A stretch of 48,973 nt of DNA from a virus (Duplodnaviria; Caudoviricetes), in IMG/VR virus record IMGVR_UViG_3300025875_000774, positions 1 to 48,973 of that record. One strand, 5' to 3'. Position numbers and translations under genes: made by a program. Within the stretch, counting starts at the first letter, position 1. Each line of letters opens with the position of its first letter. Below, piece by piece: positions 1 to 48,973 of the stretch. A model generated the notes under the pieces. The model did not search any database. It was not told the DNA's origin and saw nothing but the letters and a program-made list of their open reading frames with translations.

Positions 1-1317
1 ATGCCCAATCTCCAGACACGGACGCTCGCCGACGGCAGCAAGCGCTACCGGGTGGCCTACCGCCTCGACGGCAAGCAGACCTCCGACACCTTCGACGACG
101 AGGATGCGGCCCAGCGCCAGCTTCGCCGCGTGCGCGAGGTGGGCCCGGAACAGGCGCGAGCAGCTCTGGAGGCCGAAGCCAAGGGGCCAGGCGCAAGTTC
201 GACGACCGTGGCCGAGTGGACCGCCCATCACCTCGAGGTCGCCACCGGCATCACCGACGGCACCCGTAGCGAGTACGCGCGGCTGGCCGAGCGGACCTTC
301 CTCAAGGTCCTCGGGCGCCGCTCGCTCGACACCCTCACCTCCGACGACGTCCGGCGCTGGGTCAACGCCCAGACCAAAACACCGACCCGCGCCGGCACGC
401 CCACCTCCAGCAAGACCATCGTCAACGCCCACGGGCTGCTGTCCACGGTCCTGTCCTCGGCGGTGGAAGCCGGGCTCATCACCAAGAACCCCGCCAAGGG
501 CATTCCCATCTCCCGCGGCGAGCACAAGGAGATGGTCTTCCTCACCGAAGGTGAGTTCACGCGGCTCCTGGGCCACATCCCCCAGCACTACGTGCCCTTC
601 GTGCTCTTCCTGGCCTCCACCGGCTGCCGCTGGGGTGAGGCGACGGCGCTGTCCTGGGGCGACGTCGACCTGGACTCCACCCAGCCGTTCGCCCGCATCC
701 GCCGGGCGTGGAAGAAGGGGCCGGGCGCAGCGAAGGAGCTGGGGACGACCAAGACCAGGCGGGGCGTGCGTCGAGTGCCGCTCTACCCCGACCTCGTGGC
801 GCTGCTGCGGCCACTGCGCGGGGCGCCGGAGTCCTTCGTGTTCACCAGCCCGCGCCAGAAGGTCATCGCCAACCACACCTTCCACATGCGGGTGTGGCAG
901 CCGGCCGTCTCGGCCTTCGCGGGCGATGAGGTGGAAACCGTATGGGAGCCCGGTGGCCCAGGGCGCCGGCGCCGGGTGCAGAAGGTGATCCGCAAGGGTC
1001 CGGGCAAGCGGCCACGGGTCCACGACCTGCGCCACTGCGCGGCCTCGTGGATGGTGCACGGCGACGCCGACCCGCTCCTGGTGCAGAACGCCCTGGGCCA
1101 CGAGGACATCCGCACCACGCTCGGCACCTACGGTCACCTGCGTGGTGACGCCCTCGCGGTGCAGGCGTCGATCATGCAGCGCGTTCTTGCCGGCGCCGCA
1201 CCGCAGCTGGAGCCGGACCTACTGGCGCTGCCCGCGCAACGCGGCGTCGAGCAGCCAGCGGGTGACCCCGAGCTCGAGGGCGAGGCGGTCGAAGTCCTCG
1301 CCATAGACCGCGACTAG
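1..1317 (+). CDS. int: Tyrosine integrase
   Basis: GCRWGE (catalytic R), HDLRH, LGH..TTLGTY motifs; N-terminal arm-binding-like region. Confidence 0.95.
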   Translation: MPNLQTRTLADGSKRYRVAYRLDGKQTSDTFDDEDAAQRQLRRVREVGPEQARAALEAEAKGPGASSTTVAEWTAHHLEVATGITDGTRSEYARLAERTFLKVLGRRSLDTLTSDDVRRWVNAQTKTPTRAGTPTSSKTIVNAHGLLSTVLSSAVEAGLITKNPAKGIPISRGEHKEMVFLTEGEFTRLLGHIPQHYVPFVLFLASTGCRWGEATALSWGDVDLDSTQPFARIRRAWKKGPGAAKELGTTKTRRGVRRVPLYPDLVALLRPLRGAPESFVFTSPRQKVIANHTFHMRVWQPAVSAFAGDEVETVWEPGGPGRRRRVQKVIRKGPGKRPRVHDLRHCAASWMVHGDADPLLVQNALGHEDIRTTLGTYGHLRGDALAVQASIMQRVLAGAAPQLEPDLLALPAQRGVEQPAGDPELEGEAVEVLAIDRD

Positions 1318-1602
1318 GCCCTTGAGGTCGCCGGGGTCGACCAGGCGCCCGGCGGCGACACGGTCAGCCCGAGCTTCCGAGCGCGCATCCCACCACTGCC
1401 GACCGGTGACCACGTCGCCGTACTCGGCGTGCGCGACCTCGTGGGCGAGGGTGCAGCGCTCCTGTGCAGCCGTGAGGCCCCGGTGCAGGACGACCGTGCG
1501 CTTGCCGTGGTGGTACTCCCCCCACCGGTCGCACAGCGGGGCGTAGATCACGACGAGCCCCAGGTCCTGCGCATGGCTGTACGGGTCGTACGGCGTGCTC
1601 AC
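1219..1602 (-). CDS. ImmA/IrrE-family metallopeptidase (anti-repressor protease)
   Basis: ERCTLAHEVAH (HExxH); GTG start overlaps repressor stop (GTGA). Confidence 0.88.
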   Translation of the reverse strand: MSTPYDPYSHAQDLGLVVIYAPLCDRWGEYHHGKRTVVLHRGLTAAQERCTLAHEVAHAEYGDVVTGRQWWDARSEARADRVAAGRLVDPGDLKGLVAVYGEDFDRLALELGVTRWLLDAALRGQRQ

Positions 1603-2027
1603 GCTCCCGCGCCAGACTCCTCGCCGGGAACGTCTGCGCCCGTGGGGTCGATGGGCTTGGCGGCCACCAGGTGCGGGGCGTCGAAAGCGGGCTCCTCGCC
1701 GAAGTGACGCATGGCGTCGCGCTCCTCGAGCAGCTTCTCGCGCAGCGCCTCGACGAGCTGCAGGGGCGTCAGGTCCTCGGCGCGCGCAGTGACGACCGTG
1801 ACGCCCGCCTCGTCCTGGCTCAGGAAGCCTGCGGCGATGAGCCCTTCGAGCGGGCTGCGCCTGTAGGCGCGGGCGAGGGTGACCACCTGCTTGGGCGACG
1901 GTGCCTGCTTGCCGCTGCTCCAGCGGCTCACCGTCGAGGCGTCGATGCCTGTGGCGGTTGCGACGTCTTTCTGCTGCGCGCGGTCGCTGATCATCTCGAC
2001 GTAGTCCCACCACGGGTTCCCTCTCAT
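1599..2027 (-). CDS. Immunity repressor, XRE-type HTH
   Basis: QKDVATATGIDASTVSRW HTH; upstream of ImmA, divergent from Cro-like gene; probable leaderless ATG at 2027. Confidence 0.88.
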   Translation of the reverse strand: MRGNPWWDYVEMISDRAQQKDVATATGIDASTVSRWSSGKQAPSPKQVVTLARAYRRSPLEGLIAAGFLSQDEAGVTVVTARAEDLTPLQLVEALREKLLEERDAMRHFGEEPAFDAPHLVAAKPIDPTGADVPGEESGAGA

Positions 2028-2033
2028 GCCCGC

Positions 2034-2062
2034 ACCGTACTTGCGCCAACGCAAGCGGTCGA
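2034..2062 (-). promoter_or_regulatory. Leftward repressor promoter TCGACC-N17-TACGGT, leaderless
   Basis: -10 hexamer ends 6 nt before ATG 2027; 17-bp spacer. Confidence 0.6.
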
Positions 2063-2110
2063 GACCGCCTAGCCCAAATGGGTGTCCGCAACCTGCTTGC
2101 GTCACCGCAT
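2041..2110. promoter_or_regulatory. Operators TTGCG-N4-CGCAW (2041-2054, 2097-2110; degenerate 2078-2091)
   Basis: Palindromes TTGCGCCAACGCAA and TTGCGTCACCGCAT overlap both divergent promoters. Confidence 0.7.
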
Positions 2111-2125
2111 CACCCTCTGTAGGTT
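2097..2125 (+). promoter_or_regulatory. Rightward early lytic promoter TTGCGT-N17-TAGGTT
   Basis: SigA-like hexamers with 17-bp spacing upstream of Cro-like gene. Confidence 0.65.
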
Positions 2126-2175
2126 CATCCGTGTGGCCGCGCACACCGCGTGCGAGCACACAAGAGGGGGTGAGC

Positions 2176-2436
2176 GTGCAGACCATCCAGATCCGCCCCG
2201 AACGCCTCGCGTCTCTGCGGCGGCTCCACGACCTTCGTACCCAGCGATCCCTGGCCGAGGCCCTGCGCATCAACGAGGCGACCGTCAGCCGCGTCCTGGC
2301 CGACCAGGCAGCGCCCGGCACGTCCTTCATCGCCGCCGCGCTGCGGACCTTCGACGTCCCGTTCGAGTACCTTTTCGAGGCCGTGGACCAGTCCCCGGCC
2401 GACGAGGTGGCCCTGCCCACGGCGGTGTCGGCATGA
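2176..2436 (+). CDS. Cro-like HTH regulator
   Basis: TQRSLAEALRINEATVSRV HTH; GAGGGG RBS; divergent from repressor. Confidence 0.82.
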   Translation: MQTIQIRPERLASLRRLHDLRTQRSLAEALRINEATVSRVLADQAAPGTSFIAAALRTFDVPFEYLFEAVDQSPADEVALPTAVSA

Positions 2437-2672
2437 GCCTCGCCGGCGAGGAGACCGAGCCCTACACCCCGGAGTACGCCGCAACGCGACTCAAGGTCGA
2501 GGTCGAGTGGCTCAAGAAGCAGGCCGCCAAGGGCGCGGTCCCCAGCATCAAGCTCGGCCGGCGTCGGATGTTCATGGAGTCCGACATCCAGCAGATCCTC
2601 ACCAACGCCGCGTGTGCGCGGCGCACCGGACTCAGCGTCGGGTCCCTGCGGGCGAAGAGGCGGGCCTCATGA
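2433..2672 (+). CDS. Excisionase-like HTH protein
   Basis: YTPEYAATRLKV...VPSIKLGRRRMF winged-HTH pattern; ATGA overlap. Confidence 0.7.
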   Translation: MSLAGEETEPYTPEYAATRLKVEVEWLKKQAAKGAVPSIKLGRRRMFMESDIQQILTNAACARRTGLSVGSLRAKRRAS

Positions 2673-3088
2673 CGCCGCACTGGCTGGACGGGCGCGAGGT
2701 GGTGTATCGGGTCTTCGGCCCGGGCGGCACCTGCCTCTACGTGGGCCAGTCCTCACGCCTGTCGCGGCGGCTTGAAACGCACCGTCTGCAGGCGCCGTGG
2801 GCCCCTGCCGGAGCGCGGATCCGCGTCACCGTGCACCCGAGCCGAGTTGAGGCTCGCCGGGTTGAGACGGCCGAGATCAGGCGCCTGCGCCCTCGCTGGA
2901 ACATCAGTGGCCGGCCGCCCCGCGTCGACTGGACGGCCTGCGACTACCTCGAGGTGATCGAGGCCCTGCCGCACACCTTGAACGGCAGCCCCCATCTAGC
3001 TGGCAACCGGCCGCATCGTCTTCGTCGAGAGCTCAGTAGCCGGTACCCCGAGATCGCGCGGGCCGCCTACGGAGCGGAGGCCGCATGA
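2669..3088 (+). CDS. GIY-YIG nuclease family protein
   Basis: VVYR...LYVGQS..L.RR..H...E...I....P..N. Confidence 0.75.
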   Translation: MTPHWLDGREVVYRVFGPGGTCLYVGQSSRLSRRLETHRLQAPWAPAGARIRVTVHPSRVEARRVETAEIRRLRPRWNISGRPPRVDWTACDYLEVIEALPHTLNGSPHLAGNRPHRLRRELSSRYPEIARAAYGAEAA

Positions 3089-3288
3089 CCCCCACCCTCG
3101 TCGCCCTCCTGGTCGCCATCGCCGGCGGCTGGCTCGCCACCGCGACCGCCTTCGCCCTGCTCCTGAACCGCTGGATGAACGCGTGCGAGGAGTGCGAGGA
3201 GCGGGGCGCGGACTTCCGCGCCTGGGAGGCCGAGGTGTCCCCGCCGCTGGCGCAGCGCCTGTTCGGCGCCGACCGCGCCACTGACTGA
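3085..3288 (+). CDS. Small membrane protein
   Basis: N-terminal hydrophobic helix; coupled start. Confidence 0.6.
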   Translation: MTPTLVALLVAIAGGWLATATAFALLLNRWMNACEECEERGADFRAWEAEVSPPLAQRLFGADRATD

Positions 3289-3370
3289 TCCATCCCGAAC
3301 GGAAGCCGCCCCCGCGCTCCAGCCGAGCAAGCAAGCGCGCGAGGGCAACCACAGAAAGGTTCGCATCCCA

Positions 3371-3925
3371 ATGACCCCAGCCGCCACCAAGCAGGCCAGC
3401 GGCCTGTTCGTCACAGTGAACGGCGAGCCGACGCCGCTCACCGACCTGTCCTGGTACCAGACGGCACCTTGCGGCTGCACCTGCGCCGTCACTCTGGCCG
3501 AGACCGAGTGGTACGTCATCGCCACCGAGGCCGACGCCTGGAGGCGCTTCTACGAGGACGACGACCCCTCGCTGATGAAGCGCGACCAAGAGCGCGGCTA
3601 CGTCCTCGACCTCGACGCGATCAGCAAGGTCAAGGAGCGGCTCCAGGTTCGCTGCCCGCACGAGCCGAAGTGGGGCGTTCCCCCGACGCCCGGCCTCGAA
3701 GGCTTCGCATGGGCCGCGCCGTCCGCGCTCAACGTCCGTCGGAACGCGCGCCTTCACCTGATCCCAGCCGACTCCGTGGACACCCAGGACTGGCGAGCCC
3801 CGTACCCGGACACGGCCTGCGGTGAGTCACCCCGCAAGCGATGGACCGCCCAGCGCTGGGACACAGCTGGTCGCATCGAGTGCTCGCGCTGCCTCAGGGT
3901 CGCCACTGCGGCGGTGTCCGCATGA
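3371..3925 (+). CDS. Hypothetical Cys-rich phage protein
   Basis: GAAAGG RBS; PCGC and CxRC motifs. Confidence 0.65.
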   Translation: MTPAATKQASGLFVTVNGEPTPLTDLSWYQTAPCGCTCAVTLAETEWYVIATEADAWRRFYEDDDPSLMKRDQERGYVLDLDAISKVKERLQVRCPHEPKWGVPPTPGLEGFAWAAPSALNVRRNARLHLIPADSVDTQDWRAPYPDTACGESPRKRWTAQRWDTAGRIECSRCLRVATAAVSA

Positions 3926-4101
3926 CCCCCACCGCCACCACCGTGGCCCGTCACCGCGTCGAGATCAGCGAGGACGACCTGTACGCCAAGGACTTCGACC
4001 TCCTGCGCGAGCGGGGCCAGCAGCGCGGCACCGGCAAGCACCGGCGCCCCACCGGCGACACCGGCCAGATGCAGGCCGTGACCGAGGGGAGGGCGGCGTG
4101 A
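3922..4101 (+). CDS. Hypothetical protein
   Basis: ATGA/GTGA coupling on both sides. Confidence 0.55.
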   Translation: MTPTATTVARHRVEISEDDLYAKDFDLLRERGQQRGTGKHRRPTGDTGQMQAVTEGRAA

Positions 4102-4652
4102 GCGCCCTCGTCTTCATGGACACCGAGACCACCGGGCTGAGCCTGGACGACGACATCTGGGAGTTTGCTGCGATCCGCCGCGAGGCGGACGGCAGGGAGA
4201 GCGAGACGCACCTGTTCATCGATCACGACATGAACCGGTGCCTGGGGCTCCCTGAGCCGTTCCTGAAAAATCACCTGCGCCGCTTTCCCAAGGGCACGGG
4301 TGATCGGCGGCAGTTCACTCAGGCCGCAGCCGCTCAGGTCATCGCAGGGCAGTTCACTGACCGGCCGCACGTCGTCGGAGCGGTGCCGAACTTCGACACC
4401 GAGCGCATCGCCATCCTGCTCGGCCGCTTCGGCCTCGGGCCGGGCTGGCACTACCACCTGATCGACGTGGAGAACCTCGCCGTGGGCTTCCTCGCCGGTC
4501 GCGGCACGCCCGTTGCGCCGCCGTGGAACTCGGACGACCTGACGGCGGCCCTGGGCCTGCCGCCCGTCCCTGAGGACGAGCGGCACACCGCCATGGGTGA
4601 CGCCCGCTGGGCCATGCGCATCTACGACCACGTGATGGGCGGTGCGGCATGA
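4098..4652 (+). CDS. DnaQ-like (DEDDh) 3'-5' exonuclease
   Basis: FMDTETTGL, PNFD, HTAMGDA motifs. Confidence 0.85.
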   Translation: MSALVFMDTETTGLSLDDDIWEFAAIRREADGRESETHLFIDHDMNRCLGLPEPFLKNHLRRFPKGTGDRRQFTQAAAAQVIAGQFTDRPHVVGAVPNFDTERIAILLGRFGLGPGWHYHLIDVENLAVGFLAGRGTPVAPPWNSDDLTAALGLPPVPEDERHTAMGDARWAMRIYDHVMGGAA

Positions 4653-5612
4653 CCCGCCCCGAGGACGCCCTCGCCGCGTACCACCTGCGCTCGGCCCTGG
4701 AGCGCCGCGCCGCCCGCAGGTCCGCCCGCAGGTCCGCCCGCTGGGCGCGGCTGCTCGCCCTGCTCGACTACGGCCGCCGAGGAGGCGCGCGATGACCGCA
4801 TCACCGCTGGTGCCCGTGCCGGAGCTGCCGTACGAGACGTCTCGCGTCCACGAGGGGAGCAAGGGCCGCGTGCGCGTTAGCGCCAGCAAGGTGAGCCGCG
4901 ACCCGTACGGCTTCGTCATGGACGTGATGGCTGGCGACTCGATCGACGCGGGCATCGGCGTGAAGGTGGCCGAGGCCCCCGCCCTGGCCGCCGCGATCCT
5001 CGCCGCCGCGGGCTGCGACACCCACCGGGTCATCGACCTCGGCGGGCCGATGCCGAAGGTGATCCGCCATGAGGGCCGCGGGGAGACCGTGGGCTACGGC
5101 TCCGAGCCCGACGGGCTCATCTCCGACGCGCAGCACCTGAAGGACATCCGGGCGCAACTGGCGCTTCTGGAGGCCCGCGCCGCCATCCCGAAGCACGACC
5201 CCGCCGAGGTGGTGGCTGCTCGCGCAGCGCGGTCTGCCTACTGGCGCAGCATCGGCCAGCCCGACCGAGCGGACGCCGAGCCTGGCGCCGACAGCCTCTC
5301 CGGCTGGATCGCCGCCGTCAGGGCAGCCCGATGAACTACGCCGCCCCCGGGACCGCCGCAGCCCTCGACGCCGCGCCCCTGCCCGTCGAAGCCCACGCCG
5401 AGGACAACGTGGTGACGATCGACCTGCGACAGACCGCGCTCCTGCGCGTGAAGGACGGGGTCCTCACCATCGGCGCCGAGGCCGCCGAGACGCTCGCCCG
5501 CGACCTCGACGACGCCGTCACGCACCTGATGAACCACGGCAGCTGTCACCACAACACCTGGTGGCACGAGCGGTCCGTGCCGTGCGACCAGGTCATGGAC
5601 GACGCGTCATGA
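4649..5612 (+). CDS. Three coupled hypothetical genes (4649-4795, 4792-5334, 5331-5612)
   Basis: ATGA overlaps, GC-rich third codon positions. Confidence 0.55.
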
Positions 5613-5746
5613 ACGTCGCCAGCTGCGCCACCTGCGGTGGCGATGGCGTCATCGACCACGGTGATCGCTACGTGCCCGGCTTCGGCCTCGAGGTTCACGT
5701 CACCGACTGCAATGACTGCGGCGGTAGCGGAAGGGCCGACTCATGA
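5609..5746 (+). CDS. Small DnaJ-type zinc-finger protein
   Basis: CATCGGDG...CNDCGGSG. Confidence 0.6.
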   Translation: MNVASCATCGGDGVIDHGDRYVPGFGLEVHVTDCNDCGGSGRADS

Positions 5747-6525
5747 CCGCCCTGTCCGAGGTCCTGCCCAACCTGGCCTTTCTCAACGACGCGCCCACCG
5801 GCAGGGGCGGCAGCCCCGACCTGACCTGGACCGAGTACCGCGAGGTCATCGAAGCGGCCATCGCCGGCGCTCCCCGCTCGCTGCAAAAGCGCATCGGCCC
5901 TAGCGAGCTCGGCAATCCCTGCGACCTGTGCCTGGGCCGCAAGCTCGCCGGCATCCCCGAGATTCCCCAGGCGCCCGCCTGGCTCGCCACCGTGGGCACC
6001 GCCATCCACTCCTGGCTCGAAGAGACCTTCGTCGTCCTCAACCGCGACTACCCGGCCGGGGAGATCCGCTACCTGCTCGAGCAGACGGTCTCGGTCGGGG
6101 AGATCGACGGCACCGAGATCACCGGCCACTGCGACATGTACGACCGAGTCACCGCCACAGTCGTGGACTGGAAGACCTGCGGCCCGACGCGCATCAAGAA
6201 GTACCGAGCTCAGGGACCCGGGGACACCTACCGCCGCCAAGCGCACCTGTACGCCCGCGGCTGGACCCGGCGCGGTCTGCCCGTCGACCACGTCGCCATC
6301 GCCTTCCTTCCCCGCAACGAGGCCTTTGGGCGCGCCTTCTTCTGGCACGAGCCCTACGACGAGGCCATCGCCATCGAGGCGCTCGAGCGAGCTGACGCCC
6401 TCGCCAAGGCCATCCGCCTCGCCGGTCCTGACGCCGTCCTGCCCGGCCTCGCCGCCCTGCCCGGCTGCGACTCCTGCAGCCGGTACGTGCCCCGCTCGGG
6501 GGCCTTCGACGACCTCGTCACCTGA
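5743..6525 (+). CDS. Cas4/RecB-like PD-(D/E)XK exonuclease
   Basis: IGPSELGNPC, GTAIH, D..DWKT, QAHLY, terminal CxxC. Confidence 0.82.
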   Translation: MTALSEVLPNLAFLNDAPTGRGGSPDLTWTEYREVIEAAIAGAPRSLQKRIGPSELGNPCDLCLGRKLAGIPEIPQAPAWLATVGTAIHSWLEETFVVLNRDYPAGEIRYLLEQTVSVGEIDGTEITGHCDMYDRVTATVVDWKTCGPTRIKKYRAQGPGDTYRRQAHLYARGWTRRGLPVDHVAIAFLPRNEAFGRAFFWHEPYDEAIAIEALERADALAKAIRLAGPDAVLPGLAALPGCDSCSRYVPRSGAFDDLVT

Positions 6526-6581
6526 CGAGGCGGATCCACCCAGCTCCCACCACGACACGACGACCCTCAGGAGACAACGAC

Positions 6582-7214
6582 ATGGGATCCCTCGACGACC
6601 TCCTCTCCGGCGGCAGCAAGTCCTTCCGCTTCGAAAACCCGGGCGACACCGTCACCGGCACCATCACCACCGCCCCGGTGGTCCGCCAGGCCACCGAGTT
6701 CGGCACCAACAAGCCCCTCACGTGGGATGACGGCCGCCCTCAGGAGCAGGTCGTGGTCACGCTGTCCACGGGCCTGCGCGAGGCCGCGGACGACGACGGC
6801 ACCCGCTCCATCTACATCAAGGGCTGGGGCAGCCAGCTGAAGGCGTTCAAGGCGGCCGTGGCGAAGGCAGGCAAGAAGCCCGGCCCCGGGGACACCTTCA
6901 CGGCCCGCTTCACCGGCTACGGCCCCAAGCCCGCCGGGGGCGGTTTCCCCTCCAAGGAGTACGCCTACGAGCTCGTCTCCAGCGCCACAGCAGGCGTCGA
7001 CGCCCTGCTCGACCTGGAGCCGGCCCAGACCGCGGCAGCGGAGGTCCCTTCCCCGGCAGCCGCTGCCGCGCCCGCGGCGCCTTCCGGCCCGAGCCCGGAC
7101 GACATCACCACGGCCAAGCAGCTCATTGCGGCCGGCATGGGCGACGACGTCATCACCAAGGCCGCGCCGAGCCTCACGCCGGCGGTCCTCGGGGCGCTAC
7201 GCAACGCCGCCTGA
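6582..7214 (+). CDS. Putative ssDNA-binding protein
   Basis: SFRFENPGDTVTGTI...WDDGRP..Q actinophage pattern; follows exonuclease; AGGAG RBS. Confidence 0.65.
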   Translation: MGSLDDLLSGGSKSFRFENPGDTVTGTITTAPVVRQATEFGTNKPLTWDDGRPQEQVVVTLSTGLREAADDDGTRSIYIKGWGSQLKAFKAAVAKAGKKPGPGDTFTARFTGYGPKPAGGGFPSKEYAYELVSSATAGVDALLDLEPAQTAAAEVPSPAAAAAPAAPSGPSPDDITTAKQLIAAGMGDDVITKAAPSLTPAVLGALRNAA

Positions 7215-7222
7215 ACGGCGAA

Positions 7223-7265
7223 CACCTGGTGGCGCAGGCGTCGTAACCGCCTGCGCCACCAGGTG
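7223..7265 (+). terminator. Perfect 18-bp stem hairpin
   Basis: CACCTGGTGGCGCAGGCG-tcgtaac-CGCCTGCGCCACCAGGTG right after the SSB stop; no U tract. Confidence 0.55.
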
Positions 7266-7324
7266 CCCAGCGCCCCGCCAGTCCGCCAGCCGAGAGACCA
7301 CGAACCAGCGAGGACTTCCCCATC

Positions 7325-7798
7325 ATGGCAACTCGCCCCAAGGACATTGGCACCGCAGCAGAGACGGCCGTCGTGCGGTTTCTGCGCACTGCCGGGTTCC
7401 CCCACGCCGAACGGCGGGCGCTGACCGGCGCCCTCGACCAGGGCGACATCACCGGCACTCCGGGCATCGCCTGGGAGGTCAAGGGGGGCCAGGCCGCCAA
7501 GACTGCCAGCGACGGCCAAGTCGCCCAGTGGCTCGCCGAAACCGAGACCGAGCGCCTCAACGCCCGCGCCGACATCGGGATCCTCGTCATGGCCCGTGCC
7601 GGGTGCGGGCCTGCGAACACGGGCCGCTGGTGGGCGGTCCTGCCCTTCCTGCACGTGGCACCACAGGTCGCGCTGGCTGCCGACACTGCGGCCCTGTCCA
7701 TCCAGCCTGTGCGCGTCCACCTCGCCACCGCCTGCCGGATGCTGCAGGTCGCCGGCTACGGAGCGCCACAAGGCAGCATCGGCGCGGTTCCCGCATGA
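7325..7798 (+). CDS. Holliday junction resolvase (PD-(D/E)XK type)
   Basis: GTAAETAVVRFL...AERR...GDI....WEVK. Confidence 0.75.
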   Translation: MATRPKDIGTAAETAVVRFLRTAGFPHAERRALTGALDQGDITGTPGIAWEVKGGQAAKTASDGQVAQWLAETETERLNARADIGILVMARAGCGPANTGRWWAVLPFLHVAPQVALAADTAALSIQPVRVHLATACRMLQVAGYGAPQGSIGAVPA

Positions 7799-10287
7799 CC
7801 AGCGCCTACGAGGCCGCCAGTGGCGGTCCGTACACCCACGCTGCGGACCTGTACTGGAACGCCGGCTGGCGAGGTGTTCTGCCCCTGCCCGTGCGCGCCA
7901 AGAAGTCACCCCCGACCGGATGGACCGGAGCCAGCGCGCCCTGGCCGTCCTACCCCGACCTCATGGCGTGGAGTGAGTCAGAGGCCGGGAACATCGCCCT
8001 GCGGATGCCCCACCACGTCATCGGCATCGACGTCGACCAGTACGACGGGAAGACCGGCGGGGACACCCTCAGTGCTCTCGAGCGAGCCTTCGGAGCCCTG
8101 CCCGCCACCTGGCGCACTACCAGCCGCGACGACGGCGTGTCAGGCATCCGCCTCTACCGTGTGCCCGAGGGCGCTGCATGGCCCGGTGACCTCGGCGCCG
8201 GCATCGAAGTCATCCAGTGGCGCCACCGATACGCCCTCGTGTGGCCCTCGCTGCACCCCGAAGGCCGCACCTACCGGTGGGTCACCCCCGACGGCACCCC
8301 GGCCATCAACGTAGTGCCCTCCCCCGACGACCTACCTGACCTTCCGCAGGCGTGGATCGACGGGCTCACGTCAGGGCGCAGCGAGGCCGGCATCGTCAAG
8401 GGCCAGGTCTCCACTGCCGCGGCACGCAGCTGGCTGACCGCCCTGCCCGATGGACCCGCCTGCCGTGAGACCCGCCGAGCCCTCGAGCGCTACCGCAAAG
8501 ACCTCACGGAGTCAGGGCGCTCCCGCCACGAGGTGGCTCTCACCGCCGTCATGCGCCTGGTGCGACTGGCTGCTGAAGGCCATGACGGCACACCGTCCGC
8601 CCTTCTCGCCTTCCGCGACGCCTGGACCGCGTCACTCGCCGGCAGTCGCAGCAACGAAGAGGCCGACTCTGAGTGGGCGCGACTGGTCGAAGGGGCCATC
8701 GCCGTCGTCCATGACACACCCGTCGCCACCTCCGACCCGTGCATCAACCCCTTCGCAGGGCTCATCAAGGAGAGCTCATGGCCCAGCCCGCAGACCTCCC
8801 CGTCCCCGGGCGTCGCCAGCCCTGGCGTGAACGCCTCGCCGAGCATCCCGACGCAGGGTCGGGCGGAGGCATCGTCTGCGTCGCGATCGGCCACGCCTGG
8901 CGAGACGTCCCCGCCTGGGGCGTCTGGACCTGCCGGCGCTGCTACATCAGCCAGCCACGACCTCCCGCCTGAAGGCGGCCTGACCACCCGCACGAGCTGG
9001 TGGCCCAAGGACCTCGAAGGCGTCCTGTCCGGCGCCGTCACCGAACCTGGCCCCACCCACCTTGTCCGCACCGACGGCCAGGCCCTGTTCTACGCCGGCA
9101 AGACCAACGGGATCATCGGCGAGAGCGAGTCGGGCAAGACGTTCGTGGCCGTCCTAGCGGTCCTGCAGGCGATGGCCGACCACGTCCCGGTCACCTTCGT
9201 GGACTTCGAGGACACCGCGGCTGGCGTCGTCACCCGCCTACGGGACTCCGGCGCGAGCGACGACCAGCTGCGCACTCTGTTCTCCTACATCGGTCCGGAC
9301 GAGTCCCTCGACGCCCTCGCGACCGGAGACCTGCAGGAGCACCTACTCACCGCCGCTCCCGGGCTGATCGTCCTGGACGGCGTGAACGCGGCCATGACCC
9401 TGCTCGGGCTGGACCTGAACTCCAACACCGACGCCACCGCCTTCGCCCAGCGCCTGCTGCGCCCCCTGGCGACCACCGGGGCCTGCGTCATCTACATCGA
9501 CCACGTGCCCAAGTCCAAGGACAACGAGACCAAGGGCGGCATCGGCGCCCAGGCCAAGCGCGCCATGACCACCGGCTGCACCCTGCGCGCCGACGTCGTC
9601 AAGCCCTTCGGCCGCGGCCAGAGCGGCAAGCTGCGACTGACTGTCGACAAGGACCGCCCCGGTCACGTCCGCGGGGCCTCCGGAGGGGCCAAGGTCGCCG
9701 GCACCGCCGTCCTGACCTCCGACGCCGTCAACGGCACCATCGCGCTGTCCGTGGAGCCCCCGGAAGGCCGAACGAACGAGAGCGGCGAGAGGCAGCCATT
9801 CCGCCCCACGCAGCTCATGGAAAAGGTCTCCGCGTTCTTGGCGAACATTCCTGACGGGGCGACCACCAAGGCCATCGAAACCGAGGTCTACGGAAACGCC
9901 TCCGCCATTCGCGCGGCTATCGCGCGGCTGGTCGAAGAGGGTTACGTGCGACGCCAGGGAGGGGCCCGAGGCAGCCTCGTCCACCACCACATCAAGCCCT
10001 ACAGCGACGTCATCGACCTCGTCTCCAGCCCACCTCGTCCGACCTCGTCCGACCTCGTCTCCACGTCGTCCGGACGAGGTGGCGAGAGCCGTCCGACGAC
10101 CTCGTCCACCTCGTCCCCCCCCTACGGGGACGAGGACGAGGTCAGTCCGGCTCGTGGGGTCGTCTCGACGCTCGACCTCGTCCGGGTCGGAACCGAAGGC
10201 GAGATCTACGCCTGCCACGGCTGCGGCGAGGTCACTGAGCGCTCCGATCTCTACGCCGGGCTGTGCAAGACCTGCAGGAGGGCGTGA
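7795..10287 (+). CDS. Bifunctional primase-polymerase fused to AAA/RecA-like helicase, C-terminal Zn finger
   Basis: GNIALRM..VIGIDVD prim-pol motif; Walker A GESESGKT; Walker B LIVLDG; CHGC..CKTC; ATG overlaps resolvase stop. Confidence 0.88.
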   Translation: MTSAYEAASGGPYTHAADLYWNAGWRGVLPLPVRAKKSPPTGWTGASAPWPSYPDLMAWSESEAGNIALRMPHHVIGIDVDQYDGKTGGDTLSALERAFGALPATWRTTSRDDGVSGIRLYRVPEGAAWPGDLGAGIEVIQWRHRYALVWPSLHPEGRTYRWVTPDGTPAINVVPSPDDLPDLPQAWIDGLTSGRSEAGIVKGQVSTAAARSWLTALPDGPACRETRRALERYRKDLTESGRSRHEVALTAVMRLVRLAAEGHDGTPSALLAFRDAWTASLAGSRSNEEADSEWARLVEGAIAVVHDTPVATSDPCINPFAGLIKESSWPSPQTSPSPGVASPGVNASPSIPTQGRAEASSASRSATPGETSPPGASGPAGAATSASHDLPPEGGLTTRTSWWPKDLEGVLSGAVTEPGPTHLVRTDGQALFYAGKTNGIIGESESGKTFVAVLAVLQAMADHVPVTFVDFEDTAAGVVTRLRDSGASDDQLRTLFSYIGPDESLDALATGDLQEHLLTAAPGLIVLDGVNAAMTLLGLDLNSNTDATAFAQRLLRPLATTGACVIYIDHVPKSKDNETKGGIGAQAKRAMTTGCTLRADVVKPFGRGQSGKLRLTVDKDRPGHVRGASGGAKVAGTAVLTSDAVNGTIALSVEPPEGRTNESGERQPFRPTQLMEKVSAFLANIPDGATTKAIETEVYGNASAIRAAIARLVEEGYVRRQGGARGSLVHHHIKPYSDVIDLVSSPPRPTSSDLVSTSSGRGGESRPTTSSTSSPPYGDEDEVSPARGVVSTLDLVRVGTEGEIYACHGCGEVTERSDLYAGLCKTCRRA
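8778..8972 (+). CDS. Candidate nested (alternate-frame) small Zn-binding protein
   Basis: AAGGAG RBS 5 nt before ATG; CVAIGHAW...WTCRRC motif; overlaps low-complexity linker of primase-helicase. Confidence 0.55.
   Translation: MAQPADLPVPGRRQPWRERLAEHPDAGSGGGIVCVAIGHAWRDVPAWGVWTCRRCYISQPRPPA
10016..10182. repeat. ACCTCGTC iteron-like cluster (candidate replication origin)
   Basis: Seven direct copies and three inverted GACGAGG(T) copies in about 170 bp. Confidence 0.65.
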
Positions 10288-10712
10288 TGACTGCCAAGCC
10301 TTTTAATGTCGAGGCGCACATGCGTTCCACCGGCGCCTGGAATGAGGACGGCGTTTCCCGCACCGCCCGCGGGCGTCACTGCAAGAACTGCGGGCGTGTG
10401 GTCATCGCGGGACTTGACGCCGACCGTTGCGCCATTCCCGCAATAGCGGATCCATTCATTCTCGACGCGGCGGGCGAGCTCGCAGCCGTCCTGACCGGGC
10501 GAGCCACCTACCGGCTGCTGTGGGCCGGCGGGCGCTACGAGCTGGACGCCCGCGACCAGTTCCACATTGCCGGGTCCAAGCCCGGTGCCCGCGACGGCCT
10601 CGGCCGCCCCGTGGAGGTGTTAGCGAGCCACGTGTGTGGCCGCCCGCTCGGCTCGGCGCCGCTGTCCTGGCCCACCACCGCGAAGGAGGCGAGTGATGTC
10701 CCGCCGTTCTGA
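10287..10712 (+). CDS. Hypothetical Zn-binding phage protein
   Basis: CKNCG...HVC; TGATG coupling. Confidence 0.65.
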   Translation: MTAKPFNVEAHMRSTGAWNEDGVSRTARGRHCKNCGRVVIAGLDADRCAIPAIADPFILDAAGELAAVLTGRATYRLLWAGGRYELDARDQFHIAGSKPGARDGLGRPVEVLASHVCGRPLGSAPLSWPTTAKEASDVPPF

Positions 10713-10857
10713 GACCCAGCAGCCCACCAACCCCGAGCTGTACCGCGCGGCGTGCGACCTCGCCGACGACGGGACGCTCGCGGTCTACGGCAGCGACGGG
10801 GTGGAGTGGCTCGCGCGGCTGCGGCGCCAGGTCGCGGCGTGGGGGTGGGAGGCGTGA
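10696..10857 (+). CDS. Hypothetical protein
   Basis: AAGGAGG RBS. Confidence 0.55.
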   Translation: MSRRSETQQPTNPELYRAACDLADDGTLAVYGSDGVEWLARLRRQVAAWGWEA

Positions 10858-10895
10858 GCGCCACCCAGGAGGCCCTCCAGGGCACCCAGGAGCGA

Positions 10896-11132
10896 TCAGG
10901 ACTGCGCGGACGGCCCCGAGTCGGTCGGGGGCTCTGCGGGTCGCTCAGCGGCCTTGCGGGGGCGCGACGGCCGTTCGGGCAGCTTGGCGCCCGGTTCGCG
11001 CAGGTACCAGCGCATGAACGCACGCAGGGCGGTCGACCTGTCCACGCCGCTGGGCAGGGCCGCGCCGAAGGCGTCCCAGAGGTCACGCGCGATGCGCACG
11101 GCCTGTCGTTCGGTGCCTCGGCTGGGCGCCAC
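10896..11132 (-). CDS. Ribbon-helix-helix DNA-binding protein
   Basis: TERQAVRIARDLWDAF...DRSTALRAFMRWY; GGAGG RBS. Confidence 0.75.
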   Translation of the reverse strand: MAPSRGTERQAVRIARDLWDAFGAALPSGVDRSTALRAFMRWYLREPGAKLPERPSRPRKAAERPAEPPTDSGPSAQS

Positions 11133-11144
11133 CTTGCCTCCAAC

Positions 11145-11215
11145 GTGTCTCGACACGCCAAGCCTACTCAGGCTTGCAGTGTCTCGACACCCTCGGCTAG
11201 CGTGTGTCTCGACAC
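11145..11215. promoter_or_regulatory. Three identical GTGTCTCGACAC operators around promoter TTGCAG-N18-TAGCGT
   Basis: Exact copies at 11145, 11179 and 11204 in the divergent intergenic gap. Confidence 0.75.
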
Positions 11216-11239
11216 CGCGACCCGAATGGAGCAGTCCCT

Positions 11240-12029
11240 ATGCGCTCGATCCACCAGCCCGCTGCCCTCGCCACCGCGGCCGCCGGCTTTGTCGGCTCCG
11301 TCGTCGAGGCCGGCCGCGCGCCCGACGTCGTGCAGCTCGCCGACCTCGGCCCCCTCGCCCCGTGGGCGGCCCTGGCCCTCGTCGGATCGCGGGCGTTCGA
11401 CCGCCTCCGTGCCCGCGCCGTCGCGTCCCCCGGGCGGCCGGCCACCGACGCGCCCAAGCCCCGCGGCCGCCGCCGCGCGGGCGTCCCGATCAACGCCTGA
11501 CCCGAGTTCGACCGAGAGGACGCAGCGATGAGCGCCGAGACCGTCGAGACCTTCAAGCCAGGGGACGGCGTGGTCTACCGGCCGCACGACAACGCGCCCG
11601 CCGAGGACGGCACCGTCGTCCGCGCCAGCAGCGCGGGTGTCTTCGTCCGCTACCACGGCAGCGGGACGCCGAAGCTGACGCGCGCCGGCGACCTCGCTCA
11701 CGTTTTCCCCGAGCCCACCGCATGACCGCCACCCTCTTCCTCGCCCCCACCTTCGACCCGTGGGTCGACGCCCCCGACGCGGGTGTCCACCCCGACGACC
11801 TGCCCGACACGTGGGCGTCCGAGCCGCTGCCCGTGGAGACGTGCGTGTACGACCCCGAGGACGCGGCGGGCGACTGCCTGCGGGCCTGCCCGAAGCACCT
11901 CGACGCCGTCGACTGCGAGACCCAGCGATGACCGCCCTCCTGGCCCGCCTGCTGTCGCCCCGCCACGAGCCGTACGCCGAGCACGAGCAGGCGCGGCTGG
12001 CCCGCATCGACACCGGAGGCACCCGATGA
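11240..12029 (+). CDS. Four small hypothetical genes (11240-11500, 11528-11725, 11722-11931, 11928-12029)
   Basis: RBSs and ATGA coupling. Confidence 0.55.
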
Positions 12030-12370
12030 GCGACACCGGCCCCCGCACCGTGCTGGCCGAGGTCCGCGCCAGGACGGACGCCGCGACGCCCGGCCCGTGG
12101 GAGGCCGACGGGTGGGAGATCCACGCCGAGCCTGGTCACGTCTGGGTCGCCGAGTCATGCGACCTCGACGCGAAGGACGGTGGTGCCGCGAACGCCGCTT
12201 TCATCGCCCACGCCCGCGAGGACGTCCCGTTCCTGCTCGCCGAGCTGGCCCGCCGTGACGCCGCCCTGGAAGCGGTGCTGGAGGTCGCTCACCGCTGGGA
12301 CCACGTTGCGGCGGGCCGCCACATCCGGGAAGCCGTCGCCGCCGCCCTGGCCGCCGAGGCACAGCGATGA
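12026..12370 (+). CDS. Ead/Ea22-like phage protein
   Basis: AATPGPW...NAAFIAHAR motif. Confidence 0.6.
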   Translation: MSDTGPRTVLAEVRARTDAATPGPWEADGWEIHAEPGHVWVAESCDLDAKDGGAANAAFIAHAREDVPFLLAELARRDAALEAVLEVAHRWDHVAAGRHIREAVAAALAAEAQR

Positions 12371-12603
12371 GCGGGGAGCTGACCGGCCGCGAGGTCGTCA
12401 TCGTCCGGCGGACCCTCGTCGTCGAGTACGAAATCCCAGCCGAGCAGTACCGCCGCGAGGGCGAACCCCTGACGGTCGACAGCGTCGTCCGCTACGAGGG
12501 CGAGGACAGTGGCGACCCGTCGGTCTACCTCGACAACGACTCGGACGAGACGGTCGAGGTCCGCGTCTGGGACCCCGAGGCGAACCGCGAGGCCACGGCA
12601 TGA
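12367..12603 (+). CDS. Hypothetical acidic protein
   Basis: Coupled ORF. Confidence 0.55.
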   Translation: MSGELTGREVVIVRRTLVVEYEIPAEQYRREGEPLTVDSVVRYEGEDSGDPSVYLDNDSDETVEVRVWDPEANREATA

Positions 12604-13502
12604 CCGCCGTCGACCCGCTGGTGGTGCTGGCCGACCCCGCCACGGTGGAGCGGCTGGAGGCTATCGCGGACGCCCTGGACGGCTTCGCGGAGATGGGCTG
12701 GCCCTACAGCCGGGCCGCTGGCCTGCGCCTGTCGGAGTTCATGGTCACCGCGTCCGCTGACCTGCGCGCCGTGGTGGCCGCCCGGCTCACCCCGACGGCC
12801 GCGCCGGACGTGCGCGACCCCGCCGTGCACCGCTACGCCGAGCACCTGGACGACGGCGGGCGCGAGTCGTGCGCGGTCTGCCACCTCGGGCCGGAGCACC
12901 ATCAGGCCGCGCCGGAGTGCGATGGGCGCTGCACCACGGCGACCGACCTCGGGATACCCGAGTACGAGCCCTTGATGCACATGGACCCGGCGTGCTCCCT
13001 CCACGGGGAGGCCGCGCCGGACGGGGACGACGAGGCCGAGATGGACCGGCTGCTGGACGTGTTCTGGCGGGCCGCTGCGCCCGGCTACACGTCGGCGGAC
13101 CTCCTCCGCCCGGCCGGGAGCCTGCTCGTCGTACACGGGCTCCGCGCCGTCCTGGCCGCGCTGGACCGCCGTGGCGACCCCGACGCCGCTGTGGCCCGCT
13201 CGCGCTCTGAGGAGGTCATCGCTCTCGCGCGAGCGTTGTTCGAGGTGGGCCTGGAGTCGGTCGGCCCTGACGACCTCGACAACCACCAGCTCGCCGCGCG
13301 GCTCGTCCTGGCTGGGTGGCGACAGGGCGCCATCCCCGACGCCGTCCACCGCGCACGCCAGGAGGTGCTGGCCGACATCGTGCGCGCGGCCGAGGGGTCT
13401 GCGGGGCTGCACAGCGAGGACGTGGCGTGGCTTCGAGAGGCTGCCCGCCGCCTGGCCGCTGCCCCGCCTGCCGTGGCCGCCCCGGACGAGGAGGCGCGCT
13501 GA
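12600..13502 (+). CDS. Mosaic hypothetical protein with AAP(D/E)-bounded modules
   Basis: Coupled ORF; GGCCGCGCCGGA repeats in frame. Confidence 0.65.
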   Translation: MTAVDPLVVLADPATVERLEAIADALDGFAEMGWPYSRAAGLRLSEFMVTASADLRAVVAARLTPTAAPDVRDPAVHRYAEHLDDGGRESCAVCHLGPEHHQAAPECDGRCTTATDLGIPEYEPLMHMDPACSLHGEAAPDGDDEAEMDRLLDVFWRAAAPGYTSADLLRPAGSLLVVHGLRAVLAALDRRGDPDAAVARSRSEEVIALARALFEVGLESVGPDDLDNHQLAARLVLAGWRQGAIPDAVHRARQEVLADIVRAAEGSAGLHSEDVAWLREAARRLAAAPPAVAAPDEEAR

Positions 13503-13711
13503 TGGCCGGTGAGGGCTACCCGCAGGAGGAGTACCCGTACCGCCCGGAGGAGGTGCCGTGCCCTAAGTGCGAGGCGCTGGCCCAGGTTCGCTGCCGAACG
13601 CTGACGACTCGGCGGGTCACCGACTACCACGAGGCCCGCTGGAACGCGCTCGGCGCTGCGCAGCATGAGTACCGCCGGGCTCGGGACGCATGGCTGGAGG
13701 CGCACCCATGA
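13502..13711 (+). CDS. Small zinc-finger protein
   Basis: CPKCEA....C...H..R motif. Confidence 0.6.
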   Translation: MAGEGYPQEEYPYRPEEVPCPKCEALAQVRCRTLTTRRVTDYHEARWNALGAAQHEYRRARDAWLEAHP

Positions 13712-14692
13712 CCGCCCTCGCGTACCGCCCCGGGCACGCCGGCCGCTACGAATGGGCCCGCGACACCGGCGCCCACGAGACGACCGTGTGCATCGACCAC
13801 GAGGCCGCGTCGTGCCCCCTGGTGGCCGTGAAGCCCGCCCCGACGCCGGAGCCCACCGAGGTCGCGCCCGTCGACCGGGCCCTGCTGCGCGGCCCGTTCC
13901 AGGAGCAGCTCGTCGCCGTCGTCGTCCCCCACCTCGCGCGCCTGAAGCTGCCCGAGGGCAGCGCCGAAGCCTGGCGACTCGTTCAGGACGTGATCAGCCT
14001 CCTCAAGCCCGAGGTCCGCCGGCGCACCATCGCCGCCCTCGCCGACCGGGCCACCACCGAAGCCGAGGCCGCCGAACGCGACGGGCGGGAGCAGGAGGCG
14101 TGGGCGTGGTGGGACCGGAAGAACTGGCTCGTGGCCGTACGGGAGGAGCAGGGATGAGCGATGTTATTCAGCAGGCCACCGTGGCGGCCTTCCTGGCCGA
14201 CCGGCTGCACTGCCAGGTCGCCCGTGCTCGCGACCGGTGCTGGGGCATCTCCTCGGACGCACTGAGCCTCTACGGCGTGCGCGGCGGGCCGGAGCCCAGC
14301 CGAGGCCAGTACCCCGCCGACCGTGGCGACCTGGCGGCCTGCGAGCGGACCTACCTCATGGCTCCCGACGAGGTGCGTGAGCGCATGCTGCCGGTGCTGG
14401 AGAAGTACCGGGCGTACGTCGCCGAGCGGTGGGCGAAGTGACCGCCACCGACCCGCACGGCGTAGACCTCCCGTGGGAACTGCACTTCGACCGCGCCCGC
14501 GACCGCCTCGCCGCGAAGGACCCCGAGGAGACCGGCGCCGAGCGGTCCTTCCGGCACCTGGAGTTCCACACCGAGGCGCTGCTGGGGCTCATGGCGTGGG
14601 TCGAGGCCGTGGAAGCGCAGCCCGCGCCCGAGGCGGCACCGGAGTACGTGCCGACGCGGTGGGAACGGCTCGTGAGGGCGTGGCAGGGGTGA
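13708..14692 (+). CDS. Three coupled hypothetical genes (13708-14157, 14154-14441, 14438-14692)
   Basis: ATGA/GTGA overlaps. Confidence 0.55.
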
Positions 14693-15147
14693 GCGGCGAC
14701 TGGGACGTCCACCTCGCCCGCGCGGCAGACTTCGCGCGCATGGCTCATGAGGGCCAGGTCGACAAGGCGGGCCGCCCGTACATCGAGCACCCCGCCCGGG
14801 TCGCCGGACGCCTGCTCATGGGCGGCTACGGCGCCCCCTGCGTCGTCACCGCATGGCTACATGACGTGGTCGAGGACTGCGACGTGAGCCTTGAGGGGCT
14901 GGCGGTTGCAGGCTTCCCCGCCGAGGTCGTTGAGGCCGTGGACGCACTGACCAGGCGCGGCGGCGAGACGTACAGGGACGCTGTGCGCCGAGCGGCAGCG
15001 AACCCCATCGCCCGAGTCGTCAAGATCGCGGACAACCTCGACAACTCTGACGAGGGCCGACTGGCACTCCTGCCCGATGACACGGCCCGGCGACTGCGCG
15101 CCAAGTACCGCAAGGCGATGGGCGCGCTCCTGGGGGCGACCGCATGA
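14689..15147 (+). CDS. HD-domain hydrolase, SpoT/Mesh1-like (small alarmone hydrolase family)
   Basis: AHEGQVDKAGRPYIEHP, LHDVVED, VKIADNLDN. Confidence 0.82.
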   Translation: MSGDWDVHLARAADFARMAHEGQVDKAGRPYIEHPARVAGRLLMGGYGAPCVVTAWLHDVVEDCDVSLEGLAVAGFPAEVVEAVDALTRRGGETYRDAVRRAAANPIARVVKIADNLDNSDEGRLALLPDDTARRLRAKYRKAMGALLGATA

Positions 15148-15881
15148 GGCACCTCGACGAGCTGGAGCAGCGGACGTTCGTCCTCCTCGGCTTCTACGAA
15201 CGCCAGCAGATGAGCCGCGCCGCCCTCCTCGAGCAACTGTGGCAGGAGGTGTGGTCCGTCAACCCCGGCCACATCGACCTGGAGACGTGGAACACCGCGT
15301 TGGACGACCAGGCGGGGCTGGTGCTGGCTCAGTTTGACGATGCCGTCCAGGAAACCCGGACGTGGTTGAGCGAGGAGTGCGACTGGTGCACCGCCGCGGA
15401 CACCTGCCTGCGGCACCGGCAGAACCTCGGCGCCTGGTGGGACTCGCGCCAGGATTTCGCGCACTTCCTGGCAGTCGACGTGCCCGAGCGGGCACGGAAG
15501 CAGTTGGCGGCGGAGGTGGCGAGGTGAGCGGCTGGGGAGGGCCGTGTCGCAAGTGCGGACACCCCGCCACGTACCACGGCATGACGTTCTGCACCGTCCG
15601 CGCAGGGTCGGGCGCAGAGGCGTCCCGACCGCAGTGCGACTGCGACGGCTGGGCAGACGGGAGCCCGACGTGACCCGCCCCTACCCGACCGCCGAGCCCC
15701 TGGGGCTGCGCGTGCGGCACCTGCTCGCCCTCGCAGTGGTCCTCGCTGGCGCCGCGTGGGTCGGTTCGCACTGGGGGCTCGGATGAGCGCCAACTGGCCG
15801 AAGCGGTTCGCCGCATGCGTCCTCGCGCTGGCCGTCTGCCTGGTCGGTGGCATCGCTCTCGCCTCGGAGGTCCTGCGATGA
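15144..15881 (+). CDS. Four small coupled genes (15144-15527, 15524-15673 Cys-rich, 15670-15786 and 15783-15881 hydrophobic)
   Basis: Overlapping start/stop codons. Confidence 0.5.
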
Positions 15882-16210
15882 GCGCCCGCTACCGCATCCG
15901 GCGCCAGGGCCCCTGGTGGCAGTGGACCGACACCACGACGGGTGACCAGATGCTCTGCCAGACGTGGGCGCATGCCATCGAGGAGTGCTCGCTGCCGGTC
16001 ATCGAGCCCGTCCCCGAGGTGCCCGTGGCTGACGACTTGGTGTCCCCCGGCTACGCCGCGCGGCTGCTCGGGGTCAGCACCGTCACTCTCGTCAACTGGT
16101 CCGACGCGGGTCGGCTGCACCCCGTCAGGCCGCCGGGAGGCCACCGCCGCTACCGACGCCGCGAGGTCGTCGGGCTGGCCATGGAACTACGGCGAGGGGA
16201 GGTCTCGTGA
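15878..16210 (+). CDS. MerR/BldC-like HTH protein with N-terminal extension
   Basis: LVSPGYAARLLGVSTVTLVNWSDAGRL..VRPPGGHRRY. Confidence 0.75.
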   Translation: MSARYRIRRQGPWWQWTDTTTGDQMLCQTWAHAIEECSLPVIEPVPEVPVADDLVSPGYAARLLGVSTVTLVNWSDAGRLHPVRPPGGHRRYRRREVVGLAMELRRGEVS

Positions 16211-17711
16211 GCGACGCCATGACGGCCCTGATGACCGCGACCGGCACGAACCCACTCACGTGGCTGTTCGGCTGCGTCGTCGTGTGCGCGCTCGTCGTCG
16301 GCCAGTACGTGGTCGGGGCGATGAAGGCGAAGAGGGGGGGGCGCCGATGACCGAGGACCGCGCCGCCGCGCTGACCCGTCTCCTGCGCCCCGAGCTGTAC
16401 CACGGCCCCCACGCGAGCCCTGAGCGCACCCGGCGGTGGCGGGAGGCCGTCGCGCTCGTCAACGACACCGTGCGGCTCATCGAGCAGCGCATGGCCGAGG
16501 CGTACGCCGCATCGGACGCGGGCCAGTTCGCGGCGGACCTGGTGGACCGCTTCGAGGAGTTGGGCGACACGGACGGCGTGGAGATGGTGCGTGAGGCGTA
16601 CGCCCGGCACATCCCCGTGGTCACCGACCCGTCCGCTCCCCCGCCGCGCCCGCCGCTGACGCAGGAGCCCCGGCCGCCGAGCGTGCGGGCGCTGGAAGTG
16701 ACGACCGGGCCGATGGCCGCAGTGATCAAGTTCGACCGACGACGAGGAGACAAGCGATGAGCGAGAGCACTCGAGAGCGCGATTGCGAGATCTGCGCGCA
16801 CGCCGCCGAAAAGCACGACGGGATGGGCGACTGCACTCACCCCGACGCGCGCACCGGCACGGGCTTCTGCGCCGCACACGAGCACTACGAGCGGCAGGCC
16901 ACCCGATGACCGCCGACACCGGCCGCTGGGAGGGCATCGACCGCCGCACGCACGCCGCGCTCGGCGACAGCACCCTGCGCGCCACGTACCTGTCCGGGGT
17001 GGCCACCGGGCACGAGGAGGCGGCGGAGGCGATCGTTGCCCGCCTGGAGCGGGTGTGGAACGACATGCCGCATGACTTCCGCACAGGAGTACTGGCGGCA
17101 GCGGAGGTGGCTCGGCATGGGTGAGCCGGCGTTGATTGGTTGGCTGGATATCGGCGCCTGCCCGGCCGGGATGGGTCGCCACCTCGGGCCCGTCTATGTG
17201 TCAGGCGTCGGGGTCAAGTCGGCTTCCGTGCCCGGCGCCTATCCGGCCAACACCGACGTGACGACGCACATCTGCGGGTGCACCAGCGAGGCATCGCCAT
17301 GACCGACAAGCCCCCCGACCCGTGGGCTCGCCTGCGCGCCCGCCGGGACAAGGTCGTAAACAGCCACCCCGAGGACTGGCCCCTCGCCCGCCTCGTCCTC
17401 ACCGTCGAGGAGTTCGACCTGCTCATGCTCGTCATCGACGAGAGGGCCAAGCCCAGGCTCCGCAGCATCGAAGGAGGAGGCAGGCCATGACCACCGACGA
17501 CCAGGCCCGCCACGACCGCCTCGCCGCAGCCAGCCAAGCCGCCTACCGCGACCGGGCCCACCAAGGCATCTGGCGCGTCGTCGGCGTCTTCGACGAAGAC
17601 CTCCACGCCCACCTCGTCTACACCGCCCGCCTCGAACGCGCTCTCGCCGAGAAGGACGCACGCATCGCCGAGCTCAAAGCGCTCATCGACCGCCAGTACC
17701 GCACCGCCTGA
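16207..17711 (+). CDS. Seven small coupled hypothetical genes (16207-16350, 16347-16760, 16757-16909, 16906-17124, 17117-17302, 17299-17490, 17487-17711)
   Basis: Chain of overlapping starts/stops with RBSs. Confidence 0.5.
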
Positions 17712-17726
17712 CCCGAGGAGACCGCA

Positions 17727-18506
17727 GTGACTTCCCCCGACGAGCTGCAGATCACGCTCCGCGCGACCCTCGCCGCCGTGGCCGGCGACTGGGACGCCCT
17801 CATGGATGCCATGCACCGCAGCAGCGGTGGCCCCACCATCGGCTCCCCCAGCAAGGACGTCCGCCTGCCCGGCGGCACCGACCGGCTGGACCTCATCGAA
17901 GCCATCAGGCGCTGGCTCGCCTACTGGGTCCACTCCGTTCAGGACGAGGTCGCCTGCGCCGCGACAGGCGGCCTCTACGCCAACGACGTCTACGCCATGG
18001 TCGCCTGGCTCCCCGAGCACGCTGAGTGGATCGCCAACCAGCACGACGCCCCCGAGGAGGTCGAACTGTTGGTGAAGCTTGCCAAGCGCCTCCACGGCAT
18101 CGTCGAGCCCGCTGGCGTCAGGCGCCCCGCAGTGGGGCCCTGCCCGCACGTCATCGACGGGCAGCCCTGCTACGGCACCGTGCGCGCCCAGTTCGGCCAC
18201 GAGCACGGCCACCGCGACCTCATCTGCGACGCCAACAGCGATCACGCTTGGGATGCGCTGAGGTGGAAGCAGCTCGCACGGGACATCGACGCACGTGCTG
18301 GCCGCGAGACGGCCGACGACAAGATGACCGGCGACGACCTCGCCGCGTGGATGAGCGAGCGCTTCGGGCGCAGCATCCAGCCCGCCACCATCCGCAAGTG
18401 GGCCAGCCGCTACCCCGAGAAGGTCAAGGCGACCGAGGGGAAGTATGACCGGGTCGACGTGACGGCCTGGTACATCGAGCGCGAGGCGGAGAGGATCGGG
18501 GCATGA
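17727..18506 (+). CDS. Zn-ribbon plus C-terminal HTH protein; candidate late-gene activator
   Basis: CP..C..C..H motif; IQPATIRKWASR HTH; located just before the late region. Confidence 0.6.
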   Translation: MTSPDELQITLRATLAAVAGDWDALMDAMHRSSGGPTIGSPSKDVRLPGGTDRLDLIEAIRRWLAYWVHSVQDEVACAATGGLYANDVYAMVAWLPEHAEWIANQHDAPEEVELLVKLAKRLHGIVEPAGVRRPAVGPCPHVIDGQPCYGTVRAQFGHEHGHRDLICDANSDHAWDALRWKQLARDIDARAGRETADDKMTGDDLAAWMSERFGRSIQPATIRKWASRYPEKVKATEGKYDRVDVTAWYIEREAERIGA

Positions 18507-18898
18507 AGGACATCGACGAGTTCGCTGCTCGATCAGGTCGCTACATCCGCCTGCCGGACGGCCCTGTGGGTCACCTGTCGCTCGTGGTCGGCTCCAAGCG
18601 GCCTACAGTCCGCGAGGTGTGGAACTGGCTGCGCCAAGGGCGCCCACGCGCCACCCCTGTGGTCATGCGCCAAGGGACGATCACCGCCGATGTGCCAGCC
18701 GACTGGGATGGCGCTGTCCTGGATGAGGTCACCCTGGATGGATGGGCCATCGCCCACTCTTTCCAGGCGTCGGGTATCTACTCCATGGCCGACATCAGCG
18801 TGGACCTCATGCGCCGCTATGGCGCCACCGCTCGCTACCCGGACGGGCGAACTGAATGGCGCCCGGTCGAGATCCTGGAAGGCGAACTCGCGACGTGA
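18503..18898 (+). CDS. Hypothetical protein
   Basis: ATGA coupling. Confidence 0.55.
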   Translation: MKDIDEFAARSGRYIRLPDGPVGHLSLVVGSKRPTVREVWNWLRQGRPRATPVVMRQGTITADVPADWDGAVLDEVTLDGWAIAHSFQASGIYSMADISVDLMRRYGATARYPDGRTEWRPVEILEGELAT

Positions 18899-18961
18899 CG
18901 ACTCTGCACGGAATGCTGGCGAGTGACCGCCCGATCACCTAGTGTGTGACACCTGGTAGTT

Positions 18962-19220
18962 CCGCCGACCCCGAAAACGGGCGGCGGGCCACCTCGCAGG
19001 GAGTGGCCGTCTGTCGTGGGCAACCTCGACACCCGGGTATCCGGCTCAAGCCGGCCATCCCACCCACCACCCAGGCCCCGCGGTGACCGGTGACGCCGGA
19101 AGAGCGGGGCACCACACGTGGCTAGCCCGGACAGCCGGGTAAGCACCACGGGCGACACGCGCCGGGCTGGCTGGGCGCGCACGACAACGTCCCCCGAGGT
19201 CGGCTAGCCCGCAGGCTTGG
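18962..19220 (+). ncRNA. Candidate structured RNA / late leader
   Basis: Consecutive hairpins in a 330-bp gap lacking a convincing ORF; three units end in ACCA. Confidence 0.3.
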
Positions 19221-19228
19221 GAGGCGCC

Positions 19229-19378
19229 ATGGACGTCGCCACCCACGACATCCGCGAAGCGCTCGAACAGGCGACGCGCACCTTCCCCGTGGTCGACGCC
19301 AAGGACCGCGCCGTCAGGACAGCAGTCACCGACCCGCTGCTGGATGCGTGGCTAGAGGCGCGCGATGGGCAGGGCTAA
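19229..19378 (+). CDS. Small hypothetical protein
   Basis: GGGAGG RBS, 49 aa. Confidence 0.45.
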   Translation: MDVATHDIREALEQATRTFPVVDAKDRAVRTAVTDPLLDAWLEARDGQG

Positions 19379-19709
19379 GCGGGTGTGCTCGCAGGCCGGG
19401 TGCCCCGTGCTCGTCGACTCGGGCCGCTGCGTGGACCATGCGCGCGAGGCCGACGCCAAGCGTGGACGACGACAGGCCCGCGGCTACGACGCCGAGCACG
19501 ACAGGCTCCGGCTGCAGTGGGCTCCCCGCGTTGCCGCCGGCGCGGTCACCTGCTGGCGATGCAACGAGCTGATCGCACCCGGACAGGCATGGCACCTCGG
19601 GCACGGCGTCGACCGCAGCACCTACGGCGGCCCCGAGCACGTGAGTAGCTGCAACCTGCGCGCCGCGGGGCTCGCCAGTCACGGCAAGGCATGGGCGCCC
19701 GGTCGCTGA
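19365..19709 (+). CDS. HNH-type packaging endonuclease
   Basis: CWRC...WHLGH...GPEH..CN; directly upstream of terminase. Confidence 0.75.
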   Translation: MGRAKRVCSQAGCPVLVDSGRCVDHAREADAKRGRRQARGYDAEHDRLRLQWAPRVAAGAVTCWRCNELIAPGQAWHLGHGVDRSTYGGPEHVSSCNLRAAGLASHGKAWAPGR

Positions 19710-19830
19710 GCGTGACCGGCTGGCGTTGATGGTCACGCAGGGTGGGGGGACCCCCCTCGACCATGATCACCTCCGGACCGCCGGAGAGGTGCCTCGCAGT
19801 CCAGACCCCTCGGTTCATCCCGTACGCGCA
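19710..19830. other. Probable cos/packaging-site region
   Basis: Gap between HNH and terS with GGGGGGACCCCCC and CACCTCCGG..CCGGAGAGGTG dyads; positional inference only. Confidence 0.35.
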
Positions 19831-19844
19831 TGGAGGCGGTGACC

Positions 19845-20228
19845 ATGAGTGACGCTCCGGCTGGCCTGAGTGCCCGCGGAGAGCGCCTGTGGGGCTCGCT
19901 GCTGGCCCAGGATGCGTCGCTGACCCACGAGGACGACCCCCGTCGCGAGGTGGCGCTGAGCGCCTGCCGCACTGCTGACCGCGTGGAGCTGCTGGAGACG
20001 ATGGCCGCCCAGGTCGACCCGGTGGTCGAGGGTCGCGCAGGTCCGATGACTCACCCGTTGTTCGGTGAGGTCCGTCAGCAGGCGGCCCTGTTGGCTCGCC
20101 TGGTCGCCGCTCTGCGGCTCCCGGACGACGCGACCGGGAAGCGCCCCCAGAAGCGCCCCTTGCGCGGGACCCAGGCGCCCTCGAAGGTGTCGAGCCTGGA
20201 CCGGGCTCGGGCGGCCAAGTCCTCGTGA
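19845..20228 (+). CDS. Terminase small subunit
   Basis: PAGLSARGERLW...ACRTAD...HPLFGEVRQQ; GGAGG RBS; synteny. Confidence 0.8.
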   Translation: MSDAPAGLSARGERLWGSLLAQDASLTHEDDPRREVALSACRTADRVELLETMAAQVDPVVEGRAGPMTHPLFGEVRQQAALLARLVAALRLPDDATGKRPQKRPLRGTQAPSKVSSLDRARAAKSS

Positions 20229-21853
20229 GCTGGGGCGGCCCGCTGTTCGACGGCCACGTCCCGTCCCTGGGCTACGAGGTGCTCGACTGGATCCATGAGT
20301 TCGAGGTGCACGGCCCGGGTGACGTCCAGGGCGAGGCCCTGGACTACGACGACGAGATGCGCGAGTTCCTCATCGAGGCGTACCGCATCGACCCGAAGAC
20401 GGGCCGCCGCGTCTACGACGAGGGCGTGCTGTCCCGGGCGAAGGGGCGCGCCAAGAGCGAGACCGCCGGCCACATCGCGGTCGCGGAGGCGTTCGGCCCG
20501 GTGCGCTTCGACGGCTGGAGTGCCGAGGGGCAGCCGGTTGGTCGCCCGGTGGTGTCCCCGCTCATCAAGTGCCTCGCGACCGAGGAGTCGCAGGCGGGCA
20601 ACACGTTCGAGAACGTGGCGTTCATCGCCGGCGAATGGGGCCCAGACGCCTTCCCGGAAGTCTTCGGTGGCGTCAGCGGCATCCGGCAGTACCAGTCGGC
20701 GACGGCGATCTACCTGCCGCACGGTGGGGAGATCCGGGCCTGCACCGCGGGCAGCGCCTCGAAGGATGGCGGCAAGGAGACATTCGTCGTCGCCGACGAG
20801 ACGCACCTGTACGTGCTGCGCGAGCTCAAGAACATGTACGGCACGGTGCGGCGCAACCTGGGTAAGCGGATGGGTTCCCAGCCCTGGATGCTGCAGACTT
20901 CGACGGCGTACCGCCCCGGCGAGCAGTCCATCTTCGAGGAGACGCTGACCGCCTGGCGCAAGGGCGAGCTCGCGTCGACGATCCTGGTGGACCACCGCGA
21001 AGCCAAGGGTCGCATCGACATCACCGACGAGCCGCACACCATGGCGCAGCTGCGGCAGGTGTACGGCGCCGCTGCGGGGTGGATGGATCTGCCGCGGCTG
21101 TACCGGGAGATGTGTGACCCGCGTTCGTGCCCGGATGAGGCGACGGCGGCCCGCTACTTCCTGAATCGGCCGATGAGCACAGTGGACGCCTGGATCGCCA
21201 AGGACGTCCATGCCCGCCAGGACGTCAGTGCCGAGCCGGCCGAGGGCGATGACCGCCCGCGCCCGTCCGCGGTGGTGGATCCTGGTGAGCCGATCACGCT
21301 CGGCTTCGACGGCAGCCTCAACGACGACACGACGGTTCTGCGGGGCTGCCGCATGTCGGATGGGTTCCTGTTCCGGATCGGTGCGTGGCCGAAGCCGGAG
21401 GGTGCTGCTGGCATCGGCTGGGAGGTCCCGCGCTCGGATGTCCTGGCGACGATTCGTGAGGCGTTCGGGCGCTACGACGTGGTCCGCGGCTACTTCGACC
21501 CGCACGAGTGGCGCAGCGACATCGACGCCCTGGCCGAGGAGTTCGGCGACCGCGTCATCTCCTGGGAGACGCGCCGCGAGGTGGCGATGGGCGCGGCGCT
21601 GGACCGCCTTCACACGGGCTTCGTGACGGGCGAGATCTGGCACGACGCGGACCCGCTGGCCGCAGAGCACTACGGCAACGTCTACGTGCGCCGCAAGGGC
21701 CAGCACCGGCTGGTCCGCAAGGAGAACCCCAACAGCGCCCGCAAGATCGACTCCGTGGTCGGCGACGCGCTCGCCCTCGAGGCTCGCGCCGACGCCATGG
21801 CGGCCGGCTGGGGCGCGAAGTCCGACACCAGGGTCATCATCTTTCGACGGTAG
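20225..21853 (+). CDS. Terminase large subunit
   Basis: RAKGRAKS Walker A, VVADETH Walker B, LGFDGS and KIDS nuclease motifs. Confidence 0.93.
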   Translation: MSWGGPLFDGHVPSLGYEVLDWIHEFEVHGPGDVQGEALDYDDEMREFLIEAYRIDPKTGRRVYDEGVLSRAKGRAKSETAGHIAVAEAFGPVRFDGWSAEGQPVGRPVVSPLIKCLATEESQAGNTFENVAFIAGEWGPDAFPEVFGGVSGIRQYQSATAIYLPHGGEIRACTAGSASKDGGKETFVVADETHLYVLRELKNMYGTVRRNLGKRMGSQPWMLQTSTAYRPGEQSIFEETLTAWRKGELASTILVDHREAKGRIDITDEPHTMAQLRQVYGAAAGWMDLPRLYREMCDPRSCPDEATAARYFLNRPMSTVDAWIAKDVHARQDVSAEPAEGDDRPRPSAVVDPGEPITLGFDGSLNDDTTVLRGCRMSDGFLFRIGAWPKPEGAAGIGWEVPRSDVLATIREAFGRYDVVRGYFDPHEWRSDIDALAEEFGDRVISWETRREVAMGAALDRLHTGFVTGEIWHDADPLAAEHYGNVYVRRKGQHRLVRKENPNSARKIDSVVGDALALEARADAMAAGWGAKSDTRVIIFRR

Positions 21854-21865
21854 GGGGTGGCCGTC

Positions 21866-23287
21866 GTGGCGCTGTCCGACGACGAGGCGGCGACCTTCAA
21901 TCGGCTGTCGGGGCAGATGGGTCGCGACCGGAACCCGCTCCTGGCCCTGGATGCCTACTACGAGGGCATCCACCGACTGGAGACCCTGGGGCTTGCGGTC
22001 CCGCCCGAGCTTGAGCGATTCATCACGACGGTGAACTGGCCGCGGATCACCGTGGACTCTGTCGAGCAGCGGTGCGACATCGAAGGCTTCCGCCTCGCCG
22101 GCTCGGACGACCTGGACGACGACCTGTGGGCGATCTGGCAGGCGAACGGCCTGGACGAGGAGTCCCAGCAGGCCCACCTGGACGCCATGATCTTCGGGCG
22201 GTCCTACATCTGCATCGGGTCGCGGTCCCCCGAGGACCCGGACCCAGACATGCCCCTGGTGACGGTGGAGTCCCCGCTCGAGGTGACCCATGAGATCGAC
22301 CCACGCACCCGGTGGGTGAGCGCGGCGCTGCGCAAGACGCGCACGCTGCAGGGCCAGGGGCCGACGGCGGAGTACGCGACGCTGTACCTGCCGAACGAGA
22401 CGATCTGGCTGGAGCGCTCGGGTTCGACCCGCGGCTGGGCCGAGGTTGACCGCGACGAGCACAGGCTTGGCCGGGTTCCGGTGGTGCCGCTGGTGAACCG
22501 GTCCCGGCTCAAGCGCCGGTACGGGCTGAGCGAGATGGCGGACGTCATCTCACTCACGGACGCGGCGTGCCGGGCACTGACGAACGCGCAGGTCGCGACC
22601 GAGGTGCTGGCGGTGCCTCAGCGGTACGTGCTGGGGGCTGCGCCGAAGGACTTCGTCGACCAGGACGGGAACCCGGTCACGCAGTGGGAGACGTACTTCG
22701 GCGCAGTGTGGGCGCTGCAGAACAACGACGCCAAGGTCGGGCAGTTCGATGCCGCTGACCTCAAGAACTTCGAGACCATCGTGAACCACTACGCGAACCT
22801 CGCCAGTGGCGTCTCGGGGCTGCCGACGCGGTTCTACGGGCAGTACACGACGAACCCTCCGACCGAGGGCAGCATCGTCGCGGACGAAACGCGCCTGATC
22901 ATGAACGCCTACCGCAAGCACCGGACCCTCGGTGGCTCGTGGGAACTGGGCAACCGGTTCGTGCGCCGGATCATCGACGGTGTGTGGCGCCCGGAGCTGG
23001 CGCGCATGGAGACGGTGTGGCGTAACCCGGAGACCCCGACGCGCGCGCAGCAGGCGGACGCGGTGACGAAGCTCGCGTCGGTCCAGGTGAACGGCAAGTA
23101 CCTGATGCCGCTGGAGATGGCTCGCGAGGAGCTCGGCTGGTCGCGGGCGAAGCGGGAGCGGGCCCGGCAGTACGACGAGGAGTCGGCTGAGTCCGATCCG
23201 GCCGTGACGGCGGTCCGGCAGGCCACGCGGACGTTGACCGACTTGACGTCTCCGAGCGAGCCGGTCCGGGCCGATGCCCCTGCCTGA
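21866..23287 (+). CDS. Portal protein (SPP1 gp6-like)
   Basis: YYEG, NWPRITVD, VPVVPLVNR motifs; synteny. Confidence 0.9.
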   Translation: MALSDDEAATFNRLSGQMGRDRNPLLALDAYYEGIHRLETLGLAVPPELERFITTVNWPRITVDSVEQRCDIEGFRLAGSDDLDDDLWAIWQANGLDEESQQAHLDAMIFGRSYICIGSRSPEDPDPDMPLVTVESPLEVTHEIDPRTRWVSAALRKTRTLQGQGPTAEYATLYLPNETIWLERSGSTRGWAEVDRDEHRLGRVPVVPLVNRSRLKRRYGLSEMADVISLTDAACRALTNAQVATEVLAVPQRYVLGAAPKDFVDQDGNPVTQWETYFGAVWALQNNDAKVGQFDAADLKNFETIVNHYANLASGVSGLPTRFYGQYTTNPPTEGSIVADETRLIMNAYRKHRTLGGSWELGNRFVRRIIDGVWRPELARMETVWRNPETPTRAQQADAVTKLASVQVNGKYLMPLEMAREELGWSRAKRERARQYDEESAESDPAVTAVRQATRTLTDLTSPSEPVRADAPA

Positions 23288-24191
23288 GGCCGCGGCCTCG
23301 CACTACCGGCAGGTTCAGCGGGTGCAGCTGGTCACGATGGCGGCCGCTACTGCCGCGTGGGGCCGGATGGGTCCGGACTTCGATGCCTCGTGGCGCACGG
23401 TGGGACCACTGCTCGTCGGTCTGGTGGGCGCCGCACAGGGCGCCGCGGCCCGCTCGGGTGCTGCGTACGTGCCGGCTGCGCTCGAGCAGCAGGGCGTGGC
23501 CGTGGACGCGCTGGCGGAGGTTGCGCCGGAGGCGTTCGCGGGCGTCGCCTCGGATGGGCGCCCGTTGGACTCCCTGCTGTACGGGGCGGTGACGACGTCG
23601 AAGGCAGCGTCGGTCGGCACGGTGGCCCCGGAGCGGGCGCTGTCTGCCGGTGCGGCGTGGCTGGAGATGGCGGTCCGCACGCAGGTGACGGACGCCGGCC
23701 GTGCTGCAGCGTCGGTGGCGGTGGCGGCTCGCCCTCGGGTGGGCTGGACGCGGGCAGTGAACCCGCCGTGCTGCACCCGCTGCGCGATCCTGGCGGGCAA
23801 GTGGTTCCGCTTCAACGACGGCTTCCTGCGTCACCCCCGCTGCGACTGTTTCCACTTGCCGTGCGTGGAGTCCGGGCTTGGCGAGGTCGCCACGGATCCG
23901 GCGCGACTGTTCTCCGAGGGTCGCGTCACGGGGCTCCGCGCAGCGCAACGCCAGGCGGTTGCCGACGGCGCCGACCCACTCCAGGTCGTGAACGCCGACC
24001 GGGGCCGATCGGCCGGCGGCATGTACACGCTCGAGGGCACGACGAAGCGCGGTGTCGCCAACCGGGCGCGCCGCGCCGCGGGCCTGGCGCGAGCGAACAC
24101 CCGCCCCACGGTGGATGCGATCTACCGCTACGCGAGCGACCGCGAGGACGCCCTGACGCTGCTGCGCCAGAACGGCTACCTCGCCCCCTAG
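23274..24191 (+). CDS. MuF-like minor capsid / head maturation protein
   Basis: CCTRCAILAG...RHPRCDC; follows portal. Confidence 0.78.
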   Translation: MPLPEAAASHYRQVQRVQLVTMAAATAAWGRMGPDFDASWRTVGPLLVGLVGAAQGAAARSGAAYVPAALEQQGVAVDALAEVAPEAFAGVASDGRPLDSLLYGAVTTSKAASVGTVAPERALSAGAAWLEMAVRTQVTDAGRAAASVAVAARPRVGWTRAVNPPCCTRCAILAGKWFRFNDGFLRHPRCDCFHLPCVESGLGEVATDPARLFSEGRVTGLRAAQRQAVADGADPLQVVNADRGRSAGGMYTLEGTTKRGVANRARRAAGLARANTRPTVDAIYRYASDREDALTLLRQNGYLAP

Positions 24192-24219
24192 TTGTAGTGG
24201 GTCATGACCTTGTTGACGG

Positions 24220-25275
24220 TCAGACGTCGAAGAGGGACCACTCGGGCTCGGTCTCGGGCAGCGCGATCACCTGAGACTCGACCCGGGGCCCGACCACGAG
24301 GGTCCGGCTGATCGGAGGCCGGTAGCCGAGCGCCGAGTGGGGCCGCTCGTGGTTGTAGTAGTTCAGAAACTCCGCCAGAGCCTCGGTCCGCTCGGCCTCG
24401 CTGGCGTAGGCGCGGCGGCGCAGCCACTCCTTCGACATCGTCTGGTTGTAGCGCTCGACCTTCCCGTTGGTCTTCGGTGAGTAGGGCCGGGTCCGCTTGT
24501 GCACCGTACCGGTCTCTTCGAGTGCGGCGGCGAATGCGCGTGAGCGGTAGCAGGAGCCGTTGTCAGTCAGGCACCGGCGGATGCTCTCGATGCCGAAGTC
24601 GCCAAAGAACAGCGCTGAGCGGAGCCAGAAGTCGGCGGCCGTGACGCCCTTCTCGTCTTCGAGGACCTCGGTGTAGGCCAGGCGCGAGTAGTCGTCGACG
24701 GCGCTGTGCAGGTAAGCGTTGCCGATCCGTCCGGTTCCGCTGCCCTTCCGCTTTGACGCCTTGTGCTGCTCCGACCCCTGGCCGTGAACGGCCCACCCGC
24801 CACCGGCGGGGATCTTCCCGACCTTCTTGATGTCGACGTGGATCATCTCGCCGGGCGCCTGGTGCTCGTAGCGGATGACGCGGGCGAGTTCCCCAGTGGG
24901 CGGGTCCATGTCCCGGACGCGGCTGATGCCGTGGCGGGCGAGGGTGCGCTGGACGGTGGCGTCGGAGACCTCGATGCCCACGCTGTTCAGGTGCGCGGCG
25001 ATCCGCGCCTTGCCCCACTTCTCGGCCCGGCGCAGTTCCAGGATGGCGGTCACGACGTCGTCCTCGATGGCCGATGGGGAGCGCGCTGGCCGCGAGGAGC
25101 GGTCTTCTAGGCCGACCTCGCCGAACCGCTGCCAGCGGGCGTACCACTTGCTCAGCGTGGCGCGCGAGACCCCGGACTCGGCCGCGACGTGGGCGATGGG
25201 GCGCCCGCCGTCGATCCGCAGACACAGGCGTCGCCGACCCTCGGGACTGAGGGGCGCGTTCCGGTGTCCAGCCAG
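24220..25275 (-). CDS. IS481-family DDE transposase (apparent CTG start)
   Basis: HRNAPLSPEGRRRLC N-terminus; HVDIKK, LTDNG, NGKVERYN catalytic motifs. Confidence 0.92.
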   Translation of the reverse strand: MAGHRNAPLSPEGRRRLCLRIDGGRPIAHVAAESGVSRATLSKWYARWQRFGEVGLEDRSSRPARSPSAIEDDVVTAILELRRAEKWGKARIAAHLNSVGIEVSDATVQRTLARHGISRVRDMDPPTGELARVIRYEHQAPGEMIHVDIKKVGKIPAGGGWAVHGQGSEQHKASKRKGSGTGRIGNAYLHSAVDDYSRLAYTEVLEDEKGVTAADFWLRSALFFGDFGIESIRRCLTDNGSCYRSRAFAAALEETGTVHKRTRPYSPKTNGKVERYNQTMSKEWLRRRAYASEAERTEALAEFLNYYNHERPHSALGYRPPISRTLVVGPRVESQVIALPETEPEWSLFDV

Positions 25276-25295
25276 GTCACGACCTTCGCTAGTGC

Positions 25296-25333
25296 TTGCT
25301 TAGTTAGCACCGAAACGCTAACATAGTGAGCAC
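25296..25333 (+). promoter_or_regulatory. Passenger-operon promoter TTGCTT-N17-TAACAT with GTTAGC-N8-GCTAAC dyad
   Basis: Hexamer spacing; palindrome 25303-25322; GTTAGCAC/GTGAGCAC repeats. Confidence 0.6.
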
Positions 25334-25349
25334 CGACGAAGGAGTGAGC

Positions 25350-25523
25350 ATGGACAAGGAACTGAGCCTGGCGACCCGCAAACTGATGGTGCGGATGGAG
25401 TTGGCCAACCGGTGCCGCCTCTACCTGGAGGCATGGGACAACACCAGCGTCGACGACCAGATCGTTGCGGACCTGGCTGCCGTCGCGCAGGTCGCAGTGG
25501 CCGTTGACCAGCAGGGATCCTGA
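25350..25523 (+). CDS. IS passenger 1, hypothetical
   Basis: AAGGAG RBS. Confidence 0.65.
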   Translation: MDKELSLATRKLMVRMELANRCRLYLEAWDNTSVDDQIVADLAAVAQVAVAVDQQGS

Positions 25524-25918
25524 TGAGCGAAGCCAGTGACCGGGAGGCAGGGGCTCGCGCCCTCCGCGCCGCCGCTGACGCTTGGGATGCGGCCGAGCCC
25601 GGCGACCTGCTGTACGGCGAGACGGGCGTCGACTGGCTCCGCGACCGCGCTGACCGCCTGGCCTCCGAGCCGACGGACGAGCGCCAGTGCCGGGAGTGCG
25701 GCGACGCGGTCCAGTACCTGTCCAGCCGCGACCTCTGCGATGGGTGCGAGGCCGAAGCGTCCGCGCACGCGCCCGGGGCGGCAGGCACCTGCGCCACCTA
25801 CCCGGACTGTGTCGCACCGGACAACGACCAGCCGCTGCACGAGCACCAGGCCCCTGACTTCTGGTGCGACAAGTGCGAGCAGGCAGGCGCTCACGCCACC
25901 GACTGCGAGGACTTCTGA
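25523..25918 (+). CDS. IS passenger 2, multi-Cys Zn-binding protein
   Basis: CREC..CDGC, C..C, CDKC..H...C; TGATG coupling. Confidence 0.65.
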   Translation: MSEASDREAGARALRAAADAWDAAEPGDLLYGETGVDWLRDRADRLASEPTDERQCRECGDAVQYLSSRDLCDGCEAEASAHAPGAAGTCATYPDCVAPDNDQPLHEHQAPDFWCDKCEQAGAHATDCEDF

Positions 25919-26169
25919 TGACGAACCTCAATCCATCCGGCGTCCGTCGTGCGCCCGACAACGTCAATGCGCCAGAGGGCCGCGCCGCGTGGGCGCTGCC
26001 GTGGCAACCGATTGAGTCCGGGCGGCGAGCCGCGCTTCTCGCATGCCCCGGCTGTGGCGCAGCGGTACCGCCGAGCAACATCGAGGCTCACGTGGACTGG
26101 CACAGGCAGCAGTGGGACACGATCCTCACCATTGCCCTGGGCGGCCGGAAGCGCTGGTGGCAGCGGTGA
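25918..26169 (+). CDS. IS passenger 3, C2H2-type finger protein
   Basis: CPGC...HVDWH; TGATG coupling. Confidence 0.6.
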   Translation: MTNLNPSGVRRAPDNVNAPEGRAAWALPWQPIESGRRAALLACPGCGAAVPPSNIEAHVDWHRQQWDTILTIALGGRKRWWQR

Positions 26170-26405
26170 CCGGACGAGCGCAAGGCCACATCGAAAACAC
26201 GCCCGAGCAGGTTCGCGCTTGGACCCTCGGCTGGGAAGCCGGGCGTGAGCAAGGCAGGCAGGAGGCGCTCGAAGAAGCGGCCACGCAGATGGACGCCCTG
26301 GCGGCAGATCGGGCCCTGCCCCTGGCCGTCCGGCAAGCGTTCACCTCGGCCGCCGCCGGGCTCCGTGACGTTGGCCGCCGCTTGGCCCAGAAGGCGACTC
26401 CGTGA
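26166..26405 (+). CDS. IS passenger 4, helical hypothetical
   Basis: GTGA coupling. Confidence 0.55.
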   Translation: MTGRAQGHIENTPEQVRAWTLGWEAGREQGRQEALEEAATQMDALAADRALPLAVRQAFTSAAAGLRDVGRRLAQKATP

Positions 26406-26572
26406 GCGAGGCGCTGTTCGACCTCATCACCGTCCACTGCTTCTTCGTCGCCCGATGCCAGCACACGGAGCAGGCCGCCGACGCACGGTCAGCGCACGAC
26501 GCGATGGAGCGGCACTACTTCACCCAGCACCGCGCGGAGATCAGCCGGATGGTCGGCGGATGGTGGACATGA
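26402..26572 (+). CDS. IS passenger 5, Cys/His protein
   Basis: HCFFVARCQH...MERHY..QH; GTGA coupling. Confidence 0.55.
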   Translation: MSEALFDLITVHCFFVARCQHTEQAADARSAHDAMERHYFTQHRAEISRMVGGWWT

Positions 26573-26630
26573 CGCCAGGACTTGACGGGAGGTATGCCCG
26601 GCCATGAGTACAGCCGCTAACGTGCTTAGC

Positions 26631-26843
26631 GTGCCCCTGGACCCGCAACTCGCGAGAGACCTCGCAGCAGCGGCCAAGCGGCTCGACGAGTGGCGCACCA
26701 AGCGCGACGACCTGATCTGGGACGCCCACGAGAAGGGCGCCAGCCTCCGCGAGATCGCGGCCCGCGTCGGCATGAGCAACCCCGGCGTCCTGTCAGTCCT
26801 GCGCCGCGAGGCAGCCCGGCGACACGTCGAGCCCGAGTCCTGA
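26631..26843 (+). CDS. IS passenger HTH regulator (alternative start 26604)
   Basis: GASLREIAARVGMSNPGVLSVL HTH; TAACGT 7 nt before GTG suggests a leaderless transcript. Confidence 0.72.
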   Translation: MPLDPQLARDLAAAAKRLDEWRTKRDDLIWDAHEKGASLREIAARVGMSNPGVLSVLRREAARRHVEPES

Positions 26844-26886
26844 GGTGTCAACAACCTCATGACCCAGCACACCTAGTTGTCCCGGA

Positions 26887-26968
26887 CCCGCAACGGGGCC
26901 GGACCGATCCCGCAACGGGAGCAGCACATGAGCGAGCCCACCCCCGCGCCGACCCCGCCCGCAACGGG
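26887..26968 (+). repeat. Three CCCGCAACGGG mini-hairpins around scaffold start
   Basis: Exact copies at 26887, 26909 and 26958. Confidence 0.7.
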
Positions 26969-27425
26969 CGACCCTTCGGCGCCGGATCCCAAGCCCACCG
27001 ACACGGTGGACTTCTGGAAGCAGCAGGCCCGCACCAACGAGGCCCGCGCCAAGGAGAACGCCCAGAAGGCGAAGGACTACGACGCCTACGTGGAGTCGCA
27101 GAAGACCGAGCAGCAGCGGCTCGCCGACCAGGTGGCCGCCAGCCAGCGCGAGGTCGAAGTGGCGCGCTCAGACGCCCTGCGCTTCCGCATCGCCGCCAAG
27201 CACCGACTGTCCGAGGACGACCTGGACCTGCTGGGCACCGGCACCGAGGAGCAGCTCGAGGCCCGCGCGACCCGCATCGCGGCGCTGTCCGCGGCTTCGG
27301 CCGCCCCTCCCGCTCCGCGCCCGGACCCCTCACAGGGTGCGCGTGCCGGCACGCCGACCGGCGGCAGCGCCGACGGCAAGGCCGAGGCCCTGCGCCGCTT
27401 CGGCGACAGGGCCGGCAAGAACTGA
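26928..27425 (+). CDS. Scaffolding protein
   Basis: WK..AR..E.RAKEN coiled coil, PRPDPSQG; synteny. Confidence 0.82.
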   Translation: MSEPTPAPTPPATGDPSAPDPKPTDTVDFWKQQARTNEARAKENAQKAKDYDAYVESQKTEQQRLADQVAASQREVEVARSDALRFRIAAKHRLSEDDLDLLGTGTEEQLEARATRIAALSAASAAPPAPRPDPSQGARAGTPTGGSADGKAEALRRFGDRAGKN

Positions 27426-27472
27426 TCCAGCGGATCGGACCCCCCGACCGCTCCACCTGAGAGAGGAAGACC

Positions 27473-27853
27473 ATGACTGACATCTCCGTCAGCACCGTGG
27501 GCTACCAGGCAGAGAAGCGGTCGTGGCTCCTGAGCCCGCACGGCACCGAGCCTGGCACCAACCCCGGCATCACCATCGACGCGTCCCTGTTCACCGCGGG
27601 CACGCACTACCCGAACGGCTACCTGCCGTCCGGGACCGTCATCGGCACCAACGGCGGCCCCTACTCGGGCAGCGGCGCTGCGGCCGGGATCCTCTTCGGC
27701 TCCCTGCGCATCCCGTCGGCGACCTCCAAGGTCGGTGGTGCGCTGGTCGTCCACGGGTTCGTGAAGACGGCACGCCTGCCGTTCCAGTCCGGCGCCGGGT
27801 CCCTCGGGGCCGGCGGCGCGGCGGCCCTTCCCCTCATCCACTTCACCGCCTGA
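27473..27853 (+). CDS. Head decoration protein
   Basis: HYPNGYLPSG...HGFV...LP; lies between scaffold and capsid. Confidence 0.72.
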   Translation: MTDISVSTVGYQAEKRSWLLSPHGTEPGTNPGITIDASLFTAGTHYPNGYLPSGTVIGTNGGPYSGSGAAAGILFGSLRIPSATSKVGGALVVHGFVKTARLPFQSGAGSLGAGGAAALPLIHFTA

Positions 27854-27870
27854 GCCGGAAGGACTGACTC

Positions 27871-28902
27871 ATGGCCATCGTCTTCGACGGTCCCGTCACC
27901 CCCGACGCCCTGACCGCCTTCGTGCGGGACGTCCCCTCCCCTTCCGACCAGGTGCTGAACCTGCTCCTGCCGGACCGCGTGCTCAACCGCAACACGGTCG
28001 ACCTGTCGGAGCTGACCCGCACCAACCGCACGGCCCGCTTCCGCGCCTTCGACGCGCGTCTGCACGTGTCCGAGCGCAACGCGGTCACCACCAAGCAGGT
28101 CAAGCTGCCCCCGCTTTCGTCGTCCCTGAGCGTTGGTGAGCTGGAGCGCCTTCAGCTGGAGTTCGCCCGCCTGGGCGGCACGAACAACAGCGCGATCGTG
28201 GACGCGATCTACGACGACGCCACGAACCTCACCCTCGAGGTGCGGGCCCGCATGGAGCAGGCCCGCGGCGACGTCCTCACCGACGGCAAGTTCACGCTCG
28301 CCGGCGAGGGCAACCTGACGATGGAGGCCGACTTCGGCGTCCCGGCGGGGCACATCGTGACGGCGGCGACGCCGTGGTCGACAATCGCCTCGGCGACGAT
28401 CATCGCGGACCTGACGTCATGGGTGAACACCTACGTCGCCAGCAACGGCTCGCGCCCCACGGGCATGGTGATCTCCACCCGCGTCCTGAACTACATGCTG
28501 CAGAACGCGGAGATCCGCACCCTGTCGGCGTCGCTGGTGGGCGCCCCCGGCCTGGTGACCCGCCCGGCCCTGGACGCGGCGCTGGCCGCGTACGGGCTGC
28601 CGCCGGTCACCCTGGTCTACGACTCGGCGGTCGACGTAGATGGCGTGACCACCCGCGTCATCCCCGACGACCGGGTGATCATCCACGGCGACAACGTCGG
28701 CTACACGGCGTGGGGCGTGACCGCGACGGGCCTGGAGCTCGTCAACGCCGCGCAGACGGACCTGTCGTTCTCCGACGCCCCCGGCATCGTGGGGGTCGTC
28801 ATCAAGGAGGGCCCCCCGTTCCGACAGTTCACGTTCGTGGACGCCGTCGGCATGCCGGTGCTGGAGAACCCGCGCCGCCTGTTCGTGGCGGACGTCGCGT
28901 GA
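27871..28902 (+). CDS. Major capsid protein (lambda gpE-like family)
   Basis: ARFRAFD..LPPLS..DFGVPA..MPVL; synteny. Confidence 0.88.
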   Translation: MAIVFDGPVTPDALTAFVRDVPSPSDQVLNLLLPDRVLNRNTVDLSELTRTNRTARFRAFDARLHVSERNAVTTKQVKLPPLSSSLSVGELERLQLEFARLGGTNNSAIVDAIYDDATNLTLEVRARMEQARGDVLTDGKFTLAGEGNLTMEADFGVPAGHIVTAATPWSTIASATIIADLTSWVNTYVASNGSRPTGMVISTRVLNYMLQNAEIRTLSASLVGAPGLVTRPALDAALAAYGLPPVTLVYDSAVDVDGVTTRVIPDDRVIIHGDNVGYTAWGVTATGLELVNAAQTDLSFSDAPGIVGVVIKEGPPFRQFTFVDAVGMPVLENPRRLFVADVA

Positions 28903-29078
28903 GCAAGCTCGCGACCTTCGTGCACGTCCTGGACGAGAACGGGCAGTCGCACACGTTCGGTCCGGAGGACGACATCCCGAAGTGGGCCGAGAAGGCGATC
29001 ACGAACCCGAACGCCTGGGAGGAGCCGCCCGCGGGCGGCTCCGGGCGCCACGGCAGCGGTTCTGACCGCTCCAGCTAG
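28899..29078 (+). CDS. Small head-associated protein
   Basis: FGPEDDIPKWA..ITNP; GTGA coupling. Confidence 0.6.
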   Translation: MSKLATFVHVLDENGQSHTFGPEDDIPKWAEKAITNPNAWEEPPAGGSGRHGSGSDRSS

Positions 29079-29091
29079 CAGCCGAGGGCGC

Positions 29092-29124
29092 AGGGGGAGA
29101 GGGGCGCCGCGCCCCTCTCCCCCT
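29092..29124 (+). terminator. Hairpin after capsid genes
   Basis: AGGGGGAGAGGGGCG-ccg-CGCCCCTCTCCCCCT. Confidence 0.65.
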
Positions 29125-29158
29125 CCCCTGGCCACCGACACTTGGCGGGAGGAAGCAC

Positions 29159-29545
29159 ATGCCCATTCCGTCAGGCGCTCAGTCGGAACTCGTCACGGCG
29201 GATGATCTAGCCGCGAGCTTCGCCGAGGTGCCAGACCCGATCCGGGCGGCATCAGCGGCGGCTCGGGCCGACGCCCTGGTGCGGATCGAGTACGGCAACC
29301 CTGTACTTGAGGCCGCCTGGGCGGGGCTGCATGTGGTGGCCATCAGCGTCGCGACCCGCATCTACTCCAACCCGACGAGCGTGCGGTCGTGGGCGACGGG
29401 GTCGGAGTCGGAGTCCTACTTCGACGCCGATGGTGGTTCGCTCATCACCGCTGACGAGCGGCGCATCATCGCGCTGCTACCAGGGGTGCGGGGCGCCGTA
29501 GCCCCCACCGGGGCGTTCACCATCCGGCCAGGCGTGCGCGCGTGA
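29159..29545 (+). CDS. Head-to-tail adaptor
   Basis: R.Y.NP...AFTIRP pattern; synteny. Confidence 0.7.
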   Translation: MPIPSGAQSELVTADDLAASFAEVPDPIRAASAAARADALVRIEYGNPVLEAAWAGLHVVAISVATRIYSNPTSVRSWATGSESESYFDADGGSLITADERRIIALLPGVRGAVAPTGAFTIRPGVRA

Positions 29546-29865
29546 GGTACTACGACGAGGTCGTCGTCGTAGCCGCCGCCGAGGCGCAAGACGAGTACAC
29601 CGGCAACACCAAGCAGGACTGGGATGCCGCCACCCGCGCGACCCTTCCGGCCACCGTGCAGCCCGCCGGCACGCAGGAGCTGACCGACCAGCGGCAGGTG
29701 ACCATCACATCCTGGACGGTCCACTGCCCCCCGGCGCAGATCGCGGCCACGGCCCGCATCGAGTGGGGCGGCGCCCTGCACGAGGTGTCCGGCGAGGTCG
29801 GGCTGTTCAAGCGGCGCGGCGTGCCGCACCACTGCGAGTTCACCATCGTGCGCATCGGGAGCTGA
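29542..29865 (+). CDS. Head-to-tail stopper
   Basis: DEYTGN..DW..VQP...HH.E; synteny. Confidence 0.72.
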   Translation: MRYYDEVVVVAAAEAQDEYTGNTKQDWDAATRATLPATVQPAGTQELTDQRQVTITSWTVHCPPAQIAATARIEWGGALHEVSGEVGLFKRRGVPHHCEFTIVRIGS

Positions 29866-29868
29866 GCC

Positions 29869-30279
29869 GTGGCCGACGCCCTCATGCCCGACCCGAGCCT
29901 CATCGTCGGCGCCCACCTGCGTACGCATCCGCTGGTGAAGCGTCGCGTCGGCACCCGCTCGTCGGAGTCGCTGAACGCAACGCTTCCCGCGATCCGCTAC
30001 TCGTGCACGACGAACCGCAGGACGGGCCCCGAGGAGTGGCGGGCCCGCATGCAGGTCGAGTGCTGGGCCGACCTCAAGGGCGAGAAGGCCGCGATGGACA
30101 CCGCTCGCGACGTCGTCGCTTCTCTTGAGGACCTCCCCGGCGCGCGAGCCACCGCTGAGGTCATCAGTGCGGACGTGACGAACTCCTTCCCGGCACCAGA
30201 CCCGGACACCAAGCGGCCCCGCCAGATCGTCCTCGTCGACCTGCTCCTGTACGCCCTCGACCCGGTGGAGGCCCCATGA
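29869..30279 (+). CDS. Tail terminator-like protein
   Basis: MQVECWA, PDPDT.RPR; synteny. Confidence 0.62.
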   Translation: MADALMPDPSLIVGAHLRTHPLVKRRVGTRSSESLNATLPAIRYSCTTNRRTGPEEWRARMQVECWADLKGEKAAMDTARDVVASLEDLPGARATAEVISADVTNSFPAPDPDTKRPRQIVLVDLLLYALDPVEAP

Positions 30280-30461
30280 GCAAGTCCGAGCACGTCGTGG
30301 CGACCGAAGACCTGTGGATCGGGTCGGTGCGCGCGCACTACAAGGGCGAGCGGGTGCTGCGCCGAGATGCCGAGGCGAACGGCTGGACCGACGTCGCGAA
30401 TCCCGGCACGAAGGCCGCCAGGGACGCGCAGGAGCCGCCGGCGGACGAGTCCGATGCCTAG
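30276..30461 (+). CDS. Small hypothetical protein
   Basis: GGAGG RBS, coupled start. Confidence 0.5.
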   Translation: MSKSEHVVATEDLWIGSVRAHYKGERVLRRDAEANGWTDVANPGTKAARDAQEPPADESDA

Positions 30462-30768
30462 CGACGGGTTCCGCTTCGAGCCCGACGACGGGGCACTCGA
30501 AGACCTCTTCACCGGCCCCGAGGCGCTCGACTTCCTTGATGTCGTGGGCGAGGCGAAGGCCGAGCTCGCGAAGGCGTACGCACCCAAGCGCACCGGCTTC
30601 GGCGCCTCGCACATCGACCACGAGGTCGACACCGACTCCGACGGCGCGTACGTGCGCGTCGGCTACCAGGGCCCTGGCTTTTATCTCGCCTTTCAGGAGC
30701 TGGGGACTGAGCGGTTCCCGCCCCAGCCCCACCTTCGCCCCGCTCTCGACGAAGACCTCAACCTGTAG
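30454..30768 (+). CDS. HK97 gp10-like neck protein
   Basis: APKRTG...FQELGT...PQPHLRPAL. Confidence 0.78.
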   Translation: MPSDGFRFEPDDGALEDLFTGPEALDFLDVVGEAKAELAKAYAPKRTGFGASHIDHEVDTDSDGAYVRVGYQGPGFYLAFQELGTERFPPQPHLRPALDEDLNL

Positions 30769-30784
30769 GAACTGGAGAAGCGCC

Positions 30785-31378
30785 ATGGCTCGCGGCAACT
30801 CGACCCCCATCCGCAAGACGATCGGCCCCGGCACCCTCTACGCGGCGGCGATCGGCACCGCCGAGCCGGAGACGACTATCGCGTCGCTGACCGAGCCGTG
30901 GCCGTCGGGCTGGATTGCGCTCGGCTACACCGAGGACGGCTCGTCCTTCTCCTACAGCGTGTCCTCGGAGCCCATCGAGGTCGCCGAGGAGCTGGAGCCC
31001 GTCTACACGGTCATCACGGGTCGCACGGCATCGGTGGCGTTCTCCCTCGCAGAGCCGACGCAGCGCAACCTGCAGATGGCCCTGAATGGCGGGGTGAGCA
31101 ACATCGTGGACCCGGAGACGGGTGCCGCGATCGTGTTCGAGCCGCCGGACCTCGGCGCCGAGGTCCGCATCATGCTCGGCCACCAGGCGGAGTCGGGCGC
31201 GGAGCGGTGGGTGTGGCGTCAGTGCTTCAACACCGGCAACCTCGAGATGGCACGCCGCAAGGGCGCCACGAAGACCCTGGTGCCGGTGGAGTTCGCGGTG
31301 GAGAAGCCCGAGACGGGCAAGAAGATCTTCGCTCGGATCACGGACGCCTCCCTCGTCGGCAACCCGGTGACGGTGTGA
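30785..31378 (+). CDS. Major tail protein
   Basis: LYAAAIGTAEP...WIALGYTEDG. Confidence 0.85.
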   Translation: MARGNSTPIRKTIGPGTLYAAAIGTAEPETTIASLTEPWPSGWIALGYTEDGSSFSYSVSSEPIEVAEELEPVYTVITGRTASVAFSLAEPTQRNLQMALNGGVSNIVDPETGAAIVFEPPDLGAEVRIMLGHQAESGAERWVWRQCFNTGNLEMARRKGATKTLVPVEFAVEKPETGKKIFARITDASLVGNPVTV

Positions 31379-31872
31379 CCGCTTTCGACCAGGCCGCCGC
31401 CGACGTGAGCGGTGACCTGCCGACCGCCGTGATCGGTGGCGAGACGTTCACTCTCCATGGGCGTCTGACGCCCCTGGACATCTCCGAGATCGCCCGCGCC
31501 GCGGACGTGGACTCGACCAGCGCGGACGGCGCCGCCCTGCTGGCGGACATCTTCCGGGCGGCCTTCGGGGACCACGTCCCCGCAGGCCGCAAGGAGTACC
31601 AGCGGTTCCGCAAGCATCTGCGGACCGTCGACTCAGCAGACGACGCGCTGCTCCCGGCCTTGGGCGCATGTATGGAGGCCCTGTCGGGTTTCCCTACCAA
31701 GCAGCAGCCAGCCTCGCCTCCGTCGCGGTCGAGGAGTACGCGTGGCTTGAAGGCAAGTGGGTCGCGGCCGGCTGCCCCGGAGCCGCAGGCGCACGTGGAG
31801 GAACCCGAGGACGAGGAGCCGAGCGAGCCGGTGCGCCAGGTGGTTGTGAACCTCGGCCGCCGCGCCTCCTAG
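31375..31872 (+). CDS. Tail assembly chaperone (G)
   Basis: Lies between major tail and tape measure genes; contains slippery site. Confidence 0.72.
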   Translation: MTAFDQAAADVSGDLPTAVIGGETFTLHGRLTPLDISEIARAADVDSTSADGAALLADIFRAAFGDHVPAGRKEYQRFRKHLRTVDSADDALLPALGACMEALSGFPTKQQPASPPSRSRSTRGLKASGSRPAAPEPQAHVEEPEDEEPSEPVRQVVVNLGRRAS

Positions 31873-32036
31873 ACCTCCCCCTGCCGCTCTACCTGTCCTT
31901 CTGCCTCGCCCAGTTGAGCGACAACTGGGGCGAGGAGGAGTGGGACAACTGGCGCGAGGCGGCGGGTGCGGGTGTTCGTGGCCCGGTGGAGACGGATGAG
32001 TTCGACTCCTTGGCGGGTGACGTCGTTACGGCCTAG
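31686..32036 (+). CDS. Tail assembly chaperone -1 frameshift extension (GT)
   Basis: G GGT TTC (X XXY YYZ) at 31686-31692 leads into the open -1 frame ending at 32036. Confidence 0.7.
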   Translation, partial: GFPYQAAASLASVAVEEYAWLEGKWVAAGCPGAAGARGGTRGRGAERAGAPGGCEPRPPRLLDLPLPLYLSFCLAQLSDNWGEEEWDNWREAAGAGVRGPVETDEFDSLAGDVVTA

Positions 32037-32269
32037 CCATCGAGCGCGTCTGCAATGACGTTCCCGGCGATCTCCTCAAGGTCGGCGTCGGAGACGCCCT
32101 CGCACTCCTCGGGCCGCTCCCCTTCTGCGGCGCTGGGCTCGGACATGGACTCCGAGAACTGCTCGCGCATGGCGTCCTCGCAGGCCGCTAGGTCGGGTTC
32201 GCTCGAGCATCCGGCCAGGAGCGTCGCGGACATCAGGCAGGCGGCGGCGAGGGCTGCAGTGCGCTTCAT
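32033..32269 (-). CDS. Lipoprotein moron (possible superinfection exclusion)
   Basis: MKR + hydrophobic stretch + LAGC lipobox; acidic mature part; antisense to late operon. Confidence 0.75.
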   Translation of the reverse strand: MKRTAALAAACLMSATLLAGCSSEPDLAACEDAMREQFSESMSEPSAAEGERPEECEGVSDADLEEIAGNVIADALDG

Positions 32270-32322
32270 TCCCGGACCGTAGCGCCGCCCGTGCGCAGAA
32301 CCCATAGCCGAGGGGGTGGAAC

Positions 32323-35300
32323 GTGGCCCTGATCGGCACCGCTTTCGTGGAGGTCCGCCCCGACACCAAGAACTTCTCCAAGGACGTCGAGGGTGGGCTC
32401 GCGCCGGCCCTGAAGAAGGCCGCCGCCCTGGCGGGGGCGATTTTCGCCTCCGCGAAGGTCGGCAGCTTCCTCAAGGACTCCGTCTCCCAGGCGTCTGACC
32501 TGAACGAGACGCTGAGCAAGTCCCAGAACATCTTCGGGGCCAACGCCGCGGACATCGAGAAGTGGTCGCGCACCTCGGCGAAGGCGTTTGGGCTGTCGCA
32601 GTCGGCGGCACTTGGGGCGGCCGCGCAGTACGGCAACATGTTTCAGCAGCTCGGGTTCACAGGCGAGGCCGCCGCCACGGCCTCCAAGGGTCTGATCCAG
32701 ACGGCTGCGGACCTCGGCTCGTTCAACAACGTCGACCCCTCCGATGTGCTGGAGCGGATCGGCGGGGCGCTGCGCGGGGAGTACGACAGCCTGCAGGCGC
32801 TGATCCCCAACATCAACGCCGCTCGCGTCGAGCAAGAAGCCATGGCGATGACCGGCAAGACCGTCGCCAAGGAGCTCACTGCACAGGAGAAGGCGACCGC
32901 CACCCTTGCGATCATCCAACGCGATGGCGCGGCGGCGGCCGGGGATTTCGCGGAGACCTCCGCCGGCCTGGCGAACCAGCAGCGCATCGCTGGCGCCCAG
33001 GTCGCAGACCTCAAGGCGAAGATCGGCGACCTGCTCCTGCCGACGATGACCGCCTTGGCTGGGGTCGTCACGGGCAGCGTCCTCCCGGCGCTGTCCGGGA
33101 TGGTCGACCGGTACGGGCCTGCGGCGGCGGACATGTTCACGCGTATCGGCGTTGGCGCGCAAGGGCTGTTCGACTTGCTCGTCAAGGGCGACTTCAACGG
33201 CAAGCTCACCGAGGCGTTCGGCTGGACCGAGGACTCGGGCGCGGTCGACTTTCTGTTCGATCTACGCGAAGGCCTGATCGGCGTCTACGACATCCTCGCC
33301 AAGGGCGACTTCTCCGGGCCGATCTTCGGCATGGAGGAAGACTCCGCGTTCGTTGACTTCCTGTTCACCGTCCGCGAGACGGTCCTAGGCATCGACTTCT
33401 CCGGGCTCATCCAGGGTGCCCGAGACTTCTTCGCCTCCGGAGACGGCGAGCAGCTGTCGGCGTCCTTCGGGTCGATCTTTGAGTCGACCCAGGCGCTACT
33501 CCCGGCCGTGCAGGCGTTCATCTCCCAGATGCCGTCCCTGAGCGTGACCACTGGCGCTGCGGCGACCGTCCTCGGGTTCTTCGCCGAGCACGTCGACACG
33601 CTCGTCCAGTTCATGCCGCTGCTGGTGGGGGCGTTCATCGCCTTCAAGGTGGCGCAGGCCGCATCCAACCTCGCCGCCGCTGCCGCGGTTCCGCTGCGCA
33701 TCGCCGAGATCGTGTCCAACCAGCGACACACGGCCGCCCTGTCGGCGAACACTGCGGCGCTGGCGCTGAACAGCGGGGCGACGACCGTCGGCACCGCCGC
33801 CACGGCGGGAGCCACGGCCGCGGAGAACACGAGCCTCCTGACCCGCCTGCGCGCCACGACGGCAACGATCGCCAGCACCGTCGCGCAGGGCGCCGCCTCT
33901 GCGGCGACGACCGTCTGGACGGGCGCGCAGTGGCTGCTGAACGCGGCCTTGACCGCGAACCCCATCGGCCTGGTCATCGCGGCGGTCGCGGCCCTGGTCG
34001 CCGGCGTGATCATCGCCTACAAGAACAGTGAGACGTTCCGCGACATTGTCCAGGGCACATGGCGGGCCATCCAGTCCGCGGCGCAGACCGCTTGGAATGA
34101 CTACCTCAAGCCGGTCCTCGTCAACCTCGTCGTTGCGGTCATCGACGCGTGGCGCCGCTTTGAGGAGATGCGGGACCGCTTGGCGGCCGTCTGGACTGCG
34201 GTGCAGGCCGCCGCGCGGGCGGGCATCCAGGCGGTGATCGACAAGTTCCTCGAGATGGTCGGCAAGGTCATTCAGGGCGCGGCTGACGCATTCGGCTGGG
34301 TTCCCGGCCTGGGCGACAGGCTCAAGACCGCTGCCGATAAGTTCAGCAAGTTCCGCGACGACGTCAACGGCGCCCTCGGGGGCATCCGGGACCGCGACGT
34401 CAGGATCACGGCGCAGCTAGACGAGGCTGCGTCGTACCTGGTGAAGCAGGGCGTGAATCCGTCTGAGGCGGCGGCGCGGGTGCGCAAGCAGTTCTGGTCC
34501 GGCGGCTACACCGGCGATGGCGGGAAGTTCGAGCCGAAGGGCGTCGTCCATGGTGGGGAGTTCGTCTTCCCCAAGGAGGCCGTCCAGCGGTTGGGCGTGA
34601 AGAACCTCGCCAGCCTCGCCGGCTTGCCGGGTTACGCCCGCGGTGGCCTCGTTGGTTCGGCCTCGGTGCCGGACCCGGCGATCTTCCGCGACCTCGCGGC
34701 GCAGATGAACGCAGGGTCGCAGGCGCTGGCGACTGGGTGGCAGGGAGCGGTCAGTGATCTCGCCAAGTCGGTGAACACGGCCGCCGCCCGCAGCCTGGAG
34801 GGGTCCGGCACCTTCACCGGCACCACCGGTCGCGCCCCCTCGGGCAGCATCGTGGCTCTCGGCCGTTACCTGCAGAGTCTGGGTGCGCGCGTCTCGGAGC
34901 ACCCGGCGTTCGGTGGCGTGCACCCGGTCCACAAGGGTCGCGGGCACTACGAGGGCCGGGCGATCGACGTGAACTACGGGCCCGGTGGAGAGAACGCCAC
35001 CGAGAAGTCGTTCTTCGACCGCATCGCCGGGTCGCTCAAGGCGCAGGGCTTCAAGGTGCTGTGGCGGGTCCCTGGCCACTTCAACCACCTGCACGCGGAG
35101 TCTTTCGACTCCGGCGGCATCGCCCGTGGTATCGGGTCCATGCCGAAGAACACCATCAAGCCGGAGCGGGTCCTTTCCCCACGCCAGACGGAGTCCTTCG
35201 ACCGGCTCGTGGAGGTTCTGGAGCGACAGGGCTCCGGCCCGGCGGGAGGTGGCCGTCAGCTCGTGATGCACAACTACGGCACCCGCGAGGAAGACCTGGC

Positions 35301-35355
35301 CCGCGAGGTCCTCAAGCGGCAGGCCGAGGCCGACGCGCTAGCCCCGGCCTGGTGA
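32323..35355 (+). CDS. Tape measure protein with C-terminal M15-like peptidase domain
   Basis: 1010 aa Ala-rich; ANPIGLVI; [14 protein letters not shown]; [14 protein letters not shown]. Confidence 0.92.
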
Positions 35356-35367
35356 CGAGGAGGTTCC

Positions 35368-36315
35368 GTGACGCACGCGTTCCTCGCCCGCCGCACTGCC
35401 CCCCCGGAGCCGGCGCCGCAGGTCACGATCCGGGTCCTGTCGCTTGAGTCGATGGACGGCACGAAGCGGATCCAGCTGAACGGGTCGACGGGCTGGTGGC
35501 GGATGGCCGGCAGTACCGGCCTGGAGATGCCGCCGTTCGAGGTGGCCCTCGGGTCGGCCCCCGGGGTGGCCGGGGCGGTGCTGCAGGGCGTGCGGGTGCG
35601 CGAGCGGGACGTGTTCGTGCCGATGTTCACGGCGTCGAAGACGGGCCCCGTGAACCACCTGGCGATGCTCGAGCAGGTCCGCGGCCTGGTGGACCCGATG
35701 GTCGGCCAGTTCCGGCTCGTCGGGGTGACGCCGACGAGCGTGCGCGAGCTCGTGGTGATCTACCGGGAGGGCCTGGAGGGTGCGGACGGGCGCAGCGAGT
35801 CGGGCACGTATTGGCGCAAGTTCGGGCTCAAGGCGACTGCCCTGGACCCCTACGCCCGTGACCTGACCGACCGGTCGGTGGAGTCCGCCCGTGCCAGTGG
35901 TGGTCGCCCGGTGATCGGGGTGGTCGGGGGGTCCGATGCCCCGTTCCCCTTCGCGCTGTCGGGGGCGACGGTGATCGGGTCGAACATGCAGGTGAACGTG
36001 AACTCCTCGGTGCCGGTGTTCCCGGTGCTGGAGCTGGTGGGTCCGATGGACTCCTTCACCGGCTCGATGGACACGGGCTGGTCGGTGTCGGTGCCGGGTG
36101 GCCTGGCTGATGGGGAGACGATGCGCCTGGTCACCGATCCGCGCTCTAAGAGCATCCGGGTGAACGGCCAGCTGGCGGCGGGGCGGGTGGCGCGCGGGAG
36201 CGTGCTGAAGCCGTTCGTGCCGGGCGTGAACGTGCTGAACGTGACGGCGCCGGGTGCGACGACGTCGACGCTGCTGCGCCTGTCCTGGCGGGCTGGGCAT
36301 CGGTCCTTGTGGTGA
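35368..36315 (+). CDS. Distal tail / minor tail protein
   Basis: Follows TMP; GL..PP...DPY...PGVN pattern. Confidence 0.75.
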   Translation: MTHAFLARRTAPPEPAPQVTIRVLSLESMDGTKRIQLNGSTGWWRMAGSTGLEMPPFEVALGSAPGVAGAVLQGVRVRERDVFVPMFTASKTGPVNHLAMLEQVRGLVDPMVGQFRLVGVTPTSVRELVVIYREGLEGADGRSESGTYWRKFGLKATALDPYARDLTDRSVESARASGGRPVIGVVGGSDAPFPFALSGATVIGSNMQVNVNSSVPVFPVLELVGPMDSFTGSMDTGWSVSVPGGLADGETMRLVTDPRSKSIRVNGQLAAGRVARGSVLKPFVPGVNVLNVTAPGATTSTLLRLSWRAGHRSLW

Positions 36316-37511
36316 GCGCGGCCTGGGACGTCATCCCCCGTGAGGCGGACCTGACCCGCCTTCACGACCCCATCTCGGGGTGGACGAAGCTGACGCTGGT
36401 CGAGCGGCTGAACACCAACGACACGTGGGTGGTCGAGGGCCCGGCGTCGGCGCTGAGCGTGTTCGGGCCGGGGTCGGGGTGCATCCTCGACCGCGACGGC
36501 GAGCAGGTGGCCTCCGGGATCGTCACGAACGTCCACAGGATCGCTCGCGACGAGGACGGGCGCCCGATCGACAACCTCGTCGTCACGTTCGCCTCAGACC
36601 TCTTCCGCCTCGGCGGGCGCGTGGTCCTGCCAAGCCGAACCACGGTCATCGGCCCGACGATCGGCACGTTCCCCGCGGCCTACGACACCCAGACCGGGGC
36701 CGTGGAGACGCTGATCCTGTACTACCTGCGCGCCACCCTCGCCGACCTGGCGCTCACAGACCGGCGCCTGGAGCGGCTGTGGCTGCCCGCCACGCAGGGG
36801 CGCGGTGGCAGCACCCAGGTCACCGGGCGCCTGGACAACGTCGGGGTCCTCGTGCAGTCCCTCGCCGAGGCGGGGAACCTGCGCGTCACCATCGGCCACG
36901 CCGAGCAGGTCACCGGCCCGTGGCTGAACCTCGCGATCACCGCGGCCCGCGACCTGTCCGACGACGTCCGGTTCGGGTCCGCCGAGTCCACCGCCGCCGG
37001 GATCGTGTCGGGCTTCGAGTACGAGCTCGGGATCCCCACCACGACGCGGGCGCTGGTCGCCGGTGGCGGGGACCTCGCCGAGCGCATCTTCCTGCAGGTC
37101 CGCGACACTGCGGCCGAGGAGCTGTGGAACCACGTCGCCGAAACCGTCGTGGACCAGCGGCAGGTGGAGCCGGGCAGCGCGGACGCCGCTGCGGAGATGA
37201 CCCGCGCGGGGGCTGAGGCGTTGGCCTCCGGCGCCGGCCCGGTCAGCGTGTCGTTCACCCCGGTCCTCGGCCCGGACCTGGCCTACCGGCGGGACTTCGT
37301 CGTCGGCGACATCGTCGGCTACGACCTGCCCGGCCTGGACCCGGCCTCGGAGAAGGTCCGCCAGGTCACCACCACCGTCCAGGCGGGCAGCAGCGGGCCC
37401 ACCGAGTCCATCGACCTCGTCGTCGGCACCCCCGACGCGCCCACCAAGCGCACCCAAGCCCAGGCCGCGAAGGCGCTGCGTGCGGTGACAGCGATCCAGA
37501 GGAGCAAGTAG
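36312..37511 (+). CDS. Minor tail (hub, Gp37-like) protein
   Basis: VAGGG....R, YRRDFVVGDIV. Confidence 0.72.
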   Translation: MSAAWDVIPREADLTRLHDPISGWTKLTLVERLNTNDTWVVEGPASALSVFGPGSGCILDRDGEQVASGIVTNVHRIARDEDGRPIDNLVVTFASDLFRLGGRVVLPSRTTVIGPTIGTFPAAYDTQTGAVETLILYYLRATLADLALTDRRLERLWLPATQGRGGSTQVTGRLDNVGVLVQSLAEAGNLRVTIGHAEQVTGPWLNLAITAARDLSDDVRFGSAESTAAGIVSGFEYELGIPTTTRALVAGGGDLAERIFLQVRDTAAEELWNHVAETVVDQRQVEPGSADAAAEMTRAGAEALASGAGPVSVSFTPVLGPDLAYRRDFVVGDIVGYDLPGLDPASEKVRQVTTTVQAGSSGPTESIDLVVGTPDAPTKRTQAQAAKALRAVTAIQRSK

Positions 37512-38651
37512 ATGGCGCAGCGCTCAGGGCCGGTTTCCCAGGGCACCGAGGAGGAGCGTCAGCTCTCCGACGTGGACTGGCGGGACCTGTTCGGTGACGA
37601 GCCGGGCGTCTACGGCGACCTCGACGGGTCCGCGTACCGGGTGACGCTGCCCACGAACTCCGACGTCGTGCAGGTCGGGTCGGACTCCCAGCCGTCGCTG
37701 TCGCGGGTGGGTGGGTTCTTCCACCGGATCAACGCCGGTGAGGCCGAGGGTGTGGAGATTCCCGCGGCGACCGGCACGGCGCGCACTGACATCGTCGCGG
37801 TCCGTTACGACCCGACGTACACGGGCACCCCGGGTCCGTGCCGGCTGGTGCGGATCGCGGGCACCAACGTGGGTCTGCCGGCCTACGACGCGGCTCCGCC
37901 GGGAGTCGAGGATCTGCCGCTGTGGGCGGTCACCCGCCAGCCCGGGCAGGCCCTGTCGCAGGCAACGGTCCGGCTGCTGTTCTCCCGGATCGGCCCACAC
38001 TTCACCGTCCCTGACGACGCCCCGCTGCCCCCCAGCGCCCCGATGGGCTCACGGGCGCACTGGAAGGGCATCGACTACCTGCGACTACTCAGTGGCGGCT
38101 CGCCCGTGTGGAAGCCGCTTGCCTCGGATTGGCAGGACCCGAGCACCATCGCCAAGCGCGATGACCAGGGGCGGCTGCGGGCGATGCCGGCCACGGCCAG
38201 CAACCACGTGCCGACGCGCCTGCAGATGCTCGACGGCGACATCGCGGCCCGCGAGGAGGCCAAGGCCTACTTCGACGACCGGCTGGCGAACGGCGTGATC
38301 CCCAACAGCGTCGCGCTCCGCGACGACACCGGGGCAATCTTCGCCGCCGCCGCCACTCAGCCCGGCCACGCTGTGACCAAGGCCCAACTCGACGACCGCA
38401 TCCGCTCCGGCGTGTGGAACGTCCAGACCAACGCCAACGGGGACTTCACCATCCAGCTGAGCCCGGCGTTCCCCTCCGCCCTGACCGGGTTCACCCTCAC
38501 TGACGCGTCGGGCAACCTCGGCTTCGTCGGCATCAAGGCCACCCGGGGGTCCAGCGATCGAACGAAGCTGACGGGCAGGGCGTTCACCACCTCTGGCGCC
38601 GTGCTCGCGAATACGGGCATCGCTGTCGCCTTCACGGCGGACGGCCGATGA
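37512..38651 (+). CDS. Minor tail / fiber protein
   Basis: RTDIVAVRYD..LPLW baseplate-type N-terminus; two RDDxG repeats. Confidence 0.65.
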   Translation: MAQRSGPVSQGTEEERQLSDVDWRDLFGDEPGVYGDLDGSAYRVTLPTNSDVVQVGSDSQPSLSRVGGFFHRINAGEAEGVEIPAATGTARTDIVAVRYDPTYTGTPGPCRLVRIAGTNVGLPAYDAAPPGVEDLPLWAVTRQPGQALSQATVRLLFSRIGPHFTVPDDAPLPPSAPMGSRAHWKGIDYLRLLSGGSPVWKPLASDWQDPSTIAKRDDQGRLRAMPATASNHVPTRLQMLDGDIAAREEAKAYFDDRLANGVIPNSVALRDDTGAIFAAAATQPGHAVTKAQLDDRIRSGVWNVQTNANGDFTIQLSPAFPSALTGFTLTDASGNLGFVGIKATRGSSDRTKLTGRAFTTSGAVLANTGIAVAFTADGR

Positions 38652-38824
38652 GCGCCCCCGAGCCCGACGCCGCCTGGCAGCCCGAGGACGACAACCCGGC
38701 GTCCCTGGTCGGGAACGACGTGGACGACAACGACCGCGGCGACTTCCCCGAGGACGCCCAGTTCACCGACGAGCAGTGGGCGCACCTGGAGCGGGTGCGG
38801 GTCGGCGGGGGCGCAGGTGGCTGA
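38648..38824 (+). CDS. Small acidic protein
   Basis: ATGA coupling, Asp-rich. Confidence 0.45.
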   Translation: MSAPEPDAAWQPEDDNPASLVGNDVDDNDRGDFPEDAQFTDEQWAHLERVRVGGGAGG

Positions 38825-39728
38825 CTATTACCTCGCCCCCTCGCTCGTGCGCTTGCGGGCGGAGATGAACGCCCGCTGGCCCGACCGCGACCGCCTCAGC
38901 GACGGGTGGATCGCGGACGCGGCGCACAATGCGCGGACCTCGGACCACAACGCCGATCCGCACAGCACCCCCCCGGGCGTGGTGCGCGCCGTCGACGTCG
39001 ACAAGGACGGCATCGACGCCATGGGCCTCGTCCTCGCGGCCATCGCCCACCCGGCCACGAACTACGTGATCTTCAACGGGTCGATCTGGTCACGCGCCTA
39101 CCAGTTCCGGCGCCGCGTCTACACAGGCGTGAACCGGCACGACAAGCACGTGCACATCTCCATCCTCAAGTCCCGGGCAGCGGAGTACTCCACCCGGGCC
39201 TGGCTGGTCTCCGCACTGTCCAGCGCCGCCACGGCCCCCCGGCCGGCCACCTCGTACAGCCCGGCGGACGTCGCCCGGCCCATCACCATCCCGGAGGACG
39301 ACGTGACCCTCACCAAGCAGCAGGACGAAGCTCTGGCCGCGGTGTGGAACCTGCTGTGCACCCCCAAGGGGCGCGGCGCCCAGGCGATCGACCGGATCCT
39401 GGGCACCCTCCCGCAGCGGTGGTGGGTGAACCGCGACGGCAAGCAGGTCGGCGTCGCAGCCGGGACGGCCGGGGCCCAGCCCGCGCGCGTCCTGGACTCC
39501 CTCGACGGCAACTACCTCCTGGAGCAGATGGTCGCCGCCCGCGACCGGGGGGTCGCGGAAACGTCGGCCGCCTACCACCAGCTCGTGAAGCTGATCAGCG
39601 ATCAGCCTGCCTCCGGCGTGGACGTGGACGCCCTCGCCGACCGCATCATCGACGGCCTCGGCCCGCAGGTCGCTGCGGCCACCGTCGACGCCCTCGCTGC
39701 CCGCCTGACGCCGAAGGGGGCCTGGTGA
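38817..39728 (+). CDS. Endolysin (M15-like Zn peptidase)
   Basis: DGWIADAAH..SDHN..AVDVD...HDKHVHIS. Confidence 0.8.
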   Translation: MADYYLAPSLVRLRAEMNARWPDRDRLSDGWIADAAHNARTSDHNADPHSTPPGVVRAVDVDKDGIDAMGLVLAAIAHPATNYVIFNGSIWSRAYQFRRRVYTGVNRHDKHVHISILKSRAAEYSTRAWLVSALSSAATAPRPATSYSPADVARPITIPEDDVTLTKQQDEALAAVWNLLCTPKGRGAQAIDRILGTLPQRWWVNRDGKQVGVAAGTAGAQPARVLDSLDGNYLLEQMVAARDRGVAETSAAYHQLVKLISDQPASGVDVDALADRIIDGLGPQVAAATVDALAARLTPKGAW

Positions 39729-40186
39729 TGGCCGACCACGAGCTGACCGTCTCTACCGGCACCGTCGGCGCCTACTCGAAGGGCTTGCTGCAGGTCGCCG
39801 GCGCCGGGCTCGCGATCTTCGTCGCGGGCATGACGGACGACCGGATCACCGCGATCGAGACCACGCAGATCGCCGCCGCGATGGTGACGGCCCTGCTGGT
39901 GTACGTGGTGCCGAACTTCCCGGCACCGATCGTCCGGTACGCCAAGACGGCCGCCGCGGTCCTCGGTGCCATTGCCGTCGCCCTGCCCCCGTACCTGGAG
40001 TACGGCTGGTCCGGCCTGGACGGGGAGAACCTCTCGCTCGTCGCCCTGCAGGTGCTCACCGCGCTCGGGGTGTACATCGCCCCGAACACCACGCCGCTGC
40101 CGGTGGTGCAGTCCGCGGCGGGCGCCCCGGCCTTGGCCGTCGCCCCGGTCGAGGCGGCCGAGCCGTACGCCTTCGGCGGAGCCTGA
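39728..40186 (+). CDS. Holin
   Basis: About four hydrophobic helices, two VY.xPN motifs; follows lysin. Confidence 0.72.
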   Translation: MADHELTVSTGTVGAYSKGLLQVAGAGLAIFVAGMTDDRITAIETTQIAAAMVTALLVYVVPNFPAPIVRYAKTAAAVLGAIAVALPPYLEYGWSGLDGENLSLVALQVLTALGVYIAPNTTPLPVVQSAAGAPALAVAPVEAAEPYAFGGA

Positions 40187-40189
40187 GCG

Positions 40190-40717
40190 GTGGGCTCGCG
40201 CGCTGCCGCACCACCACCCACGCCGGACCGGCGCGCGAAGCCCGCCCCCCACCCGGCGGTGCAGGTCGCCCTCATCGTCTCCGCCGCGGTCGTCATCCTC
40301 GCCATCCTGGGTGCGCTCCTGTTCCTGGTCGTCACCGACCGCCAGGCGCAGATGCGGGCGTTCCTCGAAGCGATCAGCGGCCCCTCGGGGCTGCTGGCCA
40401 TCATCGGGATCGCCGTGAACACCTGGCAGAACTGGAACCTCAAGCGCCAGGGCGGGCGCAACGAGGCCCTGGCGGGTCGGGTGCTACCCGAGGTCATCCG
40501 GGAACGCACCGAGCCCCTGCAGCAGATCGCGCCCGCCCTCCCGCCGGAGCCATCCGCGCCGCCCGTACCGCACGGGGCGAGCCCCCTGGACCCCGACACC
40601 CTGCGCGAAGAACTCCTGCGCGGCCCGCGCCCACCCGAGCCGTCCTGGCACCACATCACCACCGGGACCCCGGACTACACGCGCCTACCCGAAGACCCCG
40701 CGCACCCCGGCGCCTGA
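40190..40717 (+). CDS. Membrane protein of lysis cassette
   Basis: Two hydrophobic segments, Pro-rich tail. Confidence 0.6.
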   Translation: MGSRAAAPPPTPDRRAKPAPHPAVQVALIVSAAVVILAILGALLFLVVTDRQAQMRAFLEAISGPSGLLAIIGIAVNTWQNWNLKRQGGRNEALAGRVLPEVIRERTEPLQQIAPALPPEPSAPPVPHGASPLDPDTLREELLRGPRPPEPSWHHITTGTPDYTRLPEDPAHPGA

Positions 40718-40730
40718 GCGCCCCCACTTT

Positions 40731-40767
40731 CCGCTGGCCGGTCACCGCCCCCCGGGCCGGCCAGCGG
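40731..40767 (+). terminator. Hairpin after lysis cassette
   Basis: CCGCTGGCCGG...CCGGCCAGCGG. Confidence 0.45.
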
Positions 40768-40791
40768 GCCAGGCCCCGCCTTGGAGGTCCC

Positions 40792-41244
40792 ATGCCCATC
40801 CCCACCGGCGACGGCGCCACCCTCTACGTCCACGACGGCGGGGTGGTGTTCCTCGAAGCCTCCAGCACCCTGGCCGCGAATGCCGTGGGGCAGGTGTACG
40901 CCACCCGCGAGGACGCCCTCACCAGGATCGACCCCCTGCCCGTCTTCGACCTCAACGGCTCACCCCTGCCGAGCCTGAAGGCCAGCCCCCTGGGTGCATT
41001 GGCTCCGTACATGACGACCGTCGTGCGGGGCTTCACCTCCTTCGGGTCCGTCATCGAGCCGGTGTACAGCCTGGAAGGGCTGTTCGCCCTCTATGACCTC
41101 ATGGCCGCCCGCCTCGCCGTGGTCGAAGCAAGCGGCGGCGGCGGCAGTGGCGGCGGCGAAGACCCCGGTACCGGCACCCCCTCGGCCGGCGACCGCTACC
41201 CCGCCGACGACCGCTACCCCGCCGACGACCGCTACCCCTCCTGA
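40792..41244 (+). CDS. Putative virion appendage adaptor with DRYPAD repeats
   Basis: GGAGG RBS; 18-bp tandem repeat at 41191-41238. Confidence 0.6.
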   Translation: MPIPTGDGATLYVHDGGVVFLEASSTLAANAVGQVYATREDALTRIDPLPVFDLNGSPLPSLKASPLGALAPYMTTVVRGFTSFGSVIEPVYSLEGLFALYDLMAARLAVVEASGGGGSGGGEDPGTGTPSAGDRYPADDRYPADDRYPS

Positions 41245-41259
41245 GCGACTGGAGCCCCC

Positions 41260-41589
41260 ATGCCCACCTTTTCCACGCCACTGCCTGGTGACGCGGCCCC
41301 CGGCAAGGCCGGGATCAGCGACGACATCGACAAGCTCACCGCCGCCATCGCCGAACTGCGCGAGGAGGTCGCTAACACCGTCGATCAGGGCATGTTCAAC
41401 TCGGGCCTGGCGGACGTGCAGGGCACCGTCTCTGACGCCGTGGGCTCCTGGCGGGCCACCGACGGCGGCATCTTCGCCGGCGACCGGCCCGACTTCTCTC
41501 AGGTCCTCATGACGGGCCGGGACTCCTCGGACTACTCCGCCGCGCAGGTCGGCGACATCCGTCTGCGCGTGCCGGACGCGAACGCATGA
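41260..41589 (+). CDS. Hypothetical protein
   Basis: GGAG RBS, coupled to next gene. Confidence 0.6.
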   Translation: MPTFSTPLPGDAAPGKAGISDDIDKLTAAIAELREEVANTVDQGMFNSGLADVQGTVSDAVGSWRATDGGIFAGDRPDFSQVLMTGRDSSDYSAAQVGDIRLRVPDANA

Positions 41590-42926
41590 CCGTCACCGAG
41601 GTCCGCACCACCAAGGGGTGGTTCGCGCCGTCCGCCGTCGCGGCGACCCCGCCGATCAGCGGCGTCGACCTGTCCCTGATCTCCGTCGTCGTGCCCGAGG
41701 CGACGCTGACCGTGAACTCGGTGCTCATCAACGCGGTCACGTCCAAGAAGGCGTGGCGCACCACCTACTACGGCACCGACCCTGTTGCCCTCGGCGCGTT
41801 CGCGCCTACCGCGTCGGGGCAGACCCCGCCGTCCGGGGTGAGCATCCAGCCAGGCAACGCCTACCGCACCGAGCAGAACCCGCAGCTGAGCGGGCTCGCG
41901 GCGGGCACGAAGTACTACTACCGGTTCCTGTTCGTCGACGAGCAGGGGGGCCGGCTGCTCGACAACGTCCGCTCCTTCACCACCGACGTGGAGGTCGTGC
42001 CCGGGGGCGGCGGGGGCGGAGGCGTCATCCCGCCCGTCAGCGACGGCACCGGCGCCAAGCTGCAGTGGCGCCCCCATCCGGACTACCGCTCCTTCAAGAT
42101 CCGCAACGTGACGGCGGGCAAGAACAGCCTCGACGTCGGCACCGACTACCTGCTGGTGTGGCCGGACACCCCGCTGCGCTCAGGGGTCCAGATCGTCGGC
42201 GGGCGCAACATCGCCTCCTTCGGCGGCCACATCCAGCCCACCACGCTGAACAGCCCCGGCCAGCGCGGCGTCCAGATCCATGGAGGCGCCTCCGGCAACA
42301 GCAACCGCCTCATCCACATTGAGGGTCTGCTGATCAACGGTGAGATCAACGAGGGCGTCAACATCGACCTCAACGGTGGCCTCAATGTCGAGATCCACCT
42401 GTCGAACATGCTGATCGGCTCCTCGTCCCGCCCCTTGCACGGCACCTACTCCGGTCACCACGCCGACCTCGTGCAGTGGTGGAACGGCCCGCACAAATTG
42501 ATGATCGACGGCCTCACCGGTTACACCGACTACCAGGGCTTCATGATGCAGCCCCACCAGTTCGCGCCCTACAACAACAGGACGAGCCCGGCGCCGAGCT
42601 TCACGAACCGCTGGTACAAGGAAACGTGGACCAGCTGGTTCCGCAACATCATGATCGTCCAGACGGGCAGCGGCAGCATCGCCTACAACGCCCAGGTCGG
42701 AGCGCCCTACAACCCCACCGGCACCGCCAAGAACCAGAGCAAGCACTACAGCGACAACTGCTGGTACACGGTGACGCCTGCTAATCGCACCAACAACGTT
42801 TTCCACAGCAACAGCACCTCCTGGCCGCAGCCGACTTTCGGGTCCTGGCAGCGGGGGTTCAACACCGCGATCGCGAAGACCCCCTCCCAGGTGGGCATCG
42901 GCTACATCTCCCCCGGCTACGTCTGA
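41586..42926 (+). CDS. FN3-like plus probable beta-helix (depolymerase-like) protein
   Basis: LSGLAAGTKYYYR FN3 motif; Gly linker; Asn/Ile-rich region with HADLVQ. Confidence 0.6.
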   Translation: MTVTEVRTTKGWFAPSAVAATPPISGVDLSLISVVVPEATLTVNSVLINAVTSKKAWRTTYYGTDPVALGAFAPTASGQTPPSGVSIQPGNAYRTEQNPQLSGLAAGTKYYYRFLFVDEQGGRLLDNVRSFTTDVEVVPGGGGGGGVIPPVSDGTGAKLQWRPHPDYRSFKIRNVTAGKNSLDVGTDYLLVWPDTPLRSGVQIVGGRNIASFGGHIQPTTLNSPGQRGVQIHGGASGNSNRLIHIEGLLINGEINEGVNIDLNGGLNVEIHLSNMLIGSSSRPLHGTYSGHHADLVQWWNGPHKLMIDGLTGYTDYQGFMMQPHQFAPYNNRTSPAPSFTNRWYKETWTSWFRNIMIVQTGSGSIAYNAQVGAPYNPTGTAKNQSKHYSDNCWYTVTPANRTNNVFHSNSTSWPQPTFGSWQRGFNTAIAKTPSQVGIGYISPGYV

Positions 42927-42942
42927 GAGGCGCTGCACACTC

Positions 42943-45654
42943 ATGGTTTCGATCGTTCAGCAGGCCGCCGCAGACGGTGTCGACACGGGCACCGAGGCCC
43001 GCCGGTGCGCCCTGGTCCTGCCCAAGGCGCCCCTGGTGGGGCACGTGCTCATCGCTGCGGTGGGCATCGACAAGTCCGCCGGCGCGTTCAACGCCCCGCC
43101 GGCCGGGTGGTCGTGGCTGGGTGACCCGCGTGTGCAGGCTTCGGTGTCCCAGGCCGTCGCGTGGCGCGTCGCGGACGGCAGCGCAACGGACCTGGCGTGC
43201 ACCCTCAGCTGGACCAGCGCCGTCAACCACGAGGGCCTGATCTTCGAGGTCGACGCGATCTCCAGCGGCACCCCCGTGGCGGTCGTCAACCCGGCGAGCG
43301 AGACGGCCACGAACACGATCACCGTGGACGCCGGATCCGCAGACGCCGACGGGTTCGCGCTGTCCTTCTGGTCCCAGGACTCTGAGGACAACGCCAACAA
43401 CGTCACCTACTCCGGGTCCTACCTCCCGCTGGTCTCCACCGTCGCCGCGACCGGCACCGGCGGCGCGAACGTCTTCGTCGCCGGCAAGAACCTCGCCGAC
43501 AGCGGCTCCACCGTGGTCACGGTCACCGCGACCACGTCGGACCAGACGACGATGCGCGTGGCCCGGTTCCCCGCGACCCTCACCCAGACCGCCACCAACA
43601 CCTCCAGCGCCCTGCTGTCGCGGGTGGTGGGCATCCCGACCGCCACCACGGTCACCGTGACCGCCCGGGTCGCCGGCACCACCAGCGCCCGCCTACGCCT
43701 GGCCACGGACGCAGCCCTCACCCAGGGCGTCGTCACCGGCCCCTCCACGACGCCCGACGCCCGCGGGGTCGCGACGCTCACCGCGTCCGGGCTGGCATCT
43801 GGGACGCGCTACTACTACCGCGTGGAGATGACCGGCCCGACCGGCACCGCCACCGACACCGGCCCCATCGGGCGGGTCCGCACCGCCCGCACCGGGCAGG
43901 CCAGCTTCGCGTTCTGCTTCGGGTCCTGCACCAACGCCTCCGACTCCGAGGCCATGGCCGCGATCGCCGCCCGGGGCGATGACCTGTTCTTCCACCTCGG
44001 CGACCTGTACTACGCCGACGGGTCCGGCACCGGCGTGCAGAACGTGCGCGACAAGATGAACGCGAAGATCACCGCCCCCAACCACGCAGCGGTGTTCTCC
44101 ACCATCGCCACCGGGTACGCCGGCAGCGACCACGACGCCATGAACAACGGCTCCACCCTCGCCTCGAACCCCACTGGCATCGCCAGCTGGAACACCGCCT
44201 ACCGCGAGCTGTTCCCCACCCCGCCCCTGGCCGCCGCGGGCGGGGTCTACTTCTCCTACGCGTGGGGCCGGGTGCGGTTCATCCACCTCGACACCCGCTC
44301 CTACAAGAGCGGGTCCACCGCGCTGGGCTCCACCCAGAAGCAGTGGCTCAAGACCCAGGTCGCCACCGCTACCGAGCCGGTCATCGTCATCGTCCAGGGC
44401 GACTCCGGGTGGGTCGGCACCTCCGACTCCGACCAGTGGTCGGGGTACTCCGCTGAGCGCACCGAGCTCGGGGAGTTCTTCGCGAACAGCGGCAAGAACA
44501 TCGCGATGCTGGCCGGCGACGCGCACATGCTTGCCGCGCATGCCGGCGGGTCGGCGTCCCCTGGTGGGATTGCGGTCTTCCAGGCCGCGCCGCTGAACAA
44601 CGGGGCCTCCCGCAAGGGCGGCCCGTGGACGGCTGGGCCCTACCCCGCCTCGGGCAGCGACCGGGTCTCCCAGTACGGGCGCATCGCGGTCACCGACACC
44701 GGCTCCCAGATCGCCCTCGCCTACACCGGCTACTCCGCTGACGGCACCCAGCGGGTGACCCTGACCAAGACGTACGCGACCACGACCACGACGGGTCCGG
44801 TCACCCCGCCTCCGGACAGCAGTGCCGTGGCGACGGCGGTGAAGGCGTGGCGGCGCACGAGCGTCGCGACGTCCAGCAGCTCCCTCGCGGTGCTGCTGCC
44901 CGCGGCCGGCGACGGGGAGAACCAGTGGCGCTTCGACGCCACCCGCAGTCAGCAGGTCGTCATCGCGGTTGCCACCGGGGCGGGGTCCATCACCCAGGGC
45001 CCGGCCGTCCCTTCGGGGTGGACGGAGGTGGTGCCCCCGGTCGTCTCCGGCGCAGGGGCAACCCTGGCCTTGTACCGGCGGGCCGCGGTCGCGGGGGATG
45101 AGGGCAAGTCCGTCACCGTCACGTTCGCCGACTCCCTGTCCCACCGCAGCGCGATCGCCCTAGTCGTGGAGGGCGCCACCGCCCTGAACGGCACCCCGGT
45201 CTCGCGCAAGGACTCCTACACGACCAACGTGACCGCCGGGGGCATGACCCTCACGCAGACACCGGGTCTGGTACTGCAGGCCGGGGTGGTCCGTCACGAC
45301 GCGTCGGCGACGCCGATCAGCTTCGAGCGCACCAGCGCCGGGGACGCCGCGACGCCGGACACCTACCCCGACGGCTACCAGGGCGTCCAGGTGTCCTCCA
45401 ACGCCACCAGCCGCAACGCGGCCCTGGTCCTGGCGTGGCGCACCGAGCAGACCGCGACCGCGGTCCCCGCGACGGTGTTCAAGGCCTCCTACGCCGGGCC
45501 GTGGGCGGCCGCCCAGTACGCCTACACCTCCCTCGGCGCGACGCAGGCGCCTCCGGATGCCCAGGCCCTTGCCCAGTGGGAGGTCCTCACGCCGGAGGGC
45601 GTGTGGGCGCCCGCGGTGCTCGAGGTGCTGTGCCCCGACGGCGCATGGCGCTGA
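42943..45654 (+). CDS. PhoD-family phosphatase/phosphodiesterase chimera with flanking beta-rich domains
   Basis: FGSC, HLGDLYYAD, DHD, DTRSY, LGSTQKQWL, W.GY..ER, GDAH; FN3 GLASGTRYYYR. Confidence 0.85.
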   Translation: MVSIVQQAAADGVDTGTEARRCALVLPKAPLVGHVLIAAVGIDKSAGAFNAPPAGWSWLGDPRVQASVSQAVAWRVADGSATDLACTLSWTSAVNHEGLIFEVDAISSGTPVAVVNPASETATNTITVDAGSADADGFALSFWSQDSEDNANNVTYSGSYLPLVSTVAATGTGGANVFVAGKNLADSGSTVVTVTATTSDQTTMRVARFPATLTQTATNTSSALLSRVVGIPTATTVTVTARVAGTTSARLRLATDAALTQGVVTGPSTTPDARGVATLTASGLASGTRYYYRVEMTGPTGTATDTGPIGRVRTARTGQASFAFCFGSCTNASDSEAMAAIAARGDDLFFHLGDLYYADGSGTGVQNVRDKMNAKITAPNHAAVFSTIATGYAGSDHDAMNNGSTLASNPTGIASWNTAYRELFPTPPLAAAGGVYFSYAWGRVRFIHLDTRSYKSGSTALGSTQKQWLKTQVATATEPVIVIVQGDSGWVGTSDSDQWSGYSAERTELGEFFANSGKNIAMLAGDAHMLAAHAGGSASPGGIAVFQAAPLNNGASRKGGPWTAGPYPASGSDRVSQYGRIAVTDTGSQIALAYTGYSADGTQRVTLTKTYATTTTTGPVTPPPDSSAVATAVKAWRRTSVATSSSSLAVLLPAAGDGENQWRFDATRSQQVVIAVATGAGSITQGPAVPSGWTEVVPPVVSGAGATLALYRRAAVAGDEGKSVTVTFADSLSHRSAIALVVEGATALNGTPVSRKDSYTTNVTAGGMTLTQTPGLVLQAGVVRHDASATPISFERTSAGDAATPDTYPDGYQGVQVSSNATSRNAALVLAWRTEQTATAVPATVFKASYAGPWAAAQYAYTSLGATQAPPDAQALAQWEVLTPEGVWAPAVLEVLCPDGAWR

Positions 45655-45685
45655 CCTTCTTCCCTCGGCCCTGGAGGCACACCTC

Positions 45686-47899
45686 GTGGCACTGACCTAC
45701 GGCGACAGCAGCGCCGACTTCACCTCCGACACCACCGGGCGGCTGCGCCCCGGGGTGCCCGTGTGGTTCTGGCGCACCCGCACCGGCGGCGAGCAGTACA
45801 CCGGCGTCCTCGCCGCCCTGGCCGGGATGCTGAACGGTGACGGGTCCGCGGTCTCCAGTGCGGGCGTCGGGTCCCTCGCCGTCCAGGTCCCGGACGACTT
45901 CACAGGCGAGCTGTACGTCTCGGCGGTCATCCGCAATGACGACGGAACCGTGGACACTGCGGCCACCGCGGCGGGGCCGCGTGTGCGCCTCGTCCCCCCG
46001 GCCGGGGCAGGCGGCGGCGGGACCGTGGACACGTCGGGCCTGGCGACCGACGCCGAGCTCGCCGCCCTGGCGACCGACGTCGCCGACCGCGCCCTTCAGG
46101 CCGACCTCATCGCCCTGGCGACCTCCGCCGAGGGCAAGACCACGCCCGAGCAGGTCCAGGACATCGTCGCGGCGATGGTCGTGGCGGGCGCGAACGTCAC
46201 GAAGTCCTACGACGACGCCACCGGCACCCTCACCATCACCGCCGTGGGCGGGGGGACCACCGACCCCGAGGTCGTCCGCGACGCCATCGGCGGGGCCCTC
46301 GTCGCAGGGGCCGGCATCAACATCAACTACAACGACGCCGCCGACACCATCACCATCACCGCCACAGGGCCAGATGCCACGACCCTGGCCTCCGACCCGG
46401 CATTCACCACCGCGTACGCGCCCGCTGGGGACTACGCCGCCGCCGCGGACCTGATCGGCGTCGAGGTCGACCCGGACAACCCTGGCGTCGTCCGGTTCGT
46501 GCCGGGCGCCGGCGCCGGCGCAGGCCTCGGCGGGGGCGGCGGCGGCAGCAGCAACCCGGCGACGCTGACCGCGAACACCTACACGGGCGACCACGTCCTC
46601 GAGGTGGGCGACCTGGCCCGCCTCATCGTCATGGACGGGAGCGGCGATTCGGCGGTCCTCGTCCCCCACGACGCAGCAGCAGCCCTGCCCGTCGGCGCGG
46701 AGATCCCCCTGCTGCGCACTGGCGCCGGATCTGTGCGCGTCGCCCCGGAGAAGATCAACCTTCACCCCAACGGGGCTGTGGCCACCACGCTCGCGCCCTT
46801 CACCGCCCGCAACGGCACCATCACCCGAGTCACCGGCGCAGCCCCCGGCGGCGGGGCCGTGGCCCGCGCGACCTCCACCGGCTCCAGCGGCTCCTTCGGC
46901 GTGTTCGCCGGGACGATCGCCCTCGCCGGGACCGGCCTGGGCATCGGCGACAAGGTCAGCGCCCGCCTCGGCGTCAACGGGCAGGTCCCCACCCGCCTGG
47001 CCCTGCGCTTTCAGCGCGACACCACCACCATCACCCAGGCGTTCAGCACCTACGTCACCGGAGCCGGAGTCGCCCGTGTCGACGGCGCGGTCATCCCCGC
47101 CGGGACCACCGGCATCCTGATCTTCACCGAGGGCACCGCCACTGCCACGGGGCAGACCATCGACCACTACGGCCTGACCGTCACCCCCGGCTCCACCAGC
47201 CTGACCGACCACTTCGACGGCGACTCCGCCGACGGGGAGTGGGCCGGTGACCCCGGGGCCTCCGCCAGCTACTCCGCCGTCCTCGCGGGGGGCACCCCGG
47301 CACTCGCCCGCTACCAGCGGGCGACGCTGCGCAAGGTCGCCGCAGGGTCATGGGTCCTGGCCAACACCGCACCCACGGACGTCGTGCGCACGTCCGACAC
47401 CCTCACCTTCGACCGCGACAACGGCCAGAACGGGATGGTTGCCCCCTCAGCGGGCTACGCCGGCCCCGCAACTCTGCCCCTGACGTCCGGGCGGACCCTG
47501 CTGGCCAGGGTGGCGCCCTCGCGGGCGATGTCGGTGTCCTCGATCGCGTTCCGCGTCACCACCGCCTCCGCGACGTCCGACCCCGTCTCCGTCGCCCTGT
47601 TCAGCGCGGACGGCGTGCGCCTGTCCACTTCCGGGGCGGTCACCCCCGGTGTGAACACCACTGGCACGAAGGTCGTCGCACTGCTCCCCGTGGTCCTGGC
47701 CCCGGGCAGCGTCTACTACGCAGCCCTGTCCTCGGCGTCCACCGCGACGATCCAAGGCACCGAGGTCGTCGCCGACGCCTTCGGAACCGCCCTGCCCGCC
47801 CTGGAGAGCGGCTACGTCGCTGCTCACCCCGTCGGCGCCACCATCACCACCCCCACCCCGACGGACGTGGCACCGCTGCTGTTCCTGCGGGAGGCATAA
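45686..47899 (+). CDS. Tail fiber/spike-like protein
   Basis: GGAGG RBS; two AG.N....Y.D...T.TI repeats; Gly linkers; Thr/Ala-rich. Confidence 0.65.
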   Translation: MALTYGDSSADFTSDTTGRLRPGVPVWFWRTRTGGEQYTGVLAALAGMLNGDGSAVSSAGVGSLAVQVPDDFTGELYVSAVIRNDDGTVDTAATAAGPRVRLVPPAGAGGGGTVDTSGLATDAELAALATDVADRALQADLIALATSAEGKTTPEQVQDIVAAMVVAGANVTKSYDDATGTLTITAVGGGTTDPEVVRDAIGGALVAGAGININYNDAADTITITATGPDATTLASDPAFTTAYAPAGDYAAAADLIGVEVDPDNPGVVRFVPGAGAGAGLGGGGGGSSNPATLTANTYTGDHVLEVGDLARLIVMDGSGDSAVLVPHDAAAALPVGAEIPLLRTGAGSVRVAPEKINLHPNGAVATTLAPFTARNGTITRVTGAAPGGGAVARATSTGSSGSFGVFAGTIALAGTGLGIGDKVSARLGVNGQVPTRLALRFQRDTTTITQAFSTYVTGAGVARVDGAVIPAGTTGILIFTEGTATATGQTIDHYGLTVTPGSTSLTDHFDGDSADGEWAGDPGASASYSAVLAGGTPALARYQRATLRKVAAGSWVLANTAPTDVVRTSDTLTFDRDNGQNGMVAPSAGYAGPATLPLTSGRTLLARVAPSRAMSVSSIAFRVTTASATSDPVSVALFSADGVRLSTSGAVTPGVNTTGTKVVALLPVVLAPGSVYYAALSSASTATIQGTEVVADAFGTALPALESGYVAAHPVGATITTPTPTDVAPLLFLREA

Positions 47900-48973
47900 G
47901 TGGTCTCCACCATCGTGCGGGCCGCCCGCTCGGGCACCCCCGCCACCACGCCCCTGGCCTGGGCGCCACCAGCGCTGTCCAGTCCCACGACCATCACCGT
48001 GACCGACGACCCCACCACCCGCCGGGTCAACCTCGGCGCCGACCAGGACGCCGTCATCGTCCTGCCCTCAGCGCCGATCACCGAGATCGCCACCCGCCTC
48101 GGCACCGACGTCACCGACGCCATGGTCCACGTCACCGGCGGCCGGCACGTCGCGGTCATCGGTGGCCACTTCCGGCCCCACCAGAGCCCGCCCAGCTACG
48201 TGACGCAGACCGCGTTCTCCGCCGACACCACCATCCGCGTCGACACCACCGCAGGCTTCCCGGAGGTCGGCGAGCTCCGCATCGACGGCGAGGCCGTGCG
48301 CTACACCGGCCTGACCGCGACGTCGTTCACCGGCTGCACCCGCAACGCCGGCTTCTTCAACAACTCCGCCGTCTCCACCCTCACCCACGCCCCCGGCGCC
48401 CGCGTCTACCTCGGGGAGTACGCCCGCAGCGGGCTGTCGTTCTTCGACCAGACCGGCACCATCCACGTCGAGGGCGTCCTCTTCGACGGGTTCCTCGGCG
48501 ACGGCATCCGCGCCCTGGGCAAAGCCACCACCGTCCTGCAGGTCCAGAACTGCCGCATCGGCCCGGCCGTCGCCCACGACCGCTCCTACCAGACCGACGC
48601 CCACCCCGACTGCATCCAGATCCTCGGCACCCTCGCCGAGCTGCGCATGCACCGCGTCACGATGATGAGCCGCGACGGAGCGTGCCTGCTCAATCAGGGC
48701 ACCGACGGCGGCCAGGCGCTGCCCAAGGCAGTCCTGCGCGACGTGCTGGCCATCGCCGAGGAGGGCAACAACCGCGGCCTCTTCGTCGACCGGAACCCCG
48801 GCTCAACCATCTGGGACACGTACAACACGTGGGCCTCCCCGTATGGCACCGGTGAAGGGTTCCCGTCGTTCCTGACGGGCCGGATCTACAACCAGCCCCG
48901 CCCGCCCGAGCGCGCCCAGCCCTGCCCGCCCGGCGTCGCCGGCACCGGCTACCGCAGTCCCGGCTACCTGTGA
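47900..48973 (+). CDS. Probable beta-helix protein, paralog of 41586-42926
   Basis: Shared motifs GGR....GGH, IH.EG.L..G, H.D..Q, terminal GY.SPGY. Confidence 0.65.
   Translation: MVSTIVRAARSGTPATTPLAWAPPALSSPTTITVTDDPTTRRVNLGADQDAVIVLPSAPITEIATRLGTDVTDAMVHVTGGRHVAVIGGHFRPHQSPPSYVTQTAFSADTTIRVDTTAGFPEVGELRIDGEAVRYTGLTATSFTGCTRNAGFFNNSAVSTLTHAPGARVYLGEYARSGLSFFDQTGTIHVEGVLFDGFLGDGIRALGKATTVLQVQNCRIGPAVAHDRSYQTDAHPDCIQILGTLAELRMHRVTMMSRDGACLLNQGTDGGQALPKAVLRDVLAIAEEGNNRGLFVDRNPGSTIWDTYNTWASPYGTGEGFPSFLTGRIYNQPRPPERAQPCPPGVAGTGYRSPGYL

Follow-up and report, generated by a model that had tools for sequence, protein, structure and literature searches.

The window is a viral DNA stretch of 48,973 nucleotides, of the temperate actinophage type. 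An intact element of 2,679 bp (24193-26871) lies in it between a head protease/MuF-like gene and a scaffold gene. The features of the locus are as follows.

23274..24191, plus strand: head maturation protease/MuF-like gene (phrog_1522, E 1e-70)
24187..24192: target duplication CCTAGT, left copy
24193..24217: IRR, the terminal inverted repeat at the transposase 3' end, 25 bp, beginning with TGT, TGTAGTGGGTCATGACCTTGTTGAC
24220..25275, minus strand: IS481-family DDE transposase, open frame of 351 aa plus stop
25294..25308, minus strand: operator-like palindrome 1, 18 nt ahead of the transposase CTG, putative operator
25317..25331, plus strand: operator-like palindrome 2, putative operator, overlapping the -10-like TAACAT of the predicted cargo promoter
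25350..25523, plus strand: cargo ORF1, 57 aa, no family
25523..25918, plus strand: cargo ORF2, 131 aa, acidic (net -20), three CxxC
25918..26169, plus strand: cargo ORF3, 83 aa, one predicted C2H2/UBZ-like zinc finger
26166..26405, plus strand: cargo ORF4, 79 aa, no credible family
26402..26572, plus strand: cargo ORF5, 56 aa, Cys/His-rich, no family
26616..26630, plus strand: operator-like palindrome 3, overlapping the -10-like TAACGT, immediately 5' of GTG 26631
26631..26843, plus strand: small HTH protein, predicted repressor, 70 aa
26847..26871: IRL, the terminal inverted repeat away from the transposase, 25 bp, reverse complement of TGTGCTGGGTCATGAGGTTGTTGAC
26872..26877: target duplication CCTAGT, right copy
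26928..27425, plus strand: head scaffolding protein gene (phrog_2592, E 2e-19)

Firstly, we examined the boundaries of the element. IRR and IRL share 21 of 25 bases, and the next best pairing in the window has 8 mismatches. Together they begin with TGT and end with ACA, as IS481-type repeats do, and the CCTAGT on both flanks is a 6-bp NCTAGN duplication, as produced by this family. The 2,679-bp extent proposed in the initial annotation is retained, as is the confinement of the transposase to the left part of the element on the minus strand (open from 25275 to 24220). The protease/MuF-like gene stays whole because its TAG stop falls within the left CCTAGT copy; without the element, the scaffold gene would start 51 bp past this stop. 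Six passenger ORFs and no internal ends lie inside the single pair of IS ends, an arrangement which corresponds to a transporter IS (tIS), described in passages of PMC11891212 as passenger genes without a transposition role within one IS end pair.

A 6,812-base contig from a public run, possibly the window's own source, covers positions 21487-28298 with zero differences, and its depth over the element (41) equals that of the flanks. Since this contig spans the element at even depth, an assembly chimera is excluded. No empty site was found in viral contigs, where the protease gene query matched its own contig alone. Neither an empty site, nor a junction skipping the element, nor a circle junction was present in the contigs of two runs, one being possibly the window's source and the other containing small pieces of the same phage. 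No second copy at a different site was seen in the window, the viral contigs or the contigs of these two runs. The cargo was not found at this locus in related phages lacking the element; in Eileen and Faja, the protease/MuF gene is directly followed by the scaffold gene. Related phages in which these two genes adjoin are only 42-43% alike.

A coupled cargo operon and a predicted repressor

Secondly, we analysed the passenger genes. The cargo ORFs form a divergent series on the plus strand (25350 to 26572) in which each stop overlaps the next start at all four joints, and 3 bp separate the HTH gene from the inner edge of IRL; both observations had been made in the initial annotation and are borne out. 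ORF2 matches DZR under the cut-off (E 0.025); a protein search for its homologues returned ORF2 alone, with no atlas hit of 0.9. ORF3 contains a single CxxC followed by HxxxH and matches zf_UBZ, also under the cut-off (E 3e-4); its structure model is weak (pLDDT 62), and a fold search with this model returned nothing at E<=0.001. Among the 56 residues of ORF5 are 2 Cys and 5 His, but no CxxC. ORF1, ORF4 and ORF5 have no relatives in the family libraries, the window or the fetched loci; ORF4 aligned to BilD over a short, partial stretch (E 6e-4). The passengers had been thought to resemble phage early genes. This likeness was not recovered (0/5 matches in PHROGs), and their plan fits phage accessory cassettes instead. 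Searches of Pfam, PHROGs and NCBIfam with the five ORFs gave no Acr match, and none of the cargo-carrying members of the lineage described below showed an acr gene.

The HTH gene likely starts at GTG 26631 rather than at ATG 26604. From this start the gene is not coupled to ORF5, and its mRNA is predicted to be leaderless. The HTH protein is 45% identical to the terminal HTH of a relative, L031; in word-based searches it was its own sole match. A 15-bp palindrome occurs three times in the window, ahead of the transposase, the cargo and the HTH gene. On the strand of the transposase, palindrome 1 includes TAACTA, a weak -10-like hexamer, and an AAGGAG ribosome site lies downstream of palindrome 2. 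The pattern GCTAAC-N3-GTTAGC (<=2 mismatches) is found 3 times in 49 kb, always within the element and at the three predicted promoters, for a chance mean of 0.35; 2 of 100 shuffled sequences attained three matches, a significance that is overstated because the pattern was derived from the same sequence. A consensus promoter scan returned 0 sites. A trace of the motif appears in 9 of 84 short HTH homologues and 0 times in a control stretch, and L031 has a perfect GGTAAC-N3-GTTACC between its cargo and its transposase. Two traits of acr-aca operons are thus present: an inverted repeat over the operon promoter (three palindromes, at promoters placed from -10-like hexamers) and a small co-encoded HTH or RHH regulator. 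The element had been called a self-regulated cargo transposon; the cargo-carrying IS481 element is real, and the three operator-like palindromes give the self-regulation support at the sequence level.

Cargo-carrying relatives and free cassettes

Thirdly, we compared the element with its relatives. The transposase scores 325 bits against the NCBIfam IS481 model NF033577 (cut-off 224) and matches rve and LZ_Tnp_IS481 in Pfam; its D/D/E blocks are invariant in an alignment of 36 sequences. Including the window element, six complete elements have paired ends and exact 6-bp NCTAGN duplications (6/6), and two further cargo elements, L030 and L094, are partial. A search for such copies had been suggested; these relatives have the same kind of ends, variable phage-type cargo and a small terminal regulator. 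The five other complete elements range from 1,972 to 3,007 bp.

Window: 2,679 bp; small ORFs only
L031: 2,064 bp; small ORFs only
L017: 2,214 bp; small ORFs only
L002: 3,007 bp; N4/N6 methyltransferase
L111: 1,972 bp; Mom-like/XF1762
L112: 2,501 bp; Dam methyltransferase
L030: partial; N4/N6 methyltransferase
L094: partial; C5 methyltransferase

All eight cargo elements, together with 54 rows lacking context, fall on one side of a branch whose SH-aLRT of 87 is under the starred level and comes from a quick tree; 59 plain IS481 elements (1,032-1,120 bp) are separate from it. Cargo also occurs outside this branch, in TnRErm46 and in L187, which has ArsR and MFS genes. Two complete relatives are located on plasmids, hence the lineage is not phage-specific. 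We claim no enrichment in phages or plasmids, because the viral and plasmid collections were chosen, viral contigs contain plain IS481 copies too, and named Streptomyces and other genome proteins fall on the cargo branch without context.

Further members were not found in the genomes searched, a result to be read in that sense because the samples overlap and at most 5 candidates were scored per genome: 0 of 401 phylum-level genomes matched at E<=1e-105, 6 of 401 class-level genomes matched at E<=1e-84 with none above 53% identity, and 0 of 391 genomes of one family matched the query P0056 at E<=1e-115. Among GenBank phages, no transposase exceeded 46%. L188, from a Streptomyces plasmid, was rejected as a truncated remnant without ends, and L028 and L033 were kept outside the member set, their boundaries being undelimited.

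The homologous start of the window transposase has no in-frame ATG, GTG or TTG. Its translation likely begins at CTG 25275, behind GAAGG, and the L031 transposase has a CTG at the equivalent position. Its C-terminal tail runs 38 aa beyond the last conserved block and ends in EWSLFDV. Cargo-branch transposases have a longer tail, mostly with an end resembling a clamp motif: a relaxed pattern is found in 6/6 other full cargo transposases and 75/119 top homologues, against 0/58 plain ones. In the window, EWSLF has W in place of the Q of the others and does not match this pattern. An element fixed in the phage, whose transposase is no longer made and whose cassette alone matters, could account for the unusual start, the degenerate tail motif and the single copy at a depth equal to that of the flanks. 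We regard such domestication as very improbable, given the intact transposase frame and catalytic blocks, the perfect duplication and the CTG shared with L031.

The cargo genes are unrelated from member to member, and an orphan methyltransferase or Mom-like gene is present in 5 of the 8 cargo-bearing elements. Toxin-antitoxin operons also consist of small coupled ORFs plus an autorepressor. The cargo might accordingly serve the lysogen or the element, as an addiction module of this type or as an anti-phage/exclusion unit silenced by the HTH; the layout fits, and the RHH profile of other members weakly matches the antitoxins VapB26 and MazE6. We consider this improbable, since the five ORFs have no credible defence or toxin match in PADLOC, Pfam or NCBIfam, and the relatives bear methyltransferases or a Mom-like gene with no nuclease recognised within their ends.

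The same cassette plan is found without a transposase in many phages, for example in phage Mbo4, at L183 (with an HTH homologue) and in the window's own phage (10896-11500). Only 1 of 63 viral loci with paired TGTCATGACA has a transposase and ends. An RHH of the member family is present at 34/40 high-GC versus 0/23 low-GC loci of this kind; 11 of these 34 seeded the profile. In RHH-type members, a TGTCATGACA copy ends 11 nt (L002 and L094), 20 nt (L017) or 72 nt (L030) short of the transposase start. In L111 and L112 the cargo is on the transposase strand, and no regulator is visible in L111. The repeats' GTCATGAC core was ruled out as the RHH operator, the same core being present in TnRErm46.

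These free cassettes bear on a neutral reading, in which the transposase took whatever lay upstream and the operator near it is a remnant of the divergent gene that the cassette once had, without selection for a tie to transposition; compact phage cassettes would have persisted by bringing their own promoter and repressor. It would explain why free cassettes (L151; window 11145-11215) already possess one more operator, a third, on the side of a divergent gene, why the members' cargo is mutually unrelated, and why the last operator of L030 lies so far from the transposase. Nevertheless, none of the six complete branch members is plain; the regulator (small HTH or RHH) adjoins the left, IRL-side end in 4/6 of them and occupies the penultimate place in another; unrelated HTH and RHH types alike have an operator 11-41 nt from the transposase start in 5/6 divergent members; and the window cargo frames are intact (GC3 0.78-0.89). 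Neutral hitch-hiking is therefore, in our judgement, unlikely.

Proposed mechanism and comparison with known systems

We favour, as the probable explanation, an intact IS481 transporter IS with a captured, self-repressing phage cassette, whose HTH is predicted to repress the cargo, itself and the transposase. A phage accessory cassette would have been taken up between the left end and the transposase, which, from knowledge of the family and of TnRErm46, would move the entire 2.7 kb as a single unit into CTAG sites. The three copies of the 15-bp palindrome would be the sites through which the small HTH represses transposase, cargo and HTH genes alike. On arrival of phage DNA in a repressor-free cell, a short pulse of activity from all three promoters would yield cargo proteins and, in view of the CTG start and the weak -10, a little transposase; the HTH would afterwards close these promoters. 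This pulse may serve counter-defence or DNA protection, a role we put forward tentatively, at rather less than even confidence, and favour because the same slot holds an orphan methyltransferase or Mom-like gene in more than half of the cargo-bearing elements. Since relatives carry other phage-type cargo, often DNA-modifying enzymes, the lineage may act as a carrier of counter-defence genes among phages and plasmids.

IS481 elements with cargo are already known (TnRErm46, ISArsp12), and ISSav7 and ISKrh1 are, we take it, IS481 members with regulators. TnRErm46/ISRe46 of Rhodococcus equi, as presented in passages of PMC6794481, measures 6.9 kb and carries genes for resistance, transport and a TetR regulator. 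Like the window element, it has one terminal IS481 transposase, passengers (a regulator among them) filling the space to the opposite end, an NCTAGN direct repeat, a terminal repeat with the same GGGTCATGAC core, and a target TAG that is the stop codon of the upstream gene. The TnRErm46 transposase stop lies within the target TAG, whereas that of the window lies before the repeat, after a longer tail; and those passages describe no divergent, operator-sharing phage cassette. ISArsp12 and ISPfr21, IS481 transporter IS according to passages of PMC6305408, are likewise of about 2.6 kb with a CCTAGA repeat and a regulator among the passengers. These passengers are ArsR and a permease, whereas those of the lineage studied here are phage-type orphan genes or DNA-modifying enzymes. 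It had been suggested that the element may be an undescribed phage-parasitic or phage-modulating one; with TnRErm46 and ISArsp12 described, its architecture, in which several passengers and a regulator stand between left end and transposase, is in part already catalogued (PMC6794481, PMC6305408). The combination of a cargo IS481 element with a putatively self-repressed phage cassette was not found in print.

In the passages available of bioRxiv 10.64898/2026.07.27.740549, acr-aca operons (including those of the RHH-type Aca14; Aca1-12 are listed as HTH) resemble the window cassette in their inverted repeat over the promoter, small variable genes and small HTH/RHH repressor, whose predicted control extends to adjacent operons. 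Such operons are also reported to contain methyltransferases and a Mom homologue; a transposase under Aca control is not described in those passages. The window differs from them in that no acr gene was found, and sequence matches of the HTH and RHH among solved structures included no Aca. The cassette is laid out like an acr-aca operon and is not classed as one.

The QMSIF/QLSF endings of the cargo branch resemble the C-terminal beta-clamp motif of transposases (Q-L-S-L-F/L or Q-L-x-L-F, on a flexible tail; passages of PMC3971601 and PMC4549789), while the window copy lacks the Q; the main-text passages of these papers do not name IS481 among transposases with this motif. Such a tail could steer insertion toward replicating DNA, which we regard as somewhat doubtful. 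A broader reading, which we think unlikely, is that this actinobacterial IS481 lineage is a shuttle for Aca-like counter-defence cassettes that takes up self-repressing phage operons, its transposase being wired to the cassette repressor and provided with a clamp-binding tail. Jumping and counter-defence would then be switched on together whenever the element enters a naive cell, and the tail would land the element on replicating phage or plasmid DNA at CTAG stop codons, leaving genes unbroken. The window's five orphan proteins would in that case be new anti-defence factors.

Accessory cassettes of small genes pass between unrelated phages by largely unexplained means. Because the carrier transposase has defined ends and a defined target, the route proposed here can be tested directly. 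Were the repressor to gate the transposase as well, jumping would be coupled to entry into a new host cell. The 70-aa HTH with GCTAAC-N3-GTTAGC, and the RHH with TGTCATGACA, are markers by which actinobacterial phages can be mined for candidate anti-defence genes.

The element and its insertion site

The window has a GC content of about 70% over the 48,973 bases of a single virus record, opens with a tyrosine-recombinase-like gene and carries a head operon of terminase, portal, protease/MuF-like, scaffold, decoration and major capsid genes. The nearest annotated relatives of its protease gene belong to Arthrobacter phages (identity ≤44%), and we accordingly interpret it as a temperate actinophage. 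The main features of the insertion and its surroundings are as follows.

24193..26871, IS481-type element between the protease/MuF-like and scaffold genes
26843-26928, interval from the HTH gene to the scaffold gene
32033-32305, minus strand, small lipoprotein-like ORF immediately ahead of the long tail gene (start 32323)

The structure proposed in the initial annotation was confirmed: 25-bp repeats matching at 21 of 25 bases bound the element, CCTAGT lies at both flanks, the transposase passes the IS481 family cut-off, the five cargo ORFs overlap stop-to-start and the HTH gene ends 3 bp from the repeat. A 6,812-base contig from a public run, possibly the window's own source, spans the element and both flanks with no differences and at flank-like depth. 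The protease gene ends in a TAG that falls inside the left target copy, and 51 bp separate this gene from the scaffold start once the element is left out. The protease/MuF and scaffold genes are adjacent in the related phages Eileen and Faja. Viral contigs and the contigs of two runs yielded no true empty site. CTAG is scarce in the window (24 occurrences, against 128 expected from base composition and 35 from shorter words). The interval between the HTH and scaffold genes showed no terminator-like site, so that cargo transcription could continue into the head genes unless repressed.

A lineage with variable cargo

Transposase scans of viral, genome and metagenome collections (for the latter 11 of 64 parts, the best 80 of 555 matches being kept) gave at least 108 loci, of which 66 have paired ends; the 42 loci lacking a pair were left out of this count. 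Fifty-nine of the 66 are plain elements of 1,032-1,120 bp whose transposases share ≤58% identity with that of the window, and the seven long ones represent four distinct elements: the window's own, L031, L002 and L017. In two of the 42 other loci, L030 and L094, the beginning of a divergent cargo gene is visible, and mycobacterial plasmids supplied two further complete elements, L111 and L112. Exact 6-bp NCTAGN duplications flank all six complete elements; most IS481 make 6-bp duplications, according to PMC10045372. A quick maximum-likelihood tree was built from 121 rows: 8 cargo-bearing transposases, 53 homologues without context, the undelimited L033 and 59 plain transposases, some of these last being near-copies. 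One branch (SH-aLRT 87) separates the eight cargo-bearing transposases, together with the 53 homologues and L033, from the plain ones. The window element is a real and intact member of a small but clear lineage, and we are close to certain that it is a genuine cargo-bearing IS481.

Relatives with paired ends and variable cargo exist; among the six complete elements a terminal HTH occurs in the window and L031, the others having an RHH or RHH-like regulator or none visible. Regulators excepted, no cargo is common to any two of the eight elements. Five of them carry a DNA-modifying gene and three only small ORFs, and in six the cargo is transcribed divergently to the transposase. Four of the six complete elements have the regulator as the gene closest to the left end; in L002 it is next to last, and inside L111 none is visible. 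The window's five cargo proteins gave no usable match in family libraries; a protein search with ORF2 returned only ORF2 itself, and a fold search with ORF3 was blank.

DNA-modifying cargo, and regulators adjoining the left end
L002, L030: N4/N6 methyltransferases
L094: C5 enzyme
L112: Dam; last gene RHH-like (our reading)
L111: Mom-like XF1762 protein
Window, L031: last gene HTH
L017: last gene RHH

A small CGNR-like zinc-finger tail closes both the Mom-like (L111 3241-3891) and the Dam (L112 2883-3887) passenger, and a similar tail, in a broken copy, lies upstream of the L033 transposase. A long inverted duplication just left of the element in the L111 plasmid record (1838-3100) may reflect a rearrangement or stem from the assembly.

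Compared with plain transposases, those of the branch have about 20 extra residues in the tail and stop ahead of the right repeat, unlike plain relatives, in which the frame ends after a 15-25 residue tail that appears to cross it. A QMSIF/QLSF-like C-terminal motif occurs in 6/6 other full cargo transposases, 75/119 top homologues and 0/58 plain ones; the window transposase ends EWSLFDV, which does not match. The motif resembles the consensus of clamp-motif transposases, given as Q-L-S-L-F/L in PMC3971601 and PMC4549789; clamp binding is a putative function here.

Operator-like repeats and cassettes free of transposase

The window contains three matches to GCTAAC-N3-GTTAGC (≤2 mismatches), at 25294, 25317 and 26616, for a chance mean of 0.35, a test that is partly circular since the pattern was taken from the window itself. 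A translated trace of the palindrome directly precedes the conserved start in 9/84 short HTH homologues, versus none in a control segment. In L031, a perfect palindrome built on the same 6-3-6 plan lies between the cargo and the transposase. Each of the window's three palindromes overlaps a -10-like hexamer:

TAACAT, predicted cargo promoter
TAACGT, predicted leaderless HTH start at 26631
TAACTA, weaker, toward the transposase, as in L031

A strict promoter scan found no site, and the window promoters are therefore inferred. In RHH-type members, copies of the repeat TGTCATGACA precede the transposase start by 11, 11, 20 and 72 nt; in L002 and L017 one copy stands just ahead of the RHH gene. 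It is quite likely that the cassette represses itself; co-repression of the transposase is slightly favoured. Another perfect 6-3-6 palindrome, of different sequence, precedes an HTH homologue that lies within the tail region of a phage (L182 199-375).

Paired TGTCATGACA was found at 63 viral loci (L117-L179), among which a transposase and ends occur solely in the contig of L002. An RHH of the associated family is present at 34/40 high-GC and 0/23 low-GC loci, all with paired TGTCATGACA; subtracting 11 seeds, one duplicate and L002's contig leaves 21/27 high-GC loci. Several loci show the order operator, cargo, RHH. Paired TGTCATGACA marks a widespread, putatively RHH-controlled cassette family in high-GC viral contigs, where an ATG inside the palindrome is often the likely leaderless start. 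Rhodococcus phage Mbo4 carries a methyltransferase and RHH under repeats of their own and no transposase, and L183 combines a promoter with small Cys-rich ORFs and an HTH homologue, free of IS ends. The window phage itself holds a transposase-free cassette:

10896-11500, RHH gene on the minus strand with a divergent ORF of ≤98 aa
11145, 11179 and 11204 (span 11145-11215), the window's only copies of GTGTCTCGACAC

We infer that the IS lineage captured phage cassettes more than once, this direction being chosen because cassettes are more widespread without a transposase.

Proposed mode of action and known systems

Transposition of the entire unit into CTAG sites by its transposase is likely. On entry into a repressor-free cell, expression of the cargo, the HTH protein and small amounts of transposase would follow, after which the HTH protein would shut all three promoters. 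This burst-then-repression logic is that of acr-aca operons (bioRxiv 10.64898/2026.07.27.740549). Family libraries revealed no acr gene in the window cargo, and solved-structure sequences no Aca match for HTH or RHH; we therefore describe the cassette as built like an acr-aca operon and do not class it as one. Orphan methyltransferases are discussed as a shield against restriction in PMC11541004, and a counter-defence role of the cargo is a tentative suggestion, somewhat under even odds.

The initial annotation suggested that the element may be undescribed. As a class, transporter IS481 is already known: PMC6794481 describes TnRErm46, in which an IS481 transposase moves several passengers and a regulator, with an NCTAGN target that supplies stop codons, and PMC6305408 describes ISArsp12, a 2,615-bp IS481 carrying ArsR and a permease. 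Transporter IS with methyltransferases are likewise known in other IS families (PMC11891212). The new parts are the phage-cassette cargo, the operator-like repeat ahead of the transposase and the extended tail, with functions predicted from sequence; a search of open literature listed no description of an IS481 lineage with operator-sharing phage cassettes. Outside the branch, a Streptomyces plasmid (L187 2754-6016) carries ArsR, MFS and hypothetical genes followed by a frameshifted IS481 transposase; its left end was located, its right end was not found, and the transposase tail is of the plain type.
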